Shown here: positions 1 to 64,000 of the stretch, piece by piece
How the letters are laid out: each line of letters opens with the position of its first letter
How positions within the stretch are numbered: position 1 is the stretch's first letter
Assembly: GCF_006345805.1 (NCBI RefSeq)
Contig: NC_042997.1
Span: 1,674,001 to 1,738,000, forward strand
Length of the DNA: 64,000 nucleotides
Source: Octopus sinensis
Lineage: Eukaryota
Direction of reading: 5' to 3'
Notes under the pieces: generated by a model
What the model saw: the letters and a program-made list of their open reading frames with translations, nothing else
Database searches by the model: none
Told to the model about the DNA's origin: nothing
Made by a program: the position numbers and the translations under genes

Positions 1-313
1 TATATTTATGTTTATATCTTAAGGTATTTGATTGTTAACATGTCTCATGATGTTATGTCCTGATCTAGAGTAAAATATAGAAATATAAAGAACCGTTGTT
101 AACACGCATACACCAGTAATTTAATCTCTCTCTTTCTCTTATTCTCCATTTCTCTCTGTTTCTGCGCTCTTTCCCTTTCATATAAACCGCTTTACATAGT
201 ATATATTTAAGCAATGTGTTTGTGGATAGTTGAAGGGATAGTTGTGGAACTGAAGAAAGAATAATGACTCTTGAAATATGAATATACACACATTACATAC
301 ATTTTTCTTTATA

Positions 314-879
314 TTGGTCCGTCCGGAAGGTTCGTGCAGATTTTTTAATGAAAGAAAAAGTTCAATAAATACTTGCCATTATATTTTTAATCAACGAAAT
401 ATGAACCATTTTGTTGCACAATGCGTCTCCATCTTTCCTTTAACTTGAAAATACCTTCTTCCCAGAATTGAGGTTGTTTCATGGCAGAGAATTCATCAAG
501 GTATCTTTTTACGTCATCCAAGGAATTGAAACTTTTACCATTATGACTATTCTGCAGAGACCTGAATAAGTGGAAATCCGAAGGAGCAATATCTGGTGAA
601 TATGGAGGGTGGGGTAACACATCCCTGCCGAGCTGCAGCAATTTTTGTATGGTTCCCAAAGCATCAAGTGCCGAAAATGAACTTTCTTATCTTCCATTTT
701 AAAGGGTTATAGAATTAACACAGTTTATACGAACATAAACCGTCTTCCGCGAAAAGCTAGCTTAAACTGTGCTCTAATTGGAGGTGCAGTCAAATCCTAT
801 TTTATGGACTTAAACATGTTCTGAAATATGTCGAAATGTAAGCTACTATAAATCGACACGAACTTTCGGGACAACCTAA
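314..879 (-). mobile_element. Internally deleted mariner (Tc1/mariner) element with TIRs and TA target duplication
   Basis: Imperfect TIRs TTGGTCCGTCCGGAAGGTTCGTGCAGATTT (from 314) and AAATCGACACGAACTTTCGGGACAACCTAA (to 879), flanked by TA at 312-313 and 880-881. Minus strand has a transposase start (MEDKKVHFRHLML) joined to the C-terminus with the mariner motif HPPYSPDIAPSDFHLF (ORF 387-659). Confidence 0.93.
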
Positions 880-3759
880 TAGATCATATTGTCTTCATAG
901 ATGTATTCGTATACACAATCATTGTAACTTTTAGTGCTGGCTCGAAATTTTATAGAAAATCTTAGACATACACAAAACTGAGTACACCGCACTGCTAACG
1001 GACATGTAAGATACCATATTGACTTGTAAAGGTTTAATATACTCGGAAGTATATTATTATGTTGGGAAGAGAAATACTATGCAGTCGCCATAAATTAATA
1101 TTTAAGCACAAGTTGCCAGAAATGTGTTTGATATGTAAATTGGTCGATCCAATAATGTTACACTGATAAACTTAATGCCTATTTAATCATTGCCTTCATG
1201 GATAGCTGACGGGTTATAAGTCTTCGTTGATATTTGGTGGATTGGATGTGTTACTAATGAAAGAGCAATAACTCTTGAAATATAAATATACACGCACAAC
1301 CTATTTATTCTATTTATTGTTTACATAGACGTATCTGTATACGAAATCTCGTAACTTTATCTGCTGTCTATGAATTCTATACGAAATTAGTAGAAAAACT
1401 TACACATACACACACGCGCGCGCGGGTGGGCACATATATGTGTGTGTATGTGTGTGTGTACACTATGTTCTATATTGTGCGAAAGTGCGATAACTGAATG
1501 ATGGGAAAATATTCATAAATACTAAAAATAATATTATAGAATGAATATCCAGCACATAGTAGTATAAATGTTACTACTGAAAATGATGAGTGTGACAGCT
1601 TAGCCTCTAAACGCTTCTGAAACCTAAAGACATTGCAGCCAAGGAAATGCGGTGTCAGGTATTTAATAAATCCATTGTTGTGGTCAGAGGAAACGATTGT
1701 GAGGATATGGTTATTATAAAATAGGGATAGAGAGGAGACCCGGAGCAATAAAAGTAAGTTTACAGACTTTACATGTCATCAGATTTTTGGTTTACATTAA
1801 AACTAAAAGAACTGTAGATCATTTGTATACACGAACACACACACGCACACACACACACACACACACACATACACAAATAGACAGACATATTTATTATGTC
1901 GGTATGTGTGCATACATACACGTACAAATACTGTACATCTGCGTTCGTCTTGACAAAATGCATAGGCTCTTACGTAGATATGGAGAATGTGGTCTTATTT
2001 TAACTTCATTCTTTGTTGGATGTATCCTCAGGTAAGTGGAAACAGATTTTGTGTTATAATTCCGCCACACATATTCCGAAACAAATATTGCCAATATTAA
2101 AATGTCTTTATTGAAGTAAGTACTCGCAAAATCACTTCTATATTTCAAATTTTTGCATGGAATATTTTACGTGTACTTATAACTAAGTAAACCATTAAAA
2201 CAACCCTTAACGTTAATATAGATAGACAAGTCATATTTCTTTTTATTTACGCTTTATCTTTACCTCAGAAAAGCATTGTACTCCGTATTATGTTATTGTT
2301 TCATGTTTTATTGACTTCCTGCAGAAATACGTTTGTTATAGTTCAAGATTTTGGAGGCGTTCCCGCTCGAGGACGCCATTTCGTGAATTTATATCTACAT
2401 GAAAATATTTTCTCCATAAAAGAAATATATATATTTCCCCAAAAGGGAAAAGGAATGATTCTTACAATTAAATTTGCACATTGTTTATGGTGTATACATT
2501 TCTTATGCTCTTGTTTGCAACTAAAAGTACAATTTCCAAACACTCGGAGAATTCAACATAGGAGGAGCTCACGGATTTACGCCTACAGAATGCAATTTAA
2601 CAGCAGTAATAACAATAAGAACAACAACGACTACTATAGTAATAGAGTGATACATCTGTCGAAGATACTTAAGTGTGTTCAGCTTTTTAGACGAGATCAA
2701 ATTGATCTCTTCCTTTAACAGAACATGCATCGTATTTACTGCTGTAACTACATTCTTACGAAGTAGCTGTTTAGCTGTTTGGTATTCGATATTCATTGAC
2801 TCTTTTGCTCTTGGAAATATACCAGCTGCGCATCCTCCTCTCTAGCGTTAGAGATCAGGGATGGAGTTTTGGGTATAGGGAGTACATTTTAACGAATATT
2901 GAATGCCTTATTGATGAATTGTAGGAATTAGTGGGAAGAACAATGAGAGACCATAGGATTGATCATATCAGCACAGGTTAAAACCAAGACGACAGTGTGA
3001 CCCAAAGATGAAATTCATTGCTGCAGATACATTGCTTCAAATACACCATTCATGATAGGTTCAGAGCTCATGCACTTAGTGTTCTTTGTCTCTGTGTCAA
3101 CAATAGCAGATGCAGAAGTCGACCAGAACGCTAATTACTTAGAACGAAGGACAAAAGAAAGAGCTCTTGAAACTTGGGAAACAAACATAAATACGGACTA
3201 AAAATGAATAGATCTAGACAAATGTATGAAGCGAGAATATTCGTAAGTGATGTCTTCAATTCACACTAATCCACAACAGAAAAAATTAGTGGTGGAATCC
3301 GCTGAAGCCGGAGAAGGCCAAATGAAATAATATGTAGATTGGAGAGTGAATAGATAGTAAAGAATAACCCCTATTTGAGAGGAAATTAATATCTTCAAGA
3401 TTGTGTAGAACTACTGAATCACACTCCAATTGATACATAGGACTTAACGTTTCAACAGAATAAACTCATGGCATCCGATATAGTGTGGTCATTGGGTACG
3501 CTGACACGAACTATTTATGTAGCAGATGCTTACACACCACATGAAAGAATTTGAATTATTGGCATTTACATGTGTTTTTAGAACTAACGCTTTAACTGAA
3601 TATATCGCAAAGGGCTAAATCCTAACCAATATCCGATATTTTAAAAGCATGTTTCTCCTTTCATGTAACCCTTTTTGTATCGCACGTTTGTATCATCTTC
3701 CATATATACACACAAAACATTTTACTCTTATTCTTATTATCTTTAATGTTGCTGTTGAT

Positions 3760-4004
3760 ATCATCATCATCATCATCATCATTATCATCATCATCATCAT
3801 CATCATCATTATCATCAAAATCATCATTGTTGTTATTATTACTATTATTATTAATACTATTAGTATTTGCAGTGGAAGTAGCATTTGTAGTAATATTAGT
3901 AGTGGTGGTGGTTATAGTGGTGGTGTTCGTAGCAGCAGCAACACCAGCTGCAATAATATTGCTATTGTCGTTGTAGCTGTGGTTATTTGTTTTCTTGATA
4001 GTAT

Positions 4005-4044
<40 letters not shown>

Positions 4045-4055
4045 TAATAATAATA

Positions 4056-4093
<38 letters not shown>

Positions 4094-4094
4094 G

Positions 4095-4126
<32 letters not shown>

Positions 4127-4133
4127 GATTATG

Positions 4134-4180
<47 letters not shown>

Positions 4181-4262
4181 GATTATTACTATTATTATTA
4201 TTATTATTATTATTTTTATTGTTATTATTATTATTTTTATTGTTATTATTATTATTATTATT
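3760..4262. repeat. Compound trinucleotide microsatellite (ATC)n / (AAT)n / (ATT)n
   Basis: Directly visible; (AAT)n switches to (ATT)n near 4055. Confidence 0.95.
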
Positions 4263-4846
4263 TAATCAGATTAGTTTTTGCTGTACCAAATGAATTTCAG
4301 GCAATCTGTTTACCCAATCTGAAATTGTTTTCAGTATTTGCATTATTTCCAGCCCAAAGTGGAGCATATTCGCGGGTTTAAATGTGTTTATTTGATTGTC
4401 ATCATCAATGCTTGAAATGATTTCCCCGAGGATGTTGAAACGTAATCTATGTGGTCTGTATTAAAGGCGAAATAAACATGTTGTATGTGAGAAGTATCTG
4501 AGTATGACGTCAGAACATTATAAAGATAAAAACTGAAAACGTAAAGACTCTGAAGATTTTGGATTTGGTTAAGCATTTAAGAGAGTCACAGGAGGCATTT
4601 TCTCACAAAATGAAAGGGAAATATTATTATAAATATTTTCTCTTGTGAATTAGCAATGATGAGAGCAAACACAGGATAGAAAAGGACTCATAAAAGAGTG
4701 AGAATGGTGTGTGTCAGGACTACATTCTTGCTTTATGTTCTAATCCCATTATGGATGCTTGGCACTCACATGCCTACATACATGCATGCATAAATATACA
4801 AATATACACATATACATATATATGTGTACGTATACCTCTCTCTCTC

Positions 4847-5300
<454 letters not shown>

Positions 5301-5639
5301 ACATATGTATGTATCTATGTATGTATGCATGTATATCGAACTGCAGAGACAGGTTTTCTTAAGCTGTTTTTCAGCATGCATGCTACAGAGCCAGCATGTA
5401 TCTCCATTATTTCGAATCGTGAAATTCTATATATTTTGGGTTATTTCGTAAGCACACAATACCCTGTAGTCAAACATTCGCAACTATATATTTCCTTTAC
5501 AAAATACATCCTAATTTTACACAATACTTTAACTACAAGCTTTTCAACACTGTAAAGTACAATAATATCATTAACTATTTCCATATAGTATCCATAGACT
5601 ATGTATTTTGCTTATTTCTTGTTGTTAATTATTACTTTC

Positions 5640-5834
5640 ATTTACTTGTTTCACTAATTTGATTGCGGCCATCCTGGAGCACCGACTGTAGTTGAATAAA
5701 TTGACCCCAGCACTTATTCTTTGTAAGCCTGGTACTTATTCTGTCGATATCTCTTTTAGAACCGCTAAGTTGCGTGCATGTAAAAAACACCAAAATCGGT
5801 AGTCAAGCGATGGTGGTGGAGACAGATACAGACA

Positions 5835-5891
<57 letters not shown>

Positions 5892-6147
5892 TGTCTGTGT
5901 CTGTCTCCACCACCATCGCTTGACGGCGAGCTGGCAGAAACGTTAGCACGCCGGGCGAGATGCTTAGTGGTATTTCATCTGCCGCTACGCTCTGAGTTCA
6001 AATTCCGCCGAGGTCGACTTTGCCTTTCATCCTTTCGGGGTCGATAAATTAAGTACCAGTTACGCAGTGGGGTCGATATAATCGACTTAATCCATTTGTC
6101 TGTCCTTGTTTGTACCCTCTGTGTTTAGCCCCTTGTGTGTAGTAAAG

Positions 6148-6204
<57 letters not shown>

Positions 6205-6372
6205 CATATATAAGACGGTTTTCTTTCAGTTTCCGTTTACCAGTTCTACTCACAAGGATTTTGGTCGGCTCGGGACCATAATAGAAACACTTTTGCAAGA
6301 TGCCCCGCAGACATTTCAACCCAGAACCGTGTGGTTGGGAAGCAAACCTCTTACCACACAATCTCTCCTGCG
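5640..6372 (-). mobile_element. tRNA-derived SINE (family A), split in two by a nested family B SINE and (TA)n
   Basis: The 3' part (5640-5836) and 5' part (6213-6372) are reverse complements of the intact copy at 41376-41775. Confidence 0.8.
5924..6150 (+). mobile_element. tRNA-derived SINE (family B), near full length
   Basis: A-box-like GAGCTGGCAGAA, B-box-like GAGTTCAAATTCC, central GACTTTGCCTTTCATCCTTTCGGGGTCGATAAA; several copies in the window. Confidence 0.88.
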
Positions 6373-6949
6373 CATATATTTTCCATTTTCGCACAGGCTA
6401 ATCGAAATCAACTGAAATATTTTGTCTATTTCGGCATGATAAGCAACTCAAGAAAAATTAAATTTCAAAAAATGATAAAGAATCAAAAGGAGACCACAGC
6501 AACGACATGAACAGCAGACATAATGTAACACTTTAATGCCGATACACGACGTCTACAAAAATTGCAACGGATCTCAAAGTGAGATCAATAATCTCAGTTT
6601 TTTTCTTAAAATTAAAACTTGCATGTCTCATCTTTAAATCCCTTTGCCAAAAGTGTAGATCAACTTTTTAATATCTGCCAAGAGAAACAAATCCAAAGGG
6701 AACTGAAACTGAATCAAACGGCAAGTCCATATCGCACCGTAATTAACCACGGATAAACTCGCTTAAATCTGTCTACTTACTGCAGAACGCGATGATCAGC
6801 CACGCCAACGACTACAACCACTACATCTGCAGCAACATCACGACAGCAACAATAATTGAAACGATGACCACAACAACAGCAAAGGATCTTTAAGCCACTT
6901 TATGACAATAGACTTCCCACAATCATCATCGACATCATTACTCTCACAA

Positions 6950-6950
6950 T

Positions 6951-6994
<44 letters not shown>

Positions 6995-7063
6995 GCTACT
7001 ACTACTACTACTACTGCTACTACTGCTGCTGCTGCTGCTACTACAGCTACTACTACTACAACA

Positions 7064-7127
<64 letters not shown>
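6950..7127. repeat. (ACT)n microsatellite
   Basis: Directly visible; gives the poly-T ORF. Confidence 0.95.
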
Positions 7128-7209
7128 TCAGTGTCTAACCCTTACCTATACTTTCTATTCTACCAGTGTCTCCAATCTCATGATATCCTTATTTCTCTCT
7201 CTCTCTCTA

Positions 7210-8400
7210 ATCCCCATTACCTCAATATAATCAAATTCAAGCAAATCTAAACAAAAATTCTACAAAAGAAATCCAAAAATATAGACCGCACCGGTAGAAC
7301 AAATGGTGGATTTGGTATTTTTCTTCACGATCCATTCACCGTTGATACAAATATGTCATTCTGCAATGGCTAATGACAATCACAATCTGTGTATAATAAA
7401 ATTAATGATTTAGCAAAAATTGGACGCTACAGACCACCCATAGCGCCACTACGGTGTTCCTAATGATAATGCATCACAAATAATTAGTCAATTATTAAAC
7501 CAGTGCCAATCTGGTAATATTTTAATTCTGGACAGCTTTCCAGTTTCCCCTTAACTGATCTGCTAATAGCTTGAAAACAGGTGAGTACATTTCAATCCCA
7601 GAAAAAGCGGCAATGAAATCAGTATTCAAAATTCATGGTCAATGTTTTCTCTGTCACGGCTCGTGCTTGTGTCAGCAAGAGTCAGCCAAAAATACATTGG
7701 GCTTGGTGTTAATTAACCATACTGTCCATATTATCACACTCGATAAAGCACTGCTTTCATATCGAGATATGATTTTCTGTAGCCTAAGAGTACAGAACTC
7801 AAATATGACACCGAACGATCTCAATTTAGCTCACTCTGCTGAAATCACGTATCTTCACAATGTTAACTGGAAGACAATCACTCATTTGTTGATTGGTCTT
7901 TCACACACAACCTCACCCCAAATTATATCAGTACATCCTAGTAGCTGTTTGTGGACATTTTCATAAATATATGTTCACACTACACTCCCCTATACTCTGT
8001 GAGCAGAAATAAATCCACGCAAACACATAACAGAAAATGAGTTTAAGAAAAATAAATACGGTTAATCTGAACACGAACAGGCTAAAATAGCGCCGGCTAT
8101 ACCCCCACCTCCAAACAACAGACATAAGGTTACAATATCTTCAAAAGTACATGCCGTCCGTCATCGATAGTCAAAAATAGCAGAAAACTGGGCTATTCAG
8201 AAAATAAAATCAAACCTAAAGTGTTCTTCCCATTCGCCCAAAAGCATAAGTTCTCTATCTCGCCTGTTGATGAAGACAACACTATGTATAGTGGTGTAGA
8301 AGACATCATTGAAAGTCTGCAGAATTTCAATCCTGGTTGGGCGGCTGTATCGTAGACACTAGAACCCAATTCATTCAGCCTAGTTATGCATTTACAGTCA
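7210..8400 (+). mobile_element. Degenerate CR1/L2-type LINE ORF2, APE endonuclease region
   Basis: Manual translation gives APE-like motifs in the expected order: DRTGRTNGGFGIF (~7284), IGRYRPP (~7420-7439), NILIL, KNTLGLVLINH (cf. N.LDLVLTN), NVNWKTI, and a KIKSN..VFF motif near 8205. Many stops and frameshifts. Confidence 0.65.
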
Positions 8401-8799
8401 AAACGGAAATAGCATCCTTTTTTCTTTTTCCTTTCTCCTTTTACATTTTCCTTGTGATTTCCGGTGTTTTCAACATTTCACCTTTTCAATCAGTCTTCTT
8501 AACTTTTCTTGTATTTTCCTTTATTCTAACATCCGGCTTTAGCATGTAAATACATGTGAGCATAACCTGAATATTCCAATAAGGCACCAAATGACTGAAT
8601 TCGATCTGCATCTGTCATGCATTTCTTTCCCGTTGGGAAGAGATAATCACAGTCATTTAATCATTTTGCTTGCTACCGTAAACTCTGTGACTACAAAAAA
8701 TTTACTTCGTGGGCAGTGCAGGCTGAATTCGTTGAAAACTATAACACAAATAATTTTCTTCTTTATGAGTTATCCTCATTCTGTTTTCATGCCCAATTT

Positions 8800-9598
8800 A
8801 CTGGCAATGGGTATTTTCATAACAAGTTCAAGTTTAACACAATAAATATGCCATCCGAACGTTGTATAGAAGAAAAGTGAAAACTATCTTGTGCAGTATA
8901 GTGGAGCAAGTTATGGCTCGGTGGAGCTCTATGTGTTCGAATAACCGTGTTTGTGTCGCTATAATTACTCAAATGCGAGCGAGGTGCATTACTTGTTAAT
9001 TGAATGTTCATTACTTGTTAAGGAGGACGAATGCCACATATTTGGAGATGGCCAATGTGTGGTTCCTCGCAATTCGGGCATTTAATGTAGTAGATCAAAT
9101 TTCTGCATTTGTAGTTCATATCATCATTTGCGAAAATCTGTCCATTTTTGTTCTAATGGATCTCTTAGTATGCATGTATTAATACATTTCACATCTGTTA
9201 GCATTACACTTGAGTACTGTGAGTGACCTATGCTGTTTGTTTATGTAGCATTTTGCCTTTGTTAATAGTTTCTTTAGGTTACGTGATTGCCTTTTGCTAA
9301 AAATGAGTGTTTGATTAGTTATTATGCTTTTTAAATTTTCACTTTGTTTCATGATTGGCAAATTTTTTTTGATGATGTTAAAAATGTTTGTCGTGGTGTG
9401 CATTGTGTGTCAATAGGAATGGTAATGTCTCCAGTTCAGGGTTTCTTCTTTCTTGTGTTGCCCTAAATAGTTCTATAGGTATCTTTTTTTTGCTCGTTGT
9501 ATGCTATTTTCTATCAGTAGGAATAGATAATTTTGCCTCAGCGGAAATCCTTTGAGTTCTATAAGTTGTGTGATCCTGGTATTTGGATCATCTACTAT
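8800..9598 (-). mobile_element. Penelope-like element remnant: linker plus GIY-YIG endonuclease
   Basis: Minus strand: SKRQSRNLKKLL...KCNANRC (PLE Cys linker), then MNYKCRNLIYYIKCPNCEEPHIG (GIY-YIG motif) at ~9050-9120. Confidence 0.8.
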
Positions 9599-9599
9599 G

Positions 9600-11165
9600 A
9601 GAAAGAAAACGGCCAAGAAGAAACAGGTGTGAAACATCTTATAGGATAGACCCTAAAATTATTAACCTGTCAAAAAGAAATATGGACAGTGACGAAATTT
9701 AATTATTGATGAAAGTACTACAGTTCACACCTACACCTACAGTCAACCATCAGGAATTGGCGGAAGGTACTCAACATGTTTTTGTCGGAAGCAGTGGCCT
9801 GTGGAGTTTTTTACTGGAAAAATTATGAGAAGATGTCTACTTGACGAAAAATAAATTGCAAATTAACCCTCTAGAAGGACGAAATACACATCTACGTGAG
9901 TTCATTGATATCCTCTCCAGATTTCCACTGAGGTATACCATCAACCTCAGACCATATATTTCAAAATTAGAAGCGCCTGCCCTTATTCGTCTTAAAGATG
10001 ACAACACAATTGTCATCATACAAGCGGATAAAGTGGGTGCCATTGTTATTATGGATGTGAAATATTACCGTGATCTAGTTGAATATGATTTGAAGGATAC
10101 AACGTTCTACCATGAAATACCCTCGAATATTGACCACCGCATGATGAAGAGACTCAATTATTTAGTCTCAAAACATTATAACTTCCCCACTTCTAATGAA
10201 AGGAGATATATTACCAATTTTGGGTCTAAACCCAGCAACTACTATGGCTTACCTAAAATACATGTCTAAAGGAATATAAAACGCAATAAAAGAACAAGGC
10301 TGTGAATACATAAAACTGCCACAACAAAAGACCTTAAGCTAAGACCCGTTATAGCTGGTTCAGCTTGTCCTATACTTCGTCTGAGCAACCTTGTTGACAT
10401 TATCCTAAAGCTCTTTTGTAGTCACATACCCGGTTTCATTCGGGACGACATCGGTTTCCTGTCACGTCTGCTCAAAACAACTTTTAGTTTTGATGTACCA
10501 ATTTTATATACGAATATTGTACATGATTTGGGAATTACTTCTATAAAATATTGCGTCCCGAAACATAGAGTAGCGATCCCCAGTAGATTTACAGAAACCT
10601 TCATACTAGACACTATATGTGTCACCCTCGAAAATAATACATTCCTTTTCAACTGTTAAAACCACCACCATATTTCGAGGCACAAATATGAGGATGCAAT
10701 TTGCTCCAGTATTCACGAATTCAGTATTGGGATTCTTGGAACATAACCTATATAAAAAAATTGAAGAGAACTATGGCATGACCTTTAGAAGACATATAGA
10801 AGATATAGAAAAAATACTTCGACGATTGTTTCCTAATTTGGACCAAATCCCTAGAAAATCTGGAAGAATACAGAAACCTCCTCAGCAATCTACTCCCTAG
10901 TCTCAAATTCCCCAGAAAAATGAGCAATACACAATTAACATATCTTGACATAATGGTACTTAAAAACAACACCACAATCTCAACTGATATTTATTACAAA
11001 AGCACAGATAAACACCAGTACCTACATTTCAAATCTTGCCACCCAGCACATACAAGGCGCAATATCCCGTACTGTCTAGCGAGGAAAATTTGTAAAATAG
11101 CAGATGATCCAAATACCAAGAGCATACGACTTATAGATCTCAAAGTAGTTCTGCCCAAGCAAATC
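9600..11165 (+). mobile_element. Penelope-like element remnant: reverse transcriptase
   Basis: ORFs 9841-10269 (IIQADKVGAIVIMD, YYGLPKIH), 10619-10900 (GTNMRMQFAPVFTN) and 10920-11255 (YLDI, IYYKSTDKHQYLHFKSCHP) are typical PLE RT motifs; frameshifted. Confidence 0.9.
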
Positions 11166-11811
11166 GGTTTATTAAAATTGTCAAACCTGTTCGTACAGAA
11201 AGAACAAAAATGGTATAACAACCAGTTAATAATGTGGATTAAAAAATATATTTAACATATGTAGTTAAAAAACTACAGAAGAGTCCAACCAATTAAAATA
11301 AAAATGATCGAAACCAACTAAGTTTGCTCACTCATAAAACCATTACATTTAAACTGCAAGCTAACTGGTTAAATTAAAAGCGGGATATATGCCATTAATA
11401 TTGGTACGCCAGCAAACTGTTGCGTTGAGGTGCATGCGGATTGACGAAAACCGTATTTCAAAAATTAAACTTGGATCCTTCTAAGCGGAACAAAACTGAA
11501 TCAGTGAGTCAATTTTCTACAGTTGTTAAGAACGCAAATGTCAGTTAAATACATTTTGAAATCTGATGATTACTACTAACGTATGAACGTGGCAATTGGA
11601 GTTTATGAACATTACAAAATATTGTTTTAATGTTTTACTTCAACATTGTAAAAAACAATTATATATATTTTTTAAATAACAAAAGGAAAAAACTGTAAAA
11701 CATTATCTTTCTTCAACTGATTCCTTATTCTAATTATATGCCCATTTACACAAATTCGTTTCTCTCTCTCGCTCTTGCTCTCTCTCTCGCTCTTGCTCTC
11801 TCTCCCTCTCT

Positions 11812-11842
<31 letters not shown>

Positions 11843-11844
11843 CA

Positions 11845-11995
11845 CAAAAAATACACAAAAATTCACAAAAATACAATAGACGAAGACAGGTGGTGTAGAC
11901 AATAAACAGATGTATTAGTTTAATGTCCGGGTATGTAACGTTTCGAGCCTACGCGCTTTCACAGAAAAGAACACAGAAAGAAACGAGGAGAGATA
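11845..11995 (-). mobile_element. Short non-coding repeat with a decayed minimal hammerhead core, next to (TA)n
   Basis: Minus strand 11964-11936 reads CTGTGAA-AGCGC-GTAG-GCTC-GAAACGTTA; same layout as 14000-14222. Confidence 0.5.
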
Positions 11996-12071
11996 TCTTA
12001 GATTCCACATTAAATGTCATATTTGAAAGGTTACAATAAAATGTTTCAGAAATGTTAGAGGACTGATATAT

Positions 12072-13099
12072 TTAATCAACGTATGATCCATATTCATTTA
12101 TGACATTTACCCATCGTTTCTCTATGCCATATATTCCATCTTTATAAAAAAATTATGTTTTGCTGTGTCAAACTATCCGAATGCTTCAATTAGTTCATTA
12201 GTTCTTCTCTATTTAAAAATGTTTTATTTATTATGTAAAGCTCAAAAATGTTTAATGAGGTGATGGTCAGTAGGACAGATATCAGAGGAATAAGGAGATT
12301 GTTCAAAACCTTATAATTTTGTCTTCCTAGATTTGGACCTTAGCTTGGTGAGTGTGAGGACGTGTATTGTCGTGGAGCAAAATTGGGCATCTCTGTTCAC
12401 TAGTCTGGGTTGCTTCTTTTTTCAAATTCTCCAGCATACAGTCAATTTCCAGCAATACGATGTTGCTCTTACCGCTTTACATGTAAAAATGAATAATGAA
12501 TAACTCTCTTCGTAGTCTACTATAGAGCGACCACTAACTTTGTAGAGTGCAATGATGGGTTTGAGCAGTATTTAAGTGACTCTCCTGCATCGAATCGCTG
12601 ATCGTTTCTCAAGCTGTTGTCTAAGAGTATATATTTCTCATCACAAGTAAGGATTTGATGCAGAAAGAGTCTTTTTCCAGTCGAGAAAACAATAAAGTGT
12701 ACACTTTCAGGCCTCTGTTTTTTTACTTAATCTCATTCAGTTGATGTGGAAGAAACCTATCCGTTTTCTTGACTCTTCCAATATTTTACAGGTGTCCGAA
12801 AAAGTTGTGCAAGTTATTTGGAGTTCTGATGAAAGATTTCGAACCTTTGTACTCGGAATTGTTTCAACCAAATCATTTAATCCATCATGGCGAATAACTG
12901 ATTTTGGCCTACCATTGGTTTATTTTCAAGGCTATCATCTCCTGAACAAGATCTTTGAAACCATCTCTAAACAGTTCAGATGCCAACAAATCTAATACCA
13001 AATGCCCGCTTGATATTCCGTAGACCTTCTGGCAGAGTGTCCCAGTTTGTACTCATACGAGAAAATCACTCAGCATTGTTTGGTTGTTATCATTTCCAT
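12072..13099 (-). pseudogene. Decayed mariner transposase
   Basis: Minus strand: MEMITTKQ..IFSYEYKLGHSA start, LTCDEKYIL (first D), HDNTRPH (second D), SPYSSDICPTDHHL (YSPDLAP-like); multiple stops. Confidence 0.85.
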
Positions 13100-13999
13100 A
13101 AGGTCTGTGGGTACGAATTCTGTATAACAATATTGTTGGGAAAGAAAGAGTTAAGATTAAATGCAAGTTAGACAACCACTCAATCTGTAGAGGGGGATGT
13201 CCTTTAGTTCATCTAAACAACATTGCCTGTATACTTGCCTTTGCTGAAAATTTCGGATCTAGAATTAAGTAGTGCGGTGGAATTCTTACTTCTAAAAGAG
13301 TATTCTAATCGAACCTCTGGTAAAACATTTCCTGTCTTTATGGTTTACTGAAAAATGATTAAAAGAGTCAGTAATTTGTTGCTTAATATGGGTGAACCAT
13401 ATGACTTCTCTAGATCTATTTTCAGGCGTATTGAGATATTTTGCAACATCTGTATGATGGTATAGAAAAACATAATTAAAGTATTAAAATGTTTAGAATG
13501 CTATGCCACAACCTCGGAGATATTACATGATCTAATTATTTCATATTTTATAAGGGAAACTAGATGTAAAGATTTACTTAAACTTAAAAATCATTTCTTA
13601 TTTCTAAAGATTTATATATTTCAAAAATACATTTACAATCACAGACTCTGCCTGTGGTGAAAGCATAAATATAATTTACAATGACTTGAAGATAGAGATT
13701 ATGTTTCAAAACTTAAAACTTTTGGAGAAAATTACTAAATACAGAATGAATACAAGTTGAAAGGCAATCATACTAGTATTTGACTTCTTAAAACTGAATG
13801 AAGTTCAAGGACACAATCTTCCGTATCTTTAAAACCGAATCACGTCAGATTTTAAATTAAATCATAACAATCCTTTATAACCTTACTATTAAACATCGAA
13901 GCTCTTAATCTCTCATAAACAATGATAAAATTATTAGGATTTCTTTACATATTTTAATGTTTCTCTACTCCGTATTGAATTTCTTGAGTGATTCAAGTA

Positions 14000-14222
14000 T
14001 ACATATATACATGTGACTGCGTGTGTATCGTTGGCGATTTTTTTCCTCCCTCTTCCTTTCCTTGGATCTTTCCTTTTCCTATGTTTCTGACGAAGAGCTC
14101 CGCTCGAAACATTTAATCCTCCTTCTTTTTCTTTCCTTTCCTGAGCGTCCAATAACACTATACTTGTTCCACGTCCTCGCGTTGTTGTTTTCTCTTTTTG
14201 TTTTCATGTTTGGATTAATTTA
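14000..14222 (+). mobile_element. Short pyrimidine-rich repeat between (TA)n tracts carrying a minimal hammerhead core
   Basis: CTGACGA-A-GAGC-TCC-GCTC-GAAAC at 14087-14110 (CUGANGA box, stem II, GAAA box). Stems I and III look damaged. Confidence 0.65.
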
Positions 14223-14980
14223 ATATATATATATATATATATGAAGTAATGAAGATACAAGACAAATTAAAGGAAATGAAAACCTATACGTTTGAATTTA
14301 CAACGTATTGTAGCAATGCCGCTCGTGAAAATATTGTTCACATTTTTCACCATAGTATAAATTCTATAACAAATACAAGAGAAAAGAAATACGAAACCAA
14401 GTCTAATATTACACAAAACTGCACTATTTACAATCTCTGGTAACTAACCTATCTTTACGCACATGAAAAGTGAGATGCCGAAGTAGAATCAGCTTTAATA
14501 TTTTACCTTTAGACTGCAACTGACAGCTTTACGTGTATACGAAGTAATATTATAAGCTCTCTATGGCATATATTTATTTCACCTCCAATCATTTCAATTT
14601 TACAATCTACCGTATAGCCACAAGGTTTGGCAATCAGAATTCATTTTCCATTCGACTTACGTAGGAGACTTGAATGCAAAACCATGCGTTACGATATAAC
14701 ATGGAAGATATATAGCAATAAATCCGCTGCCAACTTTCTGAAACCGAAAGTGTTGAAACCTTGTTTCCTAAACCAATACATCTTCACACATTCACTGATC
14801 GTGCATCTTGTTATATAGAAGAACCTCATCTGTAGCATAACTAGAAAAGTCACGCACAACAACTTCATATATAACCCGTAAAATTTCGATAAGAATGCTG
14901 GGACTTATATATTACTTTGGAATAAAAATCAAACTACTTAGATTCTTCATAATCTAACCGTCTATATATCAACATGTATT

Positions 14981-15055
<75 letters not shown>

Positions 15056-16734
15056 GTGTGTATGTATGTATGAATGCATACATATATGTATATATATATA
15101 TATATATGTATTTATGTGTGTAAATTCATGTGTACATACATGTATACATATATGCCCGTATATATGTATATATCACAATCACATCCTTTAAGTTTACACA
15201 TACAGTGTTACTCGAATATAATCATGATATAGCATACGAGATTATCGTAGAGTGTAGAACTAGTAAGCAAATGATATTTATCGAAATTTGAAAAGTTTCC
15301 TTATAATGAGTTTAGCTAATTACCTAAACATGCTTTTATTAAAACATATAACATACAATACATGCCAACATTTTAATGAAGATAAGATATTAAAATCTTA
15401 ATATATGTATAGTGTTTTAATTATTCGAATTTATCTGTGAATATTGTAAGATGAAGAATCATATGTGAAAAATGAAACATTTTGTGAAAACCAATGTACT
15501 GAATGTAATCAACAAATTAACAATCAAGTCCCAATCTAAAAGCTACGTCTGTTTTTGGTTGGGTGATTTGTATATAATCATGGAATATCTAGATTAACTT
15601 TGTTTTCATGAGCTTTAGAGTGGTTTATATAAACTAAAATCTATAAAATTTGAAAAGAAAGTTAGTCTGAATACCAAAACTACCAAACAATATATGATAA
15701 TATGCCGGTACGTAATACTTTCCGAAATGTTGTTGACAGGTCGCCAAAAACATTTCCGGTTTTTATGTTCGTGATAATAAAACTCCTGCTTTCAGAATTT
15801 ACGCTGCTGCGAGGAAACCAATGTACAAATAATTTTCTAAATTGATGGCTAGCTGCTTTTAAATTTAGTATCGTATCCGGATCCTGATGTTGCATACACA
15901 TAGAATAATTCAGTGAAGTATATTTACTCTCTTTCTTTACAAGAAGGAATGAAGAAATCAGTTTCTCCGAAAGAAACGACAGCTGCGACACTTATTAACG
16001 GTGTTGGTTGCAACAGATATTAGAAATGACTACAGTCAGAAACCAAAAATCACAGTAGGACTGCGATAGCAAAGGAAAAGGCTTATATTGTATAAATCTT
16101 CTCGATTATAATTTTATAGATACATTGTTGTAGCCCAGGAAAACGATTCAAAACTGAACAGTAAATACCGGCCACACTGAACGTCACAACGATAGAATAA
16201 TATTCATCTTCCTCACGTGAAAAAGGGGAAGTGGCGTGTGTGCGTGAGTGAGTATGTGTGAAAGATAAAGAAAGACAGAAAGAGAAAGAGAGTGAGGGAG
16301 AGAGAGAGAGAAAAGCATTATGTGAGAGAAGGGCAGAGAAAGTGAGTGGGGGAATGGAAAAGGAAGGGAGGAGCGTAACTGATTGCGAGTGAGAGTTGAG
16401 TTCTAGGAGATAAAGATAATTTCTCTGGTTATTAGACTACGTTGTATATTTTAAGACAATTTGTAGTAACACATGTAAATACGAAGCAAAGCTCAAGCTG
16501 AGCTTTTAAAATAAAGAAATTGGTTACTAAATATTTCATTAACCAATTCCTGGAGAAAAATCGGATAATGGGTCTAGGCTAGATTAAGATTTCGGTCTAT
16601 TTTATCTGAAATCTCTTGGGAATAAAAATTAACATCAACGTATAAGCAAGTCAGAAAGCTGTGTACTATATTAGTGTGTTTAGAGTAAACTCATTTCATT
16701 GCTGTGAGCAATAGTTTATGAAAATGTACTTACG

Positions 16735-17265
16735 TGAGGATTTTAATTGCAGGACAGTCAGAGGAGGGAATATTCGGTGCGACACCAGTTCAGAATCACC
16801 TCCCTCCGACAAGTCATCCTAACGAGACGTCTGCGTTGGCTGGGTCATGCCCTCCGTCGTCAACCAGAAGAATTCATCTACGAAGCAATTGCCCAGCTCC
16901 CCTTCAGGGTTGGCGAAAGCGATGTGGTGGACAACGTAAAATCTGGCTGATGACAGTCAAGACTGATCTGGAACCCAACCTAGGCTCCCATATCTACTGC
17001 GTTCGCCGCTAGAATAAGGAGTGGTTAGAGATCACGCGGTCGTTAGCCTCAAATCGCCAGTATTGGTCGGCGTTTGTGAGAGAGGCAGCATTGAGGATGA
17101 ATGAAGTCAGCTCAACCCACCCCGGGTGAATGCTGTAAGAAGAAGAAGATGATGAAGAAGAAGAAGAAGAAGAAGAAGAAGAAGAAGAAGAAGAAGAAGA
17201 AGAAGAAGAAGAAGAAGAAGAAGAAGAAGAAGAAGAAGAAGAAGAAGAAGAAGAAGAAGAAGAAG
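16735..17265 (+). mobile_element. 5'-truncated RTE-clade LINE 3' end with (GAA)n tail
   Basis: RRLRWLGHALRR, GWRKRCGGQRKIW and NRQYWSAFV are RTE-type C-terminal motifs; followed directly by (AAG)n at 17137-17265. Confidence 0.85.
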
Positions 17266-18063
17266 AGAAAGGTAAAGAAGTCAAAAATCTTTCGTAACGC
17301 TTTGAATAGCTGTTCATTCTCCCTTTTTGTAACTAGTACTAATTTCCTTTTTAGTCCCGACTGAGAGCCTAATAGAAGCTTTTGGAAGATCGCTTTTCGG
17401 AAAGTATTTCAGAATTCCCTACAAAGGCGAATTAATGTTAATGATATAGTAAACAACAATTCTACTGTAGATTCGATTTCATTGGTAATTATCTATATTC
17501 TCGCAACGAGGATATAGACGACATGAGTCTCGATTGCCATCTGAAATTTTACGTGTACTTCCTCGCTAGTAGTTAAAATATGAAAATTCAACTCGGGTGT
17601 AGGGTCAGTATTCAGTGATATCATTACGTTTAACACCATAGATTAAAATCCTAGTAACATACATGGCTTGCGGGTGTGTACCTCAATTGGATTTGTGCAG
17701 AAATGCGTTCAAAACAAAGGCGCACGCTTAATGTTTTAATGCCGCAACAAGGACAATCAAATAGTTACATAACATGATTATAAACGTTTTTAAGAGGAAT
17801 TATTCTATTGTAATCCTTTTGACTTATGTGTATTTATAAATAGAAGCTTTCTAAAACAATATTCGAATGTGTAGAGAAATTTTGTGATCTCGTACAATCC
17901 GCCATTTTTTCAGAAGAAAATGGATTTCTTCCTATAAATAAATGATACATGTGTGGATTTGGAGAATAAATGTAGGCGTATCATGAGGAATATACAAGAC
18001 AAACAAAAGGAGTATAAGCTGATTGTATTCCAAATAAATTTGTTTTGCTAATACATACATACA

Positions 18064-18098
<35 letters not shown>

Positions 18099-18101
<3 letters not shown>

Positions 18102-18240
18102 CATGGCTGCGTGGTAAGAAGCATCCCTCCCGACCACATGGTTTCCGGTTCCGAGAGTAAGTCCTGGGGTCGAATTGTTCGACAGAAACACTGCAAGGCT
18201 GCGCTCCAACATGGTCGCAGTGAAGGGACTGAAACAAATA
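18099..18240 (+). mobile_element. Internally deleted family A SINE
   Basis: Head GGCATGGCTGCGTGGTAAG joined to the tail AAGTCCTGGGGTCGA...CATGGTCGCAGT...GACTGAAACAA. Confidence 0.7.
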
Positions 18241-18243
18241 CAG

Positions 18244-18352
<109 letters not shown>

Positions 18353-18396
18353 TATATATATAAATGAAAGAATGGAGTTGAACAACGAATTAACTA

Positions 18397-18504
18397 AATT
18401 CCTTTATTTTATTTTCGACATATGTTTCGAAGGCTGCATATTCCTAATTTCGAAGGAATAAGGGGTGCATTATGCCGCCTTCTCATCAGGAAAAGTAAGG
18501 AACT
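18397..18504 (-). ncRNA. Type I hammerhead ribozyme (mirror copy in the left arm); predicted cleavage after C at 18417 on the minus strand
   Basis: Exact reverse complement of the plus-strand ribozyme across all core and stem positions. Confidence 0.88.
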
Positions 18505-18620
18505 TATGTCAGCATCAAGGTGCACAAAAACGTTTAGATGACTGCCCGCACGGAGCCCATATCTATGGGCTCCGTGCGGGCAGTCATCTAAAAGTTTTTG
18601 TGCACCTTGATGCTGACATA

Positions 18621-18728
18621 AGTTCCTTACTTTTCCTGATGAGAAGGCGGCATAATGCACCCCTTATTCCTTCGAAATTAGGAATATGCAGCCTTCGAAA
18701 CATATGTCGAAAATAAAATAAAGGAATT
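18621..18728 (+). ncRNA. Type I hammerhead ribozyme, complete core; predicted cleavage after GUC at 18708
   Basis: Stem I TTTTC (18631-35)/GAAAA (18709-13), extended by TTCCTT/AAGGAA beyond an internal loop; CTGATGA 18636-42; stem II GAAGGC (18643-48)/GCCTTC (18691-96) extended by GCATA/TATGC; GAAA 18697-700; palindromic stem III ACATATGT; GTC 18706-08. Confidence 0.88.
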
Positions 18729-18926
18729 TTGTTAATTCGTCGTTCAACTCCATTCTTTCATTTATTTGTATTTAAAAAAAACACACAAATTTCCACACGA
18801 TAGCACGTGATCTCTGCCCTAGGCATGTAGCTTCAACCGTGTTTTTCTGACATGAATTTGCTACCCAGGTATCGGTTAACCGAATTATCCATAATAAGAT
18901 AATTCATTCAACTACTCAATTATATA

Positions 18927-18976
<50 letters not shown>

Positions 18977-19859
18977 ATATAATTATATATGTAATTACAA
19001 GGCCGACTGAATCATAAACACTAATAATATTTCTTTATCATACACAAATGGCCTCATCATAATTTTTAATAAGCCCACATCTTATAAGCACATACTTACA
19101 TTCTATTTCCTTCTATACCCCTTCATACACAACTTTGAAATCTTCTTTTTACAAGTAACGATATTGATATATATACCAAACGTCAAGTGATCATGTTTAT
19201 GTTCAATCCCAATTATAACTTGACATAATAACAAACATCAATATATGTATCTTCTTACATACTTACATATATTATATGCATATATCTATTAAAGTGAGGC
19301 ACAAATATGATGCATTATCCATTCCATGCCAAATTCAGGAATATGCTGATTTAGAGCCAGATGTAAGACGAAAATCATTTCTGTTGTATGTGAATGTGAA
19401 TGTGATGCTGTTGAAATATATCATGTAACATTCTAATGCATTTTGTTCGCGCAATTGTGTAGTTTATTTTAGTATAACTGAAGGCTATTGTTTTATTACC
19501 AACTGCGTATTAAAAACAATTTGGAAAATACTCCATACATTGGGATTTTTGATTATACATCCATCATCTGATAACGTTTTTAACTTGTTCGTTAAAATAT
19601 TTTAATGATATCCATACAGTTCTACCATACTTTTTTCTCCAAAATGTACATATGTAGCATTTGAGTAACTAGAAAGAAAGAAAAGTATGTGTTTAGAAGT
19701 AAATAATCTGCCCCCAAAATGAAGTACTAATAACCCTGTGCAACAAATTTCAGGTTAAATAAAGGATAAGTTACGTAAGACTTGTTTCTGGGTCAAATAA
19801 GTGTTATGATTCTGATTCTGATTCTGATCTTTATTTCTGCAGATTAGCCACCATTTTTC

Positions 19860-20260
19860 TGTACCATGAACCAAATATTTTATAATATATTACGTAATAT
19901 TGCTTATTGAAGACAACATCGCAAATACTGAATGTTACAAAGAACAAAACAAAAATTTTGATCTGGACAACCACAGATCTTCTATCAGGGGCCCTGAGAG
20001 ACGCAACACAACAGCACACGGTGCAAACTTTAGTCGCCTAATGGACGATCATATGCCCTTTAACATCAGGTGCATTGGAACAAGACTGTAAATTGTATAT
20101 GGTATAGTGTCCTCATGAACAGACATGAGCCAGAAGACTACCTGAACACCAGTTTTACTTCAAAACTGGAAAACCTAGCTATCAAGAGAAGGAAGAAAAC
20201 TCACCCGGCCATAAGTTTTAAAGAGAAATAATCCTTGGATTACCACCGGCGTTCTTGTTT
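19860..20260 (+). mobile_element. Probable highly decayed PLE GIY-YIG C-terminal remnant
   Basis: DNHRSSIRGPERRNTTAH...LMDDHMPFNIR resembles the PLE endonuclease pattern NHxxSF....NxTxLS.....F.I.W, followed by DCKL and LNT. Confidence 0.45.
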
Positions 20261-21200
20261 TTTTTTTTTAATCATTCTTTGCTGAGAACGGTTATCCTTT
20301 AGATAAAATGTAGAAATGTCTAGTTCACGCTAGATATGAAACCAAAGGTTTTTCTTTTCTAAACTATTACGGTGCACATACAAATACATATACATATCCA
20401 TATATATATATTTTATTTTACCTAGTATCAGTTCACGAGCTCCGGCCGTGCTGGGGCAGCTCCATTTATATATATATATGAGATTGTTTTTCTGTAGCTT
20501 TGATCTTTTTTCCATATTGTACCACAGAAATCTAAACAAAAGCATATTCACAAGAAATGAAGGGGAGTAAAACTTAACTCTCCTGTTTAAGGATGATTTT
20601 TGTTCTTTATGGCAAGGGCATAGTATTCCTAAATGTTGAGGTAGTATATAAGCGGCTTGGAAGGATGGGAAGCTAATACATAAGAGAAGTGAAGGATAAT
20701 CGATAAAACTTTACTTCACTAAAAACGTTTTTTAGCATGGACTGTTTAAAATCTAAAATAAACAAGCAAGAAATTCCATACAAGAATTCATCTTGAATGA
20801 GACATCCATTAAGTATGAATAGGGAGTTAATGAATAGAGGAAAGATGAACTAAAGTATATTGAAAGGCAAACAATGAAACAACTCTCAGCGCAGAAACAA
20901 AATGCGCCCTTAATCAGGTGAATATATAGTCGTACAGTTTAATAATTAGTATTGACATTGTAGAAGCGATAATTTTTGTTTTTTAAACAGTTAATAAGTA
21001 AAGGACAATTTACTGGCAAATTACAGTTCAGAAATTTAAAAGAATCTGAAAAATATCGAAAAAAAAGGGAGTGAAACATTGAACGAAGACAGTTCAGGTT
21101 GTGTTATTTTTTAATATAAAATTGATAAAGAATATTAAATATAGCCGTCTTTGGTTAATGAAAGGTATATTAAACAAAAAACCGAGGGAATGATTTTCCT

Positions 21201-21618
21201 TATTTCTTTACTGCCCACAAGTGGCTACACACAATGGGGGCAAACAAGGTCAGACAAACGGATTAAGTCGATTATATCGACCCCAGTGCGCAACTGGTAC
21301 TTATTTAATCGACCCTGAATGTATGAAATGCAATGTCGCCCTCGGCTGAATTTGAACTCAGAACGTAGCGGCAGGCGAAATACCTATTTATTTACTACCC
21401 ACAAGGGGCTAAACACAGAGATTACAAACAAGGAAGGACAACCGAATTAAGTCGATTATATCGACTCCTGTGCGTAACTAGTACTTATTTAATCGACCTC
21501 GAAAGGATGAAAGGCAAAGTCGAACTCGGTGGAATTTGAACTCAGAACGTAGCGGCAGACGAAATAACGCTAAGCATTTCGCCCGGCGTACTAAAGTTTC
21601 TACCAGGACGCCACCTTA
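21201..21618 (-). mobile_element. Tandem (~1.8-mer) family B SINE inside one 16-bp TSD
   Basis: A full copy (~21385-21616) plus a 5'-truncated copy (21201-21384), flanked by AGGGAATGATTTTCCT (21185-21200) and AGGAAATGATTTTCCT (21619-21634). Confidence 0.88.
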
Positions 21619-22038
21619 AGGAAATGATTTTCCTGGTGCAGGAATTGGCTAAACTGGACTATTTGTCTCATAGATAAGCATAACTACGCAATCAAGTGTA
21701 AATACCAGTCGATACTATGGTGACTATATCTCAGATCCATATGCATGTATAAATTGTAGAGATGATAATGTTACTCTAATGATTCACTGAAAATTTTACA
21801 AGAGATTCGACTTTGTATGCACACAAAAGAGCGATGGTAATATTGTTGGGAAAGATATGAAATCTTCGAAAACGAGGAAACGCAGAACAGGAGCCAATAT
21901 ACCAATTATTTTTTTTTCTCTAATCGTTGTGCCATGCGTATTTCTGGGGGAAAATAATTGAAAATGAAAAGAAAACATAGTGCCTCGAAAAAGTTGAAAA
22001 CCAAAGCGTTGATCTGAGAATGGGAGCAAAGATAATCT

Positions 22039-22192
22039 CGATGGCAGGTTGCATTTAGAATATTAAGACGAAGAACAAATATTGACTCTAACACTGAATG
22101 TATATCTAAAAACATTTTCCTAAGTTTGAAATATTTTATACAGTACGATTATTCATTTCACGGCTATGTTTGCTACCATAGATGAATCTAAC
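22039..22192 (+). repeat. Direct duplicate of 29113-29281
   Basis: CGATGGCAGGTTGCATTTAG...GATGAATCTAAC occurs twice; they differ by one ~15-nt indel and a few substitutions. Confidence 0.95.
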
Positions 22193-25100
22193 TTTTGTTT
22201 CGAGAGAGAATGTTTTTGATGGATTCCACAAACGGTAATAATAAAGTAAATATAGGAAAACAGCCGGATATTTCATCAGAGCTCTCACGTGAAGTTAAAT
22301 CAAAAATAAACTCTTAATATATATATTTTCAATATTTTTAGACAGGTAGTTTACTAGGAATAATTCATTCATGGTTCAAAATACAGTCAATCAACTTATG
22401 TTGCTCTATCTCAAGCTGAAGAGATTGGAAATCGAACAGAACGGGTAACTTATCATTTTATCAAAACTGAATCAAATTACAGGATAAACGAAGTACTTTC
22501 TATTTCCAACAAATATTCACATATAAACACTATGAATGATAACAATTGTACAACAATACAATGTGATGGTTAGGAAAATATACAAATATTTCATTCACGT
22601 TAACAATAATACACAATGGCAAAATGCTTTACGGACAAAGTTAAGAATAGGGGCTTTAAAACTTGAATATTCTAATGCCTTTTGCGCCACTGTAAACGGT
22701 GGAAAGAATAATAGGTGAAGAATAATACTGCTGACAATAATACTACGTTAACGAGGAGCATAACAGTAAAAATATTAAGTGTAGATATTAACAGTTGCGA
22801 GCATTGTATTCTTTGAATGACAGAAAGTATCGTCTATGTGGCTTCTGCAATCTGCAACATTCCGCAGGGGCTTAACAAAAGGAAATTAACGATGGATGTA
22901 AAAAGAGCTTGCTAACATGCTTTTAAGTATTTTAAGTAGTTTAAAAGCATATTTCTAAAAGATGCTCTCTTAAAGATCAACATAGATTAAAGGATGATAT
23001 GACCAATATGTAAGGAAAGGTAGTACATTACAATGTTCTAGTTCTCAATTGTATTAACCTGTTAAACAATTATTGATATGCTTCTATATTTACCACAAAA
23101 TATAAGCAAGATTAAATAATGCATCGTTACGAAAGAAAGGCATTATCTCCATGAAGTATATTCTTGGAAGCGTAAATTGAAATATAGAATATGTATTCTA
23201 CATAGGCAAGTTTGTAAATAACATAAATGACTTTATATACCTCTCCTAGAAGTAATAAATTTATAGGGAGAAATCTTTTATCCCAAAAATCAAATGTTTA
23301 CAAAATATTCCCTTTAAAAACAAGGATTAAAAGGAGATAACTGCTACGTCAATATTATATAAGTAAAATCTGCAAAAATGCTGAACCAATATGTGAAAGC
23401 AATATACGGAGTGGATATAATAACCAACTATAAAAGCACTTGATGTACTTTGGAAATGCATCTTTGTAAAGCTTGCTCTATGCAAAATAAACAATAGCTC
23501 ACAACCGGATGAGACACCATAAAAACGATGTAACAAAACTATTTTACCAAAAGATGAAAACTTGATCTCAAACACAGTTTTGCCACTTTTGGAGACTGCA
23601 GATATCCAGGTATTGACAATATTCTAAATCTTTCATGCGCGTTGCTTGACACATTGAACGGTTATAAAACCGGTTATAAAAAAGTCATAAGTAATAACCA
23701 GTCGATAACCGATCTAACTCTTGCCGTCAATCCAGCATGTGTAACATCAGACTATGATGTTTTCACCAAAATGAAAATTCACAATCATGCAGTAAATTTC
23801 TATAATACACAACGTGCGTATATCTCACCGATGCGGAACATTTGACCAAGTCATTGTTAACGTGCCTGGAACATCTACAAAACGCTACTCTAGTTAGCTA
23901 CCTTCGCACATATATATCTGCTGGGATATTGCAAATACATAGTTTTCAACCTGGTCTGTTTATGTTTGCTAGCAAAAATGCTTATTTACTAAATGCTATG
24001 TGGAGAATAACAGAACCCTGCTCTGAATCTATGCTGACGTAATAATTGAAGTTTCATAGCGTGTGAATTCTCTCAGCATTTGAGAAGCCGGTTTTCATCA
24101 ATGATAATGAAATGAAGTAAACTGACCATTGGAGCAGATGACTTGGAACGCCAAATAGAATAATAGCAGAAGAGAGCTGGTCAATTTTGTATGCTAGGAA
24201 TAATTAAAGCTCGAAAAGAGTATGGCTATATGCGTACGAAAGCTGTTCGAATGCGAATGAATATTGAATTCTTTCACCGCATCGACATATATTTAATGTC
24301 ACCTAAGTAGTAGAAACGCTATCTTTCTTATCAAAAATGTTTTGTACCAGCTACGTAATACGTGTTTTTAGAATTAGCCTCGCGTGCGACAATTAGATTT
24401 CATTGATGCAATATAGTAAACTTAGTAATACACCGTGTATAAACATAGTTATACACCGTCGCTGTGAAATATTAAATCTCATAAGTGGAAATTATTAATT
24501 TTGTCGCTTGAACTTCTAACGCGCACAAAGGGTTGATACATGCTTTTGGTGTATTGATTGAAAGCAAGATAATCAATAATAGCCACGGCGAACACAATCC
24601 TTACAAAATATGGTCTTACACTTTGAATAGCTAATCTTAACACTAAGCATGAACATAATCATACATACACCAAATTTAGTAAATAACTATAAATCGAAGC
24701 CTTACATAGATGGACAACATGTAGTTATACTGCATGACAAAAATATAAAGACTAACATAGATTAACTGCTACATGCAACCTGTTTGGAATACTTCCTTAC
24801 AAAAGCAACACTTTGTCTTAGGATGACACGTACTAGCTTGCCAAATTCAAGTTGGAGACTCTGTAGCGCAGCAACGCCGTTGTATAAATGTACAGATACC
24901 AAACTCCAACTGCTTCCAGTAAAATATCGCTTCTGCTCTTATGAAACTTTACTTAATTTGACGAGAATATGCTGCTAATGTATTCAAAGTTAACTAGAAT
25001 ATTCAAGATTAAAAATATTAAATGTAAAGAAAATAGAAAAAGTCGATCCTGTTTAAGTATAGTGTTAATCTTGATTTTGAATGACTGTGTGGCTTTCATT

Positions 25101-25617
25101 CCCTAGCCTCTATCTCTTTTCTTTTCTCTCCACCCTTAAGAGAGTAAGAAAGAAAAGGAAAAAAAGGAGAAAAAAGTGGATGGTATATAATTCCCAGGGG
25201 TTTTAAACAAATAAAGACAAACTAATTTCATGATCTAAGAATGGCAAAATGACGATATATACATATACTTGGACACGTAGAAAGAAAAAAAAAATTGGAG
25301 TATGTATATGAAATATTATTACATATACTCTCTCACTCATACGAAAATAATAAATAATAACGATAATGATAATTTAAAAACATATAATACCCAGAACAGT
25401 CCTCTCTCTTTAAAAGGAATATTCACCCTCTCTCCTACTCCTCAAGAAATTCTCCCTTTCCCTGTCTTAATCTGGACGTAATTGTAGGCGGCAACAGGAA
25501 TACCCCAGGCTAAATACCCATGTGCATATTACGTTTTAACGGACTTCTTTAAAATCGAGTAAGTTAAGAGAAAACTTTGTAAGAACGTCTTATCAATATC
25601 TATACACATACATAGTA

Positions 25618-25830
25618 AGGCAGCGAGCTGGCAGAAACGTTAGCGCGCCGGGCGAAATGATTAGTTGTATTTCGTTTGTGTTTATAATCTGAGTTCAAAT
25701 TCAGCCGTGGTTGACTTGGCCTTTCATGCTTTCCGGATCGTTGAATTAATACCAGCTACGTACTGGGAACAATCTACTCGATTGTCCCCTCGCCCAAAAT
25801 TTCAGTTCTTGTGCCTTGAGTAGAAAAGAG
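25618..25830 (+). mobile_element. Family B-related SINE, diverged
   Basis: GGCAGCGAGCTGGCAGAAACGTTAGC head, GAGTTCAAATTC B box, GCCTTTCAT core. Confidence 0.8.
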
Positions 25831-25956
25831 TATTAATATGCATAGTAATCCTGTTTTCTGAATGGTCTCTTTTAAGATACTAATAGCACATTTTAAGAAA
25901 GTCTTCAGCTGTAATATGTCCAGCAGATTGCATGTATAAGGCGATGCCACAAAGTA

Positions 25957-26852
25957 TCAGGTCATCCCATAAGTTCTGTCCGATTTTACCTTTTTTAAAA
26001 TTGAATGAAATTTAATTGTATTTTAGAAAGTCTAATGCAATTGAAAAATATTTGTATGCATTTGTGTACATTTAACTCATCAAATATTATTTTACAGAAT
26101 AATAAATTAACATTTTTTTATTAAAACCCTTTGTAACATGCAAGTATCCAATGAGCATTTAAGGCACATAATGCTTTATGGGTACAAAAAAGGAAACCCT
26201 GCAGCCGAAGCAACTCGAAACACTCAGTTTATGGGAAAGAATGCTTGAATGAAATTCCAGAAGAATGTTTGCAAAATTGGTAAAAGGGAACAAGCTCAAC
26301 CACAACCCAGAAGGGAACTTCAGGGGAAAAGGTTCTTCTCTCTACGTGGCGAGATTGTAAAGGAGTAATTCACTTTGAACTGTAACAACCTGACGCAACA
26401 ATCAATTCTCAAGTCTACTCTCAGCAACTAGAGCGTTTGAACCAAGCTTTGAAGAAAAAAAACAGCTTTAGTGAATCGAAAAGGAGTGATGTTTTATCAC
26501 GACAATGCGCGAACCCACACATCGACGAGCTTGGTTGAGAAAAAATTCGTTATCCATCTTATTCTCACGACCTTGCTCATTCAGACTACCATCTTTATCG
26601 TAGTTTACAGAACGATGTGGGGGACATAATGTTAGCAAGTCAGGAGGAGGTCGAAAATGACATTTCAGTGTTCTTCGCTTTGAAACCAAGAGTTTTACAT
26701 TGATGGGATTAAAAGCTTGTAAATAGATGGAAGGAAGTCAAGTCATAGATAATCAACGAAAGTACATTGATGATTAAATTTCAATTAAATATAACACATG
26801 ATCAGTTGTTTTCGTTATTCAAAATTCAGACAGAAGTTATGCGATGACCAGA
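25957..26852 (+). mobile_element. Internally deleted mariner element with TIRs and TA TSD
   Basis: TA|TCAGGTCATCCCATAAGTTCTGTC ... GACAGAAGTTATGCGATGACCAGA|TA; transposase remnants MQVSNEHLRHIMLY, YHDNARTH and a YS.DLAHSDYH-like motif. Confidence 0.9.
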
Positions 26853-27299
26853 TATTTCGCCCTTTCGGTCACGCATATGAAATTGATAATTTATATCGGT
26901 GACCTGATTGTGGTAACTTCCGTCTAACAAAATATTAAATCACATCGTAAAGAGAGTGAATGCCGAATATTTTTTGTTTTGGTTTTTGTGAAAGGAATGA
27001 CTGTGATTATTTTTAAATAAAAACGAAATAATATTATAAATAAATTTCATGATTTTGTGTGAATTTGATTTGTATACTTCGCTGCTGTTAAACGCTATCT
27101 ACCCAAGTCACATATGTGTGTGTGTGTCTGTATGTGCATATTTATGCTAAATGAGTTCCTATTTTTACAAATAATACTCTTCTTAAAAACTAAGGATGTT
27201 TTAAAAAGTTAGTGCGATATGTATAAAATTGGGTTACTTAAAATATATAATAAATATATAAATACATAACATGTTTTATGTGCAGTGCGGGCTATCTAC

Positions 27300-28040
27300 T
27301 TGTTAATACAATAAAAAAAACCAATACAGTCGGCTACGATAGGGTAAATCTCTCGTTTAATCGTGTTTATGTTAGTGGCCGCCCTAGCAATTGGTATGTT
27401 AGTCAGTGATCTAACCTTAAAATGAATATATTATAGAGAATTATATATCCAGGTGTACAACTTAGATTGAAGTTAGATAATTCAGTTAATCGGGGTAATT
27501 TAATTTAATTTAATTGAGATGTGATATTAAATCATGCTCTGGAGGTAATCAGATGTTAGGTAGGTAAGCCAGAAACCTGTAATGTAGGTATTAGCCGTAT
27601 TTAGAGAATAATAATTCATCTTTAAGTAAATATGGTCTATAATTCTCGTTTCGTTTATTAAGTAATTCTGATTTTTACCATTCAAATGAAGAATTTCTCA
27701 TTTAGGCATAAATTATAGCGATTATTTTTTAAGGTTATATGAAGATGTTTTGGCTAGGATACGGCCATTCTAATCTATAACTAATGTTATTATCTTTAAG
27801 TTCCCAGATGCAACTACTTAATCAGGTAGAGTTAGCTTTACTTCTCTTTATGAGAGTTAGGTGATGGGAATTATAGCTAAGTTTCATTTCATTTTTACTT
27901 GCTCCTATATAGGTTTTCTTGTAATTATTGGAGAATACATCGCATTGGTAGATTCCATTTTTAGTTTTACATTATCATAGCTAATCGTTCCTATTATTAT
28001 TGTTATCATAGTTAATGTCGTTATTAATATTATTATTTCC
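27300..28040 (-). mobile_element. Penelope-like element 3' part: GIY-YIG endonuclease remnant and downstream non-coding region
   Basis: Minus strand from ~27970: CKTKNGIYQCDVFSNNYKKTYIGASK...ANST*LSSCIWELKDNNISYRLEW...NLCLNEKFFI...LLNKRNE. Not in the ORF track because of stops. Confidence 0.88.
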
Positions 28041-28201
28041 AATTAGCAAACTGAAACAGCTGTAAATATTCTTGAACTACAAGTAAACTATGACTTTTCA
28101 ACACCAGTGTTGAACTTCTAATTGTCAATTGTTGCTCCAGTTCTTTTTCTTATATGTCTCTTTCTCTCTCAATCTCTTTCTCTCTCTCTCTCTCTCCCTC
28201 T

Positions 28202-28239
<38 letters not shown>

Positions 28240-28281
28240 TATATATATATTAATATATATATATATATAATATATATATAT

Positions 28282-28443
28282 AGGCGTAGGAGTGTCTGTA
28301 TGGCAAGTAGCTTCCTTACCTGCCACATGGTTCCGGGTTTAGTAGCACTGCTTGGCGCCTTGGGCAAGAGACTTCTACTATAGCCTTGGGATGAGCATAG
28401 CATTGTGAGTGGATTTGATACCCGGAAACGGAAAGAAGCCCGT

Positions 28444-28513
<70 letters not shown>

Positions 28514-28548
28514 CATATACATACATATATATATATACATGCATATAC

Positions 28549-28580
<32 letters not shown>

Positions 28581-28802
28581 ATGTTTGTGTGTCTGTGTTT
28601 GTGTGTATATGTTTGTGTGTCTGTCCCACACCAGCATCGCTTGACAGCTGATGCCGGTGTGTTTACGTCCCCGCAACGTAGCAGTCCGGCTATAGAGACC
28701 GATAGAGTAAGTACTAGGCGTACAAAGAATAAGTCCTGGGATCAATTTGTTCGACTAAAAAAAGCGGTGCCCCAGCATGACAGCAGTCAAATGATTAAAG
28801 CA
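28282..28802 (+). mobile_element. Family A SINE with expanded internal (TA)n
   Basis: Matches 41376-41775 along head, CCTTGGGCAAG core and tail. Confidence 0.85.
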
Positions 28803-29112
28803 AATATTAGAATATATTTATACGAGGTCTTATGATTGCTCTGTAGCAAATGAATGTGGTAGCTTATATGTCAAACATGCAGAGTAAATGAGATTTTTTG
28901 AACGAAGTAAGTTTTATCTATTTAAATTGGATTAATATTTTGCTGCCTCGGAAGTCGACAACAGTGAATTCATAAAAAAGCTTGATGTCTGCTCCTCTTT
29001 CACAATTCCAAGCCGATATATTCATTATGGGAAATAAATAGTATTACCTTAAACATAAAATTACAGATGGCAAGAAAAAATTAAAAACATATTTCGATAT
29101 ATTTAATGAACA

Positions 29113-29281
29113 CGATGGCAGGTTGCATTTAGAATATTAAGACGAAGAACAAATATTGACAATATACCTCTTCACTATAACACTGAATGTATATCTAAAA
29201 ACATTTTCCTAAGTTTGAAATATTTTGTACAGTACGATTATTCATTTCACGGCTATGTTTGCTACCCTAGATGAATCTAAC
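29113..29281 (+). repeat. Direct duplicate of 22039-22192
   Basis: See 22039-22192. Confidence 0.95.
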
Positions 29282-29789
29282 AGAAGTTATTCGGAGAAAG
29301 GGAAAAGTAAGCCATTTTGTTTAATCTGCTGAGTTTACCAAACAGTAAGGAATTATTTTGTTATATATTAATGAATATAGTGTAGCTTCTTGTATCACGG
29401 CTTTATGTAAAATGCTGTTTATATGAAGCAACCTATTGCAATGGACAGTGTTTGGCACAAAACTTAAGTGAGATAATATGTGTTGCAGTATTCTTACTTA
29501 GAGATTCTTGTATCAGACATGAAAAGTAGCAACTATACAATAGCAGTTTCAGTAGAGAAACGAAGCGTCATTTCATTATTTTCACTTTAGTTATTCAGTA
29601 GAAGTATGTATACATTCACGATTTTGAGTAAACAACATCGGAATCGGAATTATTTGCTAGTGCCAAAGCACAGAATTTTAATAGCTGAATTGTTTGCTAA
29701 CGAAGCAATAAAAATTGTAGATTAAATACCTATAAACTATCATTTAATTTTTTACTCATAATGATTGGTTTTTAAATCTTACAATTCAA

Positions 29790-29951
29790 TATTACATTAT
29801 TTATATTTGACTGACATTTGTCCTCATATTGTTTGTTGTTAACACCACGTTTCGACTGGTATAAACACCAGCATTAATCATGTGTCTTGGGGAAATTTCG
29901 AACACGAATTCTCACTTCTAAGGTATTTTTCAATGATAATGATGATAGAAC

Positions 29952-29995
<44 letters not shown>

Positions 29996-30072
29996 TCACT
30001 GCCTGGAATCAAACTCGGAATCTTGGGGTTAGTAGCCCGCGCAGTTAACCACTACGCCATATACCCGTGGGC
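29790..30072 (-). mobile_element. tRNA-like head + (AAT)n + decayed hammerhead module
   Basis: Minus strand: TGGCGTAGTGG (A box), GGGCTACTAACCC (anticodon-arm-like), GAGTTTGATTCC (B box), (AAT)n, then GACACATGATTAATGCTGG..CCAGTCGAAACGTGGTGTT, homologous to the intact core at 38165-38210. Confidence 0.8.
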
Positions 30073-30094
30073 AATTGCAGAGTGAATTTTAGTG

Positions 30095-30600
30095 CTTATA
30101 AATCTTATATTTTCTTATCTTTAATACCGGTTCCTGTATGCTATTCATATCTGCACTTGGTCGGCTTAGGAGGTTGTTGTGTCCTAGCATATGTGCTGTT
30201 TCTTTTAGTTTTCGTATTTTCCAGAGATGTATTCTGTCTATTGTTTATCTTCATCCCACGGAGAGAGGTGGTATCCATGTCTGTTGTATCTTTTCGGAGA
30301 GGCTTTTCAGATAGAGTAGACAGGCTGTGGACAGCTTATTGGTTTCATCCTCTCTTTTCTTCATAATTGGAGTGTATAGTATGTGTTTGGGGTAGTTGTT
30401 GCTTAATAGATTGTTACTGAGCTTAATCATTTCTTCTTGGTGGGTATCACAATCGCTACTTATATTCTTTGTAAGAAATTTTGGGCACTGAGCAATTCCT
30501 CTCTTTACACTCTATGGATGATGGGAATTGAAGTTGAGGTATCGTCCAGTGGAGGTCGGCATGCGGTATACGACAAACAGTTGTGGGTTTTACTTTGACT
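30095..30600 (-). mobile_element. Internally deleted PLE ORF end (RT thumb joined to endonuclease C-terminus)
   Basis: Minus strand: TSTGRYLNFNSHHP*SVKRGIAQC, LLSNNYPKHIL, LLYLKSLSEKIQ, then WKIRKLKETAHMLGHNNLLSRP; these are PLE motifs. Confidence 0.82.
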
Positions 30601-31079
30601 TGATACGAGCCATATATTTTTGATTCACAGTTCGTTACCGCTCTGTATAGAACACAAGCACTAGTAAATATTCTAACTCTGCCCATGATTTCCTTATTTT
30701 AATAAATATGACTTTATTGGTCAATGCATCGTTTCATTCCTTGAGGTTATGCTTTGAATATGTGTGTGTTTAGCGGCCGCTAAAACACATATTCATTGGT
30801 TACATTATAAAAATAATTTTGATTAATCTAGCAACGTATCTTGCTCGACGGAATAACATTCAGTTTAATTTGTAATAGCCTGTTTTCTGTTATTTTGCTT
30901 CCCTATCATTTTAAATGTCTATGTCAATTGTTCGTTATACTCCCTATTGTAATTTAATTTGTCTTGAAAATTGTCTTTATGATACAACACGTGGTGTATT
31001 TTATTGTGGAAACATAATACCAAAATGAGGTTAGGCAACTACGATGAAATTTATTGTTATTAATATTATTAGTGCTTCA

Positions 31080-31475
31080 AAGTCGGTGAGGTGGTAGAGT
31101 CGTTAGCACACCGGACAAAAAAGCTTAGCGGCATTTCGACCGTCTTTTTTCAATAAAATATGTACCGCTTGTATACATGTGTCAATGTAATTAACTTAAT
31201 CACTCCTTCTATTCTGCTGGTCTTGTGCCAAAATTTGGAACCAATAAAGTTAGAGTGTCTAAAAGAGCAAGTTTTGCAGAATCGTTACCGCGCCGGGCAA
31301 CATACTTAGCCGCATTTCATCCGTCCGTTATGCGTTCAAATTCCGCCGCGGTCACTGTGTCTTTCATCCTTTTGGGCTCGAGGAAATAAATACCATCCAA
31401 ATACTGGCGTCGATATAATCGACTAATCTCCTCCCAACGAAATTCGTAGCCTTGTGTCAAAATTCAAAGCCAATG
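31080..31475 (+). mobile_element. Two adjacent old family B-related SINEs
   Basis: Diverged heads (GGTGAGGTGGTAGAGTCGTTAGC; GCAGAATCGTTACCGCGCCGGGC) and a TCTTTCATCCTTTTGGG core. Confidence 0.65.
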
Positions 31476-32759
31476 TTATTAGAGTTTGTATGTGTTGCAA
31501 TATTCATTTCCTACATATGGATTTTTCATTGTTATTGTACTTAATGTTCTTATAACTGTTGCGATTCCCACGTTATTCCCGGGCTTTCATTATATCAAAT
31601 TTTATATAAGGTATAGGTACTAAAAGGTAGTCTATCGAATTTAGTATTCATGTATCTCTGAGAGCACTTTGAATTTAAATAACCATATAATGTTTTACTG
31701 CGAGGCATAATGTATATACCAATAAACAACCCCAGCATAATCCTTACAAGAACATAAACTGAACACAAAACGTAGCCACAACATTGTTGTTATTTAGGAA
31801 ATATTGCGGATTTTAGTGTGTAAACACCAGCGTGAAATTTTAATACATAGGTGATGTGTTTCCAATATCTTTTCTTAGCGATTCAATATGTTTCTTACTG
31901 GCGTTGTTGAACAAGTCATGAAAATTCATAACGGTTAATTCAGTTGATATTGAAGACTTTGAATATAATATTGTTGATGTTTGCCAGTTGTTAAAGCTTG
32001 TCACTGGCACGGCCTCATAATTTAATTATAGGTCTCTAATATAATTCATTTTGTAATCGACGCAATAAAAGTAGCTAAAATGAAAGCAACAACATAATAC
32101 AACAGTCAATATTCTGAAGAGTGAAAGGACTAATAAAAAGTATACATAAAACAAGGCCAAAAGAATTTACTTAGCATAATAGGTGCGGTGATTAAATTTA
32201 ATAAAATTTTGATGGCGATAAAAATGTTATTTTTATTGAATTGCTGAATAAGCAGACTAATATACAAGTTATAAAAAGAACGGTAAAAAGTAAATGACGC
32301 CTTGAAATGAAACTATCGGTGTCAGCACACTGTCTTGGCTATAATTACCCTGATATTTTTGGCTTTCAGATATGATTCTTCTTGTGAGCCAACATTAGCC
32401 AAAATATATGCGGAGACCACTCATTATATGTTTGTGCATATGTGTGAGTGTATAGTGCGTGCGTGTGCGTGTATATACACAAATGCAGTCACACATACGT
32501 TCATAGAAAAATAGAGAGCGAAAGGCAGAGAAACCGAGAGCAAGAGAAAGGAGAGACGGTGAGCAAGAGATGCAATGTAATATATAGTTTGATATTCAAA
32601 TTGTCAAGTAATTAGATATCGGTCTATATGCACATATACATACATACAAACACACACACACACATATAAATATATATATATACATGTATATATAGAGACA
32701 CACACGCATGCACATGTCTATCTGTTTTTCTGTATGTATGTATGTTTGTATATATGCAT

Positions 32760-32760
32760 A

Positions 32761-32846
<86 letters not shown>

Positions 32847-32865
32847 CCTTTCTATCTATCTATCT
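32760..32865. repeat. (TCTA)n microsatellite
   Basis: Directly visible. Confidence 0.95.
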
Positions 32866-33413
32866 TTCTTTCTCTCTATCTACCCAATTCTGTTCATCTC
32901 TCTGTCTCTCTTGAGAGCCAATATTCTAAACAAGAATTATGTCACATTCTCGCAAAAGATTGCAAGTTCTGATGACGTGAACTGCATACATCACTTGCTG
33001 GTAGGAATAAAGTTACAAAAAAGTATAGAAAGAAATTCTTCCACTGTCAGGTCTATAGCAGATGCATGTTCATTTTACACGGGCAGCCTTTAACCTTTAG
33101 TATCAAAAAGATTTTTAAAACGATATATTTTCATGGCAATGTTTATAGCTGTATGTGATGTGACTCGTGTGTTAATATTTCAAAAGGGAATTATTCAAGC
33201 TCACTCGAAAATTTATGAATTCTTATGACGTCAACAGTATGTATGTATGCATGTATAAATGTATACATGTGTGTGTGGATATGTGTATGCGTGTGTGCGC
33301 GCCTGCATGTGTATGTACGTCTGTATGAACGCATGCTAAAAATAGAAAGCAGAGGAACGCACCCAATATATGTCTTAAAATACGTCTTCGAATCTGTGTT
33401 TTATAAGTATGGT

Positions 33414-33451
<38 letters not shown>

Positions 33452-33597
33452 TATATGCATATATATATATATATATAAATTGATAGATATATACACACAT
33501 ACATAATACATACTTACGTTCATACTTACGTACATACATACATGCATACATACATACATGCATGCATACATACATGCATGCATACATACATACATAC

Positions 33598-33639
<42 letters not shown>

Positions 33640-33679
33640 TATGTGTTATCTTTTACTACTTTCAAGCATTCGACCTTCG

Positions 33680-34035
33680 TGAGGCTAGATCATCACCTTC
33701 AATATTTCAATGAAATCGATCCCGGAATTAATTGTTTCAGAGTTTGATACTTATTCTATCGGTTTCTAGCTCCGAAATACTAACTTAAGGGGCTATAAGC
33801 AATCCAGCACTGGTTATCAATCGGTATATGAGGACAAACTGGAACACAAAAAAGGTCACGCATATACGCGCACTAGCATACACGTATATATAGGATGGGC
33901 ATTTTTGCTTCCTTTAATTTTCGTCTACCAAATCGACTCAAAAGTGTTTCAGCCGTCCGGTTCCATAGCGGAATGTACAGGCCTAAGATTCTGCATATAA
34001 AGCTTGAACAATATACCATACGGTTGGGAAGCTAA
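33680..34035 (-). mobile_element. Old diverged family A SINE
   Basis: ATACTTATTCTATCGGT, CGTCTACCAAATC and GGTTGGGAAGC blocks match family A on the minus strand. Confidence 0.6.
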
Positions 34036-35179
34036 AGTTTTACTTCGAAGTCAAATTTGCGCCACTATACATCAGTATATATTCAATTCATCAATATATA
34101 CATATATGAGAATGTTGCGTGCGTGTGTCTGAGTGTATGTGTGTGGTGTACACACACACGCACACACACACATATATATATATAGTGTATGTATGTGTGT
34201 GTACATGTATATATACATACATATACACACATCTGTATGTATATATATACATACATACATATGTATGTATATGTGTATGTGTACATAAATGTATATATAT
34301 ATATATATTTAAATATGTACTTATACCCATATATATATATATATATATATAATTTGTTATCTTACCCGTATTAAAGCGTCTATCGAATGTTACCAAACTA
34401 CGGTTTCTATCTAACCATCCCCCACCCACACATAACTCGATGAAGAGACATACATAAGCAAACATATACTATAACTATACACTTCTGCTTGACACACCCT
34501 TTTCAAAAACGTTGTTTACCTCTTCCTTTTATCTTTCCTTAACCATTAGCTACAGATTATTATTATTAGTATTATTATCCACCTATATCGATACTGTGCC
34601 ATATTATCCGAAACAAATTAACTGTCCGACCACAATTTATTTATAGACGCTACCATCCCCCAATGTACATCAATTTAAAGTCCTTTGAACTTCAAAAAAA
34701 ACTGAGATTCCAACTACTAGCACCATTTGAATGCAGGCACAAATGTTCTAAGCACAGAACCCATCACACAAAAGTCTATTTTCCACCTCACCTCTGTACA
34801 TTTTTTAGAGTGTTTCATGTATGAGTAACAAATGCTATTTATTCTAACTTACTATTTGAACAAACCTCCAAACAGACGAAAGTTGAAGACTCAGTTAACA
34901 TCGTTTACCATTGCGCGTGTATGCGTGCGTTTGTCTGCGTTTATGTCACTTGCATGTGCGTATGTCTGTGTGTGTGTGTTTGCAGGTATATGTGTTAGTG
35001 TGAGTACGCATGCATATATTTGTATGTATGCTTAATATACATGATATACATACATTATATATGATGTATGGGAAATTTAATTCAATAAGTGCATAAATAT
35101 ATGTTTTATTCCTTTCACTTGACGAGACATTTCTATCCCTTGCTATAGAAAGAACACAATCGAATGAGTGAATATACAT

Positions 35180-35220
<41 letters not shown>

Positions 35221-35435
35221 CACACACACATATGCATACACACACACATATATATATATACACATATATTTATACAGAGAGAGAGAGAGGGAGTGAGACA
35301 TATAGAAAAAGAATGGAGATAGGCACATACATGCTCACACACATACACATACATATACACACAGTCACACATACACACATATATATATATATGGATAGAT
35401 ATATATGTATATATATATATATATATAAATATACA

Positions 35436-35484
<49 letters not shown>

Positions 35485-35611
35485 GTGTGTTTGTATAGTA
35501 GAGGCATGTGCTTTAGCTACACTCATGATCGTAAACTTGTTTCAATTTCTGGACGGGTCGCTGCAAAATCTTCAGTTCACCTCTTTCCAATCTGCGCGGC
35601 TTCCAAAAGGC

Positions 35612-35958
35612 CTTAGTTAGTTAGTTAGTTAATTTTTTGGCGCAAAAAGCAAAAAGCAGCCATGTAGGGGGACATGGAGTTATGTACAGGGTGGTGTTCA
35701 TGTAAAGAGTTCAGGCCACTGGAGGTCAAGGGAGACTTTGAATTCAGCGGTCGTCGGCATCTTCACCATCTCGTCTGGCAGATTATTCCACGGATCCGCA
35801 ACCCGGACGGAGAAAGCCCCTCTCCTTCAATTGAGATGTAATCGTCGCAGATAGGGCTTTTCGGAATGACCCCACAGCCGACGCTCTAGAGCAGGAGTGA
35901 AGAACAGCTCTTTCGAGAGGTTACACTTTCTGCTTATGATGTAACGGAATATATTCAT
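35612..35958 (-). mobile_element. 5'-truncated CR1-clade LINE 3' end with (TAAC)n tail
   Basis: Minus strand: RRLWGHSEKPYLRRLHLN*RRGAFSVRVADPWNNLPDEMV....FKVSLD (CR1 C-terminal pattern RGH..KL...FS.RV..WN.LP...FK..LD); tail TTAGTTAGTTAG on plus. Confidence 0.87.
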
Positions 35959-36354
35959 CACACAATCCGCGTAAACGTCCTTTTGTTGTGTGATATATAC
36001 ACTGACCACGCGCCTATGTGGTCAGTGTATATACCTAACTGTTTTTGCATTTTCTGCGTTTGTGTTTGTCTTAAGGAGCACTTCACAATCTGGTCTCTTT
36101 TGTTCACGTTCCCGTAATATAACGGTTCTGGAAATACATACATGCACGCGCGCACTCACAGACACGTTTTTGTCGATTGGATGAAATAATAGTCGGATCG
36201 GGATGAAATGAAATACCTGCATCAACGTGCTATAAATCTGGTAGTAATTTTACCCCGTACTTATTCTTAATACAATATTTAAAGAGTGCAATTCGATTTT
36301 AATAATTATTTTTACAAAACTTTGATGAAATTGACAAAGGCATATTTTGCTTCA

Positions 36355-36625
36355 CTATACACGCCAGACATTTCTCCATCTGATTAACATTTATTCCACT
36401 GTCTTCAAAATCATTTGGACGGAAAAACATGAATTCTGTAGACGGGGTGAGAAACGCAGTGGAGGAGTATTTTTCGTCACGGACAAGTGAATTAGGAAGC
36501 GGGAGCCTTGCAAGCATACCAGATAGATGGAAGAGTATTGTAGTAAATGAGGGAGAATATATTTTAGATGAAAAGTGATCTTCGTTTCCCTTAATTTTGA
36601 AAATAAAAGTATTTATGGGGTGACC

Positions 36626-36630
<5 letters not shown>
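36355..36630 (+). mobile_element. Mariner 3' remnant with right TIR
   Basis: YTPDISPSD*HLFHCLQNHLDG ... PDRWKSIVVNEGEYI; end TTTATGGGGTGACCCAA resembles the TIRs of the other mariners here. Confidence 0.8.
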
Positions 36631-36682
<52 letters not shown>

Positions 36683-37104
36683 TGGATAGATAAATATATG
36701 CAAAATTGAATAAGAATGTACTGATTGGTGGTATTGACGGCGATATTATTGTAGGCTGATAATAATATTAACGGCATGAACAAATCAATGTGCATAGCAA
36801 CAGCTTTGTGAATATTTCGATAATAACAATGCAATGTTATCACAGGTTCGAATACGCTAAAAGCCAGTTCAGACTTGAAAACAAGGTAATCACTTAGTCT
36901 TGACATGGAGAAAATATCTCCCTGTAGAAATATGGTTTAAACGCATCCATACTAACACGCAGATCCACCTATCTTGACTCTGAGATGCAAGCATTTCTGA
37001 GTGGTTACCTCCTCTTCAGTCACAGAAATCGGATGGTGGCTCTACGAGATGATAAAAGAGACAATATGTCTTCCCGTCTACGGTTGGCTGTCAGGTTTGT
37101 AATG

Positions 37105-37352
37105 TTATGTTTCTCTATCACTTGTAAATTTATAATAATTTTCTCCTCCATATATTCGTTTCTATTTTTCTGATTGCCTCCCCTACTGCGGGCTAGTTTT
37201 TGAGTAAGGTAGATCTCTTGGATACACCGGCCGGTTTTGTCTGTGATCAATGTTTTCTCGTTAAGTTCTTTTTCGTTTTTTTTTCTACTTCTATGTACAC
37301 TTTTACTTATATGTTGTAATATTTTTCAGACAGCGTTGCCTATCATTTTTGC
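37105..37352 (+). repeat. Unclassified interspersed repeat; inverted near-identical copy at 43138-43381
   Basis: TTTCTCTATCACTTGTAAATTT...CAGACAGCGTTGCCTATCATTTT is the reverse complement of 43138-43381. Confidence 0.9.
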
Positions 37353-38064
37353 CTATCAGAAATGTATGCCTATTTATGCCTATCATAAATAAGTCGACTG
37401 GTAGCGCAAATCGACGGCTCACTCTAATTAAATTACCGGGTGAGAGCGCTAAGCAGTGATAATTAAAATGCAATGTTATTACAAATTCGAATATGTTAGA
37501 AGCACACAGTAATTAAATAATAACATATAGCAAAATGTCTTTAAACTTTTAGCTCTTTCTAATATTGTATATTTCTTAAGCCTGGGAGCACTCTCCTGTT
37601 ATATTACGTTTCATCAGACGTATTGACTAGTTAAGACTAGACCCAAATTTGATTCAAGGAGAGATGTGGTATATATTACACATAGTTAATTTCCCTCTAT
37701 AGTTTTGAATATGTAGCTGATTGCTAATTAAATGTACCTCCATAAACTTTTATTTAGTGAGTGGCTAAATTCTGAGAGATTTTCTGGGAAACAGAAAAAA
37801 AATTGACATAAGCATGCATACAATTTTGTTGTGGTTGAACATTCGGGAATTGCGCACCAAAGAAAAGAAGACAATGTTAATGATATAACTAGCATGGAAA
37901 TTCAATATAAGAAGTGAAGAAAGAGCAATGTAATATATTATTTCTAAATTTCGAAAAAAACGTTTTAGATGCAGGCCTTTATAAGAAATGAAATTACTGA
38001 AAAACTTCGGTTTTCAAAACTGTCACACTTAGAAACAAAAACAAGGTTTGAATTGTAGGGAGAA

Positions 38065-38257
38065 TTAAAAATACTACAGTTCTATATTTAAGAGATGAGG
38101 AATTATGTACATTATTTATCTTACTTACAACTGACAGATATTTGTCCTCGTCTTTTTTGTTGTTAACACAACGTTTCGGCTGATATGCCCTCCAGCCTTC
38201 ATCAGGTGTCTTGGAGAAATTTTGAACCTGGGTTCTCATTCCTAATGTACTTTTCGA

Positions 38258-38297
<40 letters not shown>

Positions 38298-38352
38298 GGT
38301 TAAAAATGCGGGCCACTAACCCCAAGATTCCGAGTTCGATTCCTGGCAGTGA

Positions 38353-38424
<72 letters not shown>

Positions 38425-38554
38425 AAACAATGATAATAACAACAACAATAACAGAAACAACAACAAAAATAGCAACAACAACAACAAAAACAACAACAAC
38501 AACGACAACGACAACAACGACAACAACAACAACAACAACAATAATAATAATAAC

Positions 38555-38595
<41 letters not shown>

Positions 38596-38748
38596 TAATA
38601 ATGATAACATCGAAAAATACCTTAGGAATGATAAATTTCCCTAAGACAGCTGATGAAGGCTGGAGGGTGTATCAAGCGAAAGGTTGTGTTAACAATAAAC
38701 TAGATGAGGGCAGATATCCGTCAATTGTAAATAATGTAAATAATGCAT
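38065..38748. mobile_element. Head-to-head pair of tRNA/(AAT)n/hammerhead modules
   Basis: Minus copy 38065-38295 ((AAT)n, HHR, tail) abuts plus copy 38296-38748 (5'-clipped tRNA-like head with GAGTTCGATTCC, (AAT/AAC)n, HHR-like CTGATGA...GAAA at 38650-38681). Confidence 0.85.
38165..38210 (-). ncRNA. Minimal type I hammerhead ribozyme, core boxes intact
   Basis: Minus strand GACAC-CTGATGA-A-GGCTG-gagggcatat-CAGCC-GAAAC-GTT-GTGTT: stem I GACAC/GUGUU, stem II GGCUG/CAGCC, loopless palindromic stem III (AACGUU) as in PLE-associated minimal HHRs; triplet GUU. Confidence 0.8.
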
Positions 38749-39247
38749 TAAAAAGACTGTTTTAAACACTTTGAGCAGTAAATATCAGTGATCTTGAGTT
38801 TTCCAATAGTAACGAAGCAATGACAATACAAATCACACGAATCAGTTCTGAAGACACGAGACAGAACTTGAAAAGATATAATGGAAGTATCGAAACCCTC
38901 ATAAGCACAAAAGGTTTTTGAGATGACAATCGTTTTGTTATATATTGTTGTGTGTTTGTCCATTTATTTATTCAAAAATATATATTTCGTGTTTATCATC
39001 GGTATAAATCTACCAAAATACGATTAGCTTTTAAATATATCGTGCATATATACACACACATACTCACACATAAATATACACCCACGTAAATATATCCTGC
39101 ATATATCCAAGCACACATACACGCGCATAGACGCCATTTTTCTTACAATCAAACACACACACACACACACGCTCACACACACACACACGCTCACACACAC
39201 CACACACGCTCACACACACACACACACACGCTCACACACACACACAG

Positions 39248-39495
39248 TATTCCGTCGGTTACGACGACGATGGCTCCACGGAACACCCTGCTCGTGCAAT
39301 TACATAGTTCTCATGGAGATTAAGCGTGATACAGGATATGACATGACTGACCTCTTCAAAATAGAACTACTCATTTTTGCCAGGTGAGTGAACTGGAGCA
39401 AAGTGAAATAAAATGTATTGCTCAAGGACATAATGCACCGTCAGGAATCGAGCACATAACCTCTCGATAGTGAGCTGAATGCCCCAAACAATTAA
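39248..39495 (-). mobile_element. tRNA-derived SINE (family C variant)
   Basis: Shares the GTCGGTTACGACGACGA end with 43803-44160; tRNA-like head at the right end on the minus strand. Confidence 0.65.
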
Positions 39496-39600
39496 GGCAT
39501 ACGTCATATGCATATACATATATACATACACACACACATACATATATATATATATGTATGCATATATGTATGTATGTATGGATGGATAGATGGATGTATA

Positions 39601-40005
39601 CTCTTACACTTTTAACTGATTCAGTCATTTGGATGTGGCCATGCTGGAGCACCGCCTATAGTCGAGCAAATCGACCTCAGGACTTATTCTTTGTAGGCCT
39701 AGTACTAATTCTATCGATCCCTTTTTCGAAACTGCTAAGTTACGGGGACGTAAAAGCACCAGCATCGGTTGTCAAGCGATGTTGGAGGGGACAAGCACAG
39801 AAACACAAACACACACACACACACACATATACACATATATATGGCGGGCTTCTTTCAGTTTCCGTCTACCAAATCCACTCACAAGACTTTGGTCGGCCCA
39901 AGTCTATATTAGAAGTGACTTGCCCAAGGTGCCACGCATTGGGACTGAACCCGGAACTATGCGGTTCGTTAACAAGCTACTTACCACACAGCCACTCCTA
40001 TGCCT
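39601..40005 (-). mobile_element. Family A SINE, full length
   Basis: Reverse complement of 41376-41775. Confidence 0.9.
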
Positions 40006-40393
40006 GTATATATGTATGTATGTATAGATATATATATGTATGTATGGATGAATATATGTATATAGTGCTATTAATCTACGTGGTCAAACAGGCCTATAAT
40101 ATGGCTTAGGTTTCCAAGCAGTCTCTCAGACTTTGACGGTTTGGTTTGTTCTATTTGAAAGTCAAAACGTGTTCAAATAGAACAAGCAATGTGCTTAGAA
40201 CCTGCTTTTGTTTGGATACACAGGAAACGTTTTTAAGTCTACCTAATCTCATGTTTTAATAGTATGCATCTGTTAGCAGTGTACGTTAGTTGATATTTAT
40301 CTTTTTCTGGATGGAATAAATTCTTGTTGATCTTACCTTAACGGAATATTAAAATATATAAGTATATATTCGTTTGTATGTACATGTATATAT

Positions 40394-40468
<75 letters not shown>

Positions 40469-40630
40469 TATTATATATATATATGTTTGTGTGTGCATAT
40501 TCATGTGTGTGTGTGTAAGTATATGTTCATGTATATATATATTATATATATATATATTATACACGTATGAATGTATCTATGTATCTATCTATATATATAT
40601 CTAGCTATCTATCTATCTAGCTATATATAT

Positions 40631-40717
<87 letters not shown>

Positions 40718-41375
40718 GTGTGTGTGTGTGCTCCTGTCCGTATGTGCATATGTGTGCATTTCTGTTTGTGCGGGGAGAAAAGCGGTAAATTCGAATGAAA
40801 ATGATACTTCTACTGTGTCCGGTAGAATTATCACCAATTATTAATCTCACGGCTACTTCCCATTGCTATCTTACAGGATGCCTGTAATAAGCAGTAAAGT
40901 ATTTGTTTCCGTATACATATCTATAATGTTTGAAAGTTGAACCCAGATGATATTTCATAAATGAAACCAGAAAATTGTAAGCAGTGACTAGGTATTACAG
41001 AGCAAGAAAGTGAGTAAATGTTACAATTTAAAATATTTTAAGCAGATGAAATATACTAGAAATGCAGTTCTACTATATTCCATTTAATTGTTTGGTGGTG
41101 TTGCCTTCGAAGGTAAACCTTTGGATATGAAGACAATAGTATTAATTACGCTTTCTTGGATACAGAAGATACGTCAAAAACAGATCTCTGAGAAAGGATA
41201 ATGACCTATCAGCAGCAGTCAGAGGTAACTCTGCGTGATATTTGAATCATTAGATGTCAGATATATTGATTTCCAAAATTTCTAACTCTCTACTAATCTC
41301 AAGCAGTCTCTCAGCGTGAAACAATATGGGAATATCCAATAATTCATGAAGGCTGACTATTAGGATATACATATA

Positions 41376-41546
41376 GGCGCAGGAGTGGCTGTGTAGTAAG
41401 TAGCTTGTTTACCAAGCACATGGTTCCGGGTTCAGTCCTACTGCGTGGCACCTTCGGCAAGTGTCTTCTACTATAGCCTCGGGCCGACCAAAGCCTTGTG
41501 AGTGGATTTGGTAGACGGAAACTGAAAGGAGCCCGTCGTATATATG

Positions 41547-41577
<31 letters not shown>

Positions 41578-41775
41578 TTGTGTGTCTGTGTTTGTCCCCC
41601 TAGCATTGCTTGACAACCGATGCTGGTGTGTTTATGTCCCCGTTAATTAGCGGTTCGGCAAAAGAGACCGATAGAATAAGTACTGGACTTACAAAAGAAT
41701 AAGTCTCGGGGTCGAGTTGCTCGATTAAAGGCGGTGCTCCAGCATGGCCGCAGTCAAATGACTGAAACAAGTAAA
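41376..41775 (+). mobile_element. Family A SINE, full length (tRNA-like head, CORE-like ACCTT(G/C)GGCAAGT, internal TA/TG microsatellite)
   Basis: GGCGCAGGAGTGGCTGTGTAGTAAG A-box region, GGTTCAGTCC B-box-like; many copies in the window. Confidence 0.9.
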
Positions 41776-42062
41776 AAAATATATATATATATATACAAGA
41801 AGTGTGATATACAAACGAAAGCCTTAAACAATTTTGGATCACATGTTTTGCGGTTAGCACTTCAGATGGTTATTCACGGCGTGATATATACATATACAAA
41901 GGGATTATATATATATATACATACGTACGTACATACATACATACATACATACATACATACATACATACAGACAGACATATATATATATTATATATAATAT
42001 ATATATATATATTATAATATATATATATATTATATATATATATATATAATATATATATATAC

Positions 42063-42118
<56 letters not shown>

Positions 42119-42125
42119 TATATAT

Positions 42126-43030
42126 AAATTTAAAATTGAGGATAAAATCTTTATAAGAAATTATCAGTAGTTAGCGTGAAAAAGCTCGTAAGAGAAAAAT
42201 CCGTAAATTTTTCCACTTTGAAAATATTTATTTATATTATATAGAGGGTACTACTTTTCATAGATACCGCATGCTAGGAGGGACCCTTGCGGTCAAAAGT
42301 ACTAAAATAAACAAATTGTACCGAATGCAAAACTTCAAAGCAAGTCAAAAAGTCAAGAGGTACAAAAAGAAAGTAAAAATGATTTCTAATAATGATTCCC
42401 AATATTCATAATCCCACTCCGAGTAAGAATATGAAAATATTAGTTGAAAAATATAGTTACAGGTATAAATATACCATAAAGAATTATACAAAAATGGAGG
42501 AGAAAAAGATGTTGCATCAAAATTAGATTTAATACAAAATAGGATTCAATACATACGTGCGTTTCAAAGGACAATACAAATATGCAACAAAAAATTATAA
42601 TCATACTAATTATAAATAAATTTATGCATTGTCGTTCTCAGCAGTGTGAAGAATTTTTGGAAGGACATCAAAAACGGTTTAATAAAATTAAGTAAATTAA
42701 AATGAGATACAATAAGGGAGAATACAAAGGGGGTAATATGGAAAGATCGGATATTTACAAGCAAGTTGTAAAAGGGAAAAATAACAGTAATAATAATAGT
42801 GAGACAGACGAAAGGGAAAAAAGGCAGACGTATCACTGCGTATGCACGTCTATATATGCAGTAACCTATATATAAAAATAAGAATAAAATCTATATTCTG
42901 CATGTATAGCAGAATATAACGTAACAATTATACTAGCAGAACACCCTAGAGATATTAACATATGCATATTGATATTGATATTAATATTAATATTAATGTA
43001 TTAATATTTTATCAATATTGAAAAACGAAT
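42126..43030 (-). mobile_element. Unclassified ~0.9-kb segment between microsatellites, containing a mutated long-stem hammerhead (42545-42650)
   Basis: Minus strand TTCACA-CTGCTGA-GAACGACAATGCA...TGTATTGTCCTTT-GAAAC-GCAC-GTA-TGTATTGAA. Confidence 0.55.
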
Positions 43031-43063
<33 letters not shown>

Positions 43064-43064
43064 C

Positions 43065-43124
<60 letters not shown>

Positions 43125-43137
43125 ATATATCACATGA

Positions 43138-43381
43138 GGCTAAAAATGATAGGCAACGCTGTCTGAAAAATATTACAACATATAAGTAAAATTGTACATA
43201 GAAATAGAAAAAAAACGAAAAAGAACTTAACGAGAAAATATTGATCACAGACAAAACCGGCCGGTGTATCCAAGAGATCTACCATACTCAAAAACTAGCC
43301 CGGGGTAGGGGAGGCAATCAGAAAATAGAAACGAATATATGGAGGAGAAAATTATTATAAATTTACAAGTGATAGAGAAAA
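43138..43381 (-). repeat. Second copy of the 37105-37352 repeat
   Basis: Direct comparison; few substitutions. Confidence 0.9.
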
Positions 43382-43412
43382 CGTATATTCTTAACACGTA
43401 ATGATATACTGT

Positions 43413-43489
<77 letters not shown>

Positions 43490-43802
43490 CATAACATACA
43501 CGTATACACAAACAAGTGCATATATTCACACATACACATACAGGGGTGCAAGTGTGAAGGAAGGATCAACAAGTAAAATAAATAAGTACGTATTGACATA
43601 AAGGTATATAAATACATATACATATAGACACATATACACACATATACATATATATATACCTACACACACACACACACATATATATATTTATATGTACATA
43701 TATATACATATACACATATACACAATATATACTTACACACACATACAAACATACATAGAACATGAAACATGCACATACAAGTAAACACGCATATTGGTTG
43801 AC

Positions 43803-44160
43803 ATTCAGTCGGTTACGACGACGAGGGTCCCAATTGATACGATCAATGGGAAAGTCTACTCGTGAAATGAACGTGCAAGTGGCTGAGCACTCCACAGACA
43901 CGTGTGCCCTTAACGTAGTTCTCGGGAAGATGTTGCGTGACACAGTGTGTGACAAGGCTGGCCCTTCAAAATACAGGTACAACTGATAAAGGAAGGGAGA
44001 GTGAGAGAAAATAGTGGTGAAAAGTACAGCAGGGTTCGCCATCACCCCTGCCGGAGCCTCGTAGTGCTTTAGGTGTTTTTGCTCAATAAAAAATCACAAC
44101 GCTCGGTCTGGGAATCGAAACTGCGACCCTAAGACCGCGAGTCCTCTGCCCTAACCACTG
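43803..44160 (-). mobile_element. tRNA-derived SINE (family C)
   Basis: Minus strand head CAGTGGTTAGGGCAGAGGACTCGCGG...GTTTCGATTCCC (A/B-box-like). Confidence 0.78.
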
Positions 44161-45496
44161 ATAAAACAAGTATACGTACATACAAAATATAACAAAAATT
44201 GGAAGAACATAATAGGTGACAATAAAACATCCGGACAGCTGGACGATACAAAAAAGGACAAGAAAATCAAGGATGTGTCATTCGTAGCTTTCTATCTTTA
44301 GTTGAGTTACATATCGTCGTTGCAGTTTCAGCCAATTACACTCGAGATTGCTCTAATCGGGCCGACCCCCCCCAAAAAAAATCTAAGGAGCACAAGATTC
44401 TTTGGAAGAAAGCAAGCGAATGTATACGAAAACAGGAATGAAAAAACGGAGAAATGGTACACAATTACAAATTCAAACAGGACATTAACAACAGGTGTCT
44501 TTCGACTAAGAACGAATTAAATTAAACTGGTGTGTGTGGAGTGAAGCCTTACGGCAGGAACATAAGTCGCCTTCACACTTTCTTCGTTCTTTACACTTTT
44601 CTTTTCCTCGTATGAATGCATGTGTGAGTTTGTGTGTTTGTGTGTATGCATGTTTGCATGTGTGCGTGTTTGTGTGTGTATGATTGCCTGTGCCTGCGCC
44701 TCTGTGTGTGCGTATTATGCCTTTCTGCCTATATTGGTGAGTGTGTGCACGTGTAAGCTTGTATTATGAATAGATTTGTGTCCTTCGGCAAAAATTGTTA
44801 TTTCGTATGTGCTTACTTCATGAAAGTATGAACAACATCCAACTTTGCTTTTGTTACATTTATTCAAACACTGAACAATCTCTCTTAACACATGGCTATG
44901 ATGTTCCTTTGCTACTTCTGTTCATGATTGGAGAAGCTCATACTGTCAGCCACTAAGAGAAATGGTTAAGGTGAAGAAAATGAATACCAAATCTGTGGTA
45001 CCGAGCAGAATATTTGCTATAACGATATTTCTGCTTCAGCAATTTAGCGCTGAATCTCTCTGAAATAATTCAGTTTCAAAACATTGATGGTCAAATCACA
45101 AAAGCAATGTTTGAATGGAATGGTTGTCATTTCCTTTGATTTCTAGATAGTAGCAAATAGGAAATAACACTTACTGACCAAAGACAAAAAACTAAAAATG
45201 TTGTTACATAGTAGACTATAAACATCCAACCACATATTACACAACGTTTAAAAGACTCCAAACCAACCACATTTATTCCATTCAGCCATTCATTAAAATG
45301 TTTCCATTCAGTCATAAAAGTTTATCTATGACATTTCACAAATACTACTGACACCAACCCAAACGTTTCATTTTGTACCTTAACAAGTGGCCAGTACCAA
45401 AATCTAAACAATAGCAAACCTCCTTACACGGACACCCAACTACCCACAAGTGTACACATACTTATTTGCATTTCACAAATAACAATAATAATAATT

Positions 45497-45690
45497 TTGT
45501 TTCTTTATTACCCACAAGGGGCTAAACATAGAGGGGACAAACAATGACAAGCACACGGATTAAGTCGATTACATTGACCCCAGTGCGTAACTGGTACTTA
45601 ATTTATCGACCCCGAAAGGGGAATTTGAACTCAGAACGTAACGGCAAACGAAATACAGCTACGCATTTCGCCCGGCCTGCTAACGTTTCT
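45497..45690 (-). mobile_element. Family B SINE with internal deletion
   Basis: Matches the reverse complement of 5924-6150 but lacks the GCCTTTCATCC block. Confidence 0.82.
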
Positions 45691-45701
45691 ACGAGATCGC
45701 C

Positions 45702-47926
<2,225 letters not shown>

Positions 47927-48834
47927 ATGCACATCCATACATACAAACACTGGCACAAAGTCAGAATGCACACACAATGAGACAGGTACACACACGCACA
48001 CACACACACACACAAAAAACACACTCACACAGACACTCACACAAAAACACTCACACGCAAACACATGAAAATGCAGAATACAAATGTACAAATATACATA
48101 TATACATACGCACACATACTAATACGTACATGCCAACACACACTTACATGCATATATAATACATACTTGTGTATGCGCACACACACTGACCTACACACAG
48201 GCGCACAAACGAACGAAAAGAACGCCTCTTGAATAACGGGCAGAGTCAAAAGCTATTGAAAAGGTTAACGAAACGAAAATTTTAGAAATATAAATAGGTA
48301 AATGTGTTGAAATTTTACCGGTGGGTGTGTTAACTTACGAGGCCCTAAAGGGAACAACTCGCCTTAGACACAACAGAGTACATATCTAGATATTATAATA
48401 ATCAAAAGGAAAATGCACATGTTTACATAGTTTCACTATGTTTTATATGGTAGTGTATTGTGATAGTCGACCAGTTTCGCAGTTTGCTAATTATGACGTT
48501 GAATTTTTTTTTGTAATTTCGTATATTCTCAAGAAGATTTTAGTCAATGTTCTTTTTAATTCGTGATCGCATACCAATTAGTGTACGTATTTTATCATAG
48601 TACTTTAACATAGGTGTTTATAGAGATTTATTCAACCCCAAATATGCAATTGTCTTCTCTGTCTCCAACAATAACAATAACCAATTACCTCACCTTAGAT
48701 ATTATTTTATTCATGCTGATTTAATTACAAATTTCCAAAGGAAAACATGGACACAAACTGTCATAAGAAAATTTGAAATTGAAATAATTTCAATAACATG
48801 ATTAGCGAAAGGCGAAGCCTGTCCACTATCACAA

Positions 48835-49010
48835 TACTCTACCATATAAATTATATTAAATTATATTTATACTCTACCATATAAAATATATTAAATTATA
48901 TATATATATACTCTACCATATAAAATATATTAAATTATATATATATACTACCATATAAAATATATTAAATTATATATATACTCTACCATATAAAATATAT
49001 TAAATTAAAT
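48835..49010 (+). repeat. AT-rich minisatellite, about 5 units of ~35-39 bp (TACTCTACCATATAAAATATATTAAATTA(TA)n)
   Basis: Directly visible; unit length varies with the (TA)n tail. Confidence 0.92.
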
Positions 49011-51401
49011 ATAAATTTTGATTATATATTTTTGCCTTACAACTCACCATTTGGGGATAATCGCTTCATCGAAATTCTTTATTTACTATATAGAAGTGTG
49101 AGTGTGGGGGGGTGTTTGTAAATGTATTTTGGTTATAAAATCACTAGGTAAGTTAGCAAACAATGGATTTTGCCATACTGTCACATAGTGGTAAGGAACA
49201 GCTCTCGAATGAAGATATAAAGATACTTTATATACATAATCCGAATTGAAAATTTGAATAATCAATAGACATATATTTTTGAAAAAACACTGAAAGAAGT
49301 AGAAAGCATTCAGTTTTAGAATGATACACAATTTTTTTTTATATATTTGCTGTGTTATAAAAAGAAACACAAGCTAAAAGCAACTACTTTACATGTTATA
49401 CAAATGGCAGCTGGTTTTAGAAAAGTTTATTTCTGCTAGCGACGACATTTACTTAAGAAAAAATAAGACAAATGAAACCCACTGTCTATCATAGACAATT
49501 TTCTTCTGAAACAATCCACGCACACACACACTAACACACATACACACACGCATTAACAGGAACATACAGACCCATACACACACACACACACACACCACAC
49601 ACACACACATATATAAATATATGACATATAGAGAGAGACTTGCGGTGATGCGGAGAAAGACATACATACATATATATATGTGTGTGTGTGTATGACGATA
49701 TATAAACATGTGTGTATATTGACACACACACACACACACACATGAGTGTGCGTGGGAACATTCACTTACACTTCAAATGCACGGATATAGAAATTTAATT
49801 AACTGTTATACATATATACAATTGAATGAATGTGACAGCTATTGTGAATGAGTAATTTAAATCATATACGAATATATCACCTCAGGTATCCGATGCATTG
49901 ACATTCTGTGTATGAAGAACGCCCTTGTAACTCTAATGTCAACGAAATTAGGGCCACGCATATATATGTATGTATGTATAACTACCTCGAACCCACAAGA
50001 GTAAAATAAAGAGAGATAGAGAAATACAGAAAGAAGGAAAATGCCCCGTGTATTTGTATGCTATGGAAATGTATAAAAAAACACATTTCACACGTTTTCT
50101 GTTTGATTGTTGCAAATTGTTTTTAAAACTGTGTACGTCATTTATATCCGCCTCAACGCTTTCCTATACGTATGCATGTATATATACATGTGTGTGTGTG
50201 CGTATGCTTGTGTTTGTGTGTATGGATCTTTCACGGAACCTCCCCAACCTAGACACTAATATCAAAGCGTGAATTAAGCATAATAATATTATCTACGAAG
50301 AAAAATATCAAAATATGTAACCGCCCCAAACCATGAATCCATAAACGATTACTTCGTTAAAAGACATCTCAGTATACAATATTCGCAAACAAGTAAAACA
50401 AAAATGTGTATCTATCATCAGCTGCCAAATGAATATCGCGATGGTTTTGACACCTGAGGAGTTCCATTCAATTCAGTAGTGTTAACAGCATTAAAACATG
50501 AAGGCTGCCTGCAATTCAAGTATAACCACTACGAAGGAAAGATTAATGTAGTATATCAATGACACCATTATCTGCTTATAGCTACAAGTAACATCAAATT
50601 TGTGTATATGTATATGTATGTATAATTCCTTTAGAATACATCAAATGGCTTATAATAGGTACCGATCAGATACTAATTCTGAAAATCTTAGTTCCAATCA
50701 GAGAAGTAATCCACGTAAATGAGAGGAAGATTGTCTATGATATTGATAAGCAGTACATTATTGCACCAAAAAACATTTATATAACGTTGTGCAAATTCGC
50801 ATACAAATAATAAAGCAGAAAGCATGAAAATTCATATTTAGGAAGATTAACAGATATGTCATGTACTAAAATTAATTATTTTCTCTATTTTCGCTATCGC
50901 CTTGTTTTCTGTTAAATTATTTTCGTATGCACATTTGCGTAACATTTTTATGTTTTGATGCCATAAATAATTACTTGTCTACTTTTTATTTCATCTTAAT
51001 ACACCCACACATATACATACATATACTCACACACATGAAAACACAGATACACACACACATACACATATTCGTTTATGTGCTTATGTGGACTCTGCGTCTG
51101 TGTATCTGTTATTTTGTATAGAACATAGAAATCAAATGCGTATTTATTCAAAGAGTTTTTGATATTACATTCTACAAAATGAACTCTCCTTTCATTCAAT
51201 AAATGAATTTTATTAAGAAATATAAAATTATAACATTGTTTACAACAGAATATCTACTTCATTTCACCATCAAATAGTGAGCAGGTGTGTTATGAAACGC
51301 TTTCAAACACATGTAACTATATGTGATTTTTCACAGTGCAGTGCCATGCACACGCTGGTACAAGTTAAATTAAAACTACATACATACATACATATATAAA
51401 T

Positions 51402-51467
<66 letters not shown>

Positions 51468-52196
51468 TATATATATATGCATGTATATATATATATATAT
51501 ATATATATGCACATATATATATATATACATGCATGTATATATGTGTATATCTGTATGTGTATTTATAAACACACACATTTAAAAATATACATATAAGTCT
51601 ATTCATGTATGTGTTTGTGTTTGTGTGCGTGTCTACATATAAACTCCACGCACGTAGACATCTAGTACTCACTCACATACGCACACATATATAAGTGATT
51701 AAATTCAGCTGTCAAGTTTGTTTGTAATCTGAGCTTGCTATATAAATGATTCATCGCTTTCAATCGCTAATGAATCCTCGAGGGATCTCCTTGATTTTGC
51801 TGTTCAGAAAACTTGTGAAAAGAATTGAAACTTCAAACAGTTTGCAAGCGGCATAAACAATGGTAAATAATTAAAGAAATAAACCAAACCTCGAAAAGAA
51901 AAATAATTAAATGATGAAATGAAGAAATTCTTTCATAGTCTTGAGTTTCTTATTCCAAGTGAAGAAACCAGAAATGTGTTCATAAAGCAATACTTTTATC
52001 AATTTGTCTATTTGCTTTCTGTTTTTATTCAGCTTTTATGTCTCGTGAGGCAGCAATCTATTAAAAGAAAAGCCGAGGACTTTATAAAGCGGCGTAGCAG
52101 CAGCAACGAGAGCAGTAGCAACGGCAGCAGCCGCTGTGACAGCAGCAGCATTGGTGATATTATCTGTAGTAGTAGTAGTAGTTTTAGTCGAAGTAC

Positions 52197-52252
<56 letters not shown>

Positions 52253-52424
52253 TAGACGTAATATTCTTTCCAATATTATTACTGAAATAAATAAAACAAG
52301 AGACTGAAAACACTGAGACCACAGTCGTAGACGAAAATAAAGAAGAAAGCAATAAGACATTTTGTGTTTTCGACTTATTTATACAAACAAAAAATATGAG
52401 CAAGAGAATGAAAACAGGAACTGA

Positions 52425-52472
52425 TTATGTTGATGACGATGGTGATGATGATGATGATGATGATGATGATGC

Positions 52473-52507
<35 letters not shown>

Positions 52508-52542
52508 CTGATGCTGATGAAGACGAAGAAGAAGAAGATGAA

Positions 52543-52592
<50 letters not shown>

Positions 52593-52594
52593 CA

Positions 52595-52628
<34 letters not shown>

Positions 52629-52654
52629 CGATGATGATGATGATGATGATGATA

Positions 52655-52689
<35 letters not shown>

Positions 52690-52748
52690 GACGAAGAAGA
52701 AAAAGAAGAAGAAGTTGATGATGATGATGATGATGATGAAGAAGAAGT
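52425..52748. repeat. (GAT)n/(GAA)n compound microsatellite
   Basis: Directly visible; gives the poly-D and poly-M ORFs. Confidence 0.95.
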
Positions 52749-52807
52749 GAGTTGTAGTTGATGTTTACTCCTTAATCATCCCTAAACGAATAGAATTATG
52801 ATCAAGA

Positions 52808-53200
52808 GGCGTAGGAGTGGTTGTGTGGTAATTAGCTTACTTACCAACCACATGGTTCCGTCCTACTACGTGGCACCTTGGGCAAGTGTCTTCTAGTATA
52901 GCCTCGGGCCGACCAAAGCCTTGTGAGTGGATTTGGTAGACGGAAACTGAAAGAAGCCTGTCGTATATATGTATATATATGTATGTATGTGTGTATATGT
53001 TTTTCCCCTCAACATCACTTGGCAACCGATGCTGGTATGTTTACGTCCCCGTAGCATAGCGGTTCGGCAAAAGAGACCGATAGAATAAGTACTAGGCTTA
53101 CAGAGAATAAGTTCTGGGGTCGCTTTGCTCGACTAAAGGCTGTGCTCCAGCATGGCCGCAGTCACATGACTGAAGCAAGTAAAAGAGTAAAAGAGAGTAA
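52808..53200 (+). mobile_element. Family A SINE, full length with (GAGTAAAA)n tail
   Basis: Matches 41376-41775. Confidence 0.9.
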
Positions 53201-53542
53201 GAGCTGTCATAGCCCTACAATACTAATTCTAGTCACAAATTCTAGTACTACATTGCATAAAGTGCTTTATTTTTGGTGAAGGTATGAATATGTGACTATT
53301 ATGTCTGGGAAGCAGAGCAGCAGCATAGATACCTAAAGAACATTTGAAAAGAAATTAAATAAATAAATAAATAAAATCTGCGAAAGATAATGCTAGAATA
53401 GATGCAGAAGTAATTAAAATGTTTAACCACACAACTCTACACAAACGCATCAGAAAAACAAATTGGGAAGGAAATTCGTACATTAGCAACCGTTTATAAT
53501 AGAGGCGCACGATTTAAAATTATTTTTTACGCTAGGCACATG

Positions 53543-53680
53543 TGGTACTTAATTTATCGACTCTGAAAGGATGAAAGACAAAGTCGAACTCTGCGGAATT
53601 TGAAATCAGAACGTAACGGCAGGCGAAATATCGCTAGGTATTTCGCCTGGTATGCTAACGATTCTGCCAGCTCGCCACCA
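53543..53680 (-). mobile_element. Family B SINE 5' half
   Basis: Reverse complement of the head and core of 5924-6060. Confidence 0.82.
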
Positions 53681-53778
53681 TTCTGCTCTAGAATTATTAA
53701 TAATAAAATAAACGATGATGATAATGATGATGATGATGATGATGAAAGAGAGGAGTAAGGAAGGAGGCGGAGTAGGCA

Positions 53779-53823
<45 letters not shown>

Positions 53824-54064
53824 ATTTCTAATAAGTACCACCTACAGAAGATATTTATAACAAGTATCACGTACACACATACACACTACGTGAATTTTGT
53901 TTTAGTGTATGACAAACACAATCTTTTCTCTTTAATTTTTATAGCAAATTAAATTGATATTGAATAGCATTCAAGTATTCTCATATCCTTTATACACTTT
54001 CATACTTCTTTTTAATACCCCTACCTTTCTATACGTAAGTTCTCAATTTGTTTTGCAAATATAC

Positions 54065-54150
<86 letters not shown>

Positions 54151-54589
54151 ATATGTCATGTGAATGAAGGGAATAAAAAAGACAGTCAAAACCAGCTAAG
54201 TATCTAGTGATCCTAAAAAGTCATTGCATATAAAGCCAAATCAACGGAAAGTAGTACTAACAGGGAACCTGATCAGAGGTATCAACGTTACTGCACAAGA
54301 TTTCTGGAAGGGACAAACGAAAACCTGGTAACTTGAATAGAAAACCTAGGAACGTATTCAGGCATTATCCTATTTATCAAGGTAGGAAGAAAAGTATTTG
54401 TTGGAACTGAGGATAGAGTTGTGAAATAGATGAAGTCCGTAATCGAGACGGTATCCAAAAGGAACTGGAATTTTGCAATACTATTTTATTCACTTAGTTT
54501 TATATGTTTACACTTTTATTGCCTCCATAGTATTCGTCATTTTAAGCAATGCGCCAGTCTAGACGCGTTTTCCACTGTTCAGAACAGAA

Positions 54590-55022
54590 CTGAAACTCAT
54601 ACTAAGTGATTCCTTTTAACTCCACTGTCATTTTTTTTCTCCACCATTTATTCATCAATAATGGCCCTCAAAAAAAAAAGGTCCGGATCAATTTCCGACT
54701 ATTCTCTCAGTTTACGACACACCTGTAGTCGTGACCTCTTTTGATCTTCCGTATGCAAGCAAGGCACAAATTCTGCTTTAGCTATTTTCATTCAAAATTC
54801 TTCGCTCAATATTCGTTGGTAGGAGCTCCAGGACACACCAGTCATATCAATAAGTTCGTCAATTGTGCGGTGATGGTTCTCCAAGGTCACTTCGTGAATT
54901 TTCATGGTTTCATTCGTTCCAGAGGTCAATGGTCACCAAGAATGATGTTGGTCTTCAAGCTACAAGTGACCATTCCTAAAGCGTGAAAATGACTGGTAAA
55001 CCTTGTTTTGCTCATGGCAGTC
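54590..55022 (-). mobile_element. Mariner remnant (N-terminal HTH region) plus possible terminal fragment
   Basis: Minus strand AMSKT...FSRFRNG..LEDQ...RTIDELIDMTGVSWSSYQRILSEEF*MKIAKAEFVP (WVP-like motif) at 54745-55022. Confidence 0.75.
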
Positions 55023-55504
55023 GCATTGTTAGCTTTTTAGACGTAATACTGAAATAGTGCAAGAGATAAGATATTGGTCTGGGATCGCATTAGGCAAAAA
55101 GTTGGAAATTTATTTGGCCCATGACGCTGCACTGATTTTGGCTTTTGCATTTGATGACTGCTGCTTTAAGTATTCTATTTCGATGTTATGTAATCATGTA
55201 TGTATGAGATAATGAGGGAGACCACTACATGGTAGCTAGACCTGGTAGTAATAGCAGACAAATCTCCCTCAAAACAATCTTAATCCAACAATTCTGCCTA
55301 TTATGTAGTTTGAATGAAAAACTGTAACTAAATATTAAGATTATTAACTCCAAACTTGGAGGGTGTTAAGTTGTGCAAATGCTTGGTGATTGTCTGTGGT
55401 GGTTACTTTTGACTGTTTCTTCTCAATAGGGATAATTCATTGATAACGAATCTTAACACGATATATATATATGCATATGCATATACAAATTCAAGTAGAA
55501 TCAG

Positions 55505-55815
55505 ACATCATAAGAAAGACAGCGACAGGAAAGACGAGAGACAGCATAGAGACAGTTTTGGCTGACTGTCATCCTGTACTCCCTTGTTGCTAGCGAAATG
55601 GTATGTGCCGGCTGTCTGAGCAAACACATTGCTTTTAATAGTCAAACAAGCAGGACAAAAGATTACAAAAATAGCGATTCTCACTTCGAAACTAACAATT
55701 TTCAAAATCTCTTTAAATTACGGAACGCCCCGCTCTCTCTTGTATCCATGCTTTAAATTTCAGCGTGATCGAATGAACTACACTCGAGTTATAAGCGTAC
55801 AGACAGAACGCATTA
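55505..55815 (+). mobile_element. Possible non-autonomous Helentron/DINE-like remnant
   Basis: AAATTTCAGCGTGATCG...GAGTTATAAGCGTACAGACAG followed by (TA)n recalls DINE-1/HINE-type cores; no termini verified. Confidence 0.3.
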
Positions 55816-55904
55816 TATATATATATATATATATCTGTGTGTGTGTGTGTATATATACATATATGTGTGTGTATGTATATATGTGTATGTATTTGTGCAT
55901 GTAT

Positions 55905-56052
55905 TCTCCCATCTTTTGACAACCGATGTTGGTGCGTTTCCGTCCCCATAACTTACCGCTTCGGCGAAAGAATAAGTCCTGGGGTCCACTTGTTTAAGGA
56001 AAGGCGGTGTTTAAGCATGGTTGCATTCAAATGACTGAAACAAGTAAAAGAA
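55905..56052 (+). mobile_element. Family A SINE 3' fragment
   Basis: TTGACAACCGATGTTGGTG...GAATAAGTCCTGGGGTC...ATGACTGAAACAAGTAAAAGA. Confidence 0.75.
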
Positions 56053-57625
56053 TAATAGATATGGCAAATCACAAGTTTGTATTTTAGTAAATAGGTTGCA
56101 GTAGTCGACTATGATTGGCGTGATAGATTCCCGTAAGACTGGCATATGGGTTGTATTCGCCGAAACTTCAACTCAAAAGACATGCATATCGATGAAATTA
56201 GTAAAAGAAACTAATTTACTATTGAATACTAGATATTCTCAGATTCAGTGCATGGAATAACCTAATAATTATAAGAATTTAAAACATAATCATATTAAGC
56301 AGGGTTGCACAATAGTTGCTGAAATATCCTTAGTACATATCTAGTACTAGATATACAAGTATTACATGTATTTTCAAGAAAACCACCGCCAAACCCATGT
56401 GTTTGAAACAGCAGCAATAACTAAGCACGCTTCGTCACTGCTTCGGACTGTACAAAATCTAAGCCTAGATTGTTCAAGAGAAAGTAACAACAAGCTTATT
56501 ATAAGGATACTGAAATTTTACAACCTTCAAATTTGTGTTCTCTACTGTCTTTATATTTCAACATAAATACGTTTACTTTCTTAGTGATAGATGTACAAAG
56601 CTCGTAGAGCCGAATCCTGGATAACAACGTTAATTAAATTCATTAGACATGTGTTTGAAGTCAGTGATGAATATTACAATATTTCAAACAACTAAGCGTC
56701 AGAATAATAATTTGAAAGTTAATTATGAACAGTTACGATATTGGTGGTAGGCAGATTTGGTGTTATTCAGTTACGCCGGGTGGTTAGATACGATGATGTC
56801 TTTATAAATAGGTGAATACAAATATTACAAGGATAATTGTAATGTAACCGATAAAGTAAATACCTGTAATATTGGAAGATATATTCATTCTATTCTCTTT
56901 TTCTGTTAAATTCGTAACACATCACATGAATATATATTAAAAATAATCAATGTGTAATAGTGTGACATAGAAATATTCCCATGATTAAATGATTTTTCAG
57001 TATATAGGATTGCTACACATTTTATGGCGTCTGTACTCAATATCTAAGAATGTCTTCAAGAAATAACTTTTTCAAACATTCATGCAGCTTAATGGCTTTC
57101 ATTGAACTATAACTGGATGATAAAAGAACAAAAATAATGAAAGAAGTAAAAAACGCAATGATTATAAAATAAGATAAACTTCTTCGCATGAACAACATAA
57201 TTTATGGACAAATTCTCGGTTGAAAGAAAAAATATAATGACGGACAGAAAGATATTTCTATATCATCATTCAATCGGTGCAAGTATTTAATTAAAGATAG
57301 TATTAAAAATAAACGTTTTCCAGTGTAAGGCACAAGAAGAGTTGATCAATAAATCAGGCCTATTCACACATAACAGGATTTGAGATATGAGGCATTATAA
57401 CTGGAGAGCAAGTAAATTTCACATCTAGTACAGACCTTAACTCTTGCACAAGCGCACGCACATTCAAGCGCACACATTGTGCTAGCAACGCATATGCATG
57501 CCTCAATCTCTTCCAGATACGTATAACCGACAAATATATATCATGTGATTAAAATTATTTCCAGCATTTTTAATTATTGATTTGTTAAATGCATCTACTT
57601 TTCTGCAAAGCCCATAGAAACACAC

Positions 57626-57685
<60 letters not shown>

Positions 57686-57831
57686 ACACACATATATACT
57701 TATGTATAAATGTATGTGTGCGTATGCATATATGCATGAATCTTTCTCTTTATGTATTTACTTAAGAAATTACAACTCAATGAAATGGTAAATGATAGTG
57801 TTTCGCTACAGGCATATAACTCTCACTATTT

Positions 57832-57909
<78 letters not shown>

Positions 57910-57926
57910 ATCTATCTATCTATCTA

Positions 57927-57995
<69 letters not shown>
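57832..57995. repeat. (TCTA)n + (TA)n microsatellite
   Basis: Directly visible. Confidence 0.95.
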
Positions 57996-57997
<2 letters not shown>

Positions 57998-60429
57998 GTC
58001 TGTCTGTTTGTCAGTCTATCCACCTATCTGCCTGTGAGCTAGTAATTTTGATTCTGTCTTTCTCTCGCCCCTCTCTCTATATATATATATATTTGCGTAT
58101 ATAAACACATAGAGAAACACGTACATATATCTATTGATGTATATATCTGTGTGCGTGTGTGTGTGCATTTATAATCATCAATGTATGTGCATACACAAAC
58201 AGACACGCACACATAATATATGTGTGGGTATATGTTTGTGCAAACTTATATATACATACGCGAGTGTATGTAAGTGTGAAAAATATAGTGTAAATTACAT
58301 CTAACGATGAATAATTCTTACAATTTTAACCAAAGCTGATATATATAAACAGACATACGTGATCTATATTTAACAGTTTATACCATATATTATTCTACAT
58401 ATTTCTATGTTAATTCAATCAAATAACCATACACCGGATCAAGATCATATATTCATTTATTTCCTATGCATCTAATTGTTACTGTTCTTCAGATGATCAT
58501 ATTCTGCCATCGTACACTACAAAGAAAGGGATTACCTAGACGTCATATCAGGACAGTTGTTATGTAATCATGAAACGAAGCAAATATATATGCAGAAATA
58601 CCTTGACAACGATGGTAAACCGGTGATAGCTGCTGTTTGAAGGCCTCGGTCTCTTGCAGCTTGAGTGTTTAACCATTCTTGACTTCTAACTAAAACACTT
58701 AAAGATCTACGCCTGTAGAATTTAGGCCGTTGCAACGTTGTCTTGTAGCTAGACCATAACATGATATATATATTCTTTTATACAAGAATATATGAAGGTA
58801 TGCGTCAAGATTGTATAGCTTTAGCAGGTATATGCAAAGAGATTTCGTGTCGGGTATGTCTGACAATTTCCTAAACTTTCTTGGTCTTACATTACTCTGT
58901 GGTGGTATTGTTTGTGGACAAAGTCTGCAGTCATTGGAGTTACCGACAACGGCCTTCACGCAATAAAGCTCATTGTCACAACGTTGTTAAAAAAACAATT
59001 ACATTTCTGTCCATTGTTGATTTGTGTGTTGACGTCGAACACCTTCTGTTCGGTGTAAGAATCATCCGCTCTCTGCCGTATCTATCACGAAGAGCGAAGC
59101 ATCGATTCCTTCTGCACAGAACGGTATGCAGCATTTCTGCGCCTACTGTTTGGCTAAGGAAGATGAATGTTTGTCATGGCTAACTTCATTTTCAACCGAG
59201 GTACTGTTCTTGAGAGTAGCGTCTATATATTTCTTCAAGTAACACTTGAAGAGACCGTATAGAAAGAGAGGATATTTCTTTACAGCAGAATATACAAAAG
59301 ACATGTCTGATGAAATTAGAATTGATAAAATAGCTGCAGAAACTATGAGCTTTTAAATTAGCGACAAGAAGGCATTGGCATCTGGTTTTTTCACGGTAAC
59401 GCGATATTGTAAGAGGAATTAATGAGTCACCCAATGTAGTTCCTTCACAATTATACGGATGCTTTGATTTATTTGAGATTGTATTGCTATGTTTATTATT
59501 AGGTTTTTATTCATGTGTCCTTTTTATCAATGTTGTTTTCAGCTGTTATTTTAAATGCTAATTCCTCTCCGTTTTGCTGATTTCTTATCTACTATATTAA
59601 TTCTATTGGGGGCCTACTGGCTAGTGTTCCCTAAAGATTATTTTAAGCGGAATTTACTTTTGATCATATGGAATATTATACCGTGGTTTCGATGGAACTA
59701 CAGTCGATAGTTAATTTTTCGAGATATTACGCTTTTTTCGCAAAATATAAACTGTATGTCAAAAATTGTGGTAATCTATTGTATAGATTCTCTAAAAAAT
59801 TTACGCCACACTGCACAGTATATGCTGACAGCTCTCCATACACGCAAGTCGATTTCTAAATAATCAACCAGCCAGCCAACCAGCCAAATAACCAACCGAC
59901 TAACGGATAAAACAACAACAAAAAACCCGCCCCACCAAAAAACAAATTGATATACTGTTTACAGAGAGTGAAAAATAAAAAGTAACTAATTTTATGTTTC
60001 TTTGTCGGCATGCAGCCTGTCGACAAGGAAACATTATAAATTCTTTGGATGGGAATAGCATGTGCAACAGCAAAAAATATTTCTGTTGTCAAAAGTGTTT
60101 GACCTGAAGTAGAGATTTTTTGACACGCAATCCGAAAATGACATCCATCTATTACCATCATGCGAAGATTAGAAAATACTGGATTTACAGATTTTCATGT
60201 TTTCAATAAAAAAGCTGACGGAGTAGAAGGCATAACATAGAATTATACGTAGGAATTAGTTTTTCTTCAAAACCAGAATATTTTATTACAAAAATATAAC
60301 TGAAAAATTTAGTAATAAACTTGAAATTTCTACAGATAGATTATATCCTTATTTATGCATAGTTTCCCATCAATTTGCGTTTGGATTTTCCTGCATGCTG
60401 AAACTGAGGTAGATCCCGAGCTAAGTTCA

Positions 60430-61090
60430 AGCAATAGTGACCTTCATGTGCATGCCCATTTGCCTTGATGTCTGTGTTCTGTTGATTTTAGGCCCTGGTG
60501 GAAACGTTCACCTTGCCCGTCACTAGCATCACCAAGATTTCGAGGGAATTTATGAATGTGGATGTGGAGATAGCGCAGCTTTATGCTTATATTTGCTCCT
60601 AACTATTGAAGGTTGTCCAGCATGTTGTCAATTATTTCGCTTAGTTGGGTGATTTCGTGTTGCCCAGAAGATAATTTACAACCATTAGAAATTAATTCCC
60701 ATGTAGTGCTTCAATGCAACTCATTGAATTTTCAATGTTCACATTTTCATCAATTTTCAGACTGAGCCCCCATCAAATAATGCAGCTTTTATCTTTTCAC
60801 TGCTCAGAACAGAAATCTATTGCAGATAGATTCTACATATTTAGCCAAACTGCTTTGTAATGACAAGTTTGATATAGAATAGTGATAGAAAAACTTTTCC
60901 AGGTGGAACTAAAAGTTGTTCAACCATAATAAAAGACACTGCAAATAATTTTCTTTGCGTCTAGTTTTTGATTACCCAGTGTTTTTCCTTGTCCAAGGTA
61001 CATTGATATTTGGTGTATGGATTTTGTTGTCCTAAGATAACATTGGCCATCTTAAAGTTCACGCAAATCACCCTCTGATTGGGTTCATAT
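60430..61090 (-). pseudogene. Decayed DNA transposon transposase, Sola2-like
   Basis: Minus strand: VICVNFKMANVILGQQNPYTKYQC, LLVPPGKVFLSLFYIKLVITKQF, LSSEKIKAALFDG, LGANISIKLRYLH...FPRNLGDASDGQGERFHQGLKSTEHRHQGKW. These match the LHIKLGLMKQF and SDEQGERFHQD motifs I associate with Sola2; the superfamily call is from memory. Confidence 0.75.
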
Positions 61091-63474
61091 TTTTAAAAAT
61101 CTCGACGTGATCATAAAAATGGATTTAATTTTTCGATTCAGCCGATCTAAAAACATTCAAATCAGGTAAACACGCCTTGACAACAAAATACTTGCTGGGT
61201 TATGTTATATTGGCAGCACGCATAAGTTGTGAAAAGAAAGAATTTTCGAATACAATCATTTGCTAGTATCCTTTCAAGCACGAGAAAAAGTGACATTAAT
61301 TATTTCACCTTATGGACAACGTATAGACGCATTTAAACAAACATTGCCCATCCGCCTAACTGTTTAGTGCAGAGGGAGAATTTAATTTACTTTTCAATGT
61401 CCGTATGTGGTTAGTTCCTTGTGTGGAATGTGAAGGAGCATGTGCTTGTAATTAGGACTCCAACAACATATTTCTTTGTAATAGTTGTGCTTTATAATAG
61501 AAAATAAATATAAATATACCATAAAAGTGTTGCCTCAACTTAACAATAATAATGATTGTAATTAATACAAATTTAGAAAATAAAATAAGTTAAAAAAAAG
61601 AAGGGGAATATGTTTTCCACTTGTTTAACAAAATAGAAAAAAGTAGATGAATTGTGATCAGCTGTGATAGTTTGCAGTTATATTCGATAAGAATATAGAA
61701 GTTCTGATAAAGTCAACAACGATAAGGTAATGTTAAAAGTATATTGGACATTGGTGTACGTATGTGACATACTGGGAGAAAATGATATGCCATTCTATCT
61801 AGAACCAAAAATTATCCTTCCACACAAAAACTCATTCGATAATTTTACGAAGAACGTCATCAAAAGTGGCTACAAGTAGCATATGGAAGCTGTTGTTATC
61901 TTTCGAAAAAAGGAGTTAAAGCATTTCCAGAAGTTTCGAAGATTTGCACTTCAGTCGGAATGTCTATGAAATTTCAAATAATTCTGCTATCTTAGTATTT
62001 TGGAAATGGAAATAGAAAGATAGCCCATAGTTGAACAAGAAAGGTGCATCACTTAGCTGTTATGGATTGGAAAGAAACATTGAAAGTAGGCATGTTATAT
62101 CTCATGTTGAAAATAATATCACTGCTGGTGCATTTGAAACGGTGTCTCTTCCATTTGGGGTGACAGAGTATGTGGAGTGATATAGGTTATCTTGAAAACT
62201 GAAAATGGGATGAAAGACAAGGAAAGATAGATTGACGCTGGCCTGTTTCATACCTGAATAGTTGGAGGAACGCGAAATTCATGATAGAGCACATCAGGGA
62301 CTACATAGATACATGGACTTTAATTAACTTTGTAACTCAATACTGCCTTTTGTTAAATTCCTGCGTACGATATGGGCATATATGTCTTCATTTCACCGCG
62401 TGGCTGCTGAGGAAAAACCTATGACTGATTATCTAAGACGGAAACGCCAGCTGGTGGAAGTAAAATTAATTTCCGCACATTAAGTTTGAGAGGAGGAAAA
62501 CAACAAAAGTTACCAATGGCTGTTCCCTTGAGACAGTACTAGGTGCACCTCTGGTGTTCGAGTGAGGTAAAGCTCTTAGCTTCTCATTTAAGAAGCCACC
62601 GACGACACCAAGAATTTTCCTTCACTAGTAATAATAAACAGGAACGGAAGGAGTGATGAGAACCACTGTAACAAATATGCATCATAAATGGAATTATATT
62701 AAAGAGACCCTTACGAGGATCAGGTAGCGAATGAGGTAGATTAGCAGGCTTTTGTGAAGAAAAAAACGCAAGATTCTCAGAAAAACACATAATCAGAATG
62801 CGTGAAGCGCATCTCCTGCGCAACAGCTACTTCATCTGAAGAAGAATCTCCTTCTAGTATAGTGAAAAGCCTCAATCGAGAGCAACCGTCTCTCACAGGT
62901 GAAGATGAATCACTTGGTCCTCGACAGACCTGAAGTTCACAGACAACTACATAACAAATAAAGCGTTGATGCATGACAATTCTGAAAGGCTTCTTCCTGA
63001 CAATATACTCATCAGTTAGAAGAGACTGTGGTTAAAAGAAACAATATTCGCTACGTTTAGAGAAGTCATCGGTGAAAATTCTAGAATCACTAATTGTAAA
63101 TACATATTGAGAAGTTATGATGGTTCTGTAATTAGTAATCTGGAGGACAAATGTAATCAAAACTGTTTGATTACCTTATCAAAGAATGAGGGAAATTCCC
63201 ACAATGAGTCATCGATTTGACTTCTCTTTGCTTTAAATCTTGTTTACATATTTTGTCTTTTAATATACTCTAAGTAATATACACATTTATTTATATGTCT
63301 TTCATAAAATTTTGCCGCAACATTTACTTTATAACATTTTCACACCTCATCTCAATTATAAGTAACATGTTTGTCCAACTCCACAATCATTGTTAACCTC
63401 ATTTGAAGGCTTCAAGTTTTGCATGTCCGTTTGATGTATATAAATATCCTCCGTGGCTAAAAAAGCAAATGCTT

Positions 63475-63548
63475 GTTATTATAGTTGTTGTTGTTATTAT
63501 TATTATCATTATTATTATTATTACTATTATTATTATTATTATTATTAT

Positions 63549-63581
<33 letters not shown>

Positions 63582-63582
63582 A
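63475..63582. repeat. (ATT)n microsatellite
   Basis: Directly visible. Confidence 0.95.
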
Positions 63583-64000
63583 AAACATTTTCTGACGTTG
63601 ATAGTGTTGGATTCGCTGATGGCATTATTGGTGATGATGGTGATAGAAGACGTGCTGCTGTTACCGCTGTTCTTGATGGTTGTATCGATGGCGATGACGA
63701 TGATGATGCTTACGATAATGATAAATCTTATTTGGCAAGAAACGATTGAAGCAAAATACACATCGAAATGTTCCCAACATTTCCTGTCAACTATTTACTT
63801 CGTCTTTTTCATAATATTATGACATTTCCTATGTGATATTTTTCACTGTATTTGTATTATTTCTGTCTTATGGCTGCCATATACAAAATCACTTTTGTAG
63901 ATTGTTCATTCATCTACATATATCGTTAAAATATTTGAATGACACAAACTGACACATTCAGATGTGAATAGCAGCAAATGTTTAATCCTAAACAAAACAA

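Follow-up and report, generated by a model that had tools for sequence, protein, structure and literature searches.

The palindrome lies at 18360-18765 of a 64-kb stretch of Octopus sinensis DNA (hereafter the window, to which all positions refer unless a locus is named). Its two arms (18360-18561 and 18564-18765) are complementary along 202 bp apart from three mismatches (18532/18593, 18395/18730, and 18384/18741) and enclose a 2-nt loop, TC, at 18562-18563; among the long inverted repeats listed for the window it is the most tightly spaced and the most nearly perfect. The original prediction had described these arms, mismatches, and loop, a hammerhead ribozyme on each strand, and (TA)n on both sides. 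All of this was reproduced, with the tracts located at 18246-18362, up to the short arm at 18360, and at 18921-18990. Both tracts are read as the insertion target, as arm ends of the family adjoin TA-rich sequence.

Positions along the element are given as q coordinates, with q1 set to window position 18564 and the numbering running along the right arm. On the minus strand, the short arm (18360..18561) is a pLTR copy of q1-q202 that stops at the short 3' end of the family, and on the plus strand the long arm (18563..18920) is a pLTR copy of q0-q357 that stops at the long 3' end. The arms meet head-to-head at 18562..18563, where one extra T is followed by the C that forms q0 of the long arm. 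The last part of the long arm (18766..18920, +; ~150 bp, here 155 bp) probably spans the distance between two RT start sites. It had been taken for an unpaired right flank of ~155 bp, and although this length was correct, the segment is the 'tail' of a Penelope-like element (PLE), a leader into the ORF. Neither window arm contains any part of the ORF, and the whole unit is predicted to form a hairpin whose arm helix contains 198 pairs.

Further repeats were found in the window. A SINE-like fragment (18100-18245) lies between two TA tracts adjoining the element, and SINE-like repeats also form a 184-bp tandem pair (21201-21566) with an inverted copy 15 kb off (5925-6157). The two halves of a 223-bp inverted pair (39791-40013 / 41367-41589), 85% complementary, are 1.35 kb apart. 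At 45851-47756 (+), two open stretches of 345 and 190 aa, which show YMDD and, C-terminally, a cysteine and endonuclease-like region, represent what we take to be a non-LTR retrotransposon.

A hammerhead descriptor scan of both strands of the window returned three sites, namely 18636-18708 (+), 18489-18417 (−), and one weak 4/4/2-bp match at 250-303. The type I hammerhead of the long arm (18620..18729, +) consists of CUGAUGA at 18636-42, stem II at 18643-96 (6 bp plus an insert), GAAA at 18697-700, and ACAUAUGU at 18700-07, with a predicted cut after C18708 and a stem I of 5 bp plus a distal helix; the type I features (core CUGANGA, GAAA, NUH, and three stems) were all present in the scan. Its counterpart in the short arm (18396..18505, −; core 18489-18483, predicted cut 18417) mirrors this fold, and the three arm mismatches all fall outside the hammerheads, which bears out the claim of a complete ribozyme in each arm with mismatches outside the core. 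Of the two scans proposed with that claim, the descriptor scan recovered both arms, whereas the Rfam scan yielded no hammerhead model match at E ≤ 1; its matches were to miRNA models only, below gathering scores and caused by hairpins and TA repeats. The 42-nt insert in stem II is a likely candidate reason for the missing hammerhead match.

Across the family, the hammerhead core was intact in 121 of the 144 arms spanning it and was the least variable region, with a small difference of 1.5% against 1.8-3.9% elsewhere. In 14 copies from several subfamilies, 90% of cells were paired, compared to 37-49% in slid controls. Two-sided changes, taken as covariation in the stems, occurred among these copies at three of the 26 pairs (one in stem I, two in stem II), a number no better than in shuffles (353/500) and limited in weight by the kinship of the 14 rows. 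An older subfamily (L189, L202, L210, and L217) carries a GUA cleavage triplet and a CUGAAGA core (CUCAAGA in L202), together with a two-sided change in the stem II extension. The catalytic fold was calculated at −22.5 kcal/mol, 5.3 kcal/mol above the minimum-energy fold (−27.8 kcal/mol). In the monomer, stem III has 2 bp only, with a palindromic AUAU loop, from which poor monomer cleavage is predicted. According to PMC4209133, hammerheads with such short stems III fail as monomers and act weakly as dimers, and PMC11167929 describes a protein-assisted hammerhead that is dispensable for insertion in vitro. As hammerheads of this kind reportedly depend on dimers or protein, a single-arm cleavage test may fail for a true ribozyme. 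In the parent element the hammerhead is probably active, either as a dimer or assisted by protein; in the palindrome, it would be a passenger. No pile-up of 5' ends was seen at the predicted cut (5 vs 4.0 expected, p 0.37), and this lack of excess fits an uncleaved RNA as template. The prediction of dsRNA in a read-through transcript agrees with the full pairing predicted here, but the auto-inhibitory switch built on it, as well as the viroid-like occurrence in both polarities, look like by-products.

The origin of the arms became apparent from sister copies. Searching the 2.72-Gb genome with the arm gave 2360 first-look candidates, of which 40 were scored, resulting in 49 matches; the 42 full-length best arm matches among these 40 scored candidates showed 97-100% identity. 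The sister copies belong to an element with RT and, at the C-terminal end, GIY-YIG in a single ORF, whose longest open stretch is 645 aa and whose GIY-YIG Pfam score of 20.2 falls just under the cut-off of 22.6. No intact full-length ORF was found among the 20 RT-bearing loci read, and a PDB search gave no match (best E 0.91). In L042 and L055, which show a repeat unit of 3.5-3.6 kb, and also in L182, L193, and others, pLTR sequence is found both 3' of the ORF and ahead of its start. In L042, L055, and further loci the supposed unpaired flank runs on for 50 nt to the ORF ATG, which identifies the arms as pLTR and the flank as the tail. Both arms are thus almost certainly 5'-truncated pLTR pieces of a high-copy, autonomous-type PLE. 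As a separate observation, 18738-18755 (q175-192) is complementary to the AUG region of the L042 ORF (14-15 bp, −22 kcal/mol); the putative helix would bracket the two RT start sites and mask the start codon, and across copies it shows one-sided G-U changes only. In another locus (L041 1431-2435, +), an intronless open stretch of 335 aa resembling a biogenic-amine GPCR lies ~1.1 kb from a copy of the element.

We file the family as an EN+ PLE, Hydra-like; its palindrome architecture is already known, and the family member is new. The octopus family shares with EN+ PLEs (PMC3846280 and PMC8557442) the head-to-head inverted 5'-truncated copy with a one-sided tail, TATA- and initiator-like motifs and a hammerhead in the pLTR, an Asn-rich insert between RT and endonuclease, and microhomology junctions. 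It differs in its tail of ~150 bp, compared to the 30-40 bp reported there, and in that the window arms hold no ORF. With the Hydra clade (PMC8557442), e.g., Hydra-1_Obim, it has in common DKT, RWL at the RWK position, CxxC and CxH, the absence of CCHH, the (TA)n target, a canonical hammerhead, and RT motifs that match by eye. In L042 and L055, these appear as SDKTRN (DKT replacing DKG) and IRWLAFF (with L for the K of RWK), and the endonuclease, likewise read by eye, contains CGVC..E..N..CMH, i.e., CxxC and CxH flanking the conserved E and N, and no CCHH. However, the CxCX5C linker of that clade is missing in all five copies inspected, the repeat unit exceeds the general size of <3 kb, and Hydra-1_Obim itself differs in sequence and hammerhead. 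The RT-endonuclease linker comprises ~146 aa with 27-30% Asn and 0-1 Cys (P0001 of L042 being an Asn-rich linker without the cysteine motif), and Asn-rich inserts are described for rotifer Penelope elements in PMC3846280. Lacking the CxCX5C linker, the family is placed as Hydra-like and not as a Hydra member, and it targets (TA)n without the cysteine linker credited with that targeting. Two other assignments were rejected: Naiad (N-terminal GIY-YIG, no canonical hammerhead), as the endonuclease is C-terminal and a hammerhead is present, and a non-LTR retrozyme, as no tandem direct repeats with at least two hammerheads on one strand were found. Non-LTR retrozymes (bioRxiv 10.64898/2026.07.22.740005) are similarly short, non-coding, PLE-derived, and equipped with type I hammerheads, but are built from tandem direct repeats with hammerheads on one strand instead of an inverted pair.

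For the comparison of arm ends, 180 loci were fetched, many of them overlapping, which yielded 128 long, 117 short, and 35 other arms, 280 distinct ones in all; part of this sample stems from queries favouring certain arm lengths, which leaves two pattern-picked sets of 30 unaffected. Short 3' ends cluster at q202 and q208 and long ends at q357, each with slight TA homology in the element, and TA-rich sequence follows 237 of 245 arm ends. Exact patterns detected at least 105 short and at least 73 long ends, and in independent contigs loose ends running into (TA)n were seen at 18771 and 18916. A total of 82 head-to-head junctions were collected, 71 of which join a long to a short arm (one being a local tandem duplicate) and none a long to a long arm; the remaining 11 comprise one doubtful short+short case (L055) and ten with one broken arm. 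In the pattern-picked sets, 15 short-end and 20 long-end anchors had a partner, four insertions occurring in both sets, and this partner was long in 14/15 and short in 20/20 cases, respectively. No partner was found within ~1.5 kb for 15/30 short-end and 10/30 long-end anchors. In one tail-to-tail case (L001 2846-3423), the (TA)n tract behind an older copy is occupied by a young copy with a short end.

Both the Penelope link and the (TA)n target of the original prediction proved right in these sister copies, and among the loci fetched, other copies were palindromic and (TA)n-flanked as well. The proposal of an element type stands in part: the structure recurs, with a full hammerhead in both arms in 23 of the 71 long+short pairs, but its arms are the ends of a PLE, and the palindrome probably does not represent a separate element type. 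Across copies, arm lengths vary continuously, and no junction recurred at an unlinked locus, the sole repeat being the local tandem copy, so that each palindrome appears to have been built at insertion.

The 5' ends of the arms are not evenly distributed. Among 136 arms, from loci picked by tail or end sequence, 30 end within q-13..5, compared to 7.6 expected per equal window, and 14 reach beyond this site; 15 of the 23 anchors that reach the q-7 site stop there. The commonest end position is the A of TCATT (q-7); TATAA lies ~28 nt and TGACGTCA ~40 nt upstream of it. We take these to be initiator-like, TATA-like, and CRE-like motifs, respectively. A perfect TGACGTCA occurs at L022 3238-3245 (q-51..-44) and is present in several older subfamilies, and in the L071/L098 insertion a loop-free axis falls exactly on TGACGTCA. 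As partnerless copies stop at q-7 too, junction homology alone does not explain the pile-up. Six of the 71 long+short pairs, the window included, have their axis near the same place, both arms ending near q-7 and each pair having its own junction or polarity; in the window, the junction sits 7-8 nt inside the pile-up. These motifs and end positions suggest that the palindrome axis probably coincides with the transcript start. In ORF-start copies at 37 loci, which are older (70-90% alike) and rough at their ends, the upstream pLTR begins at scattered positions, with one at q-6 and one at q-15, and gives no support for q-7. One public run, presumed to be RNA, has family coverage in 25 of 30 bins; A>G differences are found in DNA runs as well.

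Further information on the template came from variants within pairs. In the 44 of 71 long+short pairs with an overlap of at least 40 nt, the two arms had 54 non-majority bases in common, compared to 12.2 ± 3.2 for random partners, and 130 differences compared to 243 ± 20, and none of 1000 draws reached either figure. At each of the subfamily columns q66 and q67, the two arms match in 22 of 23 pairs, and the window arms share q14, q66, and a rare T>C change at q42 that occurs in 2% of arms. Two RNAs from the same source locus, or gene conversion, would produce such shared variants as well. In 34/71 pairs the 5' reach of the short arm exceeds that of the long arm by more than 10 nt, and in 13/71 the arms do not overlap, indicating that neither arm is a simple copy of the other. 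At the 71 junctions, 35 overlaps of 1-8 nt, six blunt joints, and 30 fillers were counted; 12 junctions come within 10 nt of symmetry, and 8-bp palindromes lie at the centre of two of these. Long arms stopped just past the short start site in eight cases (3.5 expected, p 0.03), a weak signal from one set of 33. The junctions of L148 and L141 hold extra short pieces that restart at q-7 (q-7..33 and q-7..29), suggesting template jumps at the RNA 5' end.

Taken as a whole, we consider it likely that the palindrome consists of two pLTR pieces joined head-to-head in (TA)n, presumably by one twin-priming event on one RNA; for twin priming on a single RNA as such, we would speak of a fair probability. 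In LINE-1 twin priming, two primings on one RNA, from both target strands, lead to an inverted 5' part joined by microhomology, with a variable second site and arms that do not overlap. In the octopus family, by contrast, two fixed sites are used, and overlapping arms are frequent. Here, an RT-endonuclease, probably as a dimer, would nick both (TA)n strands, after which one 3'-OH would prime at the short and the other at the long start site, a step favoured by TA homology of 2-3 nt. Both cDNAs would stop at variable points and then be joined by microhomology or filler. In the window, synthesis of both likely continued to the 5' end of an mRNA starting at the pLTR initiator, and two cDNAs ending there would give equal arms, a near-perfect palindrome, and an axis at the transcript start.

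Twin priming accounts for the end rule, the shared template, and the 5' pile-up, and it fits in vitro findings of two sites and two strands. In the accessible part of PMC11167929, a PLE protein cuts and extends both strands in vitro and starts at two internal sites bounding the tail; start-site use did not differ visibly between the target strands, which by itself does not show a one-of-each rule, the two sites are not tied there to the two arms of inverted insertions, and the steps after initiation were left unvalidated. This element, Poseidon PAc of Anolis, resembles the octopus family in its two RT start sites around the tail, its AT-rich target, and the use of uncleaved RNA as template, with which the missing cut-site pile-up (5 vs 4.0) agrees. 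However, it belongs to another clade, and its tail lies inside the ORF, whereas that of the octopus family lies in the 5' leader. The formation of inverted PLE structures is called open in PMC8557442. In the titles and abstracts surveyed, neither a one-of-each rule nor twin priming was found for PLEs, and older Penelope papers may hold one.

The shared variants could also be explained if two RNA molecules from the same source locus, one per dimer subunit, had supplied one arm each. Fully overlapping arms, as in the window, would then arise without strand displacement, but there would be no reason for a short arm on one RNA and a long arm on the other (71 vs 0 and 1), nor for long arms halting near the short start site, which makes this origin unlikely. 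Clearly less probable is self-priming, a hypothesis put forward in PMC3846280 for Penelope structures in head-to-head orientation, by which cDNA or antisense RNA would fold back and serve as its own template. Shared variants would again follow, and the 12/71 junctions symmetric within 10 nt, including the two on 8-bp palindromes, agree with folding; yet this fit is confined to symmetric cases. Folding of DNA requires the short arm to lie within the long one, contrary to the 34/71 pairs in which it reaches further and the 13 pairs without overlap, while folding of antisense RNA would need extra trimming at both fixed ends, and for loop-free 8-bp centres, annealing between the ends of two cDNAs would be a better match than a hairpin.

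A palindromic ribozyme element that is non-autonomous, propagates itself, and carries an auto-inhibitory switch appears very improbable. Near-identical architecture at six loci, two full hammerheads in 23/71 pairs, and the hairpin fold of the whole unit with its 198 arm-helix pairs speak for it, but no junction is found again at unlinked loci, arm lengths grade into one another, and the arms are plain pieces of an ORF-bearing family. The chance of an assembly artefact from a fold-back chimeric read is close to nil: no contig piece across the window axis was among those listed, but the mirror ends at the family short end and the other arm at the long end, three mismatches separate the arms, other head-to-head joints occur in contigs from three studies (one public run each), and one joint (18531 to 18634) was found in two of the runs.

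The palindrome of the window is ordinary for a PLE, and its value lies in the sister copies, which likely show how inverted insertions form. From about 70 independent young insertions, a sharp rule emerges: one short and one long end, the same template, and a stop at the initiator. This end rule predicts the outcome of a simple in vitro reaction, in which the 150-nt gap between the start sites separates the two products. With many such hairpins in the genome, dsRNA would be expected to arise wherever they are transcribed. For PLEs in general, we lean towards integration by programmed twin priming on one RNA with two fixed RT start sites, each serving one of the nicked target strands, in which case an inverted pLTR with a one-sided tail would be the normal product and near-perfect palindromes would mark the promoter start.

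Follow-up and report, generated by a model that had tools for sequence, protein, structure and literature searches.

The window, a stretch of 64,000 nucleotides of octopus DNA, contains two insertions of one PLE family (Table 1). On the minus strand at 29792-30572 lies what we call the window copy, a dead, truncated and internally deleted member of a Penelope/Poseidon-type family. An earlier note on this DNA had read here an ORF, a tRNA-like head, an (AAT)n run and a hammerhead-homologous segment in that order, and all of these parts are in place. The RT-thumb motifs (TGRYLNFNSHHP and NNYPK) translate in a single frame, and the few tens of base pairs that the note placed between the endonuclease C-terminus and the head are the TAA stop followed by 29 nt. 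The ORF remnant carries several stops and frameshifts, and about 245 bp are missing at about 30276, where family copies continue across the gap; the GIY-YIG core is gone. We regard the copy as dead because its B box has a T where the family has a C (GTTTGATTCC) and because both the core and the cleavage triplet of its hammerhead are mutated. We looked for a target-site duplication around the copy and found none. The TATA-like motif at its ORF end is a possible Pol II or upstream Pol III element. Together with the first bases of the head, the TGCCCAC that closes the spacer forms a short palindrome, which is used for fold-back junctions.

The note had also seen the head/spacer/hammerhead module recur further along. 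This recurrence is real (87% identity to the window copy in the head and 73% in the tail), except that the first 18 nt of the head are absent and that the module is a single arm of a head-to-head insertion (38075-38745) that carries the tail on one side only. Elsewhere in the window we observed a further abundant short repeat, probably a SINE, in two copies that terminate in microsatellites (28590-28790, minus strand; 39630-39800, plus strand), two tandem copies of a SINE-like 184-bp repeat (21201-21566, 83% match) and a near-perfect palindrome around (TA)n (5802-5924) with a spurious Rfam match to MIR810. Rfam microRNA matches in the window are microsatellite artefacts.

Table 1. Features of the two insertions, in window coordinates.
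Feature	Position	Strand	Remark
PLE ORF remnant, 5'-truncated: RT thumb, linker, endonuclease C-terminus	30096..30572	-	88-89% identity to family copies
Stop codon TAA of the ORF	30098-30096	-	
TATA-like TATAAG	30095..30100	-	overlaps stop codon; -34 to -29 from head +1
29-nt spacer, ORF stop to head	30067..30095	-	3' end TGCCCAC
Head, apparently tRNA-derived	29993..30066	-	start of pLTR; cloverleaf decayed
A box of head	30059-30049	-	
B box of head	30014-30005	-	damaged in window copy
(AAT)n spacer	29952..29991	-	length varies between copies
pLTR 3' part	29792..29951	-	ends at first of two PLE end points; without optional 33-nt tail
Position of the family's likely start codon	29915-29913	-	GTG in window copy
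Predicted minimal type I hammerhead segment	29886-29841	-	core mutated in window copy
Left target-site duplication, second insertion	38064..38075	+	11/12 identical to 38747-38758
Inverted arm: (AAT)n, hammerhead, 33-nt tail	38075..38297	-	
Hammerhead of inverted arm	38210-38165	-	core intact
Forward arm	38294..38745	+	without 33-nt tail
Head of forward arm	38294-38356	+	starts at +19
(AAY)n of forward arm	38357-38607	+	
Hammerhead of forward arm	38645-38690	+	
Right target-site duplication, second insertion	38747..38758	+	

Anatomy and size of the family

Family-wide, the unit consists of an RT/GIY-YIG ORF, a stop codon, 29 nt, the head, (AAT)n, a minimal hammerhead and a PLE tail. One long copy (L020) has an open frame of 551 aa with RT and endonuclease motifs. 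Its translation matched no family in Pfam, and a profile search gave weak matches to telomerase and group II-like RTs; homologues of the ORF protein at 56-68% identity carry RVT_1 (E 1e-11 to 6e-11), and one of them, P0003, shows a weak C-terminal GIY-YIG (E 0.23). The family, with the window copy lacking the GIY-YIG core, thus has the single ORF with RT and C-terminal GIY-YIG of EN+ PLEs. In the translations of L020 and L010 we saw by eye no extra Zn-finger linker of the Neptune/Nematis type, and these endonuclease features would place the family with the Penelope/Poseidon type. Identity to the majority line is 86-95% among the 22 long copies, and no copy that we found is intact over its full length. 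Beside family copies, at L016:2145-2672 and L028:1717-2430, lie fragments of a different PLE-type endonuclease, presumably Naiad- or Neptune-like from their motifs.

We identify the module as the pLTR because in two copies (L060 and L052) it stands both upstream and downstream of the ORF, as in EN+ PLEs, and its tail continues in frame into the ORF N-terminus. L060 is a partial tandem whose upstream repeat starts at head position -2. The frame that runs from the tail into the ORF crosses the hammerhead, and the peptide encoded there is conserved in the 56%-identical relative P0003, whose residues 18-128 are 45% identical to L295. The related proteins P0003, P0149 and P0120 begin with a peptide (PDDG...KR/RR) for which the hammerhead itself seems to code, and only after this peptide do P0031, P0033 and most insect-like matches begin. 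In the anole element PAc the ORF is likewise described as beginning within the hammerhead (PMC11167929).

The hammerhead was identified by eye from its core, stems and ACGT palindrome, which we saw in 30 copies. Rfam gave no match to it and energy folding as monomer or dimer did not recover it; from its parts it is a minimal type I hammerhead and a predicted ribozyme. Other repeats have often inserted later into the (AAT)n spacer (one is common to L066 and L159, a second to L127 and L156; L134 is a further case), and the spacer may also be a self-target, because the PAc endonuclease prefers ATT.

The head is probably tRNA-derived, a reading that draws on its boxes and its identities to host tRNAs. 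We take the boxes to be A and B from their match to the box consensus; in the family-majority head both are intact while the stems have decayed. Alignments to host tRNAs give 41-47 identities over 75-77 positions (z 3.8-7.8 against shuffles) and lie far above shuffles for most of the host tRNAs compared. The family therefore shares with tRNA-derived SINEs a tRNA-related head with A and B boxes. Of the tRNA-like sequence that the earlier note described, the boxes are present; neither ARAGORN nor Rfam calls the head a tRNA, and the cloverleaf is not formed (z 0.06 for its fold). An Asn-like anticodon arm could not be upheld: across the 8 amino acids and 11 anticodon classes sampled, Cys, Asn, Ala and Thr tie at 47 with Arg at 46, and our attempt to assign an isotype failed on these tied scores. 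About 14 tRNA-Asn-like genes are clustered within 43 kb elsewhere in the genome (G000:C18:42005216-42047824).

A 31-mer from the head has 1019 exact matches in G000 and a 35-mer from the hammerhead has 1463, against 0 for either reversed control, so that neither is a chance resemblance. The ORF-end 31-mer, from the sequence that bears the TATA-like motif, has 487, and true ORF-head junctions have 463. Among ORF-linked copies the exact pattern is retained in 1/34 heads and 15/49 ORF ends. From these rates we estimate the number of ORF ends at roughly 1,600 and that of heads, as an order of magnitude only, at tens of thousands. A search of G000 for diverged PLE subfamilies, made with a protein of 43% identity, gave 30 loci, and all of them proved to be the head-bearing family itself. 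Seven of these 30 stop short of the ORF end; in the remaining 23, the head follows the ORF end in 22, four of which look like duplicates of one locus.

Seen from the head, linkage to the ORF is rarer. Taking the 1019 matches in order of position, we sampled the first 70 loci, which gave 72 distinct heads (three pairs are arms of one insertion). A hammerhead tail lies downstream of 64; the other eight have none within 900 nt and share no common body, except two with the same unrelated repeat after a microsatellite. The ORF lies upstream of only eight heads (seven run more than 30 nt into it and one is joined across a deletion). In 41, the sequence immediately before the head is an inverted piece. 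The earlier note had suggested counting how often ORF sequence directly precedes the module, and the answer is divided: few heads follow an ORF, yet nearly all ORF ends enter a head. The note's other concern, that the head might occur mostly alone with its own target-site duplications, was not borne out, since most heads have the tail and the duplications flank whole insertions. Its proposal of a PLE whose pLTR carries a tRNA-type head fits this anatomy, including the head upstream of the ORF in L060. The sequence is present in five organisms, and contigs bridge ORF end and head in all three other organisms examined for this (C, D and E).

Ends of the short copies

Copies of the module end preferentially at the start of the head. 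Of the 55 that extend as far as head position +10, 47 stop within the interval from +10 to -17, compared with 20% predicted by the rate of truncation at +11 to +43 (p about 1e-24 if copies are independent). We examined 48 short copies, five of them without a clean start. Not one of the 43 that could be classified retains true upstream sequence of 9 nt or more. Fold-back at the palindrome accounts for 11 of them, and the other 32 begin at about -7 to +7. By eye, most 5' junctions have no extra G before them. In organisms C, D and E, the commonest contig break upstream of the head, among the breaks listed, is at head +2 (116, 83 and 84 contigs). Exact matches to the fold-back palindromes number 476 in G000, about equal to the true ORF-head junctions.

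For the 3' ends we used 121 tails, from the 72 sampled heads and from 30 loci anchored on the hammerhead. The first end point is where 63 of them stop; 53 have a further 33 nt, five are unclassified and none runs into the ORF. The optional 30-40 bp tail and the inverted 5' pieces of EN+ PLEs are therefore both found here (53/121 tails, 41/72 heads). Target-site duplications flank 23 of 33 whole mirror insertions, compared with 6% in mismatched pairs, and were seen at only 3 of 12 non-inverted short copies. At L057 (oriented 700-900), upstream of a long ORF copy, an ORF end is joined straight to a tail with short microhomology and the head is missing.

The reading that fits these short copies best is that the PLE enzyme inserted them as solo pLTRs and that they are not an independent SINE. 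The earlier note had offered, as its alternative, a SINE-like partner mobilised by a PLE through its ribozyme-bearing tail. Its first half lacks support: leaving out of account the fold-back junction and the bias from pattern selection, we saw no diagnostic positions that separate 102 short heads from 56 ORF-linked ones, and the independent, non-autonomous lineage of a tRNA-derived SINE is not seen. The second half is not supported either, as copies end 50-90 nt beyond the hammerhead cleavage site. Nor do we find the tandem short units with cleavage-set ends of retrozymes and Sm-alpha: copies are single or head-to-head, and in our samples we noticed no short units arrayed in tandem.

Likely start of the template RNA and candidate promoters

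Because copy ends, the start of the L060 repeat and the contig breaks all cluster at the head start, we infer a start of the template RNA there, at about -7 to +1 and thus some 7-14 nt before the A box. In the mechanism that we propose, the tRNA-derived head opens the pLTR and would act as an internal Pol III-type promoter; we give about even credence to its serving the whole element in this way. The element's own RT would start cDNA at two points in the tail, as in anole PAc. A start at the tail adjoining the RNA 5' end would yield short head-to-tail copies (solo pLTRs, about 90% of heads), a start at the tail behind the ORF would yield ORF-bearing copies such as the window copy, and two opposed cDNAs, or fold-back at the palindrome, would yield mirror insertions.

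The unit has no TTTT, and therefore Pol III would not be expected to stop inside it. On the sense strand of the 2651-nt majority line, a base shuffle predicts 4.9 such runs (P 0.007), a dinucleotide model 2.4 (P 0.09) and a synonymous shuffle of the 705 codons 2.5 (P 0.045). The 22 natural copies, which are not independent, hold 19 runs where about 92 are expected; L020 by itself is unremarkable (2 runs, P 0.46). In relatives of 29-49% identity from metagenome contigs, which served as controls, TTTT is absent from 1 of 28 non-redundant ORFs and 0 of 11 pLTRs, and A and B boxes together occur in 0 of 11 non-redundant pLTRs (loose scan) and 0 of 65 flanks (strict scan, many of the flanks short). 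ARAGORN at a lowered threshold on these relatives returned 1099 noise calls, which we discarded. As a sign of Pol III, the TTTT depletion is suggestive and becomes weaker under codon-aware nulls. One relative (L178, 48%) is a counter-example to reading it in this way, because it has a TTTT-free ORF stretch (3001-4906) and no tRNA head; its pLTR (4920-5300) is T-rich.

It is tempting to speculate that a protein-coding retrotransposon is here transcribed end to end by Pol III: a captured tRNA promoter would have replaced the pLTR promoter, the 2.65-kb unit would have been purged of TTTT, the protein would be made from uncapped RNA, and the same promoter would have spawned tens of thousands of SINE-like solo repeats. 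We regard this full version as possible, if rather doubtful. Pol III RNA is uncapped and uncapped RNA translates poorly, so that such an RNA is hard to square with translation.

The RNA data say little about the choice. Runs X21-X23 from organism B (unstranded, host-dominated, about 6% of each run examined) gave no start, end or splice signal at the module, and the run search listed no RNA dataset holding the module sequence. On run X19 of organism E, L070:1265-1720 shows variants at about 33-57% depth in the ORF end and head (1305, 1341, 1433, 1444 and 1504; none of those listed falls in the boxes), which suggest a second subfamily that keeps the head.

A capped RNA would be translatable, and Pol II could start at the same place through the TATA-like motif, supplied by a tandem copy whose ORF ends just upstream. 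The tRNA-like piece would then be a captured SINE head that serves as 5' UTR or contributes solely through TFIIIC binding. The motif, at -34 to -29, predicts a start there and fits starts at about -6 to +1. In the relative L183, CCAAT-like and TATA-like motifs precede the pLTR hammerhead (2450-2700), which suggests a Pol II promoter in pLTRs of this clade, and the Penelope promoter is described as internal and LINE-like (PMC2377424); the TTTT signal, as we have seen, is weak under codon-aware nulls. However, copies that start at the head lose the TATA, so partial tandems of the L060 type could not restart, and we saw no clean tandem of ORF end, head and ORF among copies with an intact N-terminus. 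The scarcity of extra G at 5' junctions and a pLTR free of TTTT, unlike 11 of 11 relatives, also speak against Pol II, and we think this account unlikely.

A division of labour, in which Pol III makes nothing but short head-to-tail RNAs from solo copies that PLE protein copies in trans as a SINE-like parasite, and Pol II or host read-through supplies the ORF mRNA, would suit the roughly 90% of heads that have no ORF. Internal RT initiation would trim any flank, so that solo copies could self-propagate, and Sm-alpha and the retrozymes, the latter as non-autonomous PLE derivatives, offer precedents. Against this are the lack of any diagnostic difference between short and ORF-linked heads, an ORF free of TTTT, which is left unexplained, and the failure to notice tandem arrays of the short unit. 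We consider this quite improbable.

Junctions might gather at the head start simply because of the palindrome there, and it is conceivable that no RNA starts there at all: read-through RNA would be copied and the cDNA would stop, fold back or pair with an opposed cDNA at the palindrome, or RNase P would cut the tRNA-like fold, leaving the head without a promoter role. The near-equal counts of fold-back palindromes and true junctions, and the inverted pieces directly upstream of 41/72 copies, are in keeping with this. Yet the palindrome stem is just 4-5 bp, 32 of 43 short copies end at the head start without fold-back, the ends spread over -7 to +7 and not over one base, and the head has no tRNA fold. 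We think this very unlikely. Independent SINE insertions beside PLE remnants, which the eight tail-less heads might recall, are refuted by the junction counts (22/23 ORF ends, 463 exact matches), by the junction-bridging contigs of three other organisms and by the absence of a shared body in those eight heads, bar the two with the same unrelated repeat.

Relation to known elements

Several parts of this architecture have precedents. Minimal hammerheads in PLE pLTRs are already known (PMC4209133), as are optional tails and inverted 5' pieces (PMC8557442), and in PAc the RT initiates internally, the PLE tail lying between two internal start sites (PMC11167929). Like Anolis PAc (PMC11167929) and D. 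virilis Penelope (PMC2377424), the octopus family has one ORF with RT and C-terminal GIY-YIG, a pLTR hammerhead that overlaps the beginning of the ORF, 3' ends at two points some 33 nt from each other, inverted 5' pieces and a promoter sited, on our reading, in the pLTR. What sets it apart is a pLTR free of TTTT, in which a tRNA-derived A/B-box head and the (AAT)n run come first. The parts of those two papers available to us mention no tRNA head, and the Penelope promoter is said to resemble TATA-less LINE promoters (PMC2377424).

The earlier note knew of no description of this combination, which holds in part. A Pol III promoter with a hammerhead has already been described in Sm-alpha of Schistosoma (PMC6765202, PMC2770079), and Sm-alpha and Sj-alpha share with the octopus module a tRNA-related Pol III promoter followed by a hammerhead, and a high copy number. 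Those elements, however, are non-coding, often tandem and without an ORF, and are said to be freed by ribozyme cleavage, whereas the octopus module is the terminal repeat of an ORF-bearing element, with a minimal hammerhead and ends set by the PLE tail positions. Retrozymes have been presented as PLE derivatives (bioRxiv 10.64898/2026.07.22.740005; PMC7229834). The non-LTR retrozymes are likewise short non-coding units with a type I hammerhead and a proposed origin in PLE pLTRs, but they form tandem repeats that give circular RNA, unlike the single or head-to-head octopus copies. In the main text of that preprint, as far as available, the words tRNA, Pol III and promoter do not occur. With tRNA-derived SINEs, including octopus OK, OR1 and OR2 (PMC4758252), the family shares a degenerate tRNA head with A and B boxes kept and 5' ends at the head start; set against tRNA-derived SINEs as a class, it has no LINE-type tail, bears PLE insertion marks and forms no separate subfamily.

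In the literature searched we found no tRNA-headed, ORF-bearing PLE, though Repbase, Dfam or preprint supplements may already hold the family; the parts available of cephalopod and mollusc repeat papers and of PMC6570551 mention no such element. The architecture is real and shared across this Penelope/Poseidon-type family, and there are good grounds for a putative promoter role of its head.

PLE transcription and promoter regeneration are poorly known outside Drosophila. Here the copy ends mark a likely start site that coincides with a tRNA-type promoter, which makes the family a testable case of promoter capture. A tRNA-headed PLE is also a candidate origin for elements that combine Pol III and a hammerhead, such as Sm-alpha. 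It warns, too, that in genomes of this kind solo pLTRs may account for many of the repeats now annotated as tRNA SINEs. Pol III transcripts as a rule do not code for the protein that mobilises them, and the family would break this rule if its coding RNA, too, is made by Pol III; if the element were indeed read end to end by Pol III, a Penelope element could give rise directly to a SINE.

Follow-up and report, generated by a model that had tools for sequence, protein, structure and literature searches.

The window, a 64,000-nucleotide (64-kb) stretch of Octopus sinensis DNA, is AT-rich and dense in microsatellites, and at positions 38064–38758 it holds two hammerhead-bearing arms that lie head to head between the copies of a target-site duplication (TSD). 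The left TSD copy occupies 38064–38075 (plus strand), and its last 1–5 bases possibly overlap the end of the element. The left arm is inverted (minus strand) and consists of a 35-nt 3′ extension (38075–38109), whose last codons resemble the start of a Penelope-like element (PLE) ORF; a pseudo-LTR-derived body without a head, delimited by alignment (38110–38257); and (AAT)13, found by microsatellite scan and read as (TAT)13 on the plus strand (38258–38297). The inversion junction falls at 38297/38298, with a microhomology of 1 nt (3 of the last 4) to the end of the A box. Beyond it, the plus-strand right arm begins with a tRNA-like head that is cut in its A box and retains a B box at 38334–38343 (38298–38356), continues through an expanded (AAT/AAC)n tract of 251 nt (38357–38607) and ends with an aligned body that carries a 12-nt deletion (38610–38745), followed by the right TSD copy (38747–38758, plus strand). 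This body stops at column 148 of the 183 alignment columns, position 38745, so that the 35-nt extension is found in the left arm only and the head in the right arm only. Complementarity between the arms is 83% over 113 nt, or 77% over 148 with a gap.

Every element listed in an earlier sequence-only reading of this DNA is present, namely two arms with hammerheads, an (ATT)n joint, a clipped tRNA-like head and an expanded (AAT/AAC)n. The pair had been placed at 38065–38748; the pair itself stands, and its extent becomes 38064–38758 with the TSD included. There is no RT plus GIY-YIG ORF within 38064–38758, and the unit is thus not an autonomous PLE. A tandem retrozyme interpretation was rejected because the 64-kb window contains no tandem array of this family.

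Hammerhead motifs of the two arms

A relaxed scan, in which an extra base and a long stem II were allowed, returned one complete hammerhead at the locus, located in the left arm (38210–38165, minus strand). This intact minimal type I motif has a 5-bp stem I, a CUGAUGA core, one unpaired A after A9, a 6-bp stem II (one G-U pair) capped by a GAAA loop, a loopless 2-bp stem III (ACGU) and a GUU site triplet, with cleavage predicted after 38170. Among the rows listed, its core is identical to that of the read majority. The intact core and GUU site described from the letters alone were thereby recovered, as was the absence of a loop in stem III; the helix itself is ACGU, since the AACGUU originally given for it includes A14 and U17. 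The plus-strand motif of the right arm (38645–38690) is damaged, as had been reported, by four changes: a G-G at the base of stem I, two substitutions in stem II and C15.2 to G. At the gathering threshold, no Rfam family was detected in the 64-kb window, and in two regions searched at E values up to 10 no match to a hammerhead or tRNA model was obtained, the hits being chance ones.

The left-arm motif shares its type I topology, short helix I, core, extra base 9/10.1, G10.1-C11.1 pair, palindromic 15.2-16.2 and lack of a loop 3 with the minimal metazoan PLE hammerheads described in the available part of Cervera and De la Pena 2014 (PMC4209133). In contrast to those, helix II is 5–6 bp here rather than 7–8 bp, and the two motifs lie on opposite strands rather than in tandem, which leaves no dimer in cis. 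A palindromic stem III had been linked to cleavage as a dimer, and this idea gains nothing from the geometry of the pair. Opposite-strand ribozymes cannot dimerise in cis, and in folding models of a read-through RNA of either strand, 41–42 of the 46 ribozyme bases would be buried in a hairpin with the other arm. By folding alone, a double hammerhead is modelled at −20.7 kcal/mol, and the lowest-energy dimer at −32.1 kcal/mol. Based on the strand arrangement and the predicted pairing with the other arm, the pair is not a cis-dimer device, a candidate that was rejected, and is probably inert. The locus as a whole is probably dead, as the intact ribozyme lacks a promoter of matching orientation, while in the head-bearing arm the A box is missing and the ribozyme is broken. 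The hammerhead travels with the pseudo-LTR as a passenger.

A repeat family with a tRNA-like head and a PLE-related end

A third, non-inverted copy is located on the minus strand at 29792–30067 and has a whole tRNA-like head, (AAT)13 and a decayed hammerhead tail without the 35-nt extension. Its B box and its A box (30059–30049) were called by box-pattern matching; the combined A+B pattern is unique in the window, with 0.005 expected from 200 shuffles. In this head, 5 of the 7 acceptor-stem positions are paired, and no internal T4 run occurs in the copy. ARAGORN made 0 tRNA calls in the window, and Rfam likewise reported no tRNA. Hammerhead tails begin at the same place after (AAT)n in all three copies, and both heads lead through it into such a tail, indicating that the microsatellite is internal to the repeat.

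This head/(AAT)n/hammerhead repeat is very abundant. Summed over the contigs of four runs, depth on the tail is ~1.1–4.8 million compared with 6–61 on the covered flank, values that are not a copy number and that refer to 37400–38257. Pattern scans of metagenome, viral and prokaryote collections yielded 0 further copies. Short and long forms of the tail are also seen, which differ by a small tandem duplication at 38118–38131 (a depth drop with loose ends at 38118) and could serve as a subfamily marker. A literature search returned nothing on such a family or on a PLE-mobilised tRNA SINE; Repbase and Dfam were outside this search, and the family may be catalogued there. According to the accessible text of a recent octopus annotation, SINEs and PLEs are abundant and many SINE families are unclassified (PMC13282606).

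Directly upstream of the third copy, a Penelope/Poseidon-type ORF in the same orientation is represented by its decayed 3′ end (30119–30571, minus strand), which has an internal deletion of ~90 codons and ends ~40–50 nt before the head. RT plus PF26215 hits for this ORF numbered 5 among 315 candidates (best E 2.6e-37). No Pfam domains were found in the decayed PLE frames, no Atlas hit was obtained for the 30.3-kb piece, and no related PLE locus was found in viral contigs.

The end of the unit was also compared with the predicted proteins P0019, a relative of this ORF, and P0012, both of which we take to be PLE proteins from RVT_1 and PF26215 together with known motifs. Residues 1–33 of P0019 match an antisense reading of the tail (score 58, E 2e-5), a score reached by 0 of 5000 shuffles and 0 of 5000 window pieces. 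Read antisense, the start of this predicted protein corresponds to a pseudo-LTR piece that bears the hammerhead, is inverted and continues in frame into the PLE ORF of an autonomous-type element, and such an inverted-tail start was seen in P0019 alone, 1 of the 33 proteins tested. Since part of the match is the hammerhead, which is common to PLE families, it is evidence of kinship and not of the exact partner. The start of the near-full-length P0012 weakly matches the last codons of the tail (score 30; 15 of 5000 shuffles, last 60 nt), with a weak match to the whole tail (171 of 5000 shuffles). A match at this end is expected from Adineta, in which the pLTR plus tail spans the first 22 ORF codons (Arkhipova et al. 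2013, PMC3846280, available part). As judged from these sequence comparisons, the tail and the pseudo-LTR end of a Penelope/Poseidon-type element are homologous, and the source of the unit's terminus is the pseudo-LTR, with the ORF start, of an RT/GIY-YIG element.

Two interpretations of the whole unit can be weighed. SINEs are normally partnered with LINEs. The head with A and B boxes expected of a tRNA-derived SINE is present in the third copy and has lost its A box in the right arm; a LINE-partner 3′ end, equally expected, is not what the P0019 and P0012 comparison reveals, as the 3′ end is PLE-related. In the first interpretation, which we regard as less likely than not, the family would be a true Pol III SINE with a tRNA-like head, and a Penelope/Poseidon enzyme would move it rather than a LINE. 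A tRNA and (AAT)n would have been fused to a PLE hammerhead end and highly amplified, with asymmetric head-to-head insertions that record double priming from two start sites, possibly by a pair of RNAs joined at their palindromic stem III. A fossil of this fusion may be preserved at the 29.9-kb locus, and Sm-alpha of Schistosoma provides a precedent for a Pol III promoter combined with a hammerhead (PMC6765202, accessible portion). If true, an abundant tRNA-headed family with PLE integration marks would add a class of SINE partner and alter repeat annotation in this genome.

In the second interpretation, to which we give slightly less than an even chance, an autonomous PLE has head, (AAT)n and tail as its 3′ untranslated end (pseudo-LTR), the copies are short 5′-truncated ends, and the head does not work as a SINE promoter. 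The only whole head in the window does sit ~40–50 nt past a same-strand PLE ORF remnant, whose 3 stops in 160 codons compare with 2.5 expected at 13.6% decay; a TSD and a start at the tRNA 5′ end are combined in none of the three window copies, and no significant TSD surrounds the third copy (a nearby 14/17 match, from ~20,000 position pairs, is at chance level). However, this arrangement is known from one locus only, and because PLE enzymes cut at ORF-pLTR junctions (PMC11167929), a SINE could have landed there. The A and B boxes of the third copy are moreover intact and the copy contains no T4 run, and in P0019 no head is seen where the inverted piece meets the ORF.

A shared target-site duplication

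The TSD matches at 11 of 12 bp between 38064–38075 and 38747–38758 and flanks the whole compound. Its boundaries were fixed independently, by read ends on the left and by alignment on the right. An equal score was obtained at random positions in 5, 1 and 6 of 3000 trials, and at AT-matched sites in 6 and 1 of 2500 trials. Loose read ends with unlike AT-rich flanks place the 3′ end of the element at 38071–38078 (mode 38075) in all four runs; reads also often end at 38071, which could reduce the TSD to 8 bp (score 8, ~1% by chance). No separate TSD was found for the right arm (best 5/7). An empty-site allele was not seen among contigs that reach 24–25 letters into the element end (X4 and X6), below the 31-letter bar for bridging.

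Divergence from the read majority, which was compiled on the left arm with all table rows but 12 visible, is 8.8% for both the left arm (13/148) and the right arm (12/136). The corresponding value for the third copy, 13.6% (19/140), is not separable from that of the arms (Fisher p 0.25–0.26). Only one of the differences is common to both arms, and 20–37% of depth carries this variant too. Based on the shared TSD, the equal divergence of the arms and the one-sided 35-nt tail, the pair is most likely one inverted insertion and not two, a conclusion held with considerable confidence and to which the equal divergence lends weak support. The single inverted duplication put forward in the sequence-only reading is in this respect borne out: rather than two subfamilies of different age with separate TSDs, the arms have a common TSD and the same divergence.

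A competing TSD for the left arm is offered by the head itself, where 38300–38307 is identical to the left flank at 38065–38072 (8/8; null 31/2500) and where the matching letters include four consecutive differences from the head of the third copy. With this match, and 7/8 to 38748–38755, three 8-bp target copies could be drawn, as though a 5′-truncated plus-strand copy had inserted first and a minus-strand copy had then entered its left target. The very high copy number of the family and the tendency of PLEs to insert into or beside earlier copies (PMC6765202, accessible portion) are in keeping with two independent insertions. We nevertheless regard this as improbable. A second, oppositely directed hit would have to strike these very 8 bp, and the 12-bp outer match would require three extra chance matches; on the outer side of the left arm no 5′ part of a head is present, 5 nt being the best match there. 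Furthermore, the middle target copy lies in exact head register, its own TTAA and the TGG before it being those of the intact head, and this register speaks for chance, or for a junction that was patched, as its origin. Insertion of the left arm inside the head was rejected.

Origin of the inversion

Head-to-head geometry has been described for PLEs. In the available part of PMC8557442 (2021, Fig. 2), PLE insertions often have an inverted, 5′-truncated copy at their 5′ end and a tail of 30–40 bp, often at one end only; the same inverted insertions are formed by Naiads, which are without hammerheads, and how PLEs build inverted units is described as still open. The accessible text of the Adineta study reports inverted pLTRs with 8–10 bp TSDs, gives head-to-head as the commonest PLE arrangement and proposes self-priming (PMC3846280). 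All three features, an inverted 5′-truncated head-to-head copy, a one-sided tail of 30–40 bp and a TSD around the whole unit, are present at 38064–38758, and the tail likewise covers the first ORF codons. Because head-to-head arms, one-sided tail and TSD together make up this published signature, the geometry is one already known for PLE insertions. In contrast to the units in the available parts of those papers, the unit here contains no ORF, has a tRNA-like head and (AAT)n before the pseudo-LTR part, and has an asymmetric centre instead of a palindrome. The pair is for the most part a known, ordinary PLE product, of a variant family.

Related non-coding repeats are Sm-alpha and Sj-alpha of Schistosoma, which as far as the accessible text extends are also abundant and carry a type I hammerhead after a Pol III-type promoter (PMC6765202, PMC2770079), and the animal non-LTR retrozymes, which are argued in the available part of a preprint to be non-autonomous PLE derivatives (bioRxiv 10.64898/2026.07.22.740005). 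Those repeats, as described there, are tandem, whereas the copies here are dispersed or inverted and combine a minimal hammerhead with an internal microsatellite and a PLE tail.

The compound at 38064–38758, with a decay of ~9%, is probably a single insertion for which a Penelope/Poseidon-type RT/GIY-YIG protein used an RNA composed of tRNA-like head, (AAT)n and pseudo-LTR with hammerhead. To produce this structure, the enzyme would nick both strands of an AT-rich site 8–12 bp apart and prime cDNA from both nicks. The left arm, with its tail, would be primed from a distal start site, and the right arm, without one, from an internal start site 35 nt in. Both cDNAs would then stop early and be joined head to head by minimal microhomology, after which repair would create the TSD. 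L1 twin priming similarly places two primed cDNAs from a staggered cut, with a microhomology joint, inside one TSD; in L1, however, the two pieces represent different parts of the RNA, whereas here both arms represent the same 3′ part. The parts needed are known from the protein of the anole Poseidon element PAc: in vitro, both strands are cut and extended by it, with a preference for ATT, and synthesis begins at two sites that delimit the tail (Frangieh et al. 2024, PMC11167929). The TSD here starts with ATT, in line with this preference. In contrast, neither an inverted insertion nor a tRNA-headed template was reconstituted in that system, and ribozyme cleavage was dispensable.

Neither arm is a simple copy of the other, barring a later central deletion, because each holds sequence that the other lacks (the tail on the left, the head on the right). 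Such a deletion is invoked in a fold-back variant, in which one cDNA hairpins and copies itself to a perfect palindrome, and a later central deletion removes the left head and the right A box. Self-priming has been proposed for PLE palindromic junctions (PMC3846280, available part), the palindrome at 18.4 kb in the window has such a centre, and the junction microhomology of 1–3 nt and the variant common to both arms fit as well. However, fold-back requires a second event, leaves no relic of the left head to point to, and alone does not account for a tail on one arm only. It is considered unlikely and is a variant that falls only partly within the one-event probability assigned to the preferred explanation. 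Two-ended priming and fold-back predict different products, and a short, abundant family with subfamily variants offers many natural ones; the PLE inversion question is therefore testable from an assembly. If two-ended priming is true, asymmetric head-to-head insertions would make the unexplained inversion step of PLEs readable from genomes.

The sequence-only reading had assigned the inversion to the microsatellite, as the point at which the template is switched. It is true that the 5′ edge of (AAT)13, a tract of the same length as in the third copy, is where the left arm ends. The right arm, by contrast, breaks in the A box of the head, and the junctions at 18.56 kb, at 9598/9599 and in P0019 have no microsatellite; in other copies, a strand change inside the tail was found at 3 of the 15 joints listed, out of 58. 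With (AAT)n internal to all three copies and the left arm alone breaking in it, an obligatory switch within (AAT)n/(ATT)n is very doubtful.

Inverted duplication as such does recur in this route, as had been supposed: it is a published hallmark of PLEs, and three of the four PLE-type loci found in the window are head-to-head (the 38-kb pair and the loci at 18.4 kb and 8.6–11.2 kb). The second of these is a young palindrome (18351–18774) whose arms are alike at 202 of 208 positions (97%) and abut round a 2-nt spacer. Its intact, outward-facing hammerheads (18494–18412, minus strand; 18631–18713, plus strand) have a long stem II and a ACAUAUGU stem III; its left end merges into (AT)n, and no TSD was found for it. 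The palindrome shares only short words with the 38-kb tail (best E 0.21), and the assignment of the two loci to different families, unrelated beyond core words, is upheld. Their likeness in geometry holds for the two outward-facing hammerheads and not for the symmetry of the arms, which are old and asymmetric at 38 kb. The third locus is a decayed PLE (8600–11215) with a head-to-head junction at 9598/9599. Its plus arm is RT (matches to P0012 and P0029; Atlas PF26215), and its minus arm overlaps 11097–11215 (82% over 67 nt) and continues, by eye, into a CxxC linker and a GIY-YIG part absent from the plus arm. No TSD was found for this element.

Elsewhere in the window, a 5′-truncated non-LTR RT ORF (45702–47756; RVT_1 E 1.7e-20, weak zf-RVT) directly follows (AAT)63. 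This ORF is presumably R4/Dong-like, from a clade whose target is this microsatellite. Two further inverted pairs, at 39610–41776 (84% over 411 nt) and 48427–48864 (73% over 125 nt), are probably chance pairs of abundant repeats.
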